From NCBI GenBank assembly GCA_031404235.1, contig JANNHF010000141.1, forward strand, positions 1 through 50,907: a stretch of 50,907 nt of DNA. Direction: 5' to 3'. The stretch comes from Chloroflexota bacterium (lineage in GTDB: Bacteria > Chloroflexota > Limnocylindria > P2-11E). Positions 1 through 50,907 of this stretch are shown one piece after another. Each line of letters begins with the position of its first letter. Position 1 is the first letter of the stretch. The notes beneath the pieces were generated by a model that was given only the letters and a program-made list of their open reading frames with translations, made no database searches and was not told the DNA's origin. The translations under genes were made by a program, and so were the position numbers.

Positions 1-501
1 GTACGCGAGCCCGAGCAGATGCCGACCCAGCTGACCCCGCGGGACGAGCAACGACCGATCGCCGGTCATCCAGAGATACGACATGAACGCCGCCACGGCG
101 AAGAGGACGATCGCCGCGCCGATGTAGTGGACACGGTAGAAGAGGTAGATCGGGATCGGCAGATTCACGTCGAGGATGCCGCCGAGGTACTGCCACATGC
201 CGGTCGGCAGCGCCAGCACGAAGCCGAGCGTCAGGACGGCGTGGCCGAACACCGTGCCGGGACTCCACCGGCGGATCGCTCCATCGGAGCGCACCTTCGG
301 CCCGTAGGTCCTCGCCATGAGCAGGCCGACCGCGACGCCGAGGCCGAGAACGAACGGCAGCGCCTTGATGAATACGAAGTTGTCCGAGAGCTCGTTGCTC
401 CACGGCTGCGCGCCCGAGCCTGCCTGGCCGAGCACGGTGACCACGCCGAACGCAGCGAGCACCAGGCCCGCCGCGACGACAAGCCAGGTGACGATCCTCA
501 C
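1..501 (-). CDS. Cytochrome b-type membrane anchor (PhsC/YdhU/FdnI-like), 3'-truncated by window edge
   Basis: Not in the ORF track; translated by hand from GTG at 501 (GGAG upstream): MRIVTWLVVAAG...RRWSPGTVFGHAVLTLGFVLALPTG...FYRVHYIGAAIVLF. Several TM helices with His at heme-ligand-like positions; directly downstream of the Fe-S gene. Confidence 0.75.
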   Translation of the reverse strand, partial: MRIVTWLVVAAGLVLAAFGVVTVLGQAGSGAQPWSNELSDNFVFIKALPFVLGLGVAVGLLMARTYGPKVRSDGAIRRWSPGTVFGHAVLTLGFVLALPTGMWQYLGGILDVNLPIPIYLFYRVHYIGAAIVLFAVAAFMSYLWMTGDRSLLVPRGQLGRHLLGLAY

Positions 502-520
502 GTGCTCTCCGGTGCCGCGA

Positions 521-1309
521 TTACGCCTTGCCCTGAGCCGGACTGCCCTCGAATGTTTGGAACGCGCGCAGCTTGTTCCAGGTCTCCTTGTCGGCCTCCG
601 GCGCCGCGAGGCAGAGCCGCCCGGGATCGGTCTTGATGATGCCCTCGCGGATGCGGATGTTGATCGGGCAGCGCTCGACGCACGCGGGTCCACCTTCACG
701 CCAGAAGCAGAGATCGCACTTCGTGAACGTGTCCGCTACCACGTCGTAGGTGATGCGCGAAGTCTGGGGCGGCGACTGGCCCTGGTTCGTCGCGATCGCC
801 ATGTCGCTGGTGGGGAAGATGCACGCCTCGTTGCAGCGGCCGCACGACACGCAGGTGTCCTCGCGGATGAACCGCGCGCCCGTTCGGGGCTCGATCTGCA
901 CCGCGTCCACCGGACAGACGTAGAGGCATTCGGCGGTGGGGCATTGGAGGCAGGGCTCCTGATGGAACGACCCGCGGTCGGGGTACGCGGCCTGGATCAC
1001 CGGGTCGACCATCACCTGTGGGTCGTTGAAGATCCGGATGCGCGGTATGTCCGACAGACCCACGCGCTTGTGCTCCTGCGAGCAGATGACCTCGCAGGTG
1101 AGGCAGCCGATGCACAGCGTCGGGTCGGGGAAGATCACGCCCTCGGCGAATCTGGTCGCCCGCGGCGTCGCCGCGCTCGCCACGGCCGCGCCGCCGAGCG
1201 CCTCGAGGGCCACGAACGCGACGATCGGTGCCGCTCCCCGCAGGAAGTCCCGACGCGAGACGTCCGCCCCGTCTGCCTGTCCGCTCTGCCTGTCCGGGCC
1301 TGAACTCAC
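521..1309 (-). CDS. TAT-exported 4Fe-4S dicluster protein (YdhY/DmsB-like)
   Basis: SRRDFLRG twin-arginine signal; CIGCLTCEVIC, CLQCPTAECLYVCP, CVSCGRCNEAC, CDLC...CVERCP; GTG start at 1309 behind GAGG. Confidence 0.88.
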   Translation of the reverse strand: MSSGPDRQSGQADGADVSRRDFLRGAAPIVAFVALEALGGAAVASAATPRATRFAEGVIFPDPTLCIGCLTCEVICSQEHKRVGLSDIPRIRIFNDPQVMVDPVIQAAYPDRGSFHQEPCLQCPTAECLYVCPVDAVQIEPRTGARFIREDTCVSCGRCNEACIFPTSDMAIATNQGQSPPQTSRITYDVVADTFTKCDLCFWREGGPACVERCPINIRIREGIIKTDPGRLCLAAPEADKETWNKLRAFQTFEGSPAQGKA

Positions 1310-1353
1310 CGCAGTGCACCTCAATAGTGGAATGGCGCCGCGGGCTACTCGAT

Positions 1354-1418
1354 CCTGATCGGAAGTTAGACGGCTCGCCAGCCTTCGTCAACGCGACCGA
1401 GAGCCCCTTCCGATCAGG
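1354..1418 (-). promoter_or_regulatory. Sigma70-type promoter (TTGACG-N17-TAACTT) flanked by a 12-bp inverted repeat
   Basis: -35 at 1391-1386, -10 at 1368-1363; CCTGATCGGAAG (1354-1365) pairs with CTTCCGATCAGG (1407-1418). Confidence 0.6.
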
Positions 1419-2010
1419 TGATCGGGCGCTCCAGGTCAGCCGGTGTATCCACGTCGCGGATCACGCCCGGGTCGTCGACGTCGAGGTCGACGCGTTCGTC
1501 TTGATGATGGTGGATCACGTCGTGCAGGTTCTTCGTCGCGGCCGTCGCGGCGATCTCGTCGCGCAGAGAGAGCGGCATCACGACCGGGTGCCCGCGCTTG
1601 CCTTTGTAGCGCGGCGACACGATCGCGGGCTGCTCGCGGTACTTCGCGATGACGGCCCGCACGGTCTCGGGCCGCACGTACGGCATGTCACCGGGAAGGA
1701 TGACGAGCGCGTCGCCGTTGGCGTTCGCGACGCCGGCCTGGATCGACGAGAACATGCCTCGTGACGGATCGGGGTTCTCGACCGGTCGCACCCGCGGGTC
1801 GCTCAGCGCGTTCACGTCGCGCTCGAGCTCGCCTCGCGCGTCTGTGCCCACCACGACGATCACCTCGGTGACGCCACCATCCAGCAGGCTGCGGATGGTG
1901 TGGTCGAGCAGCGGCTCGCCGGCGACGGGTGCCAGGAGCTTCTTGCCACCGAATCGTTCCGCGGATCCCGCCGCCGTGACGACGGCGACGGCGCGGAAGG
2001 TGTCAGGCAT
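1414..2010 (-). CDS. mocA: Molybdenum cofactor cytidylyltransferase-like nucleotidyltransferase
   Basis: AAGSAERFGGKKLL, GMFSSI, LPGDMP, GKRGHPV, DVDTPAD motifs; ATG at 2010 overlaps hcrB end; fits an MCD-dependent XDH-family enzyme. Confidence 0.85.
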   Translation of the reverse strand: MPDTFRAVAVVTAAGSAERFGGKKLLAPVAGEPLLDHTIRSLLDGGVTEVIVVVGTDARGELERDVNALSDPRVRPVENPDPSRGMFSSIQAGVANANGDALVILPGDMPYVRPETVRAVIAKYREQPAIVSPRYKGKRGHPVVMPLSLRDEIAATAATKNLHDVIHHHQDERVDLDVDDPGVIRDVDTPADLERPIT

Positions 2011-3040
2011 CGCGCAGCGATCGTAGAGCGCGCTCGGTGAGAACGCGCGACGCCCGCTTGCGCTGCGAGATCGTCCCTGAGGTGTTGTCCATCGGCCGGG
2101 CGGTCTTGTGCGCCGCGTCGGCCGCGGCCGCGATCGCGTCGTCGTCGAGCTTGGTCCCGACGAGCATCGACGCGTCGACGGCGACAGGGCGTGACGCCAG
2201 GGCGGTGATCGCGATACGCGCCGCGGCGACCGTGTGGCCGTCGAGACGGACCGCGACGGCGACGCCGGCGATCGGGAAGTCGAACGAGTTGCGGTCGCGC
2301 AGCTTGAGATACGCGCTCCGCCACCCCGTCGCGTCCGGCAGGGTGACCGAGACGACGACATCGTCGCGACCGATCGCCATGTACCGGATCCCATCTTCCC
2401 GGTACAGCTCGGCGAGATCGACCTCGCGACGACCGCTGGCGTTCTCGACCGTGACCGTTGCGCCGAGCGCGATGAGCGCCGGCACCGTGTCCGCGCTCGC
2501 GACGGCGAGGCAGCGCGCGCTCGACGGTGCGACGCGGCATACGACCGACGGATGCGTCTTCATGCAGTAGCCCTCGGCGGTCCGCCAGAACAGCGACTGG
2601 TCGTACCAGTTGCACCGCGTGTCGAGGCAGAGATTCCCGCCGATCGTGCCCATGTTGCGCAGCTGAGGCGTCGAGACCGCGCCGGCCGCCTGCGCGAGCG
2701 CCGTGTACTTCGCCACGACGGTCGGATGCGCGGCGATCTCGGTCAGCGTCGCGCCGGCGGCGATCCGCATGCCCAGGGGGAGGGACCCCTGGGCGCGTAG
2801 CGACCCGTTGCTGATCTCGCGCGCGCCCTTGACGCGCCCGAGCGAGACGAGGACCTGCGGGGTGAACTGCCGGCGCTTCATGTTCGGGAACAGATCGGTG
2901 CCGCCCGCGACGAGCATGACCGGAACGTTCGGCGTTCCGCGCGTCGGATCGGACGCAGCGGCGCCGTGCTCGCGCAGCAGCATCGCGGCCTCGGTCCATG
3001 TGGCCGGTTCCAACAGGTCGAACCGCGGCAGTCGCAGCAT
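2003..3040 (-). CDS. hcrB: 4-hydroxybenzoyl-CoA reductase-like beta (FAD) subunit with extra [4Fe-4S] insert
   Basis: AGGTDLFPNMKRR, RNMGTIGGNLC; Cys-rich insert RCNWYDQSLFWR...YCMK...VCRVAPSSARC; KLRDRNSFDFP. Confidence 0.8.
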   Translation of the reverse strand: MLRLPRFDLLEPATWTEAAMLLREHGAAASDPTRGTPNVPVMLVAGGTDLFPNMKRRQFTPQVLVSLGRVKGAREISNGSLRAQGSLPLGMRIAAGATLTEIAAHPTVVAKYTALAQAAGAVSTPQLRNMGTIGGNLCLDTRCNWYDQSLFWRTAEGYCMKTHPSVVCRVAPSSARCLAVASADTVPALIALGATVTVENASGRREVDLAELYREDGIRYMAIGRDDVVVSVTLPDATGWRSAYLKLRDRNSFDFPIAGVAVAVRLDGHTVAAARIAITALASRPVAVDASMLVGTKLDDDAIAAAADAAHKTARPMDNTSGTISQRKRASRVLTERALRSLRDA

Positions 3041-3043
3041 CTT

Positions 3044-5458
3044 TTAGTCCGCCGGAGTTCCGGTGTTCTTGCGCTCGCGCGCGTCGGTCGACGCCGCGAG
3101 GCGGCGGACCGCTCGTCCGCGGTCGTTCTTGGGATCGCCAAGCCCGTCCGGACCGATGCGGTCCTTCGTCACGCCGCGGTTGTCGCGCTTGCCGAGCGCG
3201 TCCAGGATCTTGTCCGCGGTGATCGGGGTCTCGTCGAAGCGCACGCCGATGGCGTCATACACCGCGTTCGCGATCGCGGGGATGACCGAGTTGAGCGGTC
3301 CTTCGCCCGCCTCTTTCGCGCCGAAGGGACCTTCGCTGTCGTTCGTCTCGACGATGATGGCCTCGAGCTCGGGAGTGTCGCGTGACGTCGGCAGCTTGTA
3401 ATCGAGGAGCGACGGCTTCTTGTGCAGGCCGCCGCGGAAGATCTGCTCCTCGGCGATGATCTCGCCGTACCCCATATACGCGGAACCCTCGATCTGACCT
3501 TCGACGTTCGCGGGATTCAGCGCGCGTCCGCAGTCGTGAGCGGTCGTGATCTTGTTTACGGTGAGCGTCCCCATCTCGAGGTCGACGGACACCTCGGCCA
3601 CCGAGGCCTGGTACGAGTACGCCGGCGTGGGACCAACGCCGGCGCCTTTGTAACTCCCACCGATGCCGGCCGGCGGCTTGTAGCTTCCGGCGGCGACGAG
3701 CGTGCCGTGCTTGCCTTCGGCGAGGTTGGCCGCCTCGATGAAGGAGAGGTGCTTCTCCGGATCGCGCAGGTCGTATATGCGACCGTACGCCGTCGCGAGC
3801 CGTTCAACGCCTACGCCGAGCTTTTCCGAGGCCGCCTCGAACAGCAGCGCGCGCAGCTTCATCCCGGCTTCCTTGACCGCGTTGCCCGCCATCATCGTGA
3901 CGCGGCTGGAGTACGAGCCCAGGTCCACCGGCGCGAGCGACGTATCGCCCGAGACGACGTGCACGTCTTCGGGAAGCACGCCCAGCGTCTCCGCCGCGAC
4001 GGACGCGAGCATGTTGTCGGAGCCCTGCCCGATCTCGGCCGTGCCGCACATCACCGTCACGCCGCCGCCACGATCGATGCGGATCTCCGCGCCGGAGTGC
4101 GGCAGCGGGTTCCAGTAGATCGGGAGCCCTGCGCCCGAGATGTACGCGCTGCCGGCGACGCCGATGCCCTTTCCCTTCGGCAGGCTCTCGCGCTTCGCGT
4201 CCCAGCCGGTCGCCTGGCGCACCGCCCTCAGGCAGTCGCCCAGACCCATGGTGGTGATGCGCAGGTCGTTGACCGTGCGCGTGTTGGCCGGCTGCAGCAC
4301 GCGCAGCCGGTACTCGATGGGATCGAAGCCGAGCTCGGTCGCGATCTTGTCGAGCTGGCATTCGAATGCGTAGCGGGGCTGCGTCGTGCCGTGCCCGCGC
4401 TTTGGTCCGCATGGCGGCTTGTTCGTGTACACGCGCACGCCGTCGAACTTGTACGCGGGGATCCGGTACGTGACCGTCATGAGCGCGCCGGTGTAATAGG
4501 TGGTCGCGATGCCATACGACGCGTACGCGCCGCCGTCGAGGTAGCTCTGGAAGTGCACAGCGGTGATCTCGCCGTCCTTCTTGACCCCGGTCCGCAGGTG
4601 CATCTTCACCGGGTGGCGACCGCGGTGCGCGTAGAAGACCTCCTCGCGGTCGAGCGTGAACTTCACCGGCCGCTTCGTGCGCATCGAGAGGAGCGCCGCC
4701 GAGAACTCGTGGCCGAACGCGTCGCTCTTGCCGCCGAAGGCACCGCCGTTCGGCGTCGCGATTACGCGGATGCGTGAGCGCGGCAGCTTGAGAACCTTCT
4801 CGAGCTCGCGGTGCACGTAGTGGGGGACCTGGGTCGCGGTCCAGAGGGTGAGCTTCCCGTCGCCGTCGTATGAGGCGACGCACGAGTGCGTCTCGATGGG
4901 CGCGTGCGTGTTGCCCTCGAAGAAGGACCAGTCGTCGCGGACGAGGTCGGCGGCGGCGAATCCGGCGTCGAGATCGCCGAACGCGAGATGGACTTCCTTG
5001 AAGACGTTCGCGCGACGCGAGTCCTCGTGGATCTTGACGTCGTCCCGCTCGAGCGCGTCCTGGATGGTGAAGATCGGCTCCAGAGGCTCGTAGTCGACGT
5101 CGATCAGAGAGAGCGCCTCGAACGCGGTGTCCTCGTCGAGCGCCGCAACGGCCGCGACCGGCTCGCCGATGTAACGCACCTTGTCGACAGCCAGCGCCGT
5201 CTCGTCCTGCGTCGACGGCATGATCCCCATCTTCTCCGGCATATCCGCGCCGGTGACGATGGCGACGACGCCGGGGTGCGCGAGCGCGCGGGAGACGTCG
5301 AGACGCTTGATGCGTGCGTGAGGCTGGGTCGAACGCAGCAGGCGCCCGTACAGCATGCGCGGCAGGCGGATGTCGTCGGCGTAGAGCGCCGTCCCGGTCA
5401 GGTGCGCCCAGGCATTCACCTTCGGGAGGCGCCGGCCGACGATCGAGAATTCGCTCAT
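3044..5458 (-). CDS. hcrA: 4-hydroxybenzoyl-CoA reductase-like alpha (molybdopterin) subunit
   Basis: XDH-family large subunit: TQVPHY, GGAFGGK, RGHG, EIGQGS, YSSRVT, GAKEAGEG; ATG at 5458 behind AGGA. Confidence 0.8.
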   Translation of the reverse strand: MSEFSIVGRRLPKVNAWAHLTGTALYADDIRLPRMLYGRLLRSTQPHARIKRLDVSRALAHPGVVAIVTGADMPEKMGIMPSTQDETALAVDKVRYIGEPVAAVAALDEDTAFEALSLIDVDYEPLEPIFTIQDALERDDVKIHEDSRRANVFKEVHLAFGDLDAGFAAADLVRDDWSFFEGNTHAPIETHSCVASYDGDGKLTLWTATQVPHYVHRELEKVLKLPRSRIRVIATPNGGAFGGKSDAFGHEFSAALLSMRTKRPVKFTLDREEVFYAHRGRHPVKMHLRTGVKKDGEITAVHFQSYLDGGAYASYGIATTYYTGALMTVTYRIPAYKFDGVRVYTNKPPCGPKRGHGTTQPRYAFECQLDKIATELGFDPIEYRLRVLQPANTRTVNDLRITTMGLGDCLRAVRQATGWDAKRESLPKGKGIGVAGSAYISGAGLPIYWNPLPHSGAEIRIDRGGGVTVMCGTAEIGQGSDNMLASVAAETLGVLPEDVHVVSGDTSLAPVDLGSYSSRVTMMAGNAVKEAGMKLRALLFEAASEKLGVGVERLATAYGRIYDLRDPEKHLSFIEAANLAEGKHGTLVAAGSYKPPAGIGGSYKGAGVGPTPAYSYQASVAEVSVDLEMGTLTVNKITTAHDCGRALNPANVEGQIEGSAYMGYGEIIAEEQIFRGGLHKKPSLLDYKLPTSRDTPELEAIIVETNDSEGPFGAKEAGEGPLNSVIPAIANAVYDAIGVRFDETPITADKILDALGKRDNRGVTKDRIGPDGLGDPKNDRGRAVRRLAASTDARERKNTGTPAD

Positions 5459-5463
5459 GTCCT

Positions 5464-5544
5464 GCTCAATCTCTCGCCTTCGGCGAGGAGACACGCTCAA
5501 GGCTGGTGGACTCGCTCCTCGCGGATGAACCGCTCGTCGCTCGA
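5464..5544 (-). repeat. Structured ~81-bp repeat, copy 1
   Basis: Identical to 25448-25529 (opposite strand) except at two hairpin tips. Confidence 0.95.
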
Positions 5545-6011
5545 TCCGTTCTTGCCGCCGCCCTATCGATCGCCTCGTAGATCGAGGTGTAGCCGGTGCA
5601 GCGGCACAGATTGCCGCTGATCGCCTCCGCCATCTGCTCGCGGGTCGGACGCGGATGGGCGTCGAGCAGGGCCTTCGCCGAAAGCAGCATGCCGGGCGTG
5701 CAGTACCCGCACTGCGCGGCGCCCTCCTCGGCGAACGCCGTCTGGAGCGGATGGAGCTCCGGGCCCGTCGCGAGGCCTTCGACGGTGGTCACCTCGGCCG
5801 TGCCGATCTGCTGCGGGAGCACGAGGCAGGAGAGCACCTGCCGGCCGTCGACGAGGACCGTGCAGGCCCCACACTCGCCAAGCTCGCATCCGTGCTTCGT
5901 CCCGGTGAGGCCCAGCTCCTCGCGCAGCACCTCGAGCAGCGTGTGGTGCGGCTCCGCGGCGACGGTGTGCGCCTCACCGTTCACGTGGAGTGTGACGAGC
6001 GACTTCGTCAT
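5466..6011 (-). CDS. hcrC: 2x[2Fe-2S] small subunit; C-terminus extended by the repeat element
   Basis: GTKHGCELGECGACTV, QCGYCTPG, GNLCRCTGY. Confidence 0.85.
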   Translation of the reverse strand: MTKSLVTLHVNGEAHTVAAEPHHTLLEVLREELGLTGTKHGCELGECGACTVLVDGRQVLSCLVLPQQIGTAEVTTVEGLATGPELHPLQTAFAEEGAAQCGYCTPGMLLSAKALLDAHPRPTREQMAEAISGNLCRCTGYTSIYEAIDRAAARTDRATSGSSARSESTSLERVSSPKARD

Positions 6012-6685
6012 GCGCCCACGACCCCGTCGCGCTCGGGCGCGCCGTTGCGACGCGAGATCGCCGCGGCCGCGCTCGCGCAGCGCTCACCGATGCGGCGCAA
6101 CGTCCGAAGATCCAGACGTTCCCTGAAGCCGACCACCATGACCGCCGCGACCCGACGTCCGCGCGCATCGGTCACCGGAGCGGCGACGGCGCGCACGCCA
6201 GGGAAGAGCTCCTGATCGTCGTATCCGATCGCCTCGCGATGCGAGAGCACCTTCCCGTGCGCTCCTGCGTCGAGGGGCAGCCGCCGTCCGAGCGGCGCGC
6301 TCATGTGCAGCCCTGCCTGTGGCTCGGCGCGCGCGGCGATCTCGTGTTTGCCGTCGTGGACGATGCCGAGGATCGCGGTCTCCCCGAACGTCTCCATCAG
6401 GCTCACAAGGTGTGGCTGCGCGAGCGAGCGCAGATCGGGAGAGCTCGCATCAGCGAGCGCGCGCAGCTGCGGGCCGAGGCGGAAGCGGGTGTCGGCGTCG
6501 CGGACGACGAAGCCGTGCGCGTCGAGGGTGAGCAGGATGTCGCGCAGCGTCCCTTTGGAGACGTTGAGCGCCCGGGCGAGTTCGGAGATGCCCTGTGGCC
6601 GCTGGCCGTCCGCAAGCGCGCGCAAGACACGCGCGGTCTTCTCGACCGCCGGGACCGGCCGCAGGCCCGCCGTACTCTCCACCAT
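6008..6685 (-). CDS. IclR family transcriptional regulator
   Basis: VPAVEKTARVL N-terminal HTH, RFRLGPQL, GRRLPL..GAHGKVL, GVRAVAAPV; ATGA overlap with hcrC. Confidence 0.9.
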   Translation of the reverse strand: MVESTAGLRPVPAVEKTARVLRALADGQRPQGISELARALNVSKGTLRDILLTLDAHGFVVRDADTRFRLGPQLRALADASSPDLRSLAQPHLVSLMETFGETAILGIVHDGKHEIAARAEPQAGLHMSAPLGRRLPLDAGAHGKVLSHREAIGYDDQELFPGVRAVAAPVTDARGRRVAAVMVVGFRERLDLRTLRRIGERCASAAAAISRRNGAPERDGVVGA

Positions 6686-6689
6686 ACGC

Positions 6690-6718
6690 GTACGAAGGAT
6701 AGTACGGACGTCCTACTA
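6690..6718. promoter_or_regulatory. Candidate IclR operator overlapping the iclR -10
   Basis: Near-perfect palindrome TAGTAcGGACGTCCTACTA (6700-6718) and GTACG-N6-AGTAC (6690-6705). Confidence 0.45.
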
Positions 6719-6787
6719 AGGCCGCGTGGTCCGCGGGTGCGCCGGCCCTAGACTCGGCCACGCCACGCGCGCCGAGGAGGGATCGCC

Positions 6788-7531
6788 ATGCCGACGATCA
6801 AGCTGCCCGAACCGTCCGAGCACAACGACATGGTCAAGAAGGTCGACGCGATGATCCGCGAGATCTCAAAAGCTTCGACCATGACGGCATCGACCCGGGC
6901 GCTCGGGCTGCGGCCATCGCTCCTCATCGGAGAGCACGAGGAGCTCGCTCACATCATGGCCAAGCGCGGACTCTTGAACCTCCAGAACCACATGATCGGG
7001 CTCGCTGTCGCGGCCGCAAGATCCGCCCCGTACGAGCTGTACGTGCACACGCGCAGTCTTCAGCTCGAGTACGGACTGGATAACGGGCAGATCGTCGAGC
7101 TCGCTGCGACCGTCGCGCACGTCTCGAGCATCAACGCGTTCGAGAGAGCGATCGCCGCGTTCAACGACAACGCGCCAATGCGCGCGCAGGAACCCTCGGC
7201 GCCCGCATTGGTGGAGGTGCGGAAGAAGCTGGGAAGCGTGCCGCGCTACTTCCTGTACATGGCGAGCGATCCGAAGTACACGAAGATCGTGCTCGACCGC
7301 GAAGTCGCCACTATCCACGAGGGCGAGGTCTCCCGTCTCAACAAGGAGCTCGTCGCCTACGCCACGAGCGTCGTGAACGACGGAAAGCTGTCGATGCTCT
7401 ACCGCGCCGAGGTGCTCCGCGGCCTCGGGCTGACGAACGAGCAGCTCTTCGAGGTGACGATGGTCGTGAGCATCTTCGTCAAGAACGCTTCCTTCACCAC
7501 GGCGCTGCAGCTGGAGCCCACCGCGCCCTAG
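6788..7531 (+). CDS. Tandem AhpD/carboxymuconolactone decarboxylase-like protein with no Cys
   Basis: Two CMD-like repeats (HMIGLAVAAARSAPYELYVH; KELVAYATSVVND...GLTNEQLFE); strong GAGGAGG RBS. Confidence 0.7.
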   Translation: MPTIKLPEPSEHNDMVKKVDAMIREISKASTMTASTRALGLRPSLLIGEHEELAHIMAKRGLLNLQNHMIGLAVAAARSAPYELYVHTRSLQLEYGLDNGQIVELAATVAHVSSINAFERAIAAFNDNAPMRAQEPSAPALVEVRKKLGSVPRYFLYMASDPKYTKIVLDREVATIHEGEVSRLNKELVAYATSVVNDGKLSMLYRAEVLRGLGLTNEQLFEVTMVVSIFVKNASFTTALQLEPTAP

Positions 7532-8046
7532 ACGACCTTCGCTCCGAGCGTCTTCTCGAGCTCCCGAAGCGCGTCGCGGTGCGCCTCCTCGTCGAACGAC
7601 GTGACGCCATCGCGCACGACCTCGACCGCGTAGCCGAGATTGCGCGCGTCCGCGGCGGTGTAAAGGACGCAGATGTTGGTGCAGTCGCCCACCAGCCGCA
7701 GCGTGTCGACTCCTCGCTCGCGCAGCGTGATGTCGAGATCCGTTCCGAAGAAACCGGAGTAGCGGCGCTTCGGGATCACGTCGTCGGCGTCCTCAGGAGC
7801 GACCTCGGGGATGATCTCGGCGCCTTTCGTGCCGACAATGGCGTGGGGCGGGAAGACCTTGAACTCGGCGTCGTCCGGCAGGTGGTTGTCGGTCAGATAG
7901 ATGACCTGTTCGCCGGCGGCGCGCGCACGTTCGAGCTCGCGCTGGATGACGGGAATGACCTGGGCCATCGACGGGCCGCAGTACAGGGCGCCGCCCTCGT
8001 GCGCGAAGTCTTCGATCATGTCGATCACGACCAGCGCCCGCTTCAC
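7528..8046 (-). CDS. Isochorismatase/nicotinamidase-family cysteine hydrolase
   Basis: ALVVIDM, DNH, FPPHA, KRRYSGF, GDCTNICV. Confidence 0.9.
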   Translation of the reverse strand: MKRALVVIDMIEDFAHEGGALYCGPSMAQVIPVIQRELERARAAGEQVIYLTDNHLPDDAEFKVFPPHAIVGTKGAEIIPEVAPEDADDVIPKRRYSGFFGTDLDITLRERGVDTLRLVGDCTNICVLYTAADARNLGYAVEVVRDGVTSFDEEAHRDALRELEKTLGAKVV

Positions 8047-8063
8047 GACCAGACCTTAGCGCG

Positions 8064-8097
8064 AAAAAGAGAGGACGGCAGATGCCGTCCTCTCTTT
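8064..8097 (-). terminator. Rho-independent terminator downstream of erpA
   Basis: AAAGAGAGGACGGCA-N2-TGCCGTCCTCTCTTT hairpin ending in a U-tract on the minus strand. Confidence 0.85.
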
Positions 8098-8117
8098 GGT
8101 GTCAGGTGCGAGTGCGG

Positions 8118-8522
8118 TTAGTGGTGACAGGCCTTCGCGGTACCGCTCTGCTCGGCCGTCTTGAACGATTGCCCGCAGCCGCAGCTCGAAACGGCGTTCG
8201 GGTTGCGAAGCGCGAAGCCGCCGCCCATGAGGGCGTCGACGAAGTCGATCTCCGAGCCCTTGAGGTACATCGCGCTCATCGGGTCCACGACGATGCGAAC
8301 ACCGTCGGTCTCGACGAGCGTGTCGTCCTGCTCGCGGCCTTCCGCGAAGGTCATACCGTAGGAGAAGCCGGAGCAGCCGCCCGGCGTGACATAGACACGA
8401 AGCGCAAGGTCGGCGCGGCCCTGCTTCGCAATGACTTCCTTGAGCTTGTCGGTCGCGCGTGCGGTCATCGTCACGACCGGCTGGTCGGTCTGGATGCCGG
8501 CCTCCTGTTGCTCGATGGCCAT
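8118..8522 (-). CDS. erpA: A-type Fe-S carrier (ErpA/IscA/HesB)
   Basis: GGCSGFSYG, IDFVDALMGGGF, NPNAVSSCGCGQSF. Confidence 0.9.
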   Translation of the reverse strand: MAIEQQEAGIQTDQPVVTMTARATDKLKEVIAKQGRADLALRVYVTPGGCSGFSYGMTFAEGREQDDTLVETDGVRIVVDPMSAMYLKGSEIDFVDALMGGGFALRNPNAVSSCGCGQSFKTAEQSGTAKACHH

Positions 8523-8642
8523 AATTCGTGCGTCCCCTTTTGCGGTTCGGTCTGAGCCACATGATAGCCGACCTACTGCGGCGTTGAAGCGATTTACGCC
8601 AGCAGCTGAGCGCCGCAGGGCTGCGCTCATACACTCGATTTC

Positions 8643-8828
8643 GTGCCCATTTCCCTTCATCACGCCCAGGTCTGCTACCCGCCTAGCGAGGAGGCGCAGG
8701 CACGCGATTTCTACGGAAATTCGCTTGGTCTGGAGGAGATCCGACGCCCCGACTCGTTGTCGGATGGTCTCCACCCCCGACGGTACTTCGCGCTGCGCGT
8801 CGACGACCTGGACGAAATACCGGCTTGA
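8643..8828 (+). pseudogene. Internally deleted VOC/glyoxalase relic (61 aa)
   Basis: LHHAQV.YPP..EAQARDFYG..LGLEEI.RP joined directly to H..FALRVDDLD; central strands and C-terminus missing. Confidence 0.65.
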
Positions 8829-10606
8829 GCGAATTCCGTTTCTCGCCGCGTCCGAACCGCGCGAGCGAGATCAACTGGCGCACCTGGGGTGACGCCGCCT
8901 TCGCCGAGGCCCGCGAGCTGAACAGACCGGTGATGAACGCGATCAGCGCGGAGAGGTGCCACTGGTGTCACGTGATGGACGAGAACACCTACAGCGTCCC
9001 CGACATCATCGAGGTCATCAACGATCGCTACGTTCCCGTCCGGGTGGACAACGACGAGCGGCCCGACGTGAACCGCCGGTACAACATGGGCGGCTGGCCC
9101 AGCACGGTGTTCCTCACACCGGAAGGCGAGATCATCCACGGCGCCACCTACATCCCGCCCGAACAGTTCTGGCAGGCGCTGAACTCCGTCCATGAGGTGT
9201 GGACCACCAACCGCGAGGAGATAGGAGAGCGCGTGGCCGAGCTCCGCGAGAAGGAGGCGGAGGCGCGGAAGCCGAAGAGCGGTGAGTTGTCGGCCGACAT
9301 CGTCGACACCGTCGGTGCTCTCGTTCGCGGGCAGTACGACCCGCAGTTCGGCGGATTCGGCCGCGCGCCGAAGTTCCCGCAGGTCAGACTCCTGCGCTTC
9401 CTGATCGACGAGTACCGCCGCCACGGCTACCCCGACGTCGCGCACATGCTGCACAAGACGCTCGGCGCGATGGCCGCGAGCGGGATGCACGACAAGATCG
9501 AGGGCGGCTTCTTCCGCTACGCGACGACGCGTGAGTGGGGGATCCCGCACTACGAGAAGATGCTCGAGGACAACGCCGAGCTTCTCGCGGCGTACGCGGA
9601 AGCGCATCGCACGTTCCCTGAGGCGGGGTACGACCGCGTCGTGCGCGACGTCGTTCGTTGGATGGACACGGTCCTGTGGCGCGACGACGTAAAGGCATTC
9701 GCCGGTTCGCAGGACGCCGACGAGGTCTATTACGAGCTCGACGGGGCGGGCCGCGAGAAGCACGGGGCGCCGTTCGTCGACAAGACGCTGTATACGGGTT
9801 GGAACGCGCTGGCGGCGTCCGCGTACGTCGCGGCAGCCGCGGCGCTGGATGATGACGCGATCGAGGCGCGCGCACATGAGGTGATGCGCACGATCGCCAC
9901 GCGGATGGTCGTCGGACCGGAGCGCCGGCTCATGCACTTCGACCGCGGCGACGGTCCGCGGGTCGCGGATCTGCTCAGCGACTGGGCCGCGTACCTGCAG
10001 GCGGCGCTCGATGAGTACGAGACCGGCAAGCATCCCGGTGCGCTCGGCGGTGCCGTGCGGGCCGCGACCGTGATGGGCGAGCGGCTCGAGGATGCCGAAG
10101 CCGGCGGATTCTTTGACGCGCCGGCGCGTCCGGAAACGGGGCGCGTCGCGCTGCGCGAGAAGCCGATCGAGGAAAACGCCATGGCCGCCGAGGCGCTGCT
10201 CCGACTCGCGGCGCTCACCGGCGACGAGCGGTGGCGTGACACGGCGGTGCGAACGCTGCGGTCGTTCGTCGGCACGTATCGCGGCTGGGGGCAATTCGCA
10301 TCGTCGTACGCGAACGCCATGGCGCGGGCGCTGGCGGAGCCGCTCGCGATCACGGTCGTCGGTCCGAAGGACGATCAGACGGCGACGGCGCTCTGGAGCA
10401 CGGCGCGGTCGGTCGATGACCCGGCTCGCAGCGTCCAGCGCATCGTTCCTGGCGAAGATGGCGCCGACCTCGAGCGGCTTGGATTCCCGCGCGACCGCAC
10501 CGCGGCGTACGTCTGCATCGGCACCAGTTGCTCCGCGCCGCTGACGGACGAGGCCTCGCTTCGCCGCGAGCTGGAGCGAGCGCGCACGCGGCTGGAGACC
10601 GTCTAA
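8825..10606 (+). CDS. YyaL/SPATA20-family thioredoxin-domain protein
   Basis: INWRTWGDAAF, CHWCHVM, ERPDV, GGWP, GGFGRAPKFP, PHYEKMLEDNA, AYVCIGTSCS. Confidence 0.92.
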   Translation: MSEFRFSPRPNRASEINWRTWGDAAFAEARELNRPVMNAISAERCHWCHVMDENTYSVPDIIEVINDRYVPVRVDNDERPDVNRRYNMGGWPSTVFLTPEGEIIHGATYIPPEQFWQALNSVHEVWTTNREEIGERVAELREKEAEARKPKSGELSADIVDTVGALVRGQYDPQFGGFGRAPKFPQVRLLRFLIDEYRRHGYPDVAHMLHKTLGAMAASGMHDKIEGGFFRYATTREWGIPHYEKMLEDNAELLAAYAEAHRTFPEAGYDRVVRDVVRWMDTVLWRDDVKAFAGSQDADEVYYELDGAGREKHGAPFVDKTLYTGWNALAASAYVAAAAALDDDAIEARAHEVMRTIATRMVVGPERRLMHFDRGDGPRVADLLSDWAAYLQAALDEYETGKHPGALGGAVRAATVMGERLEDAEAGGFFDAPARPETGRVALREKPIEENAMAAEALLRLAALTGDERWRDTAVRTLRSFVGTYRGWGQFASSYANAMARALAEPLAITVVGPKDDQTATALWSTARSVDDPARSVQRIVPGEDGADLERLGFPRDRTAAYVCIGTSCSAPLTDEASLRRELERARTRLETV

Positions 10607-10616
10607 CGCCGTCCCT

Positions 10617-11795
10617 CTAGGGCGCGACCGGCACTCCGCGCACCCAGACCGCTTTCGGCTGCAGCAGCACCTCGAGATCCCGCAGCGGATCGCCGTCCAC
10701 GAAGACGAGGTCAGCCCACGACCCTGCCCCGATGCGCCCCGCCTTCGGCCGGCCGACCACGTCGGCGGCCACGCTGGTGGCGGCGACGAGCGCCTCGGCG
10801 CTCGAAAGTCCGGCCTCGGTGAGATAGACGAGCTCGAGCGCGAAGCGCTCGTGCGTGTTGAACGGCGTGCCCGCGTCCGTGCCGGCAGCGACCCGCACGC
10901 CGGCCTTGTGCGCTGCGCGGACGCCCTCTTGATGCTTCGCAGCGACAATGCGCGCGCGCTCCATGACGCGCGCGGGCAGCGCGGCGCCGTTCTCGATGAT
11001 GCGACGGAGCGCGGAGAACGTCGGCACGAGCGCGACGTCCTTCTCTTTGATCAGGCGGATCGTCTGCTGATCCAACAGCGTCGCGTGCTCGATCGAGTCG
11101 ATGCCGGCCTCGGCCGCGATGCGCATGCCCTCGGCGCCATGCGCGTGCGTGGTGATGCGTATTCCGGCGCGGTGGGCCTCCTCGACCGCGGCGCGCGTTT
11201 CCTCAGGCGAGTACGCAGCCAGCTCCGGACCCGCGCCCTCGCCGAGCACGCCGCCGGTGGAGAACAGCTTGATGACGCCGGCGCCGACGGCGACCTGCTC
11301 GCGCGTGGCGGCGCGGACGGCGTCCGACCCGTCGGCGATGCGGCCGACCTCCATGCCGTGGCCACCGGTGATAGTGATGCCGCGGGCCGACGCGATGATG
11401 CGCGGGCCCTCGAGCGTGCCGCGCTCGATCTGCCGTGCGAGCTCGACGACCATCGACCCGTTCGAGCCGAGGTCGCGCACGGTGGTCACGCCGCTCCGCA
11501 TCGTGATGCGCGCGTTGCGGAACGCTTTCAGCGTCGCCGCCGCTTCGCTCTGCCGCGCTTCCGCGTCGAAGTCGGCGCCGCCGTCGAACGTGAGGTGAGC
11601 GTGACAGTTGATGAGTCCCGGAACCGCGAAACGGCCTCCGGCCTGAAGGGACCGCGATCGTTCGCCCTTCGGTGTCTTCGGCGCGCGCGAACGCTTTCCT
11701 GCCCACGTGATCTCGCCGTCCTCGATCACGACAGCGGCATCGGAGATCGCGCTCATGCCGTCGAAGAGACCGTCGATCTCGAGGATCGTTCGCAT
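10617..11795 (-). CDS. Metal-dependent amidohydrolase (prolidase-like)
   Basis: PGLINCHAH, GVTTVRDLG, IKLFSTGG, HAHG, SIEH, AGTDAG. Confidence 0.9.
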   Translation of the reverse strand: MRTILEIDGLFDGMSAISDAAVVIEDGEITWAGKRSRAPKTPKGERSRSLQAGGRFAVPGLINCHAHLTFDGGADFDAEARQSEAAATLKAFRNARITMRSGVTTVRDLGSNGSMVVELARQIERGTLEGPRIIASARGITITGGHGMEVGRIADGSDAVRAATREQVAVGAGVIKLFSTGGVLGEGAGPELAAYSPEETRAAVEEAHRAGIRITTHAHGAEGMRIAAEAGIDSIEHATLLDQQTIRLIKEKDVALVPTFSALRRIIENGAALPARVMERARIVAAKHQEGVRAAHKAGVRVAAGTDAGTPFNTHERFALELVYLTEAGLSSAEALVAATSVAADVVGRPKAGRIGAGSWADLVFVDGDPLRDLEVLLQPKAVWVRGVPVAP

Positions 11796-11817
11796 CGCGA
11801 GGCAGTATCGTCCACCG

Positions 11818-13065
11818 ATGCCGCACCCGCTGATAGAGCGTCTTGGCGCGCGCGGTTTCGTGATGCCGGATTACGGCGGCGGAGGGTTGCTGAACGTACC
11901 CGCGACCGTCCTCGACGTGCTCGGCGCGCGCGAGGCCGGCGACGCGCCGCCGCTGACCGGGCTCGATCCGGCGCTGCGTGAGGGCGTGCGCCAGGTCGTC
12001 GTGATCCTCGCCGACGGCCTGGGCTGGTGGCAGCTAGAGATGTTCTGCGAACGGGGTGACACGCCGTTCCTGGCCGAGCTGCGCGAGCGGGCGCGCCGGC
12101 GCGACCGGGCGCAGCTCCTGGAGGCGACGACCGTCTTCCCGTCCACCACCGCGGCCGCGATCACCACGCTGAACACCGCGCGCACCCCACTGGAGCACGG
12201 CAACATCGCGTATTTCCTATGGCTCGAGGAATTCGCGCAGGTGACCGCGATGCTCCGCTGGGGTCCGGCGATCAAGCGGCGGGGCTCGTACTTCGACGAT
12301 CCCGCCGTCGACCCGCGCCGGTTCGTGCTGGTGCCTTCGATCCACGCGCGCCTGCGGGAGCGCGGCATCCCCTCCCACGTCATCGAGCCCGAGATGTTCC
12401 GGTCCGAAGCGATGACGCGCATGCACGCCGCCGAGGCCAGCTACGTCGGCTACGTCCTGCCGTCGTCGATGGGCGTGCGCCTCCGCAGCTTGATCGAGGG
12501 CGCACCGCGTCCCTCCTACGTGTACGCGTACTGGTCCGGCATCGACACGGTGTCGCATCTGTACGGCCCCCGCAGCGCGGAGGCGGCGATGGAGGCCGCG
12601 TTGCTCGACCTCGACCTCCGGCGCGCGCTCGGCGATCGCAGCGCCGGCGAGACGCTGGTCCTTCTCACCGCCGACCACGGGCACGCGACGACGGACCCCG
12701 ACAAGATGCTCGACATCGTCGGCGACGAAGAGCTGCGCGCGCTCCTGCGCAACCCGCCAGCCGGCGAGCCGCGTCTGGTGTTCCTGCACACCGATCGGCC
12801 CGAGGCGGTGCGCCGGCATATCGACCAACGCTGGCCGGGCCAGGTCACGCTCCTCGATCGTGACGAGCTCATCGACGCCGGGCTCTTCGGGCGCGGCGAC
12901 CCGACCACGGCGCGCCGCCGCATCGGCGAGGTCGTCGCGCTCCTCGACCGCGACCTCTCCGCCTCGATCGTGAAGGTGGAAGGGCAGACGATCCGGCACC
13001 GCGGATCGCACGGCGGGATGAGCGCAGACGAGATGCGCATCCCGATCCTCGCGTGGCGAGCCTGA
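11818..13065 (+). CDS. Alkaline phosphatase superfamily / nucleotide pyrophosphatase
   Basis: LADGLG, FPSTTAAA, DTVSH, TADHG, GSHGG; ATG at 11818. Confidence 0.9.
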   Translation: MPHPLIERLGARGFVMPDYGGGGLLNVPATVLDVLGAREAGDAPPLTGLDPALREGVRQVVVILADGLGWWQLEMFCERGDTPFLAELRERARRRDRAQLLEATTVFPSTTAAAITTLNTARTPLEHGNIAYFLWLEEFAQVTAMLRWGPAIKRRGSYFDDPAVDPRRFVLVPSIHARLRERGIPSHVIEPEMFRSEAMTRMHAAEASYVGYVLPSSMGVRLRSLIEGAPRPSYVYAYWSGIDTVSHLYGPRSAEAAMEAALLDLDLRRALGDRSAGETLVLLTADHGHATTDPDKMLDIVGDEELRALLRNPPAGEPRLVFLHTDRPEAVRRHIDQRWPGQVTLLDRDELIDAGLFGRGDPTTARRRIGEVVALLDRDLSASIVKVEGQTIRHRGSHGGMSADEMRIPILAWRA

Positions 13066-13089
13066 GCGCGCTCACCTAGGATTCTTCGC

Positions 13090-13533
13090 ATGGCCACGAC
13101 GTCGTATCTCGAAGCGGTCTCCGGCGGCATGGTCGCAGCGGCGGCGTTCAGCGACGATGACGCGGCGGTGCAGGCCGTGACGCTCATGAGTGGATCGGGC
13201 GTCCGCGAGCAGGATATCTGCGTGCTCGCCCGAAACTCGCACCGTGCCGAGCTCGCCGCCGGTGGTCGTGCGTGGCTCGCGGGCAAGGGTTGGGGCGGTC
13301 TGCGTTACCGCCTTCGACAGCGGCTGCCGGGCGGGATCATCCCGCGCGAGGTTCGTCGGCGCTACGCGAGTGCGCTGAGCGAGGGAAAGATCGTCGTCGT
13401 CGCCGCGGCGGGTGGGCAGCCACCCGACACGCTCGCCGCGCTGCTGCATCAGGCGCGGGGCGAAGCGGTCGAGCAGTGGTGGCAGACGCCGACGTACCTC
13501 TTCGCGCCCCCGGAGCTCGCTGGACCGTTCTAG
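13090..13533 (+). CDS. Hypothetical protein, weakly general-stress/YflT-like
   Basis: Leaderless -10 upstream; AAF.D...A..AV..L...GV...DI.VLAR and Y..AL.EGKIVV pattern. Confidence 0.6.
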   Translation: MATTSYLEAVSGGMVAAAAFSDDDAAVQAVTLMSGSGVREQDICVLARNSHRAELAAGGRAWLAGKGWGGLRYRLRQRLPGGIIPREVRRRYASALSEGKIVVVAAAGGQPPDTLAALLHQARGEAVEQWWQTPTYLFAPPELAGPF

Positions 13534-13588
13534 CGCCGGCGCGCGAGCCGTCTAGCGCCGATCCCTTCCCGCGACCGGTCTAGCGCCG
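13523..13588 (+). repeat. Three short direct repeats of TCTAGCGCCG
   Basis: Copies at 13529, 13551 and 13579. Confidence 0.8.
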
Positions 13589-13679
13589 GGCACCCCTCTC
13601 ACTCACTACTCGCCTGCCGCGCCACCTCGCTGCTCGTTGGTCCTGTCGGCAGGCTCAACGTTCGTTCGAGGGGTGCCCG
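13587..13679. repeat. Nested palindromic (REP/MITE-like) element
   Basis: CGGGCACCCCTC (13587-98)/GAGGGGTGCCCG (13668-79) enclosing GCCTGCCG (13612-19)/CGGCAGGC (13647-54). Confidence 0.7.
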
Positions 13680-13723
13680 ACGCTCCCCGGTCGCTCCGTG
13701 CACCCGCCGTCCGCGTCTTGTCT

Positions 13724-14980
13724 CTACTCGTACCGCAGCGCGCTGAGTGCGGACATGCGCATAGCGCGGCGCGACGGCAGGAATCCGGCCACGAGGCTGA
13801 CGAGGAGCGCGAGTCCGACCGCGCCGAGCGCCAGCGGCACATCGACGATGAAGATCGGCGCGGGGCTCGCCTGCGGATTCAGGGTCCGGATCACGAGCTC
13901 GATGGCCTGGCCCCCGAGGACGCCCAGCGCGAGCCCGATGATGCCGCCGAACGCGCCGACGAGCGCGGCCTCCGCGAGGAAGAGCGAGCGTATGTCGCGT
14001 GGTGACGCGCCAACGGCTTTCATGATGCCGATCTCTCGCGTGCGCTCGAGCACCGCCATGACCATCGTGTTCGCGATGCCGATCGCCGCGACGAGGAGGG
14101 CGACTCCGCCGATGCCCGCAAGGATGCCGCGGAACACGCCGAAGCCTTTGTCGATCTGCTCGATGACCTGTTTGAGCGAGAACGCGCTGAAGCCTAGCTC
14201 CTGTACGGATCTCACGACGTCCGCGACGTACTGCGAGTCATCGGACTCGATGGCGACGCCGCTGTACCCGGTGCCCAGCCGCAGCGCGTCTGCGGTCAGC
14301 CCGCGATTCTCGGCGCCCGCGAGCAGGGCGTCCTCCAGGGGGATGCGGACCGACGTCTGGGACGCTTGCTCGTCGAAAACGCCCACGACCGTGACGACGT
14401 AGTCGCGCGGCGTGCCGCTCCCACTGATGCGCGTGGCACCGAGCTTCACCGCGCCGCCAAGCCGGAGCGTCACCTTCCTTCCGAGCGCGGCTGCAGGCGA
14501 CGCGGCGACGAGGCGCGCGAGATTCCCTGGGATCACGGCCACGCCACGCTCGCTCGGCCCCAGGTGGCGACCCGCGAGCAGGTCGCCGCGGTCCACGGGT
14601 GCGCCCGCTTCGATGCCCTGCGGGCGGATAGCCGCGTCCTCGCCCCCCTCGAGCAGCATCCCCAGTGGCGCGTCGTATTGCCGGTAGACGGACTGCGCGT
14701 GCGGTATCGCCTTGAACTTCGCGACATGGTCGTCGCCGATCGTGCGCGGCACCGCCGAGAGTCCGGTCGCGCCGGGCTGGAACGGCTGCACCGTCACGAG
14801 TCGTAGATCGCCGATCGAGAAAATGGAGCGCTTCACGTTGTCTTCCGCGCCGGTCGCGAGCGCGATGAGGAGCACGACGAGCGCAGTTCCGATCGCCACG
14901 CCGAGCGTCGTCAGCGTCGAACGCAGCCGCGAGCGCGAGTAATTGCCGAAGGCGAGCGCGAAGAGGTCTGACGACCTCAA
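13724..14980 (-). CDS. MacB/FtsX-type ABC permease
   Basis: RSTLTTLGVAIG; GIANTMVMAVLERTREIGIMKAVGA; ALRYE. Confidence 0.93.
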   Translation of the reverse strand: MRSSDLFALAFGNYSRSRLRSTLTTLGVAIGTALVVLLIALATGAEDNVKRSIFSIGDLRLVTVQPFQPGATGLSAVPRTIGDDHVAKFKAIPHAQSVYRQYDAPLGMLLEGGEDAAIRPQGIEAGAPVDRGDLLAGRHLGPSERGVAVIPGNLARLVAASPAAALGRKVTLRLGGAVKLGATRISGSGTPRDYVVTVVGVFDEQASQTSVRIPLEDALLAGAENRGLTADALRLGTGYSGVAIESDDSQYVADVVRSVQELGFSAFSLKQVIEQIDKGFGVFRGILAGIGGVALLVAAIGIANTMVMAVLERTREIGIMKAVGASPRDIRSLFLAEAALVGAFGGIIGLALGVLGGQAIELVIRTLNPQASPAPIFIVDVPLALGAVGLALLVSLVAGFLPSRRAMRMSALSALRYE

Positions 14981-15660
14981 TTCACGATCCGCCCGTCGCG
15001 CATCCGGACCGTGCGCTCCGCCCGCGACGCGATGCTCGCGTCGTGCGTGACGAGCACGACTGTTTGCCCGCGCGCGTGCAGCTCCGCGATCAACACGAGC
15101 AGGGCCTCGCCGTTCGCTGAATCCAGGTTCCCGGTCGGCTCGTCGGCGAGGAGCAGCGCCGGATCGGTCACCAGCGCGCGGGCGATCGCCGTGCGCTGCA
15201 TCTCGCCACCGGACAGCTGGCTCGGTCGGTGGTCGGCGCGCGGCCCCATCCCGAGGCGGTCGAGGACGCTCCGTGCGCGCGCAAGGCGGGCTTCGGGTGC
15301 GACGCCCGCGAACACGAGTGGCAGGGCGACGTTCTCGACGACGCGGTAGCGGGGAAGCAGGTTGAAGGCTTGGAAGATCATGCCCACCTTCTCGCGCCGA
15401 TACCCCGCGAGGGCCACCTCGTCCATCGTGGACAGGTCGACGCCGTCGACGACGACCGTGCCGCGCGTCGGACGTTCGAGGCCGCCCAGGACGTTCAGCA
15501 GCGTCGACTTGCCCGATCCGGACGGCCCCATCACCGCGAGGAACTCGCCACGCCGCACCTCGAGCGTCACGCCGTCGAGGGCGGCCACCGCGGTGGCGCC
15601 GGTCGGATACACGCGCGCGACATCCGTCGCGCGCACGATCACGCCGTCCGTCGTAGCCAT
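14977..15660 (-). CDS. MacB/LolD-type ABC ATPase
   Basis: GPSGSGKST, LSGGEMQR, LLADEPTGNLD. Confidence 0.95.
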   Translation of the reverse strand: MATTDGVIVRATDVARVYPTGATAVAALDGVTLEVRRGEFLAVMGPSGSGKSTLLNVLGGLERPTRGTVVVDGVDLSTMDEVALAGYRREKVGMIFQAFNLLPRYRVVENVALPLVFAGVAPEARLARARSVLDRLGMGPRADHRPSQLSGGEMQRTAIARALVTDPALLLADEPTGNLDSANGEALLVLIAELHARGQTVVLVTHDASIASRAERTVRMRDGRIVN

Positions 15661-16364
15661 GCGCGCAGCGCCGCCTCGAACGCGGTGGGCGCTTCGAGAT
15701 TCGCGATGTGTCCGGCGCTGGGGATGATGCTCAGCGTGGCGCGTGGGATCTCATCGCTCATCGCCTGAGACATCGCCAGCGGCGTGATCGTGTCTTCCTC
15801 GCCGACGACGACCGCTGTCGGAACGTCGATCGTCGGCAGATCGGGGCGGCTGTCCCGGCGATGGGCCATCGCGATGCTGCCTTGCGCGACCGCCTCGGCC
15901 GCCTGGCCGCGGATCATCTTCAGGAGGATGTCCCAACGCGGCGAGTCCTTTCGCAGCCAGGGCGGTGGTGTCTTCAGCAGCGCCTCGACCCCGTGTTCGC
16001 GTATGACAGCGGCGAGCCGCAATCGTTTCTCACGCGCGTCGTCGGTGTCGGCCTCGGCGCGCGTATCCGCGAGAAAGAGACGCTCGATGCGCCGGCGATG
16101 ACGACGCCACAACGCGAGCGCGACATAGCCGCCCATCGACAGGCCGGCGACCGCCGCGCGCTCGATCTTCGCCGCGTCCATCGCCGAAGCGACGCTGTCC
16201 GCGTAATCGTCGATCGACGGATCGCCGCGCGGCACGGCGGTCCCCCCGAAACCCGGGAGCGAGGGAGCGATGATCGGGTCGGCGGCATCGCGCAGCACGC
16301 GTCGCTCGTGCTCCCACATGGCTCCGCTGAGCGGGTAGGCGTGGATGAGCACGAGAGCGGTCAC
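15639..16364 (-). CDS. Alpha/beta hydrolase
   Basis: GLSMGG nucleophile, EED, AGH. Confidence 0.9.
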   Translation of the reverse strand: MTALVLIHAYPLSGAMWEHERRVLRDAADPIIAPSLPGFGGTAVPRGDPSIDDYADSVASAMDAAKIERAAVAGLSMGGYVALALWRRHRRRIERLFLADTRAEADTDDAREKRLRLAAVIREHGVEALLKTPPPWLRKDSPRWDILLKMIRGQAAEAVAQGSIAMAHRRDSRPDLPTIDVPTAVVVGEEDTITPLAMSQAMSDEIPRATLSIIPSAGHIANLEAPTAFEAALRAWLRRTA

Positions 16365-16393
16365 TGCGCTCCAGTTTGGGCCAGAATCAACGC

Positions 16394-16750
16394 GTGCGGG
16401 TGATCCGGGTCACCAAGGCCGGACGCGAGCGGTCCGACAACCCCATCTTCGTCGGCGCGGTCGATTATCAGACCGCCGTCGGCGAGGAAAGCCGCGACCT
16501 CCGCCTCTCGGAAGTGCATTTCAACCAGGGTGCGGTCAACAAGCCCCACGTCCACTCGACGGACCAGATCCTCGTCGTGACCGAGGGCGCTGGCGTGGTC
16601 GCGACCGACGACGAGCGGCACGACCTGTCGGCCGGCGACGTCGCGTTCATTCCCGCGAACACGAAGCATTGGCACGGGGCGCGTCCAGGAAAGGACATGA
16701 CGCACTGGTCGATCCTCGGGAACGCGAAGACGACGATCGTGGAAGGGTAG
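16394..16750 (+). CDS. Cupin domain protein
   Basis: HVH..DQIL; GDVAFIPANTKHWHG; GTG start 6 nt after CAGAAT. Confidence 0.88.
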   Translation: MRVIRVTKAGRERSDNPIFVGAVDYQTAVGEESRDLRLSEVHFNQGAVNKPHVHSTDQILVVTEGAGVVATDDERHDLSAGDVAFIPANTKHWHGARPGKDMTHWSILGNAKTTIVEG

Positions 16751-16764
16751 GCCGCGACCGCTCC

Positions 16765-17634
16765 TTAGAACTGCGCCGGCAGCTCCGCGCCTGCCATCCT
16801 CTCGAGCCGCGCGACGCGCTCAGCGATCGGAGGGTGCGTCGCGAAGAGTCCGCCCAGCCTGCCAGGCAATAGCGGCTGCACGATGAACAGCGGCGCGACC
16901 GACGGATTCACCGGAAGAGGGATCTTCTTGCCGTACGCGTCGAGCTTGCGCAGCGCCGACGCCAGCGCGAGCGGATCGCGCGAAAGCTCAGCGCCCTGAT
17001 CGTCGGCGCCGTATTCGCGCGAGCGGCTGACCGCGAGCTGGACGAGCATCGCCGCGATCGGAAGCAGGATGATCCCGAGGATCATGCCGATCATGCCCAG
17101 CGATCCGGAGTCGCGGTCATCGCGATCTCCACCGCCGAACCACATCGACCACTGTGCCATCTGCGCCATGTAGCTGATCGCCCCGGCGACCGACGCGACG
17201 ACCGCCATCACGAAGGTGTCGCGGTTGCGAACGTGTCCTATCTCATGCGCCAGGACGCCGGTGAGCTCGCGCTCCGTGACGATGTCGAGGATGCCCCTCG
17301 TTACGGCCACGACCGCGTGCTGGGGGTCGCGGCCGGTCGCGAACGCGTTCGGCGCGGGTTGGTCGATGACGAAGATGCGCGGCGTGGGCAGACCGGCGGT
17401 CTCCGCGACGCGGCCGACGATCCGATACAGCTCCGGCGCCTCCGCCTCTGTGACCGGCTTCGCTCCCGCGAACGAAAGCGCGATGCGGTCGCTGAACCAC
17501 CAAGCCCCGAAGTTCATGACCAGCGAGATCAGCAGGGCGGGCAGGACCGCCGACGGGCCGAAGAAGAGCCGCGCCGCGGCGATCAGGATCAGGGTCAGCA
17601 GCGTCAGGAGTCCGACGATCTTCAGGGTGTTCAC
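16765..17634 (-). CDS. htpX: Zinc metalloprotease HtpX (M48)
   Basis: PNAFATGR, HEIGH, SRSREYGAD, FATHPP. Confidence 0.95.
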   Translation of the reverse strand: MNTLKIVGLLTLLTLILIAAARLFFGPSAVLPALLISLVMNFGAWWFSDRIALSFAGAKPVTEAEAPELYRIVGRVAETAGLPTPRIFVIDQPAPNAFATGRDPQHAVVAVTRGILDIVTERELTGVLAHEIGHVRNRDTFVMAVVASVAGAISYMAQMAQWSMWFGGGDRDDRDSGSLGMIGMILGIILLPIAAMLVQLAVSRSREYGADDQGAELSRDPLALASALRKLDAYGKKIPLPVNPSVAPLFIVQPLLPGRLGGLFATHPPIAERVARLERMAGAELPAQF

Positions 17635-17684
17635 TGTCGAAAGTCTAGAACCAGGCGACGGCCGATGGTGTCACCGAAGACCGT

Positions 17685-17776
17685 GCGCGGTATCGCACGA
17701 CCATGTCGTCGCCGAGGCGATACAGCGCGTTGTCTGTGCCAGAGGATCGGACCCGTTCGATGGGGAGGTTTGCCAA
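17685..17776 (-). pseudogene. N-terminal relic of an APH-family phosphotransferase
   Basis: Hand translation LANLPIERVRSSGTDNALYRLGDDMVVR followed by frameshifted PR; no start codon context and no catalytic core. Confidence 0.7.
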
Positions 17777-17820
17777 CAGACGGGTACGCGACGTTCCTCT
17801 AGTTGATGGAAATCGTCACG

Positions 17821-18606
17821 CTAGGGGGACGCGTCCACGTCCGTTGAGAATGCCTTCCCGTCGGCGGTGACGAAGAACGCGAGGAACTTCGCGGGCGTCG
17901 TGCCCTTGTTCCAGACCTGAAGCGCCGTGTCGGCTTGGACCATTGCTCCTTCGCCCTTCTTGAGCGTCCGCACCGCGGCGCCCTGAACACGGATGTCGAC
18001 GCTGCCGTCGAGCACGACGATCGACTCGAGCCCGCCGTGTTTGTGCGCGGCGGTCCGTCCGTTCGGCTGCACGGTCACGGCGCGCAGACCCAAGGTGTAT
18101 GCGCCGTCAGGGAGCGCGGGGAGGTCCGGCGTTGCGAACACTTCCTTCTGCCCGGGGAACGTCGGCGCCGCGGTGCGGCCCGTGTTCGGACGGATGCCGA
18201 TGAAGTACCAGAGGTTCCCCGTCGTGCCCGGATTGCTGTGCGTGTGGCCCGCGTCGGCAGGCACGAACGCGGCCTCGGTCGGCTTCATGTCTTTGGTCTC
18301 GCCGCCGACGACCGCGAGCCGGGTCGTTCCCTCGATGCCGTACACGAAGCCGGCGATGTGCGCGTGCGCGAGGACCCCCGCCGCGGGCTGGGGGATCTCG
18401 AGGTAATTGACGTACAACGTGCCCTTCGGCAGCGCGGCGATCTTGCCGTCGCCCAGACTTACGGTCACAGCGCCCTCGGCCTTCGCGGTCGCGACGGCGG
18501 CAGCGGTGCTCGTGGCTGTCGGTGTGGGCGCTGCGGTGCCGCCACCACAACCGGCGAACACGATCGTCGCTGCGGCGACAACTGCAAGGAAGGGGGCTGG
18601 TCTCAT
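17821..18606 (-). CDS. Secreted bicupin lipoprotein
   Basis: Lipobox FAGC, Thr/Ala linker, two cupin motifs (HAH...HTH; HKH..LE). Confidence 0.8.
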   Translation of the reverse strand: MRPAPFLAVVAAATIVFAGCGGGTAAPTPTATSTAAAVATAKAEGAVTVSLGDGKIAALPKGTLYVNYLEIPQPAAGVLAHAHIAGFVYGIEGTTRLAVVGGETKDMKPTEAAFVPADAGHTHSNPGTTGNLWYFIGIRPNTGRTAAPTFPGQKEVFATPDLPALPDGAYTLGLRAVTVQPNGRTAAHKHGGLESIVVLDGSVDIRVQGAAVRTLKKGEGAMVQADTALQVWNKGTTPAKFLAFFVTADGKAFSTDVDASP

Positions 18607-18667
18607 TTGGGGGAACTCCTCTTATCGCGCGGGCCGCTCGTCGCATAGTACGCGAACGCCAGCCACA

Positions 18668-19528
18668 TCAGAGCTCTTTCCGCGAGAAGCTCCACACCGC
18701 GAGCGCGAGCACGCCGGCGATCCAAATGACGCACCACGCCACGTATGCGGCCGGTGGCGGATCCGCTGCGAAGAACGGGTTCGCGGCCGCGGCGGGACCG
18801 GACGCGCGCGCGACGGCGATGAGCGATGCCGGCTCCAGGCTCCATACCGCGCCCCGCCACAGGCCGTCGGTCGGCAGGATGAGCTTCGAGGCGGTCCCGA
18901 CGTGCGTGAGTGTCGCGTTCTCGAACACCAGCCCGACGCCACCGACGATGCCGCCCATCCACGCGAGTCCCCACAGGATGAGTCCGCTCACGCCGCCGAC
19001 CATGCCGGCGAACCGCGTGGAGAGGACGAGCGACAGCGTGAGGAGAACGATCGCCTCGCCGACCACGAAGGCGAGGAACTCGAGCGGATGCGGTGGGGAA
19101 TAGCCAACGACCCACTGCACGAGCAGCATCTGCACGACTGCAGCGGGAATCGCGTAGATGAGCACGGTCGCGACGAGACCGAGCCATTTGCCCACGACGT
19201 ACTCGAGGCGCGTGATCGGGCGCGCGAGCATCGCGAGCGTGATCCCGGACTCTACCTCGGCGGAAATGGCTGGCGACGCCGCGAACACGGCCGAGAACGC
19301 GAGCACGAAGCTGAACATGAACATCACGAGGATCAGCAGCTGCGAGGAGATCGCGGCGATCTCCGTCGTGGTGATCGGGCGTCCGCGATCGCCACCGAGG
19401 CTCGGGATCCGCGAGAACCCCCACGTCGTGAGCGCGATGACCACGATCGTGAGGAACAGGAGCACCAGGAAGAGGCGGCGGCGCAGCAGCTCCTGCAGCT
19501 GAAGCCGGGCGATCGTGAGCGCGAGCAT
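18668..19528 (-). CDS. ABC-2-type permease
   Basis: About 6 TM helices; AISAEVESG..LARPITR...GKWLG. Confidence 0.9.
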   Translation of the reverse strand: MLALTIARLQLQELLRRRLFLVLLFLTIVVIALTTWGFSRIPSLGGDRGRPITTTEIAAISSQLLILVMFMFSFVLAFSAVFAASPAISAEVESGITLAMLARPITRLEYVVGKWLGLVATVLIYAIPAAVVQMLLVQWVVGYSPPHPLEFLAFVVGEAIVLLTLSLVLSTRFAGMVGGVSGLILWGLAWMGGIVGGVGLVFENATLTHVGTASKLILPTDGLWRGAVWSLEPASLIAVARASGPAAAANPFFAADPPPAAYVAWCVIWIAGVLALAVWSFSRKEL

Positions 19529-20436
19529 CAGTTCGGCTGACCGAGAAGACGCAGGAAGCGGTCCTCGAGCGACTCATGCCGCGGCTCGACCGCGTACACG
19601 CGGCCACCGAGCCGCACGATCTGCGCGACGAGCTCGGGTACGCGCTCGGCATCGATCCCGCGCACGATCAGCCAATCGCCCTCGTCGTCGAGCTGGCCGT
19701 ACCCAGCGAGGCCCGTCCTGGCCGCGCGATCGAGCCCGGTCGCGCGTATCCGGACCGTGTCGCCGCCCAGGAGCTCGTCGAGCGTGCCTTCCGCGACCAC
19801 GCGGCCGCGATCGACGATGGCGACGCGGTGGCAGACCTGCTCGACTTCGCTGAGCAGGTGCGAGTTGAGGAAGACGGTCGTGCCACGCTCCCCGAGCGTG
19901 CGGATGATCTCGCGCACGTCGTGACGGCCGACCGGATCGAGCGCGCTCGTGGGCTCGTCCAGGACGACGAGGTCCGGAGCCCCGAGGAGCGCGACGCCGA
20001 GCCCGAGCCGCTGCTGCATCCCTTTTGAGAACGTGCCGACACGGCCCGATCCGCGGTCGGAGAGCCCGACGATCGCGAGCGCGTCCGCGATCTCGCGCTG
20101 CCAGGCGCTGCGGTCGATGCCCGCGAGCTCGCAGTGCAGCGCGAGCACCTCGCGCGCGGTGAGCCAGGACTGATAGCGAAAGAGCTCAGGCAGGTAACCG
20201 ACCCGGCGCAGGGCGTCGCGATCGCCGATCGCCGCGCCGAGGACCTCGGCGTGACCCGATGTCGGCGGCGTGAGGCCGAGGAGCAGCTTCACCGCCGTCG
20301 TCTTGCCCGCGCCGTTCGGTCCGAGGAACCCGAAGATGTCGCCGCGCGGGATGGTCATCGTCAGTCCTGCGAGCGCGGTGATGCTCCCGTACCGCTTGGC
20401 AAGGTCCGCCGTGCGTATCGCGGGCGCGTCGATCAA
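19528..20436 (-). CDS. ABC exporter ATPase
   Basis: GPNGAGKTT, FSKGMQQR, LDEPTSALD, NSH. Confidence 0.95.
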   Translation of the reverse strand: MIDAPAIRTADLAKRYGSITALAGLTMTIPRGDIFGFLGPNGAGKTTAVKLLLGLTPPTSGHAEVLGAAIGDRDALRRVGYLPELFRYQSWLTAREVLALHCELAGIDRSAWQREIADALAIVGLSDRGSGRVGTFSKGMQQRLGLGVALLGAPDLVVLDEPTSALDPVGRHDVREIIRTLGERGTTVFLNSHLLSEVEQVCHRVAIVDRGRVVAEGTLDELLGGDTVRIRATGLDRAARTGLAGYGQLDDEGDWLIVRGIDAERVPELVAQIVRLGGRVYAVEPRHESLEDRFLRLLGQPN

Positions 20437-21437
20437 TGGAGCGAGTTTGCCACCGCCAGGACCTGCTGTTCCGTCAGGGTGCCGGCCACGCCGTACACGA
20501 TGCCGTCCTTCTGCCAGATCACCCCGCTGCCGAGGCCGGTCGAGTCGCCGACGAAGATGCCCTCTACGCCCTGCACCGTGACCTTCTTCGACGTCGCCAT
20601 GTCCACCGGGATCGGTATCGGTAGCGTGCTCGACGGATCCTTGATCGCGCGGATCTGCGCCGCGAGCTGCGGCGAGATGCCGGGCTGCGCGAGGAGATAG
20701 CTCTGCAGTTGCTCGACGGTCACGCCGTCGGACTGCACGACCGGCGGTCTGCCCTGCGCGACGATGAGCTTCGGCATCCCGGTGAATGGGCTGGCGCCAG
20801 TGGCACCCGTCGCGCCGGTCGGCCGCGCGCCGTCGTCGTAGAACGTGACGACCGCGGGTCCGCCGGTGATGAAGAGCTTGCTGCCATCGATGTTCGCGGG
20901 CATCGGCGGCGGTGTGCGCTTCTGCGCTGCCGCGGCCTGCCTCGTCTTGTCGGCGCTGAAGGTGAAGGTCGCGGTCGTCTTCGGCATGACGCCGTAACGC
21001 GGTGCACCGACGCCCGCGGGGAGGTTGCCCGGGATCAGCACGGTCATGCCGCTGTCCCGCGCCGCGGTGCGGAGATCGGGAACGTCATACGGTTTCGGCT
21101 GCTCGGTCCAGGTCAGCGTCCCGTAGGCCTCGAAGCTCGGGGCGCCGCTGAGATCGGTGGTCGTTATCGGCACCGCGACGAGCTGCCTCGGCTCGAAGAT
21201 GGTGAGGATCGTCTCCGCTAGGCCGCTCACTGTGAGCAGCGTGGCGACGAGCACGACCGTCGCCGCCGCCGCGAGCCCCCGGAGCCAGATGTTCACCACG
21301 AAGGGACGTGGGGTCGACGTGCCGTGACCTACCGGCGCGATGCGCTCGGCTTCGACGCGTGCGCGCAGTCGCGCGAGCGCGCGCTCCGTATCCACCTTGG
21401 GCTCCGGCCCCGAAAGCATGTCCTCTATGTCACTCAT
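20433..21437 (-). CDS. Putative anti-sigma factor (single TM, extracytoplasmic domain)
   Basis: Overlaps ECF stop; short cytoplasmic part, one TM, C-terminal WQKDGIVYGVAG..L.VANSL. Confidence 0.7.
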   Translation of the reverse strand: MSDIEDMLSGPEPKVDTERALARLRARVEAERIAPVGHGTSTPRPFVVNIWLRGLAAAATVVLVATLLTVSGLAETILTIFEPRQLVAVPITTTDLSGAPSFEAYGTLTWTEQPKPYDVPDLRTAARDSGMTVLIPGNLPAGVGAPRYGVMPKTTATFTFSADKTRQAAAAQKRTPPPMPANIDGSKLFITGGPAVVTFYDDGARPTGATGATGASPFTGMPKLIVAQGRPPVVQSDGVTVEQLQSYLLAQPGISPQLAAQIRAIKDPSSTLPIPIPVDMATSKKVTVQGVEGIFVGDSTGLGSGVIWQKDGIVYGVAGTLTEQQVLAVANSLH

Positions 21438-21964
21438 TTCGCGATCTCCTTCCGAAACGCGTCTTCCGCCCGGCGGAGCAGCGTTCCGATGCTGGATAGC
21501 CGAAGCCCGAGCGCAGCGGCGATCTCCTCGTAGCTGAGTCCGCCGTAGCGAAGCGCGAGAAGCGCGGCGCTACGTTCCGGCAGGCGCGCGAGCGCCGCGC
21601 GGACCTCGGATCTCGTCTCGGCCGTCTCGGCGGCCTGAGCGGGATCCGGCGCCTGAGCGTCGCGGCGGAGCGCCTCGACCGCGTCCCGCTTTCCACGTCG
21701 CTCGCGCGAGCGGAGGACATTGAGCGCGGTGTGCGCGGCCGCGGCGCAGAGCCAGGGAGCGGCGTAGCTCGCGTCAGCCGGGTGCCTTCGATAGAACGAG
21801 ACGAATACGTCCTGCGCGACATCCTCGGCCTCGTCGCTGTCTGCCACGACGCGGTGAGCGATAGCGACCACCCGTGGGTACTCCCTCCGGAAAAGCTCTT
21901 CGAAGGCTGGCGGCATGCCTCGCCCCGGGACGGTCCCCAGGCGCAGACGCTCCGCCACTTCCAT
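21434..21964 (-). CDS. ECF sigma factor
   Basis: FEELFRREY, AEDVAQDVF, GLSYEEIA, SIGTLLRRA; ATG at 21964 behind GAAGGA. Confidence 0.92.
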   Translation of the reverse strand: MEVAERLRLGTVPGRGMPPAFEELFRREYPRVVAIAHRVVADSDEAEDVAQDVFVSFYRRHPADASYAAPWLCAAAAHTALNVLRSRERRGKRDAVEALRRDAQAPDPAQAAETAETRSEVRAALARLPERSAALLALRYGGLSYEEIAAALGLRLSSIGTLLRRAEDAFRKEIAK

Positions 21965-21988
21965 GTCTTCCTTCAAAGCACCGCCAAG

Positions 21989-22021
21989 CCGCCGAATGTG
22001 ACGGTCACCGCCGATTGTCAC
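21989..22021 (-). promoter_or_regulatory. 14-bp imperfect direct repeat upstream of the ECF gene
   Basis: GTGACAATCGGCGG and GTCACATTCGGCGG, period 19 bp. Confidence 0.45.
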
Positions 22022-22042
22022 CCACTGGCCTGGCGCCGAGTC

Positions 22043-22387
22043 TTAGCGGACGATCACCAGGGCGCGCGCCCTGCCCTGCACGGGATACGACATCGCCACC
22101 GGTCCGTCGAACCAGACCTCGACCGTCAGGCCGGGAACGATCTCGCGGATCGCCGCGGCGACCTCACCGCCCTGAGCACGCCGCGTGATGCGCGTCGCGC
22201 TCGTCACGGCGACGGACGCTTTGGCGCCGCTCGAAGGCGTCGACGGGTCCGACTCGACGAGCACGGTCAGTCCGTCGGCGCGCCCGCTGACGCTCGTCAC
22301 GATGCCGGCGATGTCGGCGGCGCCGCTCGGCGCACTTCCGCAGCCGGAAGCGACCAGGAACACGAGTGCGAGGAGCGTCGGGCGCAT
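22043..22387 (-). CDS. DUF3221/YobA-like OB-fold lipoprotein
   Basis: Lipobox ASGC; V.VWFDGPVA.SYPVQG motif. Confidence 0.75.
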   Translation of the reverse strand: MRPTLLALVFLVASGCGSAPSGAADIAGIVTSVSGRADGLTVLVESDPSTPSSGAKASVAVTSATRITRRAQGGEVAAAIREIVPGLTVEVWFDGPVAMSYPVQGRARALVIVR

Positions 22388-22395
22388 GCCCAAAG

Positions 22396-22421
22396 GACGA
22401 CCGGGCTGGCCTACCGGTTCC
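22396..22421 (-). promoter_or_regulatory. ECF-type promoter GGAACC-N16-CGTC
   Basis: Ends 8 nt before the lipoprotein ATG. Confidence 0.5.
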
Positions 22422-22442
22422 ATGGCGTGCCACGCTACAGCG

Positions 22443-22910
22443 GTGCTCATCCGCGAACAGCCGGCGACCGAGCTGACCGTCGCCACCCGGATCCTCGCTC
22501 GCGCGGACGCTCTGGCACCGGAGGGTCGCATCACGGTGCGCCTGAATGAGGTCCTCTATGTCGGGGGCCGCGGCGTCTCGAACCACACCATGACGCCGTA
22601 CGACGTCGCTTCGATCCTCGTCGTTGACGGTTCGCCCCTTCTCGGCGAACCGCCGGACGATGCGGCTGACTACCTCGCGGCGCATCGAGCCGAGCGGGAG
22701 GCCGGGAGCGTCGGACGCGGCGTGGACGGTGTCATCGTGACGGCTTCATCGCTCCGCGCATGCGCGGTCGCGTTGCTCGCGCGCCGCAGCGGCGAACCGT
22801 GGCCGCATGGTGCGAGCCTCGAGCGGGTGTGGGAAGAGCTCGTCGCCCAGGCGCGCGTCGCAGGCGCGCTCATCGGCGCGTTCCCGACCGAGGATGCGAC
22901 GCTCGGCTGA
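22443..22910 (+). CDS. Degenerate class II aldolase-like protein
   Basis: EGRITVRL..LYV..RG....MTPYDV...DG.PL.GEPP resembles the aldolase_II N-terminus; Zn-binding HxH absent. Confidence 0.5.
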   Translation: MLIREQPATELTVATRILARADALAPEGRITVRLNEVLYVGGRGVSNHTMTPYDVASILVVDGSPLLGEPPDDAADYLAAHRAEREAGSVGRGVDGVIVTASSLRACAVALLARRSGEPWPHGASLERVWEELVAQARVAGALIGAFPTEDATLG

Positions 22911-22925
22911 CGGCGGGCGCGGGGT

Positions 22926-22948
22926 GCTCGGTCGCCGGGCGACCGAGC
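22926..22948. repeat. Perfect GC-rich intergenic hairpin
   Basis: GCTCGGTCGC-CGG-GCGACCGAGC. Confidence 0.6.
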
Positions 22949-22987
22949 GCGCTCCGGTGTGGCGTCGGATGTGCAGTCGAGAGTCGC

Positions 22988-23263
22988 GTGGACTGGATCG
23001 GAGCCATCTTGGAGCGCATCCGCACGATGGAGTGCCCATCCTGTGGCGCGCGACTCGCCGGCTGTGCGGTACATGGGATCACCCCAGAGCCGCAGGCGCT
23101 GGTCGTGAAGCTCGCGTGCAGCGTGTGCGGCGAGTCGAGCGTCGCCGTCGTCGAGCGCGATGACGAGAAGACGCCGGCCTTCACAAAGGACGACGTTCTG
23201 GACGCGCATGACTTCCTCCAGACATGGCACGGTCCGGTCGCCCAGCTCATCAACAGCGCGTAA
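22988..23263 (+). CDS. Small zinc-ribbon protein
   Basis: CPSC...CSVC; C-terminal FTKDDVLDAHDFL..W.G. Confidence 0.7.
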   Translation: MDWIGAILERIRTMECPSCGARLAGCAVHGITPEPQALVVKLACSVCGESSVAVVERDDEKTPAFTKDDVLDAHDFLQTWHGPVAQLINSA

Positions 23264-23275
23264 AAGGAGATAGCC

Positions 23276-23749
23276 ATGGCGAAAATCGAGAAGAACATCG
23301 TCGTCGATGTCCCGGTCAGCGTTGCGTACGACCAGTGGACCCAGTTCGAGTCCTTCCCCGAGTTCATGGAGGGCGTGAAGGAAGTCGTCCAGCTCGATGA
23401 GAAGCGGCTCCGTTGGAGCGCCGAGATCGCCGGCAAGGACGAGGAGTGGGACGCTGAGATCACCGACCAGGTCCGCGACCGTCACATCGCATGGCGCAGC
23501 GTCACCGGCGCGATGAACGCGGGGTCCGTGATCTTCCAGCCCGGCGGCGACGGTCAGACCAAGGTCGTGCTCGAGCTCACCTACGAGCCGCGCGACGCGG
23601 TCGAGAAGGTCGGCGACGCCCTCGGCTTCTTGGAGCGCCGCGTCAGCGGCGACCTCGATCGCTTCAAGCGCTTCGTCGAATCGCGCGGCACGCCGACCGG
23701 CGCGTGGCGCGGCGAGATCCACGGCGGCCAGGTCGACAAGGCGAACTAG
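23276..23749 (+). CDS. SRPBCC/polyketide cyclase-family protein
   Basis: AYDQWTQFESFPEFM, IAWRS, DLDRFKRFVE, GAWRG; AAGGAG RBS. Confidence 0.93.
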   Translation: MAKIEKNIVVDVPVSVAYDQWTQFESFPEFMEGVKEVVQLDEKRLRWSAEIAGKDEEWDAEITDQVRDRHIAWRSVTGAMNAGSVIFQPGGDGQTKVVLELTYEPRDAVEKVGDALGFLERRVSGDLDRFKRFVESRGTPTGAWRGEIHGGQVDKAN

Positions 23750-23754
23750 GAACA

Positions 23755-23802
23755 CGCGGAGCGGCGGTCGCTAGGTCCTCAGGCAGCGATCGCCGCTTCG
23801 CG
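23755..23802 (+). terminator. 18-bp stem hairpin (terminator or REP-like)
   Basis: CGCGGAGCGGCGGTCGCT-N12-AGCGATCGCCGCTTCGCG; both mismatches are G.U pairs on the + strand; no U-tract. Confidence 0.55.
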
Positions 23803-23840
23803 CTAGCTCGCTTGGCCGCGCTGCTATCGTGCGGCCGAGG

Positions 23841-24215
23841 GTGTTGACCGTTCTTGTTGCCGACGACTCGAACCACATGCGTGAGCTCGTGCGGATCACG
23901 CTGTCCAGCCAGGGTTGGCGTGTCGTCGAGACCGGAGACCCCGGCGCGGTGTTGGAGCTGGTGAAGACGGCCAAGCCGGACGTGGTGTTGCTTGACGTGA
24001 CGTTCGAAGGTTTCAAGCACGATGGCTTCGATGTCTGCCGCACGCTGAAGGGCGACGCCGCCACCCGCGACGTTCCCGTCGTGATGCTCAGCGCGCACGA
24101 CAAGGCCGCCGACAAAGCCGAGGGCCGGGCGGTCGGCGCTTCTGATTACCTGCTGAAGCCGTTCGGCCCGATCGAGCTCATCGACGCGATCAAGAAGGTG
24201 CTCGACCTCAAATAA
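23841..24215 (+). CDS. Stand-alone response regulator receiver
   Basis: VLVADD, VLLDV, LSA, YLLKPF. Confidence 0.92.
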
Positions 24216-24252
24216 GCCCGCTCCGGCCGCCGGTGCCATGATGCTTCCGGTC

Positions 24253-25443
24253 ATGGATCAGCGTTTCCTCGTTGCGCTCCGCGAGCAGATCGCCTCGATC
24301 CGCGACGGCGGCCTTTACAAGACGGAGCGCGTCATCAGCTCGCCGCAGGGCGCGGAGATCGCGGTCCGGCCCGACCTCGAGGTCATCAACTTCTGCGCGA
24401 ACAACTACCTCGGGCTCTCCGACGACCCAAGGGTCCTCGCGGCCGCGCACGCCGCGCTCGACCGCTGGGGCTACGGCATGTCGTCGGTCCGCTTCATCTG
24501 CGGCACGCAGGACGTCCATAAGGAGCTCGAGGACCGGATCACGCGATTTCTCGGCACCGAGGATACGATCCTGTACGGCTCCTGCTTCGACGCGAACGGC
24601 GGTCTGTTCGAAACGCTGCTCGCGGAAGAGGATGCGGTCATCAGCGACGCGCTCAACCATGCGAGCATCATCGACGGCGTCCGTCTGTCCAAGGCGAAGC
24701 GCTTCCGTTATGCGAACAACGACATGGCCGATCTCGAGCGCCAGCTGAAGGACGCGGCCTCCTGCCGTTTCAAGCTCATCGCCACCGACGGCGTGTTCTC
24801 GATGGACGGGATCGTCGCGGACCTCGGCGCGATCTGCGCTCTCGCCGAGCGCTACACAGCGCTCGTGATGGTCGACGACTCGCATGCCGTCGGGTTCATG
24901 GGCGCGCATGGCCGCGGCTCGCACGAAGCGCGCGGGGTCGTCGGGCGCGTCGATGTGCTCACCGGCACACTCGGCAAGGCGCTTGGCGGCGCGTCCGGCG
25001 GCTACACCAGCGGCCGCAGAGAGATCGTCGAGCTGCTGCGGCAGCGCAGCCGGCCGTACCTCTTCTCCAACACGCTGGCGCCCGTCATCGCCGCCACGTC
25101 GATCGCCGTCCTCGACCTCATCGAATCCGCCGGCGACCTGCGCGAGCAGCTGTTCGCGAACGCTGCGCGCTTCCGGAGGGGCATGACTGCGAACGGCTTC
25201 CGGCTCGTCCCCGGCGAGCACCCGATCGTTCCGGTGATGCTCGGCGACGCGAAGCTCGCGACGGAGGTGGCCGACCGGCTGCTCGCCGAGGGCATCTACG
25301 TCATCGCCTTCTCGTTCCCGGTCGTGCCGAAGGGTCAGGCGCGCATCCGCGTGCAGCTCTCGGCGGCGCACACGTTCGAGCATGTCGATAGCGCGGTCGC
25401 GGCGTTCGCGAAGGTCGGTCGCGCCCTCGGTGTGATCAGATGA
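24253..25443 (+). CDS. kbl: 2-amino-3-ketobutyrate CoA ligase
   Basis: [44 protein letters not shown]. Confidence 0.96.
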
Positions 25444-25532
25444 CAGGTCGAGCGACGAGCGGCTTTGCTGCGAGGAGCGAGTCCACCAGCCTTGAGCGTG
25501 TCTCCTCGGCCGTAGCCGAGAGATTGAGCTGA
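25440..25532 (+). CDS. 30-aa repeat-derived mini-ORF bridging kbl and tdh
   Basis: [30 protein letters not shown]; ATGA overlap with kbl stop, TGATG overlap with tdh start. Confidence 0.5.
25448..25529 (+). repeat. Structured ~82-bp repeat, copy 2
   Basis: Matches the reverse complement of 5464-5544. Confidence 0.95.
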
Positions 25533-26560
25533 TGCGCGCGCTCGTCAAAAGCCGGCCCGAGCCGGGGATCTGGCTCGAGGACGTCGCTCGTCCGACGATC
25601 GGCCCGAACGATCTGCTCGTGCGGGTCCACTACACGTCGATCTGCGGGACCGACCTCCACATCTGGAACTGGGACGCCTGGGCGCAAAAGACGATCCCCG
25701 TGCCGCTCGTCATCGGCCACGAGTTCGAGGGATCGGTCGCGGAGATCGGCAGCGAGGTAAGCGGCTTCTCGACCGGCCAGCGCGTTGCCGTGGAGGGTCA
25801 CGTGACGTGCGGCCACTGCCGGAACTGCAGGGCCGGTCGCCGTCATCTCTGCCGCAACGCGGTCGGCATCGGCGTGCAGCGGCCAGGCGCGTTCGCCGAG
25901 TACGTCGCGGTGCCAGCGGCGAACGCCTACGTTCTGCCGCCGGGGATGCCCGACGAGATCGGCGCGTGCCTCGACCCACTCGGCAACGCCGTGCACAGCG
26001 CGCTGTCGTTCGAGCTCGCCGGCGAGGACGTGCTCATCACCGGCGCCGGACCGATCGGGGTCATGGCCGCGGCCGTCTGCCAGTTCGTCGGCGCGCGCTA
26101 TGTCGTCGTGACTGACCGCAACCCCTACCGCCTCGCGCTCGCACGCCGGCTGGGAGCGACGCTGGCGGTCGACTACACGGCGACGACGCTTGATGCGGTG
26201 ATGAAAGAGCTGGGGATGCTCGAGGGATTCGATGTCGGGCTCGAGATGTCCGGCAGTCCTGACGCTCTCCGTTCGATGCTCGCCTTCATGAACCACGGCG
26301 GTCGCGTCGCGTTGCTCGGCATCCCGGACAGGGAGATCCCGATCGACTGGAACCAGGTCATCTTCCGCGGACTGACGCTGAAGGGCATCTACGGGCGCGA
26401 GATGTTCGAGACGTGGTACCGCATGGGCTCGATGCTGCAGAGCGGCCTCGACATCACCGCGGTGATCACGCACCGTTTCCCAGCAAAGGAATTCGCCCAG
26501 GCGTTCGAGGTCGTGCGCTCGGGACAGTGCGGCAAGGTCGTGCTTGATTGGACCGCCTGA
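25532..26560 (+). CDS. tdh: L-threonine 3-dehydrogenase
   Basis: [19 protein letters not shown]...[20 protein letters not shown]. Confidence 0.96.
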
Positions 26561-26600
26561 GGCGCGTCGCAGAGCGGAAGCGTCTCCGAGCGCAGCGAGC
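26559..26600 (+). repeat. Hairpin plus GAGCGCAGCGAGC motif (REP-like)
   Basis: GAGGCGC...GCGTCTC stem (26559-26586) followed by CGAGCGCAGCGAGC. Confidence 0.5.
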
Positions 26601-26658
26601 CGAGTACGCCGAGCGCCGACCGAGCTGACCCGCCCAGCACGCCTACCATCGTCCGGCC

Positions 26659-27834
26659 ATGACCCGTGTCGTCCTCCACGACGCCGCGCTCGCCGATGGG
26701 ACCTCCGGCTCGCTCCGTACCGGCGTCAGCCTGGCGATCGAGAACGGGCAGATCGCCTGGATCCGGCCCAACGACTCCGCGGACACGACTGGCGCGGTGG
26801 TCGTCGACGCCGGTGGCGCAACGATCGTTCCCGCGATGGTCGACTGTCACAGCCACCTCACGATGCAGGGCGGCAGCCACTGGATCGTGCGCGGCGACGA
26901 TCCTGCCGCCGTGCTGCAGGAGGTCGCGCGCGACAACGCGAGGCGCCTCGCGCATGCCGGGATCCTATGGGCGCGCGACGTCGGCGCACCGCTGAGCGAG
27001 GGGAGGCCGCTGTCGATCGGCGTGCGCGACGAGCTCAAGGGCAAGCCAGGCGCGCCGTACATACGTGTGGCCGGAACGTGGATCGGGAGGACGGGCTATC
27101 CCGCGATGTGGGTCACGGTCGACGGCCCGCAGCTGAAGGACGCGGCACTCGCCCAGCTCGATCTCGGCACCGATCTCGTCAAGCTGTACATGGACGCGCC
27201 CGGCGGCGTGAAGGACGCGCCGTTCGCCCTCGCTGACGTTCGCGAGATGGTCTCCGCGGTGCATGCGCGCGGCGCGCGTGTCGCCGCGCACTCCGGCTAT
27301 CTCGCCGGAGCTCGGGTTGCCGCGGAAGCCGGCGTCGATTCGATCGAACACGGGATGGAGCTCGATGACGACACCTGCCGCACCATGAAGCGCAACGGCG
27401 TGACGCTCGTCTCGACGCTGTCCGTGTTCGCCTCATGGGAGACGTTCGCTCGCACGACCACCATCGACCGCTTCACCGCGCCGGAAGGCCGCGAGCGCAT
27501 CGCGAAGCGCAAGGAAGGCGCCTATGCGTCGATCGCGGCGGCCAAGCGCGCCGGCGTCGTCATCGCGACCGGCTCCGACTTCGGCGGCGGCTCGGTGCGT
27601 GCCGGTCATCTCGCCTGGGAGGTAGAGCTGCTCGTAGAGGCGGGGCTCGAGCCGCATGAGGCGCTCGCGGCGGCGACGCGCAACGGCGGCGCGCTGTACG
27701 GCGTCGAGCACGCTGGACATCTCGACGAAGGCCAGCCGGCCGATCTCGTGCTCGTGCACGGCGATCCGCTCTCCGACCCCCGCGCGCTGTGGCGCGTGTG
27801 GGCGGTGTACCAGCGTGGCGAGCGGGTCGCCTGA
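26659..27834 (+). CDS. Metal-dependent amidohydrolase
   Basis: PAMVDCHSH, VKLY, AAH, SIEHG, GSD. Confidence 0.9.
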   Translation: MTRVVLHDAALADGTSGSLRTGVSLAIENGQIAWIRPNDSADTTGAVVVDAGGATIVPAMVDCHSHLTMQGGSHWIVRGDDPAAVLQEVARDNARRLAHAGILWARDVGAPLSEGRPLSIGVRDELKGKPGAPYIRVAGTWIGRTGYPAMWVTVDGPQLKDAALAQLDLGTDLVKLYMDAPGGVKDAPFALADVREMVSAVHARGARVAAHSGYLAGARVAAEAGVDSIEHGMELDDDTCRTMKRNGVTLVSTLSVFASWETFARTTTIDRFTAPEGRERIAKRKEGAYASIAAAKRAGVVIATGSDFGGGSVRAGHLAWEVELLVEAGLEPHEALAAATRNGGALYGVEHAGHLDEGQPADLVLVHGDPLSDPRALWRVWAVYQRGERVA

Positions 27835-29420
27835 TGCAAGAGAGACAGGCCGTCGAGAAGCACCTCATCGCGCAGACCGGCAGCGCGACCAGGGTCGGCG
27901 TCGTCTTCGTCCATGGCATCGGCCAGCAGTCAGAGAGCTACACCGTGCGCGAGTTCGGCGGCCCGCTCCTCCACTGGCTGCAGGAGTGGCACAAGCGGCG
28001 CGAGCGCGACCTGTGCGTGACGTCGTCCGACCTGACCTACGGTGAGCTCGCGCAGCGGCCCGCGCGTTTCACGCTGGACCTGGGGGAGGTCGACGGGCAC
28101 GCCGCGCAGACGTGGATCTTCGCGGAGGCATGGTGGGCCGCACGCGTCAGCGCGCCGAACCTCGACGAGATGACGTGGTGGGGACTCAAGTCGGCCGTCG
28201 TGCGAAGCCTGCGTCTCGCCCAAGTCGTCGTCGATACGTTCCGCAAGCTGCCGGGATCGCCAAAGGCGATCATCGAGCTGCTTTCGTCGATCCTGCTCTT
28301 CTTCGGCTATGTCGCGGCCGCGATCCTGTCGGTCCCGCTCATCCTCACGCTCTACCTGCTCGCGCAGATCCCGGGGCCCGTGGAGCGCGCGGTGATGGGC
28401 CTGCGGAACTTCGTCCAGGACCAGATCGGCGACTTCTATGCGTTCATGTGGGACGACATCCAGGCCGTGCATATCCGCGGGAGCGTCGCGGCGGCGATCA
28501 ACTTCCTCGTCGAGAAGCGCGGATGCGAGCGGATCGCCGTGGTCGCGCACTCGCAGGGCACGGTCGTCGCGTACGACGCGCTTTGCTCCAGCGCCGTGCT
28601 CCCGGCCGATCTTGCGCGCGTGAAGACGTTCATAACGTTCGGGTCCGCGCTCAACAATGCCTGGGACAAGCGCCTCGTGCCCGCGCGCACCTGCCGACTG
28701 CGCGATGGGCTTCCGGCGAGCATCAACTGGATCAACGTCTGGTCCGCCTACGACCCGGTGTCGGGCGGCCGTCTCCGCACGCCCGACCACATCCGCCGAC
28801 CGGACGAGGATCTCGAGGTCACGAACTGGATGAACGTCATCCTCGACCACGGCGGGTACTTCACGAACCGCGAGGAGTTCCTGTCGCGTTTAGCGCAGGA
28901 ACTGGAGTCCCCCGGCGACCGGCGAAGCTCGCGCTTCTTCCCAGAGCATGGCGAGGAAGGATGGCGCGACCGTCGTCGCGACCGCGTGCTCACGCTCGTC
29001 ACCTGGCGCGTCGTGGCGATGCTGGCGTTCGCCGTCGGCGTGATCGCGCGTGTTCGCGCGTCCGATCGGCTGCGCGCGGACGGCGAGGCGGTCTGGGCGT
29101 GGCTGATGACATTCCCGATCGTCGGGGGCGCGGTCACCTTCATCGATCAGCACGCGCTGTGGCTCGCATGGGGCGAGCGGCTTGGGGCGAGGATGCTGGG
29201 GATCGGCCTGTGGCTCGCGATCCTCGGGGCGGCGTACATAGGCGTCAGCTGGCTCGCGTTCGTGCCGTGGCACGACAACGCCGGGCGGCGATCGGCCGGC
29301 CGGAGCGGGCCGCCGAGGAGCCAGCTCGCGGTCATCATCGTCTCTTCCATCGCGATGTTCTTCGCGATCGCGCTCGGCGTCGCGCTCATGATCCAGGCGC
29401 CGGCGGTGCGGCGACCATGA
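27834..29420 (+). CDS. Membrane-associated alpha/beta-hydrolase-fold protein
   Basis: FVHGIGQQ, AHSQG, FITFGS, DPVSG, DHGGY; internal and C-terminal TM helices; TGATG coupling. Confidence 0.75.
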   Translation: MQERQAVEKHLIAQTGSATRVGVVFVHGIGQQSESYTVREFGGPLLHWLQEWHKRRERDLCVTSSDLTYGELAQRPARFTLDLGEVDGHAAQTWIFAEAWWAARVSAPNLDEMTWWGLKSAVVRSLRLAQVVVDTFRKLPGSPKAIIELLSSILLFFGYVAAAILSVPLILTLYLLAQIPGPVERAVMGLRNFVQDQIGDFYAFMWDDIQAVHIRGSVAAAINFLVEKRGCERIAVVAHSQGTVVAYDALCSSAVLPADLARVKTFITFGSALNNAWDKRLVPARTCRLRDGLPASINWINVWSAYDPVSGGRLRTPDHIRRPDEDLEVTNWMNVILDHGGYFTNREEFLSRLAQELESPGDRRSSRFFPEHGEEGWRDRRRDRVLTLVTWRVVAMLAFAVGVIARVRASDRLRADGEAVWAWLMTFPIVGGAVTFIDQHALWLAWGERLGARMLGIGLWLAILGAAYIGVSWLAFVPWHDNAGRRSAGRSGPPRSQLAVIIVSSIAMFFAIALGVALMIQAPAVRRP

Positions 29421-29434
29421 CAGGAGGTTCGCGC

Positions 29435-29737
29435 ATGGCGGGTTACGTGATCGCGATCGTCGAGGTGACCAACGCCGAGGGCTATCAGGAGTATTCGCGG
29501 CAGGTGCCCGCGACGATCGCGAAGTACGGCGGCCGTTACCTCGTGCGTGGCGGCAAGATGGAGCTCCGCGAAGGCGAGTGGCCTGGTCCACGCACCGTCA
29601 TCCTCGAGTTCCCATCGCTCGCGCTCGCGCTCGAGTGGTACGACTCGCCCGAGTACCAGCCGCTGCGGCCGATCCGCCAGGCGAACTCGCGAGCTCGGTT
29701 CGCGTTCTGCGAAAGGGTCGCGAAGGGGGCGGGCTAG
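29435..29737 (+). CDS. DUF1330 protein
   Basis: YGGRYLVRGG, VILEFPS, WYDSPEYQ; AGGAGG RBS. Confidence 0.92.
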   Translation: MAGYVIAIVEVTNAEGYQEYSRQVPATIAKYGGRYLVRGGKMELREGEWPGPRTVILEFPSLALALEWYDSPEYQPLRPIRQANSRARFAFCERVAKGAG

Positions 29738-29895
29738 GAGCCGCCAACGCTCAGCGATCCAGGAGTTCGCGTCGGCGTTCGCGGGCGCGTCGCGCGCGTG
29801 GCCGGCCACGGGCGTCCCGCGGAGTACGCGACCGGTCGCCGTGTCCACCGGGTCACAGGTCACCCGAGCCTACGACTTCGGATAGGTTTTCACTC

Positions 29896-31374
29896 GTGTT
29901 CGCGGGGCGGCGCTGGGATCTCACGTTCGATGCGCGCTTCGAAGGCCGGATCGTTCTCATCGCAGCCCTGCTGGCCGGGATCCTGTTCGGTGCGCTGGCG
30001 CTGGTCAGGCACTGGTCGTTCCACTCGACCGCATCCGACCTCGCCGTGTTCGACCAGGTGCTGTGGAACACGGTCCACGGACGTTTCATGGAGTCGACGC
30101 TGAGTCTCGCGCGCTGTGAGCCGCATTCGTTCTTCGGCGACCATTTCTCGCCGGCGCTGCTGCTGATCCTGCCGCTGTACCTCGCATTCCCGCATCCCGA
30201 GACGTTGATCGTCCTCCAGACGGCGGCCCTCGCGCTCGGCGTGTGGCCGGTCTACCTGCTCGCGCGCCGCTTTCTTCCCTCCGGCGGGCAGCGCCTGGTA
30301 TGGGTGGCCGCGTACCTCCTCAGCGCGCCTCTGTCGTTCATCGCTCTGTACGACTTCCACGAGATCACGCTCGCCGTCGCGCCGCTCGGATTCGCGACGT
30401 ACTTCCTCGCGACTCGCCGGACGGTCCCGATGGTCCTCTGGCTTCTTGCCGCGCTGCTCGCCAAAGAGGAGGTCGCGGTGATCGGCGTCGGCTTCGGCGT
30501 CGCGCTCGCGTTCCAGCGTCGGTGGTGGCCAAGCGCGCTCGTGATCGTTGGAAGCGTCGCCCTGTTCGTCGTGACGCTGAAGTTCATCATCCCAGCGTTC
30601 GCCGCGGGCGCTCCCTACCAGTACCTCGGCCGCTACGCCAGTCTCGGCCGCGACGAGGCCGAGATCGCGCGGACGCTGCTCTTGGATCCGCTGCGCGCGC
30701 TGGCGGTGCTTGGAAAGGGCGAGGTCGGCTCGAAGGTGGTCTTCGTCCTCAGTCTCTTTGGACCCGGGCTTGGCCTCGCCTTGCGATCGAAGTGGGCGCT
30801 CGTCACCTCATTGCCGACGCTCGGTTATCTGATGCTCTCCGACTACGGCGGACTGCACACGCTCCACAACCAGTACGGCGCCCCGCTCATCCCACTCGCT
30901 CTCGGCGCGTCGATCCTCGGTGTCGCGTCGCTGGGCGACCCGTGGCGCCGGCGCGTCACGCGCGGCGTCGTTCTCAGCACACTCTTCTTCGCGTTCTTCT
31001 TCGGGGGTCTGCCCTGGTCCATCAATTTTGCGGACGCGTTCCTGCGCGGCGAGCCGGACCGCGCGCCGTCCGGGCAACCGATCCTCGCGCGCGAGCCGCG
31101 CTACGAGCCCTTCCTCGCCGCGGTCCGTGCGATCCCAGCGGACGCAGCCGTGTCGTCACGCGACTTCTTCACGACGCAGATCACGCAGCGACGCTTCAAC
31201 TACAACCTCGTTGGACTCGATCCCTGTGACGCGGAGTACGTGATCCTCGACTACGCGGCTCCCGGCGTGAACCGCGACGTTGCGGAGCATCTTGCCGAGG
31301 TGGACGCGGTCAAGGCCCTCGGTTTCGACGAGATCGCGAGCGGCGAAGGTCTGTCCCTGCTCCGCCGGCGGTGA
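29896..31374 (+). CDS. DUF2079 membrane protein (GT-C-like)
   Basis: DLAVFDQVLW, GDHFSP, YDFHE, KEE; start position uncertain. Confidence 0.8.
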   Translation: MFAGRRWDLTFDARFEGRIVLIAALLAGILFGALALVRHWSFHSTASDLAVFDQVLWNTVHGRFMESTLSLARCEPHSFFGDHFSPALLLILPLYLAFPHPETLIVLQTAALALGVWPVYLLARRFLPSGGQRLVWVAAYLLSAPLSFIALYDFHEITLAVAPLGFATYFLATRRTVPMVLWLLAALLAKEEVAVIGVGFGVALAFQRRWWPSALVIVGSVALFVVTLKFIIPAFAAGAPYQYLGRYASLGRDEAEIARTLLLDPLRALAVLGKGEVGSKVVFVLSLFGPGLGLALRSKWALVTSLPTLGYLMLSDYGGLHTLHNQYGAPLIPLALGASILGVASLGDPWRRRVTRGVVLSTLFFAFFFGGLPWSINFADAFLRGEPDRAPSGQPILAREPRYEPFLAAVRAIPADAAVSSRDFFTTQITQRRFNYNLVGLDPCDAEYVILDYAAPGVNRDVAEHLAEVDAVKALGFDEIASGEGLSLLRRR

Positions 31375-31420
31375 TCGCCGGCCCCGCGCGCCCCGGTCGA
31401 TCGCGCGATACGATCGCGCG

Positions 31421-32335
31421 ATCACGCCCCGGCAGCGGCTCCTGACGATCGCCGCGTACGTCACCGTCGCGCTGTGCTGGAGTGGCAGCTGGACCGCGGG
31501 CAAGCTCGGCGTCGCCGCGATCCCACCCATCGAGCTTTCCACCGTCCGTTTCGCGCTGGCCGGCCTGCTCATGCTCGCCATCGCGCGGGCAACGGGAGCG
31601 TCGCTCGGTCTGGCGAAGCTCCCACTCGTGATCCTGGCGGCCGCGTTCGGTATCTTCGGCTACAACGCGCTCGTCTTCGTCGCGCTCACCTTCACGCCCG
31701 CGTCCGACGGCGCGCTCATCGTGCCGACCATCAATCCCGTTCTCACGGTCCTCTTCGCATCGTTCATCGGGGAGCGCCTCACCGCGAACAAGCTGATCGG
31801 CCTCGCCATCGCGACGGTGGGCGCAGTGGTCGTCGTCGCTGGCGCCACGGGCCTCACCTTCACGGGCACCAGACTCGTCGGCGACCTGCTGATGCTCGGC
31901 GGCGCCGCGTGCTGGAGCGTGTACGCGATCCTTGGGACGATCACCACGCGACACGGGTCACCCCTTGGCGTGACGGCGGTGGCCTGCCTCGCCGGCGCCG
32001 CCATGCTCTTTCCGTTCGGCTTCCTCGAACACGGTTACACCGACGTGCCGTCGTGGCCTCTCGGCGCGTGGCTCGACATCGCGTATCTCACCGTGTTCGC
32101 CACGACGATCGGGTTCGTGCTCTTCTACTGGGCGGTGCGTCGCTTCGGTGCGGGGCTCGCATCGATGGCGAGCTATCTCGTGCCGGTCTTCGCGCTCGTC
32201 CAAGCCGTCACGATCCTGGGGGAGCAGCCCGGGCCACTTCAGATCGCCGGCGGAGCGATCATCCTGGTCGGCGTGCGGGTCGCGACCATACGCTTCACGC
32301 CGGAGACGCCGCTCGAGGAGACGGCTCCCGCGTAG
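31421..32335 (+). CDS. EamA/DMT transporter (probable AUC start)
   Basis: About 10 TM helices; WSGSWTAGK, RFALAG, GERLT, YLVPVFA. Confidence 0.85.
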   Translation: MTPRQRLLTIAAYVTVALCWSGSWTAGKLGVAAIPPIELSTVRFALAGLLMLAIARATGASLGLAKLPLVILAAAFGIFGYNALVFVALTFTPASDGALIVPTINPVLTVLFASFIGERLTANKLIGLAIATVGAVVVVAGATGLTFTGTRLVGDLLMLGGAACWSVYAILGTITTRHGSPLGVTAVACLAGAAMLFPFGFLEHGYTDVPSWPLGAWLDIAYLTVFATTIGFVLFYWAVRRFGAGLASMASYLVPVFALVQAVTILGEQPGPLQIAGGAIILVGVRVATIRFTPETPLEETAPA

Positions 32336-32363
32336 GGCCCAGGGACGCCGTAGATTGACGGCG

Positions 32364-33536
32364 ATGGCTCAGGACAGCCGCGAGCACGGGCGGGCCCTCC
32401 TCTTCTACGCCGACGGGTACAAATTCCCCGACGTGTACCACGTCACGCGCTTCCTCGCGCCCGACCCGATCATCGCTCTCGAGCAGGACGGCGAGGTCGT
32501 CATCGTCGCCAACTCGCTCGAGGTGGGCCGCGCGCGCAAGGAATCGCGCGCTCGCGAGGTCTTCAACATCGATGACTTCGGCGGGAAGGAGCTCTCCGCA
32601 AAGGACATCACGCGCGAGGAGCTGGACGCGGAGATCACCAAGCGTTTTCTTGATTCGCGCGGCCTGCGTCGTGTATCGGTCGCGCCATACTTCCCGCTCG
32701 GCATGGCCGAGCGCCTCCAACGGCTCGGCATAGAGATCGAGATCGATCGCGAGCTCAGCGAGCGCCGCCGCGCGAAGCGCCCCGACGAGATCGCCGCGCT
32801 CGAGGTGACGCAGCGGGCGACCGAGGACGCTTGGGTGAAGGGCGTAGACGCGCTGAAGCGGGCGACGGTCCGCAAGGACGGAACGCTCGAGCTCGACGGC
32901 GAGCCGTTCACGGCCGAGCGGCTGCGCGCGATCGTTGAGTCACGTTTGCTGGAGCTGGGCTGTGTCTCTGAGGGTGCGATCATCGCGCCGGGCAAGCAGG
33001 CCGCTGATCCGCACATGATCGGCTCGGGGCCGCTGCGCGCGGGCGAGGCGATCGTCATGGACATCTTCCCGCAGCACAAGACGACCCGGTACTTCGCCGA
33101 CATGACGCGCACGGTCTCCAAGGGCGAGCCGCCGGCGGAGATCGCGAAGATGTACGAGATCACGAAGCGCGCGCAGGACGCCGGCATCCGGGCGCTGCGC
33201 CCCGGGATAACCGGCCGCGAGGTGCACGAGCTCGTCGAGGACATCATCTGGGAGGCCGGATACGACACACTGCGGCCTGGGCAGCAGCGCGAGAAGAACG
33301 GCGGCCCGCCGCGCGGATTCATCCATGGCACCGGACACGGCGTGGGGTTGGAGATCCACGAGCCGCCGAATGTCGGCCGGTCTGGCAGCAGTCCGCTCGC
33401 TCCAGGCGACGTGGTGACGGTGGAGCCCGGCATCTACCTGCCGGAGCTCGGCGGCGTGCGCCTCGAGGACATGCTCGTGATCACCGAGTCCGGATCCCGC
33501 AACCTCACTCGCGCGCCACGACAGCTAGTGGTCTAA
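32364..33536 (+). CDS. M24 Xaa-Pro peptidase
   Basis: DIFP...YFADMTRT, HGTGHGVGLEIHEPP, TVEPG, GVRLED. Confidence 0.93.
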   Translation: MAQDSREHGRALLFYADGYKFPDVYHVTRFLAPDPIIALEQDGEVVIVANSLEVGRARKESRAREVFNIDDFGGKELSAKDITREELDAEITKRFLDSRGLRRVSVAPYFPLGMAERLQRLGIEIEIDRELSERRRAKRPDEIAALEVTQRATEDAWVKGVDALKRATVRKDGTLELDGEPFTAERLRAIVESRLLELGCVSEGAIIAPGKQAADPHMIGSGPLRAGEAIVMDIFPQHKTTRYFADMTRTVSKGEPPAEIAKMYEITKRAQDAGIRALRPGITGREVHELVEDIIWEAGYDTLRPGQQREKNGGPPRGFIHGTGHGVGLEIHEPPNVGRSGSSPLAPGDVVTVEPGIYLPELGGVRLEDMLVITESGSRNLTRAPRQLVV

Positions 33537-33542
33537 GAGATG

Positions 33543-33591
33543 GCGGGGTTGCCCCGCGCTGTAGGGGGGTTGCAGGGGGTTCTCCCCCTGC
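33543..33591. repeat. REP-like double hairpin
   Basis: GCGGGG-TTG-CCCCGC and GCAGGGGG-TTCT-CCCCCTGC. Confidence 0.7.
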
Positions 33592-33602
33592 GATAAACGG
33601 CC

Positions 33603-34463
33603 ATCGAAGCTCTTCTCTACGGCGTTGGCGCGGCGATCGCGTTCGGGTTCGGTGACTACGCCGCCGCGATGGCGACGCGGCGCGTGGGGGTCATTCGGAC
33701 GTCGCTCGGCATGCAGGTCATCGGTCTCGCTGCCTACGTGGTGGCGCTCGCCGCGCTCGGCCGCTGGCCGACCTTCGAGTGGCAGCAGGTGCCGTATGCG
33801 CTCGCGCTCTCCATGATCGGCATCGTCTCGCTCGCTGCGCTCTATCGCGCGTTCGCGATCGGCCCGATCGCCGTGGTCAGCCCGGTCGTCGCGAGCTACG
33901 CAGCGCTCACCGTCGTGCTGATCGTCATCTTTCTCGGCGAACGTCTGACGACCGGGCAGACCATCGCGATCGGCGTCACGTTCATCGGTGTCGCGGTGGC
34001 GTCGACGGATATACGAGAGCTCCGGCGGACGCTCGGCCGTCCGACCGAGGGCGTGAAGATCGGTTTTTTCGCGACGCTCGGCTTCGCGGTGTGGAGCGTG
34101 ATCTTCGCCGCCGGTATCCGCGCCAGCGACGGCCTCGCTCTCATCGTCGTGCAGCGCTCGTTCAGCGTCGTCCTTCTCACGATGTTCGTGATCGCGCGCG
34201 GGATCTCGCTCCGACCGCTGGGCGATCGTCGCGCGTTCGCGCTGGTCGCGGCCACGGGTGTCCTCGATACGGGAGCGAACGTGCTCCTCGCGATCGGCAT
34301 CGCCCTGGGCTACGCGTCCTTCGTTATGACGGGGAGCGGGGCCTACCCGCTCATCCCCGCGCTGCTCGCGATCCTGGTCCTGCGCGAGCGCCTCGCGCCG
34401 AACCAGTACCTGGGGGTCGGGGTGCTCGTCGCGGGGCTCGTCGCGCTGGGCCTGCAGAGCTAG
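33603..34463 (+). CDS. EamA/DMT transporter (probable AUC start)
   Basis: TM1 IEALLYGVGAAIAFGFGDY lies upstream of the first ATG; GPIAVVSPV, GERL, LRERL. Confidence 0.85.
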   Translation: MEALLYGVGAAIAFGFGDYAAAMATRRVGVIRTSLGMQVIGLAAYVVALAALGRWPTFEWQQVPYALALSMIGIVSLAALYRAFAIGPIAVVSPVVASYAALTVVLIVIFLGERLTTGQTIAIGVTFIGVAVASTDIRELRRTLGRPTEGVKIGFFATLGFAVWSVIFAAGIRASDGLALIVVQRSFSVVLLTMFVIARGISLRPLGDRRAFALVAATGVLDTGANVLLAIGIALGYASFVMTGSGAYPLIPALLAILVLRERLAPNQYLGVGVLVAGLVALGLQS

Positions 34464-35773
34464 GCGCGGCCCCGCAGGAACGCGATCGCGGCCTGGAGCT
34501 GCTGGTCGGCAGGGTCCGTGACGATCCTGTCCGGCACGACGCCCTTGCCAGGCCCGTTGAGGTCGGCGCCCGTCTTGGCGTCCTGCATCTTCGTCAGCGT
34601 CACCAGGAGCAGACCGCCATCGGGGAGCTCGCGTGGCTGTCCGGTCCCCACACAGCCGGCCGTTTGGGTCCCCATGACCGTGCCCGCGCCGTTGGCGCGG
34701 AGCCCGGCGGCGATGATCTCGGAGCCTGACGCGGAGTTCTTGTTCACCAGCACGACGAGCGGCTTGGTGAGGCCCAGGAACTTGCCCGGGTTCGTATCCA
34801 CCGCGGTGCGCTGTCCGTCTCGGCCGACCTGGTAGACGAGCGTGCCGCGCTGGACGAACAAGCTGGCGACGTTCACCGCGACCGAGAGCTCACCACCTGG
34901 ATCGTCCCGCAGGTCGAGGATCCACGCCGTCGCACCCTGCGCTGAAAGGCTGCGAGCCGCGGCGCCGACCTCATCGGCGACGCTCGAGATGAGCTGCGGG
35001 ATCCGGATGTAGCCGATGGAGGTGTCCTCGAGCCGGCTCACGAACAGCGGGCTCTGGAAACGCGCTCGTGTGATCGTGAACTCGACCTCGCCCGACCCCC
35101 GCTGGAATGTGACCGTCACCTGCGTGCCCTCGGGTCCCTTCACCCTCGTCGCGACCTCTTCGGTCGTGAACGTGGAGACGTCCTCGCCGTTCACGCGGAT
35201 GATCTTGTCGCCCTTCTTCACGCCAGCTCGTTCAGCTGGGGTGTTCGCGATGACGTCGATGACCTCGATCGGCTGCCCGGGCTCCGGCTGCGAGATCGTC
35301 ACGCCGATGCCCGACACCGGCGCGGGCCGCTGGTTGAATCCCTTGGCGCGGTCGGGGTTCAGGTAATAGGTGTGGCACTCGTTCATCGCGCGCGCCATCC
35401 CGTCGACGGCGGCTCGCTCCATCAGCGTCCGGTCGGCTGCGGGATAACGCTGCGCCACCGCGTCGAGCGAGGCCGCGAATTTGGCGAAATCGGACCAAAC
35501 GCTGCCGGTCAGGGCAGGTCGGTCGACCGTGGGGGCTGCGTCGATCTTGCTGTCCGTCAGGTACTTCGCGACCCCGTCCAGGGCGCCCGGGATCAGCTGC
35601 TCCGGGGTGGGTTTGTCGACGTGACGCTCGACCAGGACCGAGTACGCGGCCTCAGCGGTCTTGTACTGGGTCTGCGAGGGCAGCAGCTCGTGCTGCAGAT
35701 CCGCCGGAAGCAGACCGCACGCGGAGGCGACGAACGCCACCGCAAGGAGCAGGGGGAGGGCGCGAGGCCGCAT
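34460..35773 (-). CDS. S41 C-terminal processing protease lipoprotein with PDZ domain
   Basis: Lipobox ASAC, GIGV PDZ loop, LDLRDDPGG, SASGSE. Confidence 0.9.
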   Translation of the reverse strand: MRPRALPLLLAVAFVASACGLLPADLQHELLPSQTQYKTAEAAYSVLVERHVDKPTPEQLIPGALDGVAKYLTDSKIDAAPTVDRPALTGSVWSDFAKFAASLDAVAQRYPAADRTLMERAAVDGMARAMNECHTYYLNPDRAKGFNQRPAPVSGIGVTISQPEPGQPIEVIDVIANTPAERAGVKKGDKIIRVNGEDVSTFTTEEVATRVKGPEGTQVTVTFQRGSGEVEFTITRARFQSPLFVSRLEDTSIGYIRIPQLISSVADEVGAAARSLSAQGATAWILDLRDDPGGELSVAVNVASLFVQRGTLVYQVGRDGQRTAVDTNPGKFLGLTKPLVVLVNKNSASGSEIIAAGLRANGAGTVMGTQTAGCVGTGQPRELPDGGLLLVTLTKMQDAKTGADLNGPGKGVVPDRIVTDPADQQLQAAIAFLRGRA

Positions 35774-35816
35774 CTGTTTGAGTCTATGTCCGCCGAATCC
35801 GCGGAGTTTCAGGCGG

Positions 35817-36407
35817 TCAGGCGACCTCGCTCGTCATGAGCTTGCGCAAACGGCCGAGTGCGCGGAACTGCAGCGCCCGGATCGCGCCTTCGTTCTTGCC
35901 GAGCATGTTCGCGACTTGGCGACTCGACATGTTCTCCACGAAACGAAGAACGAGGACTTCCTGCTGTTCTGTCGTGAGGTGCTTCACCGCGCCACGCAGC
36001 GCATCGACTTCCTCACCACGGACGGCGTGGTCGTGCGCGGTCGGGCCGTCCTCGGCGAGGCCGAACGCGTTGTCGAGGTCGACGGTCGGACGCTGACGGC
36101 GACGGCGGTCCGTGACCGCGTTGCGCGCGATCGTGTACAGCCACGCCAGAAATGACTTCCCCTGCCAGCGGTAGCGGTGGATGTTCGCGAACGCGCGTGT
36201 GAACACGTCGCTCGTGAGGTCCTCGGCGTCGCTGGGCTCACGGACGCGGTACAGGATGTAGCGGTAGACCGCGTCTACGTGTGTGTCGTAGAGATCCGCG
36301 AATGCCGAGCGGTCGCCGCTGCGAGCCCGCTCTATGACATCCGGTACCGGACCCATCTGCTCGAAGGAAGGAAGCGAGTCAACCCTTGCTGCTGCGGCAA
36401 CTGTCAC
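35817..36407 (-). CDS. ECF sigma factor
   Basis: GDRSAFADLY, AEDLTSDVF, AWLYTIARN, GAIRALQFRAL; start approximate. Confidence 0.92.
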   Translation of the reverse strand: MTVAAAARVDSLPSFEQMGPVPDVIERARSGDRSAFADLYDTHVDAVYRYILYRVREPSDAEDLTSDVFTRAFANIHRYRWQGKSFLAWLYTIARNAVTDRRRRQRPTVDLDNAFGLAEDGPTAHDHAVRGEEVDALRGAVKHLTTEQQEVLVLRFVENMSSRQVANMLGKNEGAIRALQFRALGRLRKLMTSEVA

Positions 36408-36612
36408 GACGTGATGGCCCCCCAATCCCGTCCTCAGTGGTCTGTGCGCACCATATCGACCGGAAGGCGAGCCGCCAACCCATTACGGGTACCAAAAGCG
36501 TGACAGCGAAACCCGATTCGGGCGCGAGGCGTACGAAGGGGACCCTCGTACTGGTACCTATGGGGCAGTTTCTGCGGCGACCGACCGTGTCCTCGGCCAA
36601 GTCGAAAGCCGG

Positions 36613-37728
36613 TCAGATCTTTTGCTTGAGGATCTCGATCGCTTTGTCGACCGCTGTCGCGTCATCCGCCTGGACGTCCGGCTGGACGCCGATGTTGTTG
36701 TAGATCGTGCCGGTCTGGGCACCGACGAATTCCTGGATCACGACCGCCAGTTTCGAGCCGTCGGTCATGTTCGTAAACGTGATGCTGCCCATGCAGCCGA
36801 TGCTCTTCTGGCCGACGATCGTGGCTCGCTTGTTCTCCTTGAGTGAGGCCGCTATGACCTCGGGGCCCGAGCCGCCGCGGTCGTTCAGGATGACGACCAT
36901 CGGCAGCTGATAAGCGTCGGGGAGCCGCCACTGCGTCCGCGCGCTGTTTGTCACGGTGGAGCCTCCGCCCCGGTAAATGATGTTGAGCATCTTCTCGCCG
37001 TTGAGGAAGAACGAGGAGACGTGGTCGACCGCGCCTGCATCACCGCCGAGGTTGCCGCGCAGGTCGAAGAGCCAGGCCTTGCCGCCGGCCGCCAGTCCCT
37101 TGTCCAACATCTTGCGGACCTCGTCGAAGATCTTGTAGTTCGCGGTCAGGAGGAAATCGCGGAACGTGATGTAGACGATGCCGCCCGGGAGCATGCGGCC
37201 GGTGAGGCCCGCTTCGTCGGGTCCCCCGAGCGCTGTCCCTGTGGAAGGGACGCGCGCGGTCTGGCCCCTAGCCGGTTCGGGGCGCGAGCGGTGTACGCCG
37301 CCCCTGTTGTCGACGTAGTAGGTGTGGCAGTCCGGGCTCGCGTTGATCATCCCCTCGATCGCGACGTCGGCGTAGCGATCGGCGGTGATCTGCGGATTGA
37401 GCGATTTCGCGACGGCGGCCGCTTCAGCGAACTTCTTGAAATCGGCAAAGACCTGCTCGGTGAGGTCCTGGAACTCGATCGCGGCGATCTCGCCTTTGCC
37501 GCCGGTCTTATTAATCTCGGCGTTGATCGCGGCGATCGCGCCCTCGAGGAACTTCTTGCTGGACACCTTGTGGACATCCTGGTCGCTGAGTGACGAGTAG
37601 GTGATGTCCAGCTTCGCGCGCTTGATGTCCACCGATGCGGTGGGCGTGGGAGACGTCGTTGCCGGCGGCGTGCCGGTGCACGTGACGACGAAGAGGGCGA
37701 GGAGGGCGAGAAGCCAAAGCGACCGCAT
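36613..37728 (-). CDS. S41 protease lipoprotein without PDZ domain
   Basis: Lipobox VVTC, FDLRGNLGG, GGSGPE, GVQPD. Confidence 0.85.
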   Translation of the reverse strand: MRSLWLLALLALFVVTCTGTPPATTSPTPTASVDIKRAKLDITYSSLSDQDVHKVSSKKFLEGAIAAINAEINKTGGKGEIAAIEFQDLTEQVFADFKKFAEAAAVAKSLNPQITADRYADVAIEGMINASPDCHTYYVDNRGGVHRSRPEPARGQTARVPSTGTALGGPDEAGLTGRMLPGGIVYITFRDFLLTANYKIFDEVRKMLDKGLAAGGKAWLFDLRGNLGGDAGAVDHVSSFFLNGEKMLNIIYRGGGSTVTNSARTQWRLPDAYQLPMVVILNDRGGSGPEVIAASLKENKRATIVGQKSIGCMGSITFTNMTDGSKLAVVIQEFVGAQTGTIYNNIGVQPDVQADDATAVDKAIEILKQKI

Positions 37729-37754
37729 CTACACAGGATATGGGAGGGAAACGG

Positions 37755-38963
37755 CTACTCGGCGGGGGTGCTCACCTTTGGCGCGTGCTGCGCCTGCCAC
37801 TCGGACGGTGAGGCGCAGAAGCCCTCGTAGTCGATGTACTCGGTGATCGTGGGGTTCTCCCCGCAGACCGGGCACTTGGGATCGCGGCGCAGCCGGACCT
37901 CGCGGAACGAGCCCTCGAGCGCGTCGAACAGCAGGTAGCGTCCGACGAGCGGCTCCCCGATGCCGAGGAGCAGCTTGATGACCTCGTTGGCCTGGATCGT
38001 TCCGATCACCCCCGGCAGCACGCCGAGCACGCCGGCCTCCGCGCACGACGGCGCGAGCTCCGGCGGTGGCGGGGTCGGGAAGAGGCAGCGGTAGCACGGA
38101 CCCGCGTGCGGTTTGAAGACGGTCACCTGACCTTCGAAGCGGTAGATGCTCCCGTGCACGACCGGCTTGTTCCACTTCACCGACGCGTCGCTCAGGAGAT
38201 AACGAGTGGGGAAGTTGTCGGCGCCATCCACGACGACGTCGTACTCGGAGATGATGCGGTCGATGTTGTCGCTGGTGAGGCGCTCCTGATAGCCGACGAT
38301 CTTCACGTCGGGGTTGAGCGCTTCGAGCGTCTGGCGCGCGGACTCGGTCTTCGGCTCGCCGATGCGCTCGGTCGTATGGAGGATCTGGCGCTGCAGGTTC
38401 GTCGCGTCGACGACGTCGGAGTCCACGATGCCGAGCGTGCCGACGCCTGCGGCCGCGAGGTAAAGCGCCGCAGGCGACCCGAGCCCGCCGGCTCCGATGA
38501 GCAGCACCTTGCTCCGCAGCAGCTGCAGCTGGCCGGATTCGCCGACCTCGGGAATGAGCAGGTGGCGGCTGTAGCGCTGAGCCTGTTCCTGCGTCAGTCC
38601 GGCGTCGGGCTTCTTCCAGGGCAGGCCGGAGTCCTTCCAGCGGTTGAACCCGCCGGACATGGAGATGACGTGTCCGTAGCCGAGCTTTGCGAGGGTGTCG
38701 GCGGCCATGGCCGACCGCACGCCGCCCGCGCAGTAAAGGATCGTCGTCTTGTCCTTGTCGGGAAGACGGTCCTCCGCCCACTGCTCGACGTAGCTCTTCG
38801 GGAGGTGCACGGCGTCGGGCAGATGCCCCTCGTCCCACTCGTTCTTCTCGCGTACGTCCGCGAGCTGGACCTCGCCGGCCCGAAGCAGGTCAGCGACCTG
38901 CTGCGGAGTCGCTTCCTTGACCCGCTTTTTGATATCGGCGAAGTAGTCCCGGTAGGTCGGCAT
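37755..38963 (-). CDS. moeB: Rhodanese-MoeB/ThiF adenylyltransferase (MoeZ-like)
   Basis: N-terminal rhodanese YCAGGVRS; RYSRH, GAGGLG, NLQRQ, CYRC, CPVC. Confidence 0.92.
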   Translation of the reverse strand: MPTYRDYFADIKKRVKEATPQQVADLLRAGEVQLADVREKNEWDEGHLPDAVHLPKSYVEQWAEDRLPDKDKTTILYCAGGVRSAMAADTLAKLGYGHVISMSGGFNRWKDSGLPWKKPDAGLTQEQAQRYSRHLLIPEVGESGQLQLLRSKVLLIGAGGLGSPAALYLAAAGVGTLGIVDSDVVDATNLQRQILHTTERIGEPKTESARQTLEALNPDVKIVGYQERLTSDNIDRIISEYDVVVDGADNFPTRYLLSDASVKWNKPVVHGSIYRFEGQVTVFKPHAGPCYRCLFPTPPPPELAPSCAEAGVLGVLPGVIGTIQANEVIKLLLGIGEPLVGRYLLFDALEGSFREVRLRRDPKCPVCGENPTITEYIDYEGFCASPSEWQAQHAPKVSTPAE

Positions 38964-38990
38964 TCGTGCTCCCTTGTGCGTGAGTCTAAA

Positions 38991-39037
38991 CCGACCGCTC
39001 CGGTCGGAAATTCCTTTCGCTCGCTCCGCTCGCTGAA
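38991..39037. repeat. Hairpin plus GAGCGGAGCGAGC motif (REP-like)
   Basis: CCGACCG-CTC-CGGTCGG followed by TTCGCTCGCTCCGCTCGCTGAA. Confidence 0.5.
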
Positions 39038-39067
39038 CGGGGCCCCTTCCCCGGCCATGATGCACGC

Positions 39068-39553
39068 ATGGAGACGCTCTATTTCGACGCGCTGCAGTTC
39101 GTCTATCACCTCGCGCTCGCGATCCTCGTCGCTGGCGCGCTCGTCCTGGGAGCGGCGGCGGCGCCGGCGATCTTCGCGTCGATCCGCTCGCGCGGCGAGG
39201 CGGGCGCGATCTTCGGCGCCGTCCTGGCCCGCTACGACGGGCTCGCGATCCTCTCCGTGGTCCTCATCGTCGTGACGAGCGTGCTCAAAGCCACTGCGTT
39301 CGAAGTGACCGGCGCGCCCGAGACGCGTCTTGTCATCCGCTGGCTCGCGCTCGTTGTCCTCTGTGGTGCGACGCTCTACTCGAGCGCGTGGGCCAGTCCG
39401 GTAGCGCGCTCGATCCGTGCGCAAACGCCGGGCTGGGATGACCTTCGCGACGATGCGCCGATGCGGCGGGAGTTCCAGGCGCTGCATCGAAGTGCGCGTC
39501 GGGCGATGACCGTCGCGATCGTCGCCGGCATCGTCGCGATGTTCCTCAGCTAG
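39068..39553 (+). CDS. DUF4149-like membrane protein
   Basis: 4 TM helices; AAPAIF, AGAIFG, F..LH. Confidence 0.75.
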   Translation: METLYFDALQFVYHLALAILVAGALVLGAAAAPAIFASIRSRGEAGAIFGAVLARYDGLAILSVVLIVVTSVLKATAFEVTGAPETRLVIRWLALVVLCGATLYSSAWASPVARSIRAQTPGWDDLRDDAPMRREFQALHRSARRAMTVAIVAGIVAMFLS

Positions 39554-40580
39554 CGACGGCGACGGCACCGCCGACCTCGGCGGAGCGGTACGCCGCGTCC
39601 ATGACCTCCTGCACGCGGAGACCGTCGGCGAACGTGGGATGCGGCGCATCCGCCTTCCCGGTCGGGCCGGCCTCGATGTGCTCCCGCACCCGTCTGGCGA
39701 GATCGGGGAACGCGTTGTCGCTCGTGCCCGCGGGGAGGATCTCCTCGAGCGCGCCCGATCCGCGCGCGAGAAGAACACGGCCGTCGCCACCCAGCACGAT
39801 CGTGCCGTCGCTGCCGTAGAGGATCACGCGGCGCGACGGATGGTGGACCGCGCTCGACAGCTGGATCGTCGCGATCGCGCCACTGCTCATGCGCAGCAGC
39901 AGCTGCGCCGTGTCGTCGGCGGTCACGCTCACCGACCCGCCGTCCGTCGTTGGCCGTGTCTGCGCGGAGATCCCGAGCTCGGACGACACGCGCTCGACGG
40001 AGCCGAGCCACCAGATGAGCGAATCGATCCAGTGCGACCCTAGCGCGCCCAGGAGGCCGCCGGCACGGTCGCGCCGCAGCCACCATTCCTGACGCGGCCG
40101 CGTCGGGTCGACGAGCATGCCGGTCATCTCCATCACGAGCGCGAGCCGCATCTCTCCGATCGAACCTGCGTCAAGGAGCTCCTTCACTTTCGAACGCGCG
40201 GGCGTGTAGCGGAACTCGTGGTCGATCGCGTGCACCACGCCGGCACGCTCGGCGGCTGCGAGCATCTCGCGCGCCTCGCGGGTGTCGCTCGCCATCGGCT
40301 TCTCGCAGATGACGTGCTTTCCTGCGGCAAGCGCGGCGAGCGTGTGTTCGCGGTGCAGCGCCGGCGGCGATGCGACGCACACGACATCGACGTCGTCGCG
40401 GCTGACGAGCTCATCCACGGTGTCGACGGCGGCGGGGATGCGGGCCTGCTCAGCGACGGTGCGAGCGCGACTCGGATGGGCGGAGCAGATCGCCGTCACA
40501 GCGAACCCCGCGGCGCGGAAACCGGGGACCTGCACGCGCGCGCCGAACCCGGTCCCCACGATCCCCACCCTCAGCGCCAT
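39546..40580 (-). CDS. Gfo/Idh/MocA oxidoreductase
   Basis: GIVGTGFG, HVICEKP, GGLLGALGSHWID. Confidence 0.93.
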   Translation of the reverse strand: MALRVGIVGTGFGARVQVPGFRAAGFAVTAICSAHPSRARTVAEQARIPAAVDTVDELVSRDDVDVVCVASPPALHREHTLAALAAGKHVICEKPMASDTREAREMLAAAERAGVVHAIDHEFRYTPARSKVKELLDAGSIGEMRLALVMEMTGMLVDPTRPRQEWWLRRDRAGGLLGALGSHWIDSLIWWLGSVERVSSELGISAQTRPTTDGGSVSVTADDTAQLLLRMSSGAIATIQLSSAVHHPSRRVILYGSDGTIVLGGDGRVLLARGSGALEEILPAGTSDNAFPDLARRVREHIEAGPTGKADAPHPTFADGLRVQEVMDAAYRSAEVGGAVAVAS

Positions 40581-40601
40581 TGCTGCACAGTATGAGCACC
40601 G

Positions 40602-41459
40602 ATGGCCGTGGTACGTGAGCTCCGTCAGTCGCCACACCGCAAGGCGTCGCAGCTCGCCGACATCCTCGAAGCGCACCGCGCGAAGGTCAATCGCATGCAT
40701 CGCGTGCGGAACGCTGAAGGGCTCGTGGCGATGGTCGACGCCTTCGGCTTCTGCTTCGCCTTCACGCTGCGCACTGGCGACGCGCCCATCCCGGCGTGCT
40801 TTGACCATCTGTCGACGAGCAGCGAGGACCGCAAATGGGGCTGGATGTGGGGCTGGAAGGACGAGCTTCCCGAGCAGAGGCGCCTCTATTACGGGAAGCT
40901 TCTCGTCCGCAAGCCGACGTTCGTGTCGATGAAGATGCTGCCCACGTTCTATGCGACCTTCGGTCGCGCCGGTGAGGACGACGATCATCTCGACGACGTG
41001 CGGGCGGGCAGACTCTCGGACATCGCGCGTCGGGTCATCGACTATCTCGCGCAACGCGGCGAGACACAGACGAAGCGAATGCGGGCAGACCTCGGCATCA
41101 CCTCACAGGAGGGCAAGGCCGACTACGCGAAAGCCGTGGAGGAGCTGCAGCGTCTCATGTACGTCGCGCGTGTGAAGGCCGTCGGCGAAGGTCGCGAGGA
41201 CTACAATTACACGTACGACCTGTTCGTCCGTCGCTACGCCGACACCGTGAAGAGCGCGGAGCGGACCTCGTCGAGCGACGCGATGACGACCCTGCTGCGC
41301 CGGCTCCTCGAGCTCGCGGGTGGCGTCACCGCGAAGCAGGTGAGGCGCCTCTTCGACTGGGACGATGAGCAGACTGAGCGCACGACGTCGCGTCTCGAAG
41401 CGAAGCGCAAGTTGGCGCGCGTCGACGGAACGCTCGTGCTGCCTGAACTAGTACGATAG
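40602..41459 (+). CDS. Winged-helix AlkZ/YcaQ-related protein
   Basis: W.WKDELP..LYYGKLL..KPTFVS and a wHTH-like segment. Confidence 0.55.
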   Translation: MAVVRELRQSPHRKASQLADILEAHRAKVNRMHRVRNAEGLVAMVDAFGFCFAFTLRTGDAPIPACFDHLSTSSEDRKWGWMWGWKDELPEQRRLYYGKLLVRKPTFVSMKMLPTFYATFGRAGEDDDHLDDVRAGRLSDIARRVIDYLAQRGETQTKRMRADLGITSQEGKADYAKAVEELQRLMYVARVKAVGEGREDYNYTYDLFVRRYADTVKSAERTSSSDAMTTLLRRLLELAGGVTAKQVRRLFDWDDEQTERTTSRLEAKRKLARVDGTLVLPELVR

Positions 41460-41471
41460 CCCGCGCCCTTC

Positions 41472-44257
41472 ATGGATATCCAGCAGCTCCGTTCGTGGAT
41501 CTTCGAGCTGTACGCGCCGCTCGATGACGAGCGCCAGTACATCGTTTTCGACGCCGCGCGAGGCAATCTCCTCATCGACATCCCACCGTTCAGTGAGCGC
41601 GCGCTGCGCCTCATCCTGGGCGCCGGCCGAGCGTCGCTCCTGATCGCGACGAACGCCGCGCGCGCGCGGCGGAGGCGCATCGCTATCGCGAGACCCTCGG
41701 CGTGCAGATCGCGGTGCACGAGGACGATGCAGCGGCCGTGACCGGCGGCGCTGACCTCGTGCTGAGACCCGACGACCTCGTGCGCCCGGACACGCGTGTC
41801 GTGCGGGTCAGGGGCGAGGGGCAGGGCGCGACCGTCGTCCTGGTGGCCAAGTCCGGCGGCGTCCTGTTCAGTGGCGACCTCGACCTTGCGAGCGAGGGGG
41901 CGAGACAGCTCATACCGCTCGCGTTCTCATCAGTCCTGTCATCGAAGCGTTCGCCGATCTGGAACGCCGGCCGCGACATGCTGCTGCAGCTGCAACAAGA
42001 GCTCCCGAAGCCGCGCAAGCAGTTCGGCATCCTCTTGCCGCCGCCGTGGGATCGCGAGTACACGGGCCGCCTCGAGGACCAGATGTACCACCACGACGTG
42101 ATCGTTCCCAAGGAAGGCACGGCGGTGCGCGAGGCGGCGATGGGTCCTGAAACGCTCGTGGTCGCGAGCGCGACGCGCGAGAGTCTCGAGCAGGCGAAGC
42201 GCCCGGTGCCTGACCGCGGCACCGTTGCCGGCAACGGTGCCGGCGCCCCACCGATCACGTCCAGTCCGACCGCTCCGCCGTCCCAGTCTCGCGAGCCGAA
42301 GCCGCGGCCAAAGCCGTTCGCTGAGGATTGGCGTGCGACGTCGACCGAGCGTCCAGCGACGACCATCGCGAACGCGCCCGCGGACATCGTTCCCGAGGTC
42401 TCGGGATTCAAGCCGAGATCCATCGGCGAGCGTTTCCGTCGCGTTCCGGTCGCTGACCTGGTCGGGTCTCCGTACGTCGACTACGTATGGGGCGGCATCG
42501 ATCTGTCGCCCGACGGCGCCGAGGTCGCATTCGCCTGGAACAAGAGCGGGACCTTCGAGATCTACAGCGCGCCCATCGAGCGCGAGCGGATCTACCAGCT
42601 CACCGACGCCAAAGAGCGTTCGGTCTGGCCGCGCTGGTCGCCGGACGCCACGCAGCTCGCGTTCCTCCGCGACCGCGGGGGGAACGAGCGCTTCGACGTT
42701 TGGCTCGTCGACCGCGACGGCGAGACGGAGCGCAACCTCACGAGCGAGCCGGACGTCATGCATCGCGAGATCGCGTGGTCGCCGGACGGCTCCCGCATCG
42801 CGTACGTCGCGAACGCCGGCGGCAAGGCGTTCGCGGTGCACGTGATCGACGTCGCGACCGGCAGGAAGCGCGCGCTCACGGAAGGCGAATTTGACGACGC
42901 CCAGCCGCGTTGGTCGCCGGATGGGAAACGGCTGCTCTTCTCGTCGCGGCGGGACACCGTCCGCACGAACGGCGATCTCTACGTGATCTCCGCAGAGGGC
43001 GGCTCGCCGACGAAGCTCGAGACGCGCGACGCGGACGGCGAATCGTTCGAAGGCGACTGGTCCAAGGACGGATCGCGCATCGCGTTCACCACGAACACGC
43101 GACGACGCTACGAGATCGCTGTCGCCACGCTCGAAGGCGACCGCGTGAAGCGCGTCGAGCCGCTCACGAAGAGCATCTTCGATGAGTCGGCGCCGGCGTG
43201 GCGGCCCGACGGCCGCGCGGCCCTGTACCTGCACAACGAGGACGCGGAGGTGTCGATCCGGCGCGGGTTCGTCGTCTCGCACGCCGACCACGCTGTCGCC
43301 GATCGCGCGGGCGTCCACAACTCCATCCGCGTTGGTCCCGATGGCGATCAGGTGGCATATCTATTCAGCGGCGCGCGCGATCCGTGGGACGTGTACGTGA
43401 CGCGCGAGCGCATGACCGAGCCGCGACGTCTCACACGCTCGCTGCCGGCGACCATCGATCCCGAGACGCTGGTCGAGCCGATCCACGTTCGGTATCCCGG
43501 CGCGATGGGCAGCGAGATCCCCGCGCTCCTCTATCTCCCCTACGCCGAGGCCGTCCGCGGCGACGGACCGCCGCCCGCGATCATGCACGTCCACGGCGGA
43601 CCGACGAGCCAGCACTACCGCTGGTGGGACCGTGCAAGTCAGCACTTCGCGAACAACGGCTACGTCGTGCTCGCACCGAACATCCGCGGATCCACCGGAT
43701 ACGGCCGCGAGTTCCAGGAGGCGAATCGTCACGACTGGGGCGGCAAGGACCTCGAGGACGTCGTGAAGGGCCTCGACTGGCTTGCGAAGCAGCGCATCGC
43801 GGACCCGAAGCGTGTCGGCGTGTACGGCGGCAGCTACGGCGGGTACATGACGCTCATGTCGCTCGCGATGTACCCGGACCGCTGGGCGGCCGGCGTCTCG
43901 GTAGTCGGCGTCGTGTCGTGGAAGACAATGCACGAGACGACACGCGGCGACCTCCGCGCGATGCTTGTCCGCGAGTTCGGCGATCCGAAGGTCGACGCAG
44001 AGCGGTATCGCGACCGCTCGCCCCTGACCCACATCTCCAAGATCGAGGCGCCCCTGATGATCCTCCAGGGTGAGAACGACCCTCGAGTGCCCCTGTCTGA
44101 AGCCGAGCAGGTCGTGGCCGCGCTCCGCTCGGCGGGCAAGATGCACGAGTACTACGTGTACAAGGGCGAAGGACACGGCTTCCGCACGCGCGAGAACATG
44201 ATCGACTCGGTCCGGCGCGCGGGCGAGTGGTTCGACCGCTACCTGCTGCGTGCCTGA
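41472..44257 (+). CDS. MBL-like domain + Pro-rich linker + beta-propeller + S9 peptidase, frameshifted near 41665
   Basis: Removing one CG from (CG)6 at 41657-41668 joins ORFs 41472 and 41702 (ATNAARAAEAHRYRETLGVQIAVH); WSPDG repeats, GGSYGG, GENDPRV, EGHG. Confidence 0.8.
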
Positions 44258-45665
44258 TGCGGTCGTCGTCGGGGCCGGTCCCAATGGCCTCGCCGCGGCA
44301 ATCCAGATCGCGCGCGCAGGTCATTCGGTCGCGGTGTACGAGGCGAACGACGAGATCGGTGGAGGGGCGCGCTCCGCGGAGCTGACCCTTCCCGGCTTCG
44401 TTCACGACGTCTGCTCCGCGATCCAGCCGCTCGCGGTGATGTCGCCGTTCTTCAACGGACTGCCGCTCGCGAAGCACGGCCTCGAGTGGATCCAGCCCGA
44501 CGCGCCGCTCGCCCATCCGCTCGATGACGGCACCGCCGTCGTGCTCGAGCGCTCGGTCGACGCGACCGCCGCGCGACTCGATGCGGACGGGGCCGCCTAC
44601 CGGGGTCTGCTGTCCCCACTCGTCGAACATTGGGAGCAGCTCGCGACCGAAGTGCTGCGGCCGGTGACGCATGTGCCGCGGCACCCGTTGCTCCTCGCGC
44701 GCTTCGGTCTCCATGCGATGCGCTCCGCGCGCGGCCTCGCGTCGTCATTTCGCGGTGACGCGGCGCGGGCGCTCGTCGCGGGGTGCGCGGCGCACTCGTT
44801 CCTCCCGCTCGAGCACCCCTTCACCGCCGCGTTCGCGCTGATGTTCCTCATCACCGGGAACGCGGTGGGGTGGCCCCTCCCGCGCGGCGGCTCGGGGCGG
44901 ATCGCGGAGGCGCTCGGCTCGTATCTGCACGAGCTCGGTGGCACCATCACGACGGGTCATCCCGTGCAAGAGCTGTCCGACGTGCCGACCGCGCGCGCGT
45001 ATCTCTTCGACACATCACCGTGGCACCTTGCGAGCATCGCTGCCGGCCGGCTGCCCTCCGGATATCGGCGCGCGCTCCGCCGTTATCGCCGCGGACCGGG
45101 CGTCTTCAAGATCGACTACGCCCTCGACGGTCCCGTCCCGTGGCGGGCGACGGAGTGCCTGCGGGCCGGCACGGTCCATCTGGGCGGCACGTTCGAGGAC
45201 ATCGCGGCCTCAGAGAGCGCGGTCTGGCGGGGCCAGCACCCGGAGCGGCCGTTCGTGCTGGTCGCGCAGCAGAGCCTGTTCGATCCGTCGCGCGCGCCAG
45301 CCGGCAAGCACACGCTCTGGGCGTATTGCCACGTGCCGAACGGATCGACGGTGGACATGACCGATCGCATCGAGGCGCAGCTCGAGCGTTTCGCACCGGG
45401 GTTCCGAGAGCGCGTCCTTGCTCGCAGCGTCATGAACACGCGCGACATCGAGCACCGCAACGCGAACAACGCCGGCGGCGACATCTCGTGCGGCTCGCAC
45501 TCTGGGCTGCAGCTGTTCATGCGGCCGAGGATCGCGCTGGATCCGTATGCGACCCCGTCGCCCGACATCTACCTCTGCTCGTCCGCGACGCCGCCCGGCG
45601 GCGGAGTGCACGGAATGTGCGGTTACAACGCGGCGCGGAGCGCGATCGCGCGCAGGCTCAGCTAG
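44250..45665 (+). CDS. Phytoene desaturase-family FAD oxidoreductase
   Basis: VVGAGPNGLAAA, HDVCSA, TPPGGGVHGMCG. Confidence 0.9.
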   Translation: MPDAVVVGAGPNGLAAAIQIARAGHSVAVYEANDEIGGGARSAELTLPGFVHDVCSAIQPLAVMSPFFNGLPLAKHGLEWIQPDAPLAHPLDDGTAVVLERSVDATAARLDADGAAYRGLLSPLVEHWEQLATEVLRPVTHVPRHPLLLARFGLHAMRSARGLASSFRGDAARALVAGCAAHSFLPLEHPFTAAFALMFLITGNAVGWPLPRGGSGRIAEALGSYLHELGGTITTGHPVQELSDVPTARAYLFDTSPWHLASIAAGRLPSGYRRALRRYRRGPGVFKIDYALDGPVPWRATECLRAGTVHLGGTFEDIAASESAVWRGQHPERPFVLVAQQSLFDPSRAPAGKHTLWAYCHVPNGSTVDMTDRIEAQLERFAPGFRERVLARSVMNTRDIEHRNANNAGGDISCGSHSGLQLFMRPRIALDPYATPSPDIYLCSSATPPGGGVHGMCGYNAARSAIARRLS

Positions 45666-45685
45666 ATCCTCGCGCGGAGTCTGGG

Positions 45686-48600
45686 CTAGACGCGGACGGT
45701 CAAGTTCTCCGCGGCGACGCGCAGCGCCGTCGCGCCGAGCCGCTCGGCGATCGCTTTGGCCTCGTCGCACTGCGCCTGCGCCTGATCCTCGCGGCCGGGC
45801 ACGCCGCGCAGCGCCCGCGCGAGATCAGCGAGCGCGACGGCGCGCTCGTAATCAAGCTTCAGCGTCGCGAACGCCTGCACCGCGTCGAACATCAGCTTCG
45901 CCGCCTTCGTGTGCTCGCCGGCGTGATACGCGCGGATCGCCTCCGCGTGTGTCAGGAGCGCGCGGCCCCGGGCGTGCCCCGTGCGCTCGACGACGGCCGC
46001 GACGCGGTCCTCGAAGGCTTCGTCCGGCACGCGCCAGCGTGCCCCCGCGAGGACCAGGAGCGGACCCAGCAGCGTGAGGTCGACGATCGACTTCGGCTGG
46101 CCGGCGCTGCGGATGGCGTGGTACGAGCTTTCGCTCTCGCGCAGGCCGTAGTACGCCGCGAGGAAATCCGCGAGCGCGAGCTCGGATGGCGACGCCTCCT
46201 GCTCGATGAGCAGATCGCGGTAGACCTTCTCCTCCGGTGAGGCCATCGCGGCCGCCGCGCCGATCGCGACGCCCAGCGTCGACGGCCACTTCGTCAGCGT
46301 GGCGAACCGCTCGCGGCGCGCGGCGGCGGCGATCGTGCCCGGGAAGTCGCCGGCGAGAAGATGCGCGAGGGTCTCTGTCCGCAGGGCGTGCGCGCCGAGA
46401 CGTGGCTTCTCCGTCTCGATCGCGACCTCACGCGCGCTCGCCGCATGGTCCATGGCGTCGTGCATATCGCCCAGCGACAGCGCGCTGAGCGCGACCATCG
46501 TGTGCGCGTCGATGAGCTCGTCGCTGTCCTGCAGCGATCGCGCGATCGGCAGTCGATTCTGACTCGCGCTGTATGCCTCGCGGAAATTCCCCAGCTCCCG
46601 ATAGGCGTAGCCGACCGCGTCGAGGCAGAGCGATCGTTCGCGCAGCAGGCCCAGCTCCTCGGCGATCGCGAGCGCTTCTTTGGCGGTCGCGAGCGACGCC
46701 TCCCACTCCATGTCCGTCGCCTTCGGACCCCGGCGCGGCATGAAGGACTTCGCGGCGAGCAGAAGCACACGCTCGCGCGATCTGGCGTCGCCGACGATCG
46801 CGAGGCCGCGCTCGATGAGCCCTTCGAGATCTGGATGCTTCGCGTCCCAGCGCGTGCAGAGCTCGGCCATGTGCGCGAGGAGGATCGCGACCTCACCGCT
46901 CCTCGGATCGCGCGCTTCGAGCAGAAGCAGCGCCCGCTCGTACGCGGAGAGCGCCGCGTCGTTCTCCCCGCGGTACCGACGTACGCGTGCGATCAGATAG
47001 AGGGCCTCGACGGCCGCGTCGATCCGGTTGATCTTCTCGTACAGCTCGAGCGCTTGCTCCGCGAAGCGCAGCGCCTCGATGTACGCGTGGATCGCCGTCG
47101 CTCGTTGGGCCGACTTCCACGAGTACTCCGCCGCCTTGTCCGGCACGTCGCCGATGAGGTAGTGGTGGGCGAGCGCCGGATAGAACTCCTTCAGCTCATC
47201 GCCGAGCACGACCTCATACGCGGAGGCGACGCGACGATGCAGCTCGATGCGCCGTCGCACCAGGAGCGTGTTGTACGCGACCTCCTGCACGATGGCGTGC
47301 TTGAACCGGTAACGGCCTTCGCGCCGCTCACCGGGGGCGGCCTCGAGCACGAGGTCCGCGGCGATGAGCTGGTCGACCGCGTTGGCGATGCGATCGCCGC
47401 CCGCTTCCCGCAGCACGCGGTCCCCGAACCGCTGTCCGATGACGGCCGCGAGCTGGATGCATTCGCGCGCCGCGGGCTGGAGCCGGTCGATGCGCGAGGC
47501 GACGACCGCGTGCAGGGTGGCCGGCACTTCGAGTGCGCCGGGACGCTCGCGCACGCGCCACTCGCCGGTCTCGTCCTTCTCGACAGCGCCGGACTCCAGC
47601 AGCGACCGCAGCGACTCTTCGATGTAGAAGGGATTGCCGCCTGCGCGGGCGACGATGCGGTCGCGCAGCTCGTCGGGGATCCAATCGAGCGTCGCTTCGA
47701 CGATGCGCGCGGCTTCCTCGTCGGAGAGCGGCTCGAGCACGAGCTGGCTGAAGTTCGTACGCGACGGCTTCGGCTCGGGCGAGCCCGGTCCGAGGCGCTG
47801 CGCGAGCAGGAACAGGATCGGCACGCGCGAGGTACGCGAGGTGAGGAACCAGAGCAGATCGAGCGACGCGGCGTCGGCGTAGTGCAGGTCCTCGAGGACG
47901 TACAGCAGTGGATGTCGACGCGCGAGCGCGGCGATGACGTCGTACACGACGATGTACATCGAGCGCTTCCACTCCTCCGAGTCGCTGGCCGGTTCGCTCA
48001 CTCCCGGTAGATGGAGGAACTGCGCGAGCATCGGTGCAACTGTCGAGGGCGTATTCACGAAACCGAGCTCCGCAAGCTTCTCGTTGATCCGCGTCACGCC
48101 ATCCGCGTCGGACGGCTGGATGTCGAGCTCGACGAGGATCGGCTCGATGAAGCCGGCGTAGCTGCGCTGGTTCACGCGCGAGAACGTCCAGCGCATGACC
48201 CGCGGCGCGTCAGCCGCGTTCGCGCCTTCCTCGGCCGCGGTCGCGAGCCCGATGAACTCCGAGGCGAGCCGGCTCTTTCCGATGCCTGGCTCGCCGGCGA
48301 TGAGCACGACCTCCGTGCGCCCGAGTCGCGCGGACTGGTACGCGAGGTCGAGGCGGGAGAGCTCCATCCAGCGACCGACGAGCGGTGCGGCGATCTCGAT
48401 CCTCGGCCGTGCGTCGGTGCGCTCGGCGATTAGGGCGTACGCGAGGATCGGTTTGTCCTTGCCCTTGAGCTCGATGGGGCCGACCTCGCGGAAGCTGAAC
48501 TCACGGTTGGTGAGCCGGAACGTGGTCTGCGTCACGTAGATCTCGCCGGGGCCGGCGGTGGACTGGAGCCGCGACGCGACATTCACCGTGTCGCCCATGA

Positions 48601-48988
48601 CACCGTACTGCGCGACGCTGCGGACCGCGCCGGCGACGACCATGCCGGTATGGATGCCGATGCGCAGACCGAACTCGACGCCGCGCTCCTTCTTGACCCG
48701 CGCGGCGTGGTCGGCGAACACGCGCTGCATCGCCAGTGCGGTGCGAAGCGCGCGCTGCGGATCGTCCTCGTGGGCGACGGGCGCTCCGAACACGACGAAG
48801 ATCGCGTCGCCGATGAACTTCTCGATGGTGCCGTCGTGCCGGATCGCTTCCTCAGCGAGGTCCTCGAAGATGCCCGAGACGAGGACCTGGAGCTCCTCCG
48901 GGTCCATCTGGTCTGCGAGCTCGGTGAACCCGGCGAAGTCCGCGAAGAGCACCGTCACAAGACGGCGCTCCTGCGGCTGGTCTAGCAC
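45686..48988 (-). CDS. Class III adenylate/guanylate cyclase + AAA ATPase + TPR
   Basis: VTVLFADFAGFT, EKFIGDA, GDTVNVASRL, GEPGIGKSRL, EDLH, GGNPFY; GTG at 48988. Confidence 0.92.
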   Translation of the reverse strand: MLDQPQERRLVTVLFADFAGFTELADQMDPEELQVLVSGIFEDLAEEAIRHDGTIEKFIGDAIFVVFGAPVAHEDDPQRALRTALAMQRVFADHAARVKKERGVEFGLRIGIHTGMVVAGAVRSVAQYGVMGDTVNVASRLQSTAGPGEIYVTQTTFRLTNREFSFREVGPIELKGKDKPILAYALIAERTDARPRIEIAAPLVGRWMELSRLDLAYQSARLGRTEVVLIAGEPGIGKSRLASEFIGLATAAEEGANAADAPRVMRWTFSRVNQRSYAGFIEPILVELDIQPSDADGVTRINEKLAELGFVNTPSTVAPMLAQFLHLPGVSEPASDSEEWKRSMYIVVYDVIAALARRHPLLYVLEDLHYADAASLDLLWFLTSRTSRVPILFLLAQRLGPGSPEPKPSRTNFSQLVLEPLSDEEAARIVEATLDWIPDELRDRIVARAGGNPFYIEESLRSLLESGAVEKDETGEWRVRERPGALEVPATLHAVVASRIDRLQPAARECIQLAAVIGQRFGDRVLREAGGDRIANAVDQLIAADLVLEAAPGERREGRYRFKHAIVQEVAYNTLLVRRRIELHRRVASAYEVVLGDELKEFYPALAHHYLIGDVPDKAAEYSWKSAQRATAIHAYIEALRFAEQALELYEKINRIDAAVEALYLIARVRRYRGENDAALSAYERALLLLEARDPRSGEVAILLAHMAELCTRWDAKHPDLEGLIERGLAIVGDARSRERVLLLAAKSFMPRRGPKATDMEWEASLATAKEALAIAEELGLLRERSLCLDAVGYAYRELGNFREAYSASQNRLPIARSLQDSDELIDAHTMVALSALSLGDMHDAMDHAASAREVAIETEKPRLGAHALRTETLAHLLAGDFPGTIAAAARRERFATLTKWPSTLGVAIGAAAAMASPEEKVYRDLLIEQEASPSELALADFLAAYYGLRESESSYHAIRSAGQPKSIVDLTLLGPLLVLAGARWRVPDEAFEDRVAAVVERTGHARGRALLTHAEAIRAYHAGEHTKAAKLMFDAVQAFATLKLDYERAVALADLARALRGVPGREDQAQAQCDEAKAIAERLGATALRVAAENLTVRV

Positions 48989-50466
48989 TTGTGCTGCCAG
49001 AGTCGGTACTCGTTGAACAGCGGTGGTCCTTCCTCCGGCGCGCGGACGACGCGCTCGATGTAGATCAGCTCGAACGTGTCGAGCGGCATCTGTCCGGGCT
49101 GCAGGTGCATGTTGCGCGCGCGGCAAAAGTAGCGCGCGTACTCAAGACGATAATCCCCGTATCCCGCGTTGGCGATGCGCTCATGCACTTTGACCCAGCG
49201 CGTATACAGCGGGTCACTGTATCGCTCGCTACGGTCGTCAACGGGACGATCGCTGTACAGATCGAAGGTCGTGCCGTCGGTCAGACGCGCCAGTCCGAGC
49301 AGCCAGCCATCGGTACGCGCGGGGTCGGGCGAGAACATGTCCCAGCGCTGATCGAGCGAGAGGAAGCGGACCAAGCTCGCCACGTCGCCACTGGGACGGA
49401 GCGCCTCGAACTGCCTCGGTACCGCCGTCGAGAATACGAAGAGCGCGAACACCACCAGCGCGACCGCGGCGATGCGGCGCAGCCCAGTCCGTACACGCCG
49501 CGTCACCGTTGCCGATCCGGCCGGGAGCTGCTCGGCCGCGAAGGCGACGGCGCCATCCCACCATTCGAGGAGCGGATCCGGCAGCAGCGTCCGAAGCAGG
49601 CGCGAGGTCCATCCGACGAACGCGCGGACCCACGACGGCGGGACGAAGAGCACCAGCGACGACAGCATGATCACCGGGAAGTTCCCAACGTTCATCAATA
49701 GGAGGATGCCAAGGTGGAGTCCGGCCGCGGCGACCACCGCGATGAGTCGCGTCACCGTCGATGGGATCATCGCCAGCGGAAGGAATCCCAGCTCGACCGC
49801 GAGGGTTCCCCAGCTCATTAGCTGCGCGAGCAGCGGTTGGAGCGCGACGGGTCGGGCCCACCAGCGACCGAAGGTGTGCTCGAGCTGCAGCGCGTAGTAC
49901 GCCGCGGTGCCGTTCACCCACAGGTTGCCGCCGAGCTTCTCGATCCCGGTCGCGAGATAGATCCACGCGATCTGCAGCTCGAGGATCCGAACCGGTAACG
50001 CCCAGCCTTGCCCCGTGGCGGATCGAACGCTGCGCAGAGCGTCGATCGACCAGAGGCCGCCCGCATTCGTGAACATCAACCACAGCGGCACGAAGCGGAA
50101 GACCAGGTCGCTGCCGTCGAGGATCAGCGGATTGCGCCACTGGAAGCTCACGAGGAACACGAACGCAAGAAAGCTCATCAGTCGCGTGCGCCACCCGACG
50201 GTGAGCGCGAGCGCGACCGCGCATCCGACCGCCCACAGCAGAACGATCTGCCACCACTCGCCGACGGTATTCAGCAACGAGCCGCGATCGGGGTAGAACG
50301 CGATCAGCTGGCGCCGCGGAAAGATGCCCTCATCAGTGAAGAACGCGGTCAGGTTCGGATACAGCTGCCAGTACCAGTTGAACAGCTGCAGGCCGTAAAG
50401 GATCCGAAATAGGGCGATGGGCGCGAGGTCCGTTTGTCCAAGCCAGAACGAACGAAGGGCGCCCAC
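48982..50466 (-). CDS. HTTM-domain membrane protein
   Basis: ALFRIL, FFTDEG.FPR, VGWRTR, RNPLILDG.D, LDQRWDMFSPDP; likely GTG at 50466 after CACACT. Confidence 0.85.
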   Translation of the reverse strand: MGALRSFWLGQTDLAPIALFRILYGLQLFNWYWQLYPNLTAFFTDEGIFPRRQLIAFYPDRGSLLNTVGEWWQIVLLWAVGCAVALALTVGWRTRLMSFLAFVFLVSFQWRNPLILDGSDLVFRFVPLWLMFTNAGGLWSIDALRSVRSATGQGWALPVRILELQIAWIYLATGIEKLGGNLWVNGTAAYYALQLEHTFGRWWARPVALQPLLAQLMSWGTLAVELGFLPLAMIPSTVTRLIAVVAAAGLHLGILLLMNVGNFPVIMLSSLVLFVPPSWVRAFVGWTSRLLRTLLPDPLLEWWDGAVAFAAEQLPAGSATVTRRVRTGLRRIAAVALVVFALFVFSTAVPRQFEALRPSGDVASLVRFLSLDQRWDMFSPDPARTDGWLLGLARLTDGTTFDLYSDRPVDDRSERYSDPLYTRWVKVHERIANAGYGDYRLEYARYFCRARNMHLQPGQMPLDTFELIYIERVVRAPEEGPPLFNEYRLWQHKC

Positions 50467-50483
50467 CCGAACAGTGTGAGTAG

Positions 50484-50512
50484 AAAAGGAGGGGGCCGAC
50501 ATGGCCCCCTCC
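50484..50512 (-). terminator. Rho-independent terminator
   Basis: GGAGGGGGCC-N5-GGCCCCCTCC followed by TTTT on the minus strand. Confidence 0.8.
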
Positions 50513-50552
50513 CTGCGCAAGGCCAGGCCCGAGTGGGCCTGCGACCTTCGAG

Positions 50553-50885
50553 TTAAGTGGTGACCGGCTTCCTGCGCATGAGCAGTGCGCCGATCAGCAT
50601 GAGCACCGCGCCCACTCCGAGAAGTGCCTTCTCGCTTTCGGTGCTCGTCGAAGGCAGGGTCTGTATACCCGCGACCGCGGTCATCTGCGACTGACCCTGC
50701 GGAAGAGTTTGGACGCCACCCACCGCGACACCTTGACCCGCCGTGTTGCCGCCGCCGGTGTTGCCGCCGCCGGTGTTGCCGCCGGTGTTCCCGCCGGTGC
50801 TCCCGCCGGTGCTCCCGCCGCCGGTGTTGCCGCCGCCGGTGTTGCCGCCGGGGTTCGATCCGCCGGCGGCCGAGACGACGGTGTG
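50553..50885 (-). CDS. C-terminus of a surface protein: (GGNTG)n linker, LPSTS motif, TM and basic tail
   Basis: Hand translation ...GGSNPGGNTGGGNTGGGSTGG...VQTLPQ...IQTLPSTSTESEKALLGVGAVLMLIGALLMRRKPVTT*; in-frame TAG at 50886-50888. Confidence 0.7.
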   Translation of the reverse strand, partial: HTVVSAAGGSNPGGNTGGGNTGGGSTGGSTGGNTGGNTGGGNTGGGNTAGQGVAVGGVQTLPQGQSQMTAVAGIQTLPSTSTESEKALLGVGAVLMLIGALLMRRKPVTT

Positions 50886-50907
50886 CTAGACGCCGCAGTG
50901 TGCCAGG

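Follow-up and report, generated by a model that had tools for sequence, protein, structure and literature searches.

In the window, i.e., the whole stretch of 50,907 nt analyzed here, two copies of a short structured repeat are located between neighboring genes of two operons. Copy 1 (5459..5546, minus strand, 88 nt, full length) was matched by the covariance model R1 with 104 bits (E 1.2e-24) and copy 2 (25446..25534, plus strand, 89 nt) with 89.6 bits (E 9e-21). Copy 1 is preceded by the gene of a small subunit with Fer2 and Fer2_2 domains and followed by that of a large subunit with Ald_Xan_dh_C and MoCoBD domains. Copy 2 is located between the genes encoding glycine C-acetyltransferase (Kbl) and L-threonine 3-dehydrogenase (Tdh). 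As stated in the preliminary description of this DNA, each copy lies in the sense direction of its own operon, although the two copies are opposite to each other.

In copy 1, the 5' domain (element positions 4-39; 5508..5543, minus strand; pairs counted on 103 copies of the family) forms a long, irregular helix with the order C.G, tandem GA, GC/GC, tandem GA, C.G, tandem GA and GCGG-loop-CCGC. An unpaired linker, TCCACCAGCC (5501..5510, minus strand), is conserved in 75-102 of the 103 copies in most columns of alignment A3, and the 3' hairpin GC-G-UCUC-C-UCGCC / GAA / GGCGA-GAGA-U-GC (5467..5495, minus strand) has the apex C-GAA-G. The 5' domain helix of copy 2 is found at 25449..25484 and the core of its 3' hairpin, with the apex CUCGGC-CGUA-GCCGAG, at 25500..25524 (both plus strand). 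The copies share an exact core of 39 nt that occurs twice in the window (5484-5522, minus strand; 25470-25508, plus strand), and none of 100 shuffled sequences contained even one match to it. The stretches earlier named as differing, TTCATCC versus CTTTGCT and CCGAAGG versus GCCGTAGC, were recovered, and pairing is preserved at both tips (GCGG/CCGC versus GCGGC/GCUGC; CUCGCC/GGCGAG versus CUCGGC/GCCGAG), the tip differences lying on truly covarying pairs of the family alignment; with two copies alone, compensation could not have been told apart from simple variation of the loops. That the copies differ in their hairpin tips only is correct within the span first described; outside of it element position 2 and the last bases (GAGCAGGAC versus GAGCTGATG) differ as well. 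Neither copy is an assembly artefact, since the same element is present at the same junction in a second genome of the genus (for copy 1 this is G010, for copy 2 G001). A metagenome contig is continuous across copy 1, with 9 letters different.

The small-subunit ORF (5466-6011, minus strand) passes through copy 1 and ends at a TGA in the element tail (GATTGAGC; 5466..5468, minus strand), which serves as its stop codon. Of the 181 residues, the Fer2_2 domain extends to residue 148, all NCBIfam profiles of the small subunit end at residues 150-157 and insert-free orthologues terminate at the equivalent of residue 155; thus, the roughly 26 residues of the tail (156-181) are encoded by the element. 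The proposal that copy 1 supplies the stop codon and about 26 C-terminal residues is thereby borne out, and the comparison with orthologues identifies the tail as an addition. Of the further claim that copy 1 is fused into HcrC, the fusion to a 2Fe-2S small subunit stands and the label HcrC is only approximate: the best NCBIfam model for the large subunit is 4-hydroxybenzoyl-CoA reductase alpha with 873.5 bits, below the cut-off of 994.55, and the top-scoring model for the small subunit is pucE with 186 bits at a cut-off of 254.3. The ATG of the molybdopterin large subunit (5456..5458, minus strand) is immediately 3' of copy 1; the distance from the end of the copy to this ATG (5458), initially given as a few nucleotides, is 0 nt by the covariance-model boundary and 5 nt by the boundary used before. 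The in-frame fusion is due to the 5' stop codon built into the element, which has been lost in copy 1: a T-to-C change at this TGA allows the small-subunit frame to continue through the element. The frame then ends at another TGA located 10 nt from the ATG of the large subunit, which would restore the tight spacing of termination and reinitiation at the cost of a tail of 26 residues. At the second junction, the tdh ATG (25532) forms the final three bases of copy 2, and a bridging mini-ORF of 30 codons (25440..25532, plus strand) overlaps the kbl stop codon with its ATG (ATGA) and the tdh start codon with its TGA (TGATG).

Extent of the family and its sense-strand fold

This metagenome-assembled genome (MAG) contains about 12 recognizable copies, nine of them full and the others partial, as found by nhmmer and covariance-model searches. 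Element lengths range from 85 to 91 nt with a consensus of 88 nt, and tandem arrays with periods of 84 and 69 occur. Covariance-model matches were obtained in 23 of 24 other genomes of the genus (1-41 per genome) and, in the order sample, in 87 of 91 other genomes of the GTDB family of this MAG, a family of uncultured Chloroflexota from soil, covering nine of nine genera. Neither of two genomes of the sister family (at E<=1e-6) and none of 14 genomes of the rest of the class had a covariance-model match, and the copy number across genomes varies from 0 to >40. The order-wide search resulted in 150 matches plus 742 more, i.e., about 900 variants, and strict filters undercount. When 185,579 species genomes were scanned for an exact pattern, 71 stretches were identified, all except three in MAGs titled Chloroflexi, Chloroflexota or Limnocylindria, and viral contigs gave 0 matches to the core pattern. 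The loose motif GAGATYRRGC was abandoned as a finder, as its 191 genome hits mostly encode E-I-E, and was replaced by profile and covariance-model searches.

For Rfam 15, the gathering scan of the whole window gave 0 hits with no family at the gathering threshold, and permissive scans around both copies returned just osmY (E 1.6) and P26 (E 5.5), which are at chance level and far under gathering. Literature searches, judged by title and the start of the abstract, returned no paper on the repeat. The repeat family of Limnocylindria is new; the type of element, MIRU-like, is already known.

On the sense strand, a long helix containing three tandem G.A motifs is formed along with a hairpin that has a C-GNA-G cap; CCACCAGCC is conserved and stays unpaired. 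Covariation in the larger alignment of 103 copies is strong: 93.6% of the cells are paired, whereas shuffled alignments reach 83.1% and slid partners 28-43%, and double-sided changes were found in 21 of 24 proposed pairs (235 cells), which was reached by none of 500 shuffles. One pair that was absent from the model used for making the alignment is CG in 44, UA in 38, UG in 16, GC in 1 and other in 4 copies (n=103). The base pairs are kept by compensatory substitutions beyond the controls. A conserved G.U, present in 92 of 103 copies, makes the fold specific for the sense strand together with the tandem G.A motifs. At its apex, the 3' hairpin shows C-GNA-G in 79 and GCGNAGC in 46 of the 103 copies. 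RNA minimum free energies are unremarkable, with z-scores of -1.0 and -0.96 for the sense and +0.53 and -0.99 for the antisense strand; in such GC-rich sequence these values are uninformative. As an Rfam match, missing covariation and an assembly artefact are all ruled out, the original inference of selection on structure in a new family holds, with two restrictions: the repeat is dispersed and embedded in operons instead of being a stand-alone ncRNA gene, and it is not a REP in the strict REP/RAYT sense.

Two extensions of this fold were discarded. An outer helix CYUG...CAGG suggested by RNAalifold is doubtful, with 78% of the cells paired and one pair classified as other in 47 of 103 copies. 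Mimicry of a tRNA acceptor, i.e., a helix followed by ACCA, is not supported: no covariation is seen between columns 1-2 and columns 73-74 (G.C accounts for 48 and 34 of 103 copies, with nearly invariant partner columns), so that ACCA is not adjacent to the end of a helix. In a search for an RNA partner of the conserved linker, no candidate emerged, as its complement GGCTGGTGG has 48 occurrences scattered through the genome. The 3' hairpin and tail also persist alone next to start codons, with the 5' part lost, at nuoJ|K|L and on C143 of this MAG. As a separate observation, a second element of 42 nt was located precisely inside the loops of hairpins of the repeat and of other hairpins, in either orientation; this nested 42-mer contains GCGAAGC.

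The C-GNA-G/GCGNAGC apex and Y-GA-R tandem mismatches are best known as stabilizers of single-stranded DNA, and these motifs would fit a role at the DNA level at least as well as one at the RNA level. GCGNAGC is named as the consensus of an "extraordinarily stable mini-hairpin DNA" where the motif is introduced in the literature (PMC13037366; PMC3201870). The likeness of such mini-hairpins and d(GNA) triloops to the repeat is that of the apex motif in the 3' hairpin; however, this literature deals with the physical chemistry of DNA oligomers and no link to the repeat family is implied.

Placement and polymorphism at gene junctions

The repeat is fitted closely between genes. The stop codon of an upstream same-strand ORF is found at most 16 nt before the element in 49 of 70 copies and within its first 10 nt in 12 of 70, while the upstream ORF reads through the element in 5 of 70. 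Downstream, the first start of a same-strand ORF is located at -6 to +10 relative to the element end in 63 of 94 copies, and many of these start codons are confirmed by the beginnings of Pfam domains. After collapsing to 74 loci, 52 lie between co-directional genes (44 in sense and 8 in antisense orientation); a further 12 are divergent and 4 convergent. Contig strand gave no signal for orientation, nor did GC skew, with a test of low power on 16 copies (element-strand skew positive in 9 and negative in 7, |skew| <= 0.017). The host operons include genes for S19, L24, S8, L6, SecY, Adk, RpoC, IF-2, EF-P and NuoK and also rpoB-rpoC. A relay from stop to start via mini-ORFs was found in 36 of 54 sense intercistronic copies, with complete read-through in two more; the background of this test is high, as phase-shifted controls gave 16-23 of 48, and the copies are not independent. 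The bridging ORFs use all three frames (22/21/12). RNA contigs obtained from four weakly matching runs include none over 5459-5546.

Comparison of orthologous junctions revealed that the repeat is polymorphic in presence and absence, as expected of a MIRU-like repeat. At the copy-1 junction, two of 21 genomes are filled, one is mosaic, two carry a different hairpin insert, four have 16-33 extra nt and 12 are empty; the empty junctions show an ATGA or GTGA overlap, one of them in an unpublished genome. At the copy-2 junction, likewise compared in 21 genomes, two are filled and in 13 the stop codon abuts or overlaps the start codon. In three genera, nuoJ|nuoK is filled in 5 and nuoK|nuoL in 4 of 27 loci. 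For the copy-2 site one ancestral insertion is enough, as G000 and G001 are sisters (SH-aLRT 84). Independent gain at the copy-1 site was considered and is not proven: G000 and G010 are non-sisters in the best tree, but this tree is poorly resolved and its supported branches do not require more than one change.

In 15 pairs of orthologous copies, the stems differ by 12.0% and the G.A columns by 10.6%, compared to 31.6% at third codon positions of the flanking genes; hence, stems evolve slower than synonymous sites. Of 46 changed pairs, 31 are still paired in both copies, 20 of them via a double change. The loops and the first three columns are 52-62% different, i.e., above the level of synonymous sites, suggesting that some copies scored as orthologous may be replacements or conversions.

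The search for a mobilizing gene was negative for the families considered. The Y1_Tnp domain (PF01797) was sought in 26 genomes of the genus and detected in 0 of them, the same search being positive in 6 of 14 control genomes, and TnpB, the IS110 DEDD domain and the reverse transcriptase RVT_1 were each absent from the one genome searched, this MAG of 88.8% completeness. Insertion sequence copies are often missing from MAGs, so that absence is not a proof. The element has no terminal inverted repeat, with 3 of 20 terminal bases complementary and 5 at best when shifts are allowed, and inspection by eye of two comparisons of filled and empty junctions showed no target-site duplication. As neither a mobilizing gene nor these hallmarks were seen, it is from the distribution that we infer mobility, which would probably depend on machinery acting in trans.

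Relation to known elements and interpretation

The well-known small interspersed repeats come from a few cultured groups: the enterobacterial REPs, the mycobacterial MIRUs, the Neisseria Correia elements and the Rickettsia RPEs. To our knowledge, such repeats are almost unexplored in uncultured phyla, and we know of no covariation evidence for MIRU comparable to that presented here. The general accounts of MIRU in two papers describe sequences of 40-100 bp between the genes of operons, in sense orientation and inserted at start codons, with small ORFs overlapping the flanking stop and start codons, tens of copies per genome that are sometimes in tandem, and a transposase given there as unknown (PMC12548453; PMC3184786). 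The repeat resembles MIRU in its junction position, sense bias, ATGA and TGATG overlaps, tandem arrays and the failure to find a transposase; it is inserted at start codons and its internal ORFs overlap the neighboring genes, though their frames are not uniform. It differs from MIRU, which was compared by description, in unrelated sequence and phylum, in its two covarying hairpin domains, the tandem G.A motifs and the GNA-capped hairpin, and in having bridging frames of several phases.

The resemblance to REPs and BIMEs is more general, as these are likewise short, GC-rich, hairpin-forming, transcribed, intergenic and modular and often lie between the genes of operons. As summarized in one report, a REP is an imperfect palindrome of 20-40 nt with a GTAG or CGTC tag and was reported to stabilize upstream mRNA (PMC3733652), a function also covered in the references of PMC3184786. 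REPs occur in both orientations and together with a RAYT gene, whereas the repeat is 88 nt long, consists of two unlike domains and is biased for sense. An identity as REP/RAYT element was rejected on the basis of Y1 in 0 of 26 genomes, the length of 88 nt, the absence of a GTAG or CGTC tag from the 88-nt consensus and the strong orientation bias. An IS200/IS605-derived palindrome-associated identity was not supported either (Y1 0/26; TnpB 0/1; opposite window copies; no skew signal), orientation in this MAG being judged from contig strand and GC skew in place of the direction of replication. MITEs such as Correia, ERIC and RUP originate from an insertion sequence and carry terminal inverted repeats as well as target-site duplications. 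They share with the repeat that they are non-autonomous, about 100 bp long, dispersed and co-transcribed with their neighbors, whereas the repeat has no terminal inverted repeat (3/20) and no visible target-site duplication at two sites. Finally, copy 1, which extends an enzyme subunit by 26 residues, resembles the Rickettsia palindromic elements and similar in-frame repeats; in the repeat, however, in-frame fusion is exceptional (5 of 70 copies).

Taken together, we favor, with a probability of about 0.6, the reading that the repeat is a lineage-specific, MIRU-like, junction-targeting mobile family under structural constraint that is transcribed within operons. It would be non-autonomous and would have repeatedly entered tight stop-start junctions, almost always in sense orientation. 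It appears to be built for tolerance at such junctions: its 5' end often carries or abuts the upstream stop codon (the TGA of NTGAGCGA), its 3' end (GAGAUYGAGCAGG) comes to lie within about 10 nt of the downstream start codon, and it is devoid of a terminator-like U-run. Due to its sense position between co-directional genes the repeat is proposed to be part of the operon mRNA, in which the sense strand may fold as two domains, the helix and the C-GNA-G hairpin, both kept by compensatory change. As the stop codon upstream and the start codon downstream are often connected by open frames that run through the repeat, translational coupling could persist, and the bridging frames probably matter in this respect. 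The orientation bias presumably reflects a requirement at the level of mRNA or translation.

Part of this evidence would also be expected if the repeat were a host-selected cis-acting RNA module, i.e., an operon "punctuation" for which spread is secondary and which might stabilize the mRNA against exonucleases, be the site of processing by an endonuclease or serve as an insulator or standby platform immediately 5' of the ribosome-binding site. The sense bias of 44:8 loci, the fold on the sense strand only with its conserved G.U and G.A, the about 2.6-fold slower evolution of stems and G.A columns at orthologous loci relative to third codon positions, the numerous compensatory double changes, the presence in essential operons, the 3' hairpin and tail persisting alone by start codons and the consensus preserved over nine genera point in this direction. 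However, most relatives lack the element at the same junctions, genomes carry anywhere between 0 and >40 copies, the downstream genes have no common function, antisense copies are intact at eight loci, constraint in situ could be imitated by gene conversion between copies and no RNA contig covers copy 1 in four runs. Such a module, which is compatible with the MIRU-like reading, is therefore regarded as possible though unlikely. Quite unlikely is also that the repeat is a new kind of module of operon junctions instead of a passive repeat, in which the helix of three tandem G.A motifs and the invariant CCACCAGCC linker are read by a dedicated protein or RNase of the lineage to punctuate or insulate polycistronic mRNAs, with transposase-independent spread to stop-start junctions or spread by an undescribed mechanism.

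That the hairpins are single-stranded DNA signals of transposition, used by a REP/RAYT-like, an IS200/IS605-derived or another single-stranded DNA enzyme, with the RNA features as by-products, is considered improbable. The two subterminal hairpins in an element with no terminal inverted repeat and no visible target-site duplication at two junctions, the strand-specific fold, the apex motifs (C-GNA-G in 79/103, GCGNAGC in 46/103) and the 42-nt element inside hairpin loops, as expected if loops are exposed targets, would agree with it; yet Y1_Tnp is missing in all 26 genus genomes (controls 6/14) and TnpB was not found in this MAG, orientation tracks local transcription rather than a contig-wide strand, and the length is 88 instead of 20-40 nt with neither a GTAG nor a CGTC tag. 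An independently transcribed small RNA gene in many copies is very improbable: the structure is conserved and covarying and the 12 loci in divergent intergenic regions could have a promoter, but most copies fill a co-directional gap with 0-16 nt on either side, leaving no room for a promoter or terminator, no U-run follows the second hairpin and there is no Rfam relative. Hardly credible, and already largely refuted by the distribution of frames, is a conserved peptide encoded by the repeat as a mini-gene or protein module. Many copies contain a through-going open frame of about 30 codons and copy 1 is translated as a protein tail; however, bridging frames occur in all three phases (22/21/12), element lengths vary between 85 and 91 nt instead of following multiples of three, and the copies vary by compensatory changes of nucleotides, not by synonymous ones.

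For practical purposes, the MIRU-like family has consequences for the genomes that carry it. MAG assemblies are broken by the repeat, as many copies are found at contig ends, and gene calls obtain spurious C-terminal extensions such as that of copy 1. Moreover, the roughly 900 natural variants are a resource on two folds that are unusual, one made of stacked tandem G.A motifs and the other a hairpin with a GNA cap, for which covariation is clear. If the reading with a dedicated protein or RNase were true, the 42-nt element would be a mini-mobile element targeting hairpin loops that is unprecedented at such a size. The MIRU-like landing on stop-start junctions, even in ribosomal-protein and rpoB-rpoC operons, raises testable questions of tolerance and placement, namely how an additional 88 bases of structured sequence can be tolerated between genes that are coupled in translation, and which machinery places the repeat there although no transposase is visible.

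Two copies of a hairpin-forming repeat and their host genes

A 39-nt core occurs exactly twice in the window, at 5484–5522 on the minus strand and at 25470–25508 on the plus strand, and matches were found in none of 100 dinucleotide-preserving shuffles of the window. The boundaries of the 88-nt element, 5459–5546 (−) for copy 1 and 25446–25534 (+) for copy 2, were set by a covariance model, each copy being read on its own strand. In this comparison both copies differ, within the span considered by the preliminary description, only at the two stretches named there, and pairing is preserved at both; the exact core, the own-strand copies and the pairing confirm the structured repeat that had been reported. 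A weak covariance model match at 49820–49910 (+; E 0.074, 19 bits) and, at 858–875, 18 nt identical to a portion of the copy-1 5′ helix may be remnants of decayed copies or chance similarity in coding sequence rich in GAGCGA.

Copy 1 lies between the gene of a Fer2/Fer2_2 small subunit of 181 aa (5466–6011, −) and that of an Ald_Xan_dh_C/MoCoBD large subunit of 804 aa (−, ATG at 5458). Residue 148 is the last of the Fer2_2 domain, the NCBIfam small-subunit profiles all end at 150–157, and the reading frame crosses copy 1 and terminates at the TGA at 5466–5468; therefore the proposal that approximately 26 C-terminal residues are supplied by the repeat is correct. The name HcrC given to this protein holds only approximately, as the best model of the large subunit, 4-hydroxybenzoyl-CoA reductase alpha, stays below its cut-off (873.5 bits, cut-off 994.55) and the small subunit obtains its highest NCBIfam score with pucE. 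An IclR-family regulator gene (HTH_IclR and IclR_C; 6008–6685, −) ends at the small-subunit gene start with an ATGA-type overlap at 6008–6011, placing a regulator in the operon of the Mo-hydroxylase subunits, and an FAD-binding middle subunit is absent between the small and large subunit genes. Copy 2 is located between kbl (glycine C-acetyltransferase, 24238–25443) and tdh (L-threonine 3-dehydrogenase, 25532–26560), both of which score above the NCBIfam cut-off.

Fold and phylogenetic range of the element

Two hairpin domains were first proposed by RNAalifold from nine seed copies, and base pairs were counted in 103 copies from 100 loci in an alignment fitted to the model. Paired cells amount to 93.5%, compared to 83.3% in shuffles and 30–39% with slid partners; both-sided changes occur at 20 of 23 pairs (196 cells), and none of 500 shuffles reached any of these measures. 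Because the alignment was fitted to the model, an extra pair outside it is most telling, namely between column 4 (Y of NYGAGCGA) and the R of GCGA-R-U (C·G 44, U·A 38, U·G 16, G·C 1, other 4; n = 103), with which double-sided change is seen at 21 of 24 pairs. The 5′ helix consists of Y·R, tandem G·A/A·G, GC/GC, tandem G·A/A·G, an S·S pair (GC 53, CG 36), tandem G·A/A·G and GCGGC-loop-GCCGC. Its G·A columns are nearly invariant (G·A or A·G in 74–97 of 103 copies) and are swapped for G-C/C-G on both strands in a few copies (5 and 4). A conserved, unpaired linker, (U)CCACCAGCC, leads to the 3′ hairpin, which has a bulged lower stem with a G·U kept in 92/103 copies, a freely covarying upper stem (e.g., UA 56, GC 25, CG 13, AU 4) and the apex C-GNA-G in 79/103 copies (GCGNAGC in 46/103), followed by the tail GAGAUYGAGCAGG.

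The fold belongs to the sense strand, as G·U and G·A would become C·A and pyrimidine mismatches on the opposite strand. Tandem G·A in Y-GA-R contexts is a stabilising motif in RNA and DNA alike. GCGNAGC is given as the consensus of "mini-hairpin DNA" in PMC13037366; since these motifs suit both nucleic acids, the fold may matter as RNA or as single-stranded DNA, and the sequence fits either. The MFE z-scores of both window copies are unremarkable; the structural evidence is covariation, not MFE. Together with the lack of a matching family in Rfam 15, this covariation supports and sharpens the earlier suggestion of structural selection on a new family.

The source MAG (2.65 Mb, 272 contigs, 88.8% complete) was searched by BLAST, nhmmer and the covariance model R1, which was built from its nine full copies. 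It contains in addition three weaker or truncated copies (contigs C242, C77 and C118) and one copy of the 5′ domain only (C7). Among 24 further genomes of the genus, 23 have R1 matches (1–41 per genome); in an order-wide sample, so do 87 of 91 other genomes and 9/9 genera of the GTDB family. The sister family had none at E ≤ 1e-6 in the two genomes sampled, and 14 genomes from other families of the class, drawn separately from the order-wide sample, had none either. The genus tally includes the unpublished genome G022 and the order-wide tally also G053, G063, G065, G086 and G087; the conclusions do not depend on these. An exact scan for a 22-nt core pattern in one genome for each of 185,579 species resulted in 71 stretches. 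With three exceptions, they come from MAGs whose titles read Chloroflexi, Chloroflexota or Candidatus Limnocylindria. The exceptions are one Bathyarchaeia, one Saccharimonadales and one "uncultured bacterium" contig. The first two (L190 and L210) come from a soil MAG series that also supplied many of the Limnocylindria matches, and they are probably binning carry-over. Viral contigs gave no match. Among the papers listed for Limnocylindria repeats and Chloroflexi REPs, none describes this family in its title or abstract opening.

Position, occupancy and translation at gene junctions

The flanks of 121 copies were classed by codon-position GC, and copies sharing flanks were merged to 74 loci: 44 in sense and 8 in antisense orientation between co-directional genes, 12 divergent, 4 convergent and 6 unclear. 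The element occupies the whole junction. Where an upstream ORF runs on the same strand (70 copies), 49 stops precede the element by ≤16 nt, 12 fall within its first 10 nt, with the TGA of NTGAGCGA used in nine cases, 4 lie further into it and 5 coincide with its 3′ end or lie past it. A same-strand ORF follows 94 copies, and its first in-frame start, counted from the element end, is at −6 to 0 in 22, at +1 to +10 in 41, at +11 to +20 in 11 and at +21 to +45 in 8, with none in 12; Pfam models begin at residues 1–6 in many of 52 downstream products, which supports the start calls. The downstream genes are varied housekeeping genes, encoding by Pfam NuoK, ClpB, ribosomal S19, L24, S8 and L6, SecY, adenylate kinase, RpoC, IF-2, EF-P, enolase, TsaD, GcvP and others. 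Orientation tracks local transcription rather than the chromosome-wide strand: the window copies, 20 kb apart, lie on opposite strands and are both sense to their local genes, the element strand has GC skews of mixed sign, all within ±0.017, and sense copies also occur on contigs with balanced coding strands. Copies before two unrelated genes (loci L005/L022 and L014/L023/L024) share about 15 further bases past the model end, GGTAACGAA-[G/A]TGATCG, with the start codon and two codons of the gene included. The shared bases would be either donor flank that moved with the element or a target similar in sequence to the element end.

Orthologous junctions are occupied in a patchy manner. At the copy-1 junction, compared in 21 genomes of the genus including the source MAG, the element is present in the source MAG and G010 with the same subtype and read-through tail. 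In G013 the 5′ domain is fused to unrelated sequence, in G018 (L050) and G020 (L055) the insert is a different one, 71 nt long and with a GGGGC...GCCCC hairpin (GCAGGGGCGGAGCCCCTGC), and four genomes have 16–33 extra nt; as a hot spot, this junction has received several small inserts. It is empty in twelve genomes (the unpublished G022 among them), with the stop of the small-subunit gene overlapping the start of the large-subunit gene (ATGA/GTGA), and a metagenome contig across the site, carrying 9 other letters in place of the element, represents an empty-site relative. Across 21 genomes with adjacent kbl and tdh, the copy-2 junction is filled in the source MAG and G001 only; stop and start abut or overlap in 13, and a spacer of 8–34 nt is present in five and of 259 nt in G023. 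The source MAG and G001 are sisters in the flank tree (SH-aLRT 84), so a single insertion is enough at this site; for copy 1, the best tree does not pair the source MAG with G010, but supported branches force no second gain. The 28-nt kbl|tdh spacer of G013 (L240, GCGTCGCAGCCGAGAGCTTGACCGTTCC), a genome of a different clade, looks by eye like a decayed 3′ hairpin arm and tail, which hints at an older or second insertion. Across genera, 27 nuoK loci include 5 with the element at nuoJ|nuoK and 4 with it at nuoK|nuoL. The element has no terminal inverted repeat (3/20 bases), and no target-site duplication was seen at the copy-1 and copy-2 junctions. The 3′ hairpin and its GAGAUYGAGCAGG tail also stand alone three times in the source MAG (C99:18000–18035 and 18364–18401, L013; C143:31965–32001, L014), directly before nuoK, nuoL and a ClpB-like gene. 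The full element is found at nuoJ|nuoK in other genomes, and the lone copies look like 5′-deleted remnants retaining the start-proximal part.

By hand count of about 80 copies, the downstream start is overlapped by a stop as [A/G]TGA in ~37 and in TGATG-type form in ~12, as would follow from insertion into junctions that already overlapped. The 54 sense intercistronic copies for which a start was called were checked for a relay, defined as one or two mini-ORFs joining the upstream stop to the downstream start with a reinitiation window of −4 to +10 nt; 36 have one, 16 lack it and 2 are instead read through completely. The 36 include copy 1 and its orthologue in G010, in both of which the upstream gene itself reaches to ≤10 nt from the start. 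With a 1- or 2-nt phase shift introduced in the linker, the relay was kept in 16–23 of 48, an enrichment that is suggestive rather than strong, coming from non-independent copies. The bridging frames span all three phases (22/21/12) and element lengths are not multiples of three; therefore no conserved peptide is encoded. In copy 2, an ATG overlaps the kbl TGA (ATGA) and opens 30 codons ending at a TGA that overlaps the tdh ATG (TGATG). In copy 1, the built-in TGA reads CGA, with G instead of A as its partner on the other arm, and the small-subunit frame continues for 25 codons until the TGA in GAUUGAGC, which leaves 10 nt to the ATG of the large subunit.

A nested companion element and the nature of the family

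About one fifth of the copies, seemingly a 5′ variant, are normal copies with a second element of ~42 nt placed precisely in the 5′-helix loop, in forward orientation (L003, L007, L079, L091 and others); their true left arm lies ~40 nt upstream and still obeys covariation. The 42-mer, TCAGGGGGAGGGGCCCCTGT(T)CAGCGAGCGAAGCGAGCGTG and variants, comprises a GGGGnAGGGGCCCC hairpin followed by ...GCGAGCGAAGCGAGCGTG, and is found reversed in the 3′-hairpin loop of four long copies (L139, L140, L142 and L148). Several orthologous loci have the plain form in one genome and the nested form in another, thus nesting was gained, or lost, in place. The source MAG has the 42-mer at seven other places, one of them near 39052 (−) in the window, and in at least three (C12, C143 and C175, by eye) it lies inside the loop of another hairpin; the 42-mer thus appears to be a separate mini-element that targets loops. 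Furthermore, the 88-nt family forms exact tandem arrays, at L166:1383–1550 with a period of 84 nt and at L177:990–1130 (−) with a period of 69 nt, both multiples of three and head-to-tail duplications, and other adjacent pairs are spaced 83–122 nt in G002, G055 and G096.

The best-supported account, to which we assign a probability of about 0.6, is that of a MIRU-like mobile intercistronic repeat. A non-autonomous element would enter stop-start junctions in a single orientation, would be carried within operon transcripts and would be maintained in foldable form. Tandem duplication amounts to VNTR-like behaviour, as MIRUs show. The parallel is based on passages from two reviews, in one of which (PMC3184786) the size of MIRUs, their ORFs overlapping adjacent genes and also repeats extending the 3′ ends of genes are described.

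Constraint after insertion is visible in the element. In 15 pairs of same-locus copies from different genomes, flanking genes diverge by 10.7%, 7.6% and 31.6% at codon positions 1, 2 and 3, and the element by 12.0% in stem columns, 10.6% in G·A columns, 17.2% in the linker, 27.5% in the tail, 51.8% in loops and 61.5% in the first three columns. The stems (12.0% versus 31.6% at third positions) are therefore conserved well below the synonymous rate; of 46 changed base pairs, 31 are paired in both copies (20 via double change) and 15 are broken in one. Such conservation may reflect host-level selection or concerted evolution among copies, and some "orthologous" copies may be replacements or conversions, given the hypervariable loops and head. 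As main rivals, an mRNA module selected by the host appears rather unlikely, and a transposon system acting on single-stranded DNA hairpins, with which the GCGNAGC apex would agree, is less probable still. The search for a mobilising gene gave no candidate: Y1_Tnp (PF01797) was found in 0/26 genomes of the genus, with 6/14 control genomes matched by the same search, and the one source MAG gave no match to TnpB, an IS110-type DEDD transposase or reverse transcriptase. The absence of a mobiliser is fairly strong for Y1 and weak for the single-genome searches, because MAGs lose repeated genes.

As a summary, the MIRU-like element represents a new family of a known kind, the small interspersed intercistronic repeats, distinguished by unusually clear covariation, an unusual G·A-rich helix, a junction-targeting habit and a companion 42-mer that inserts into loops.
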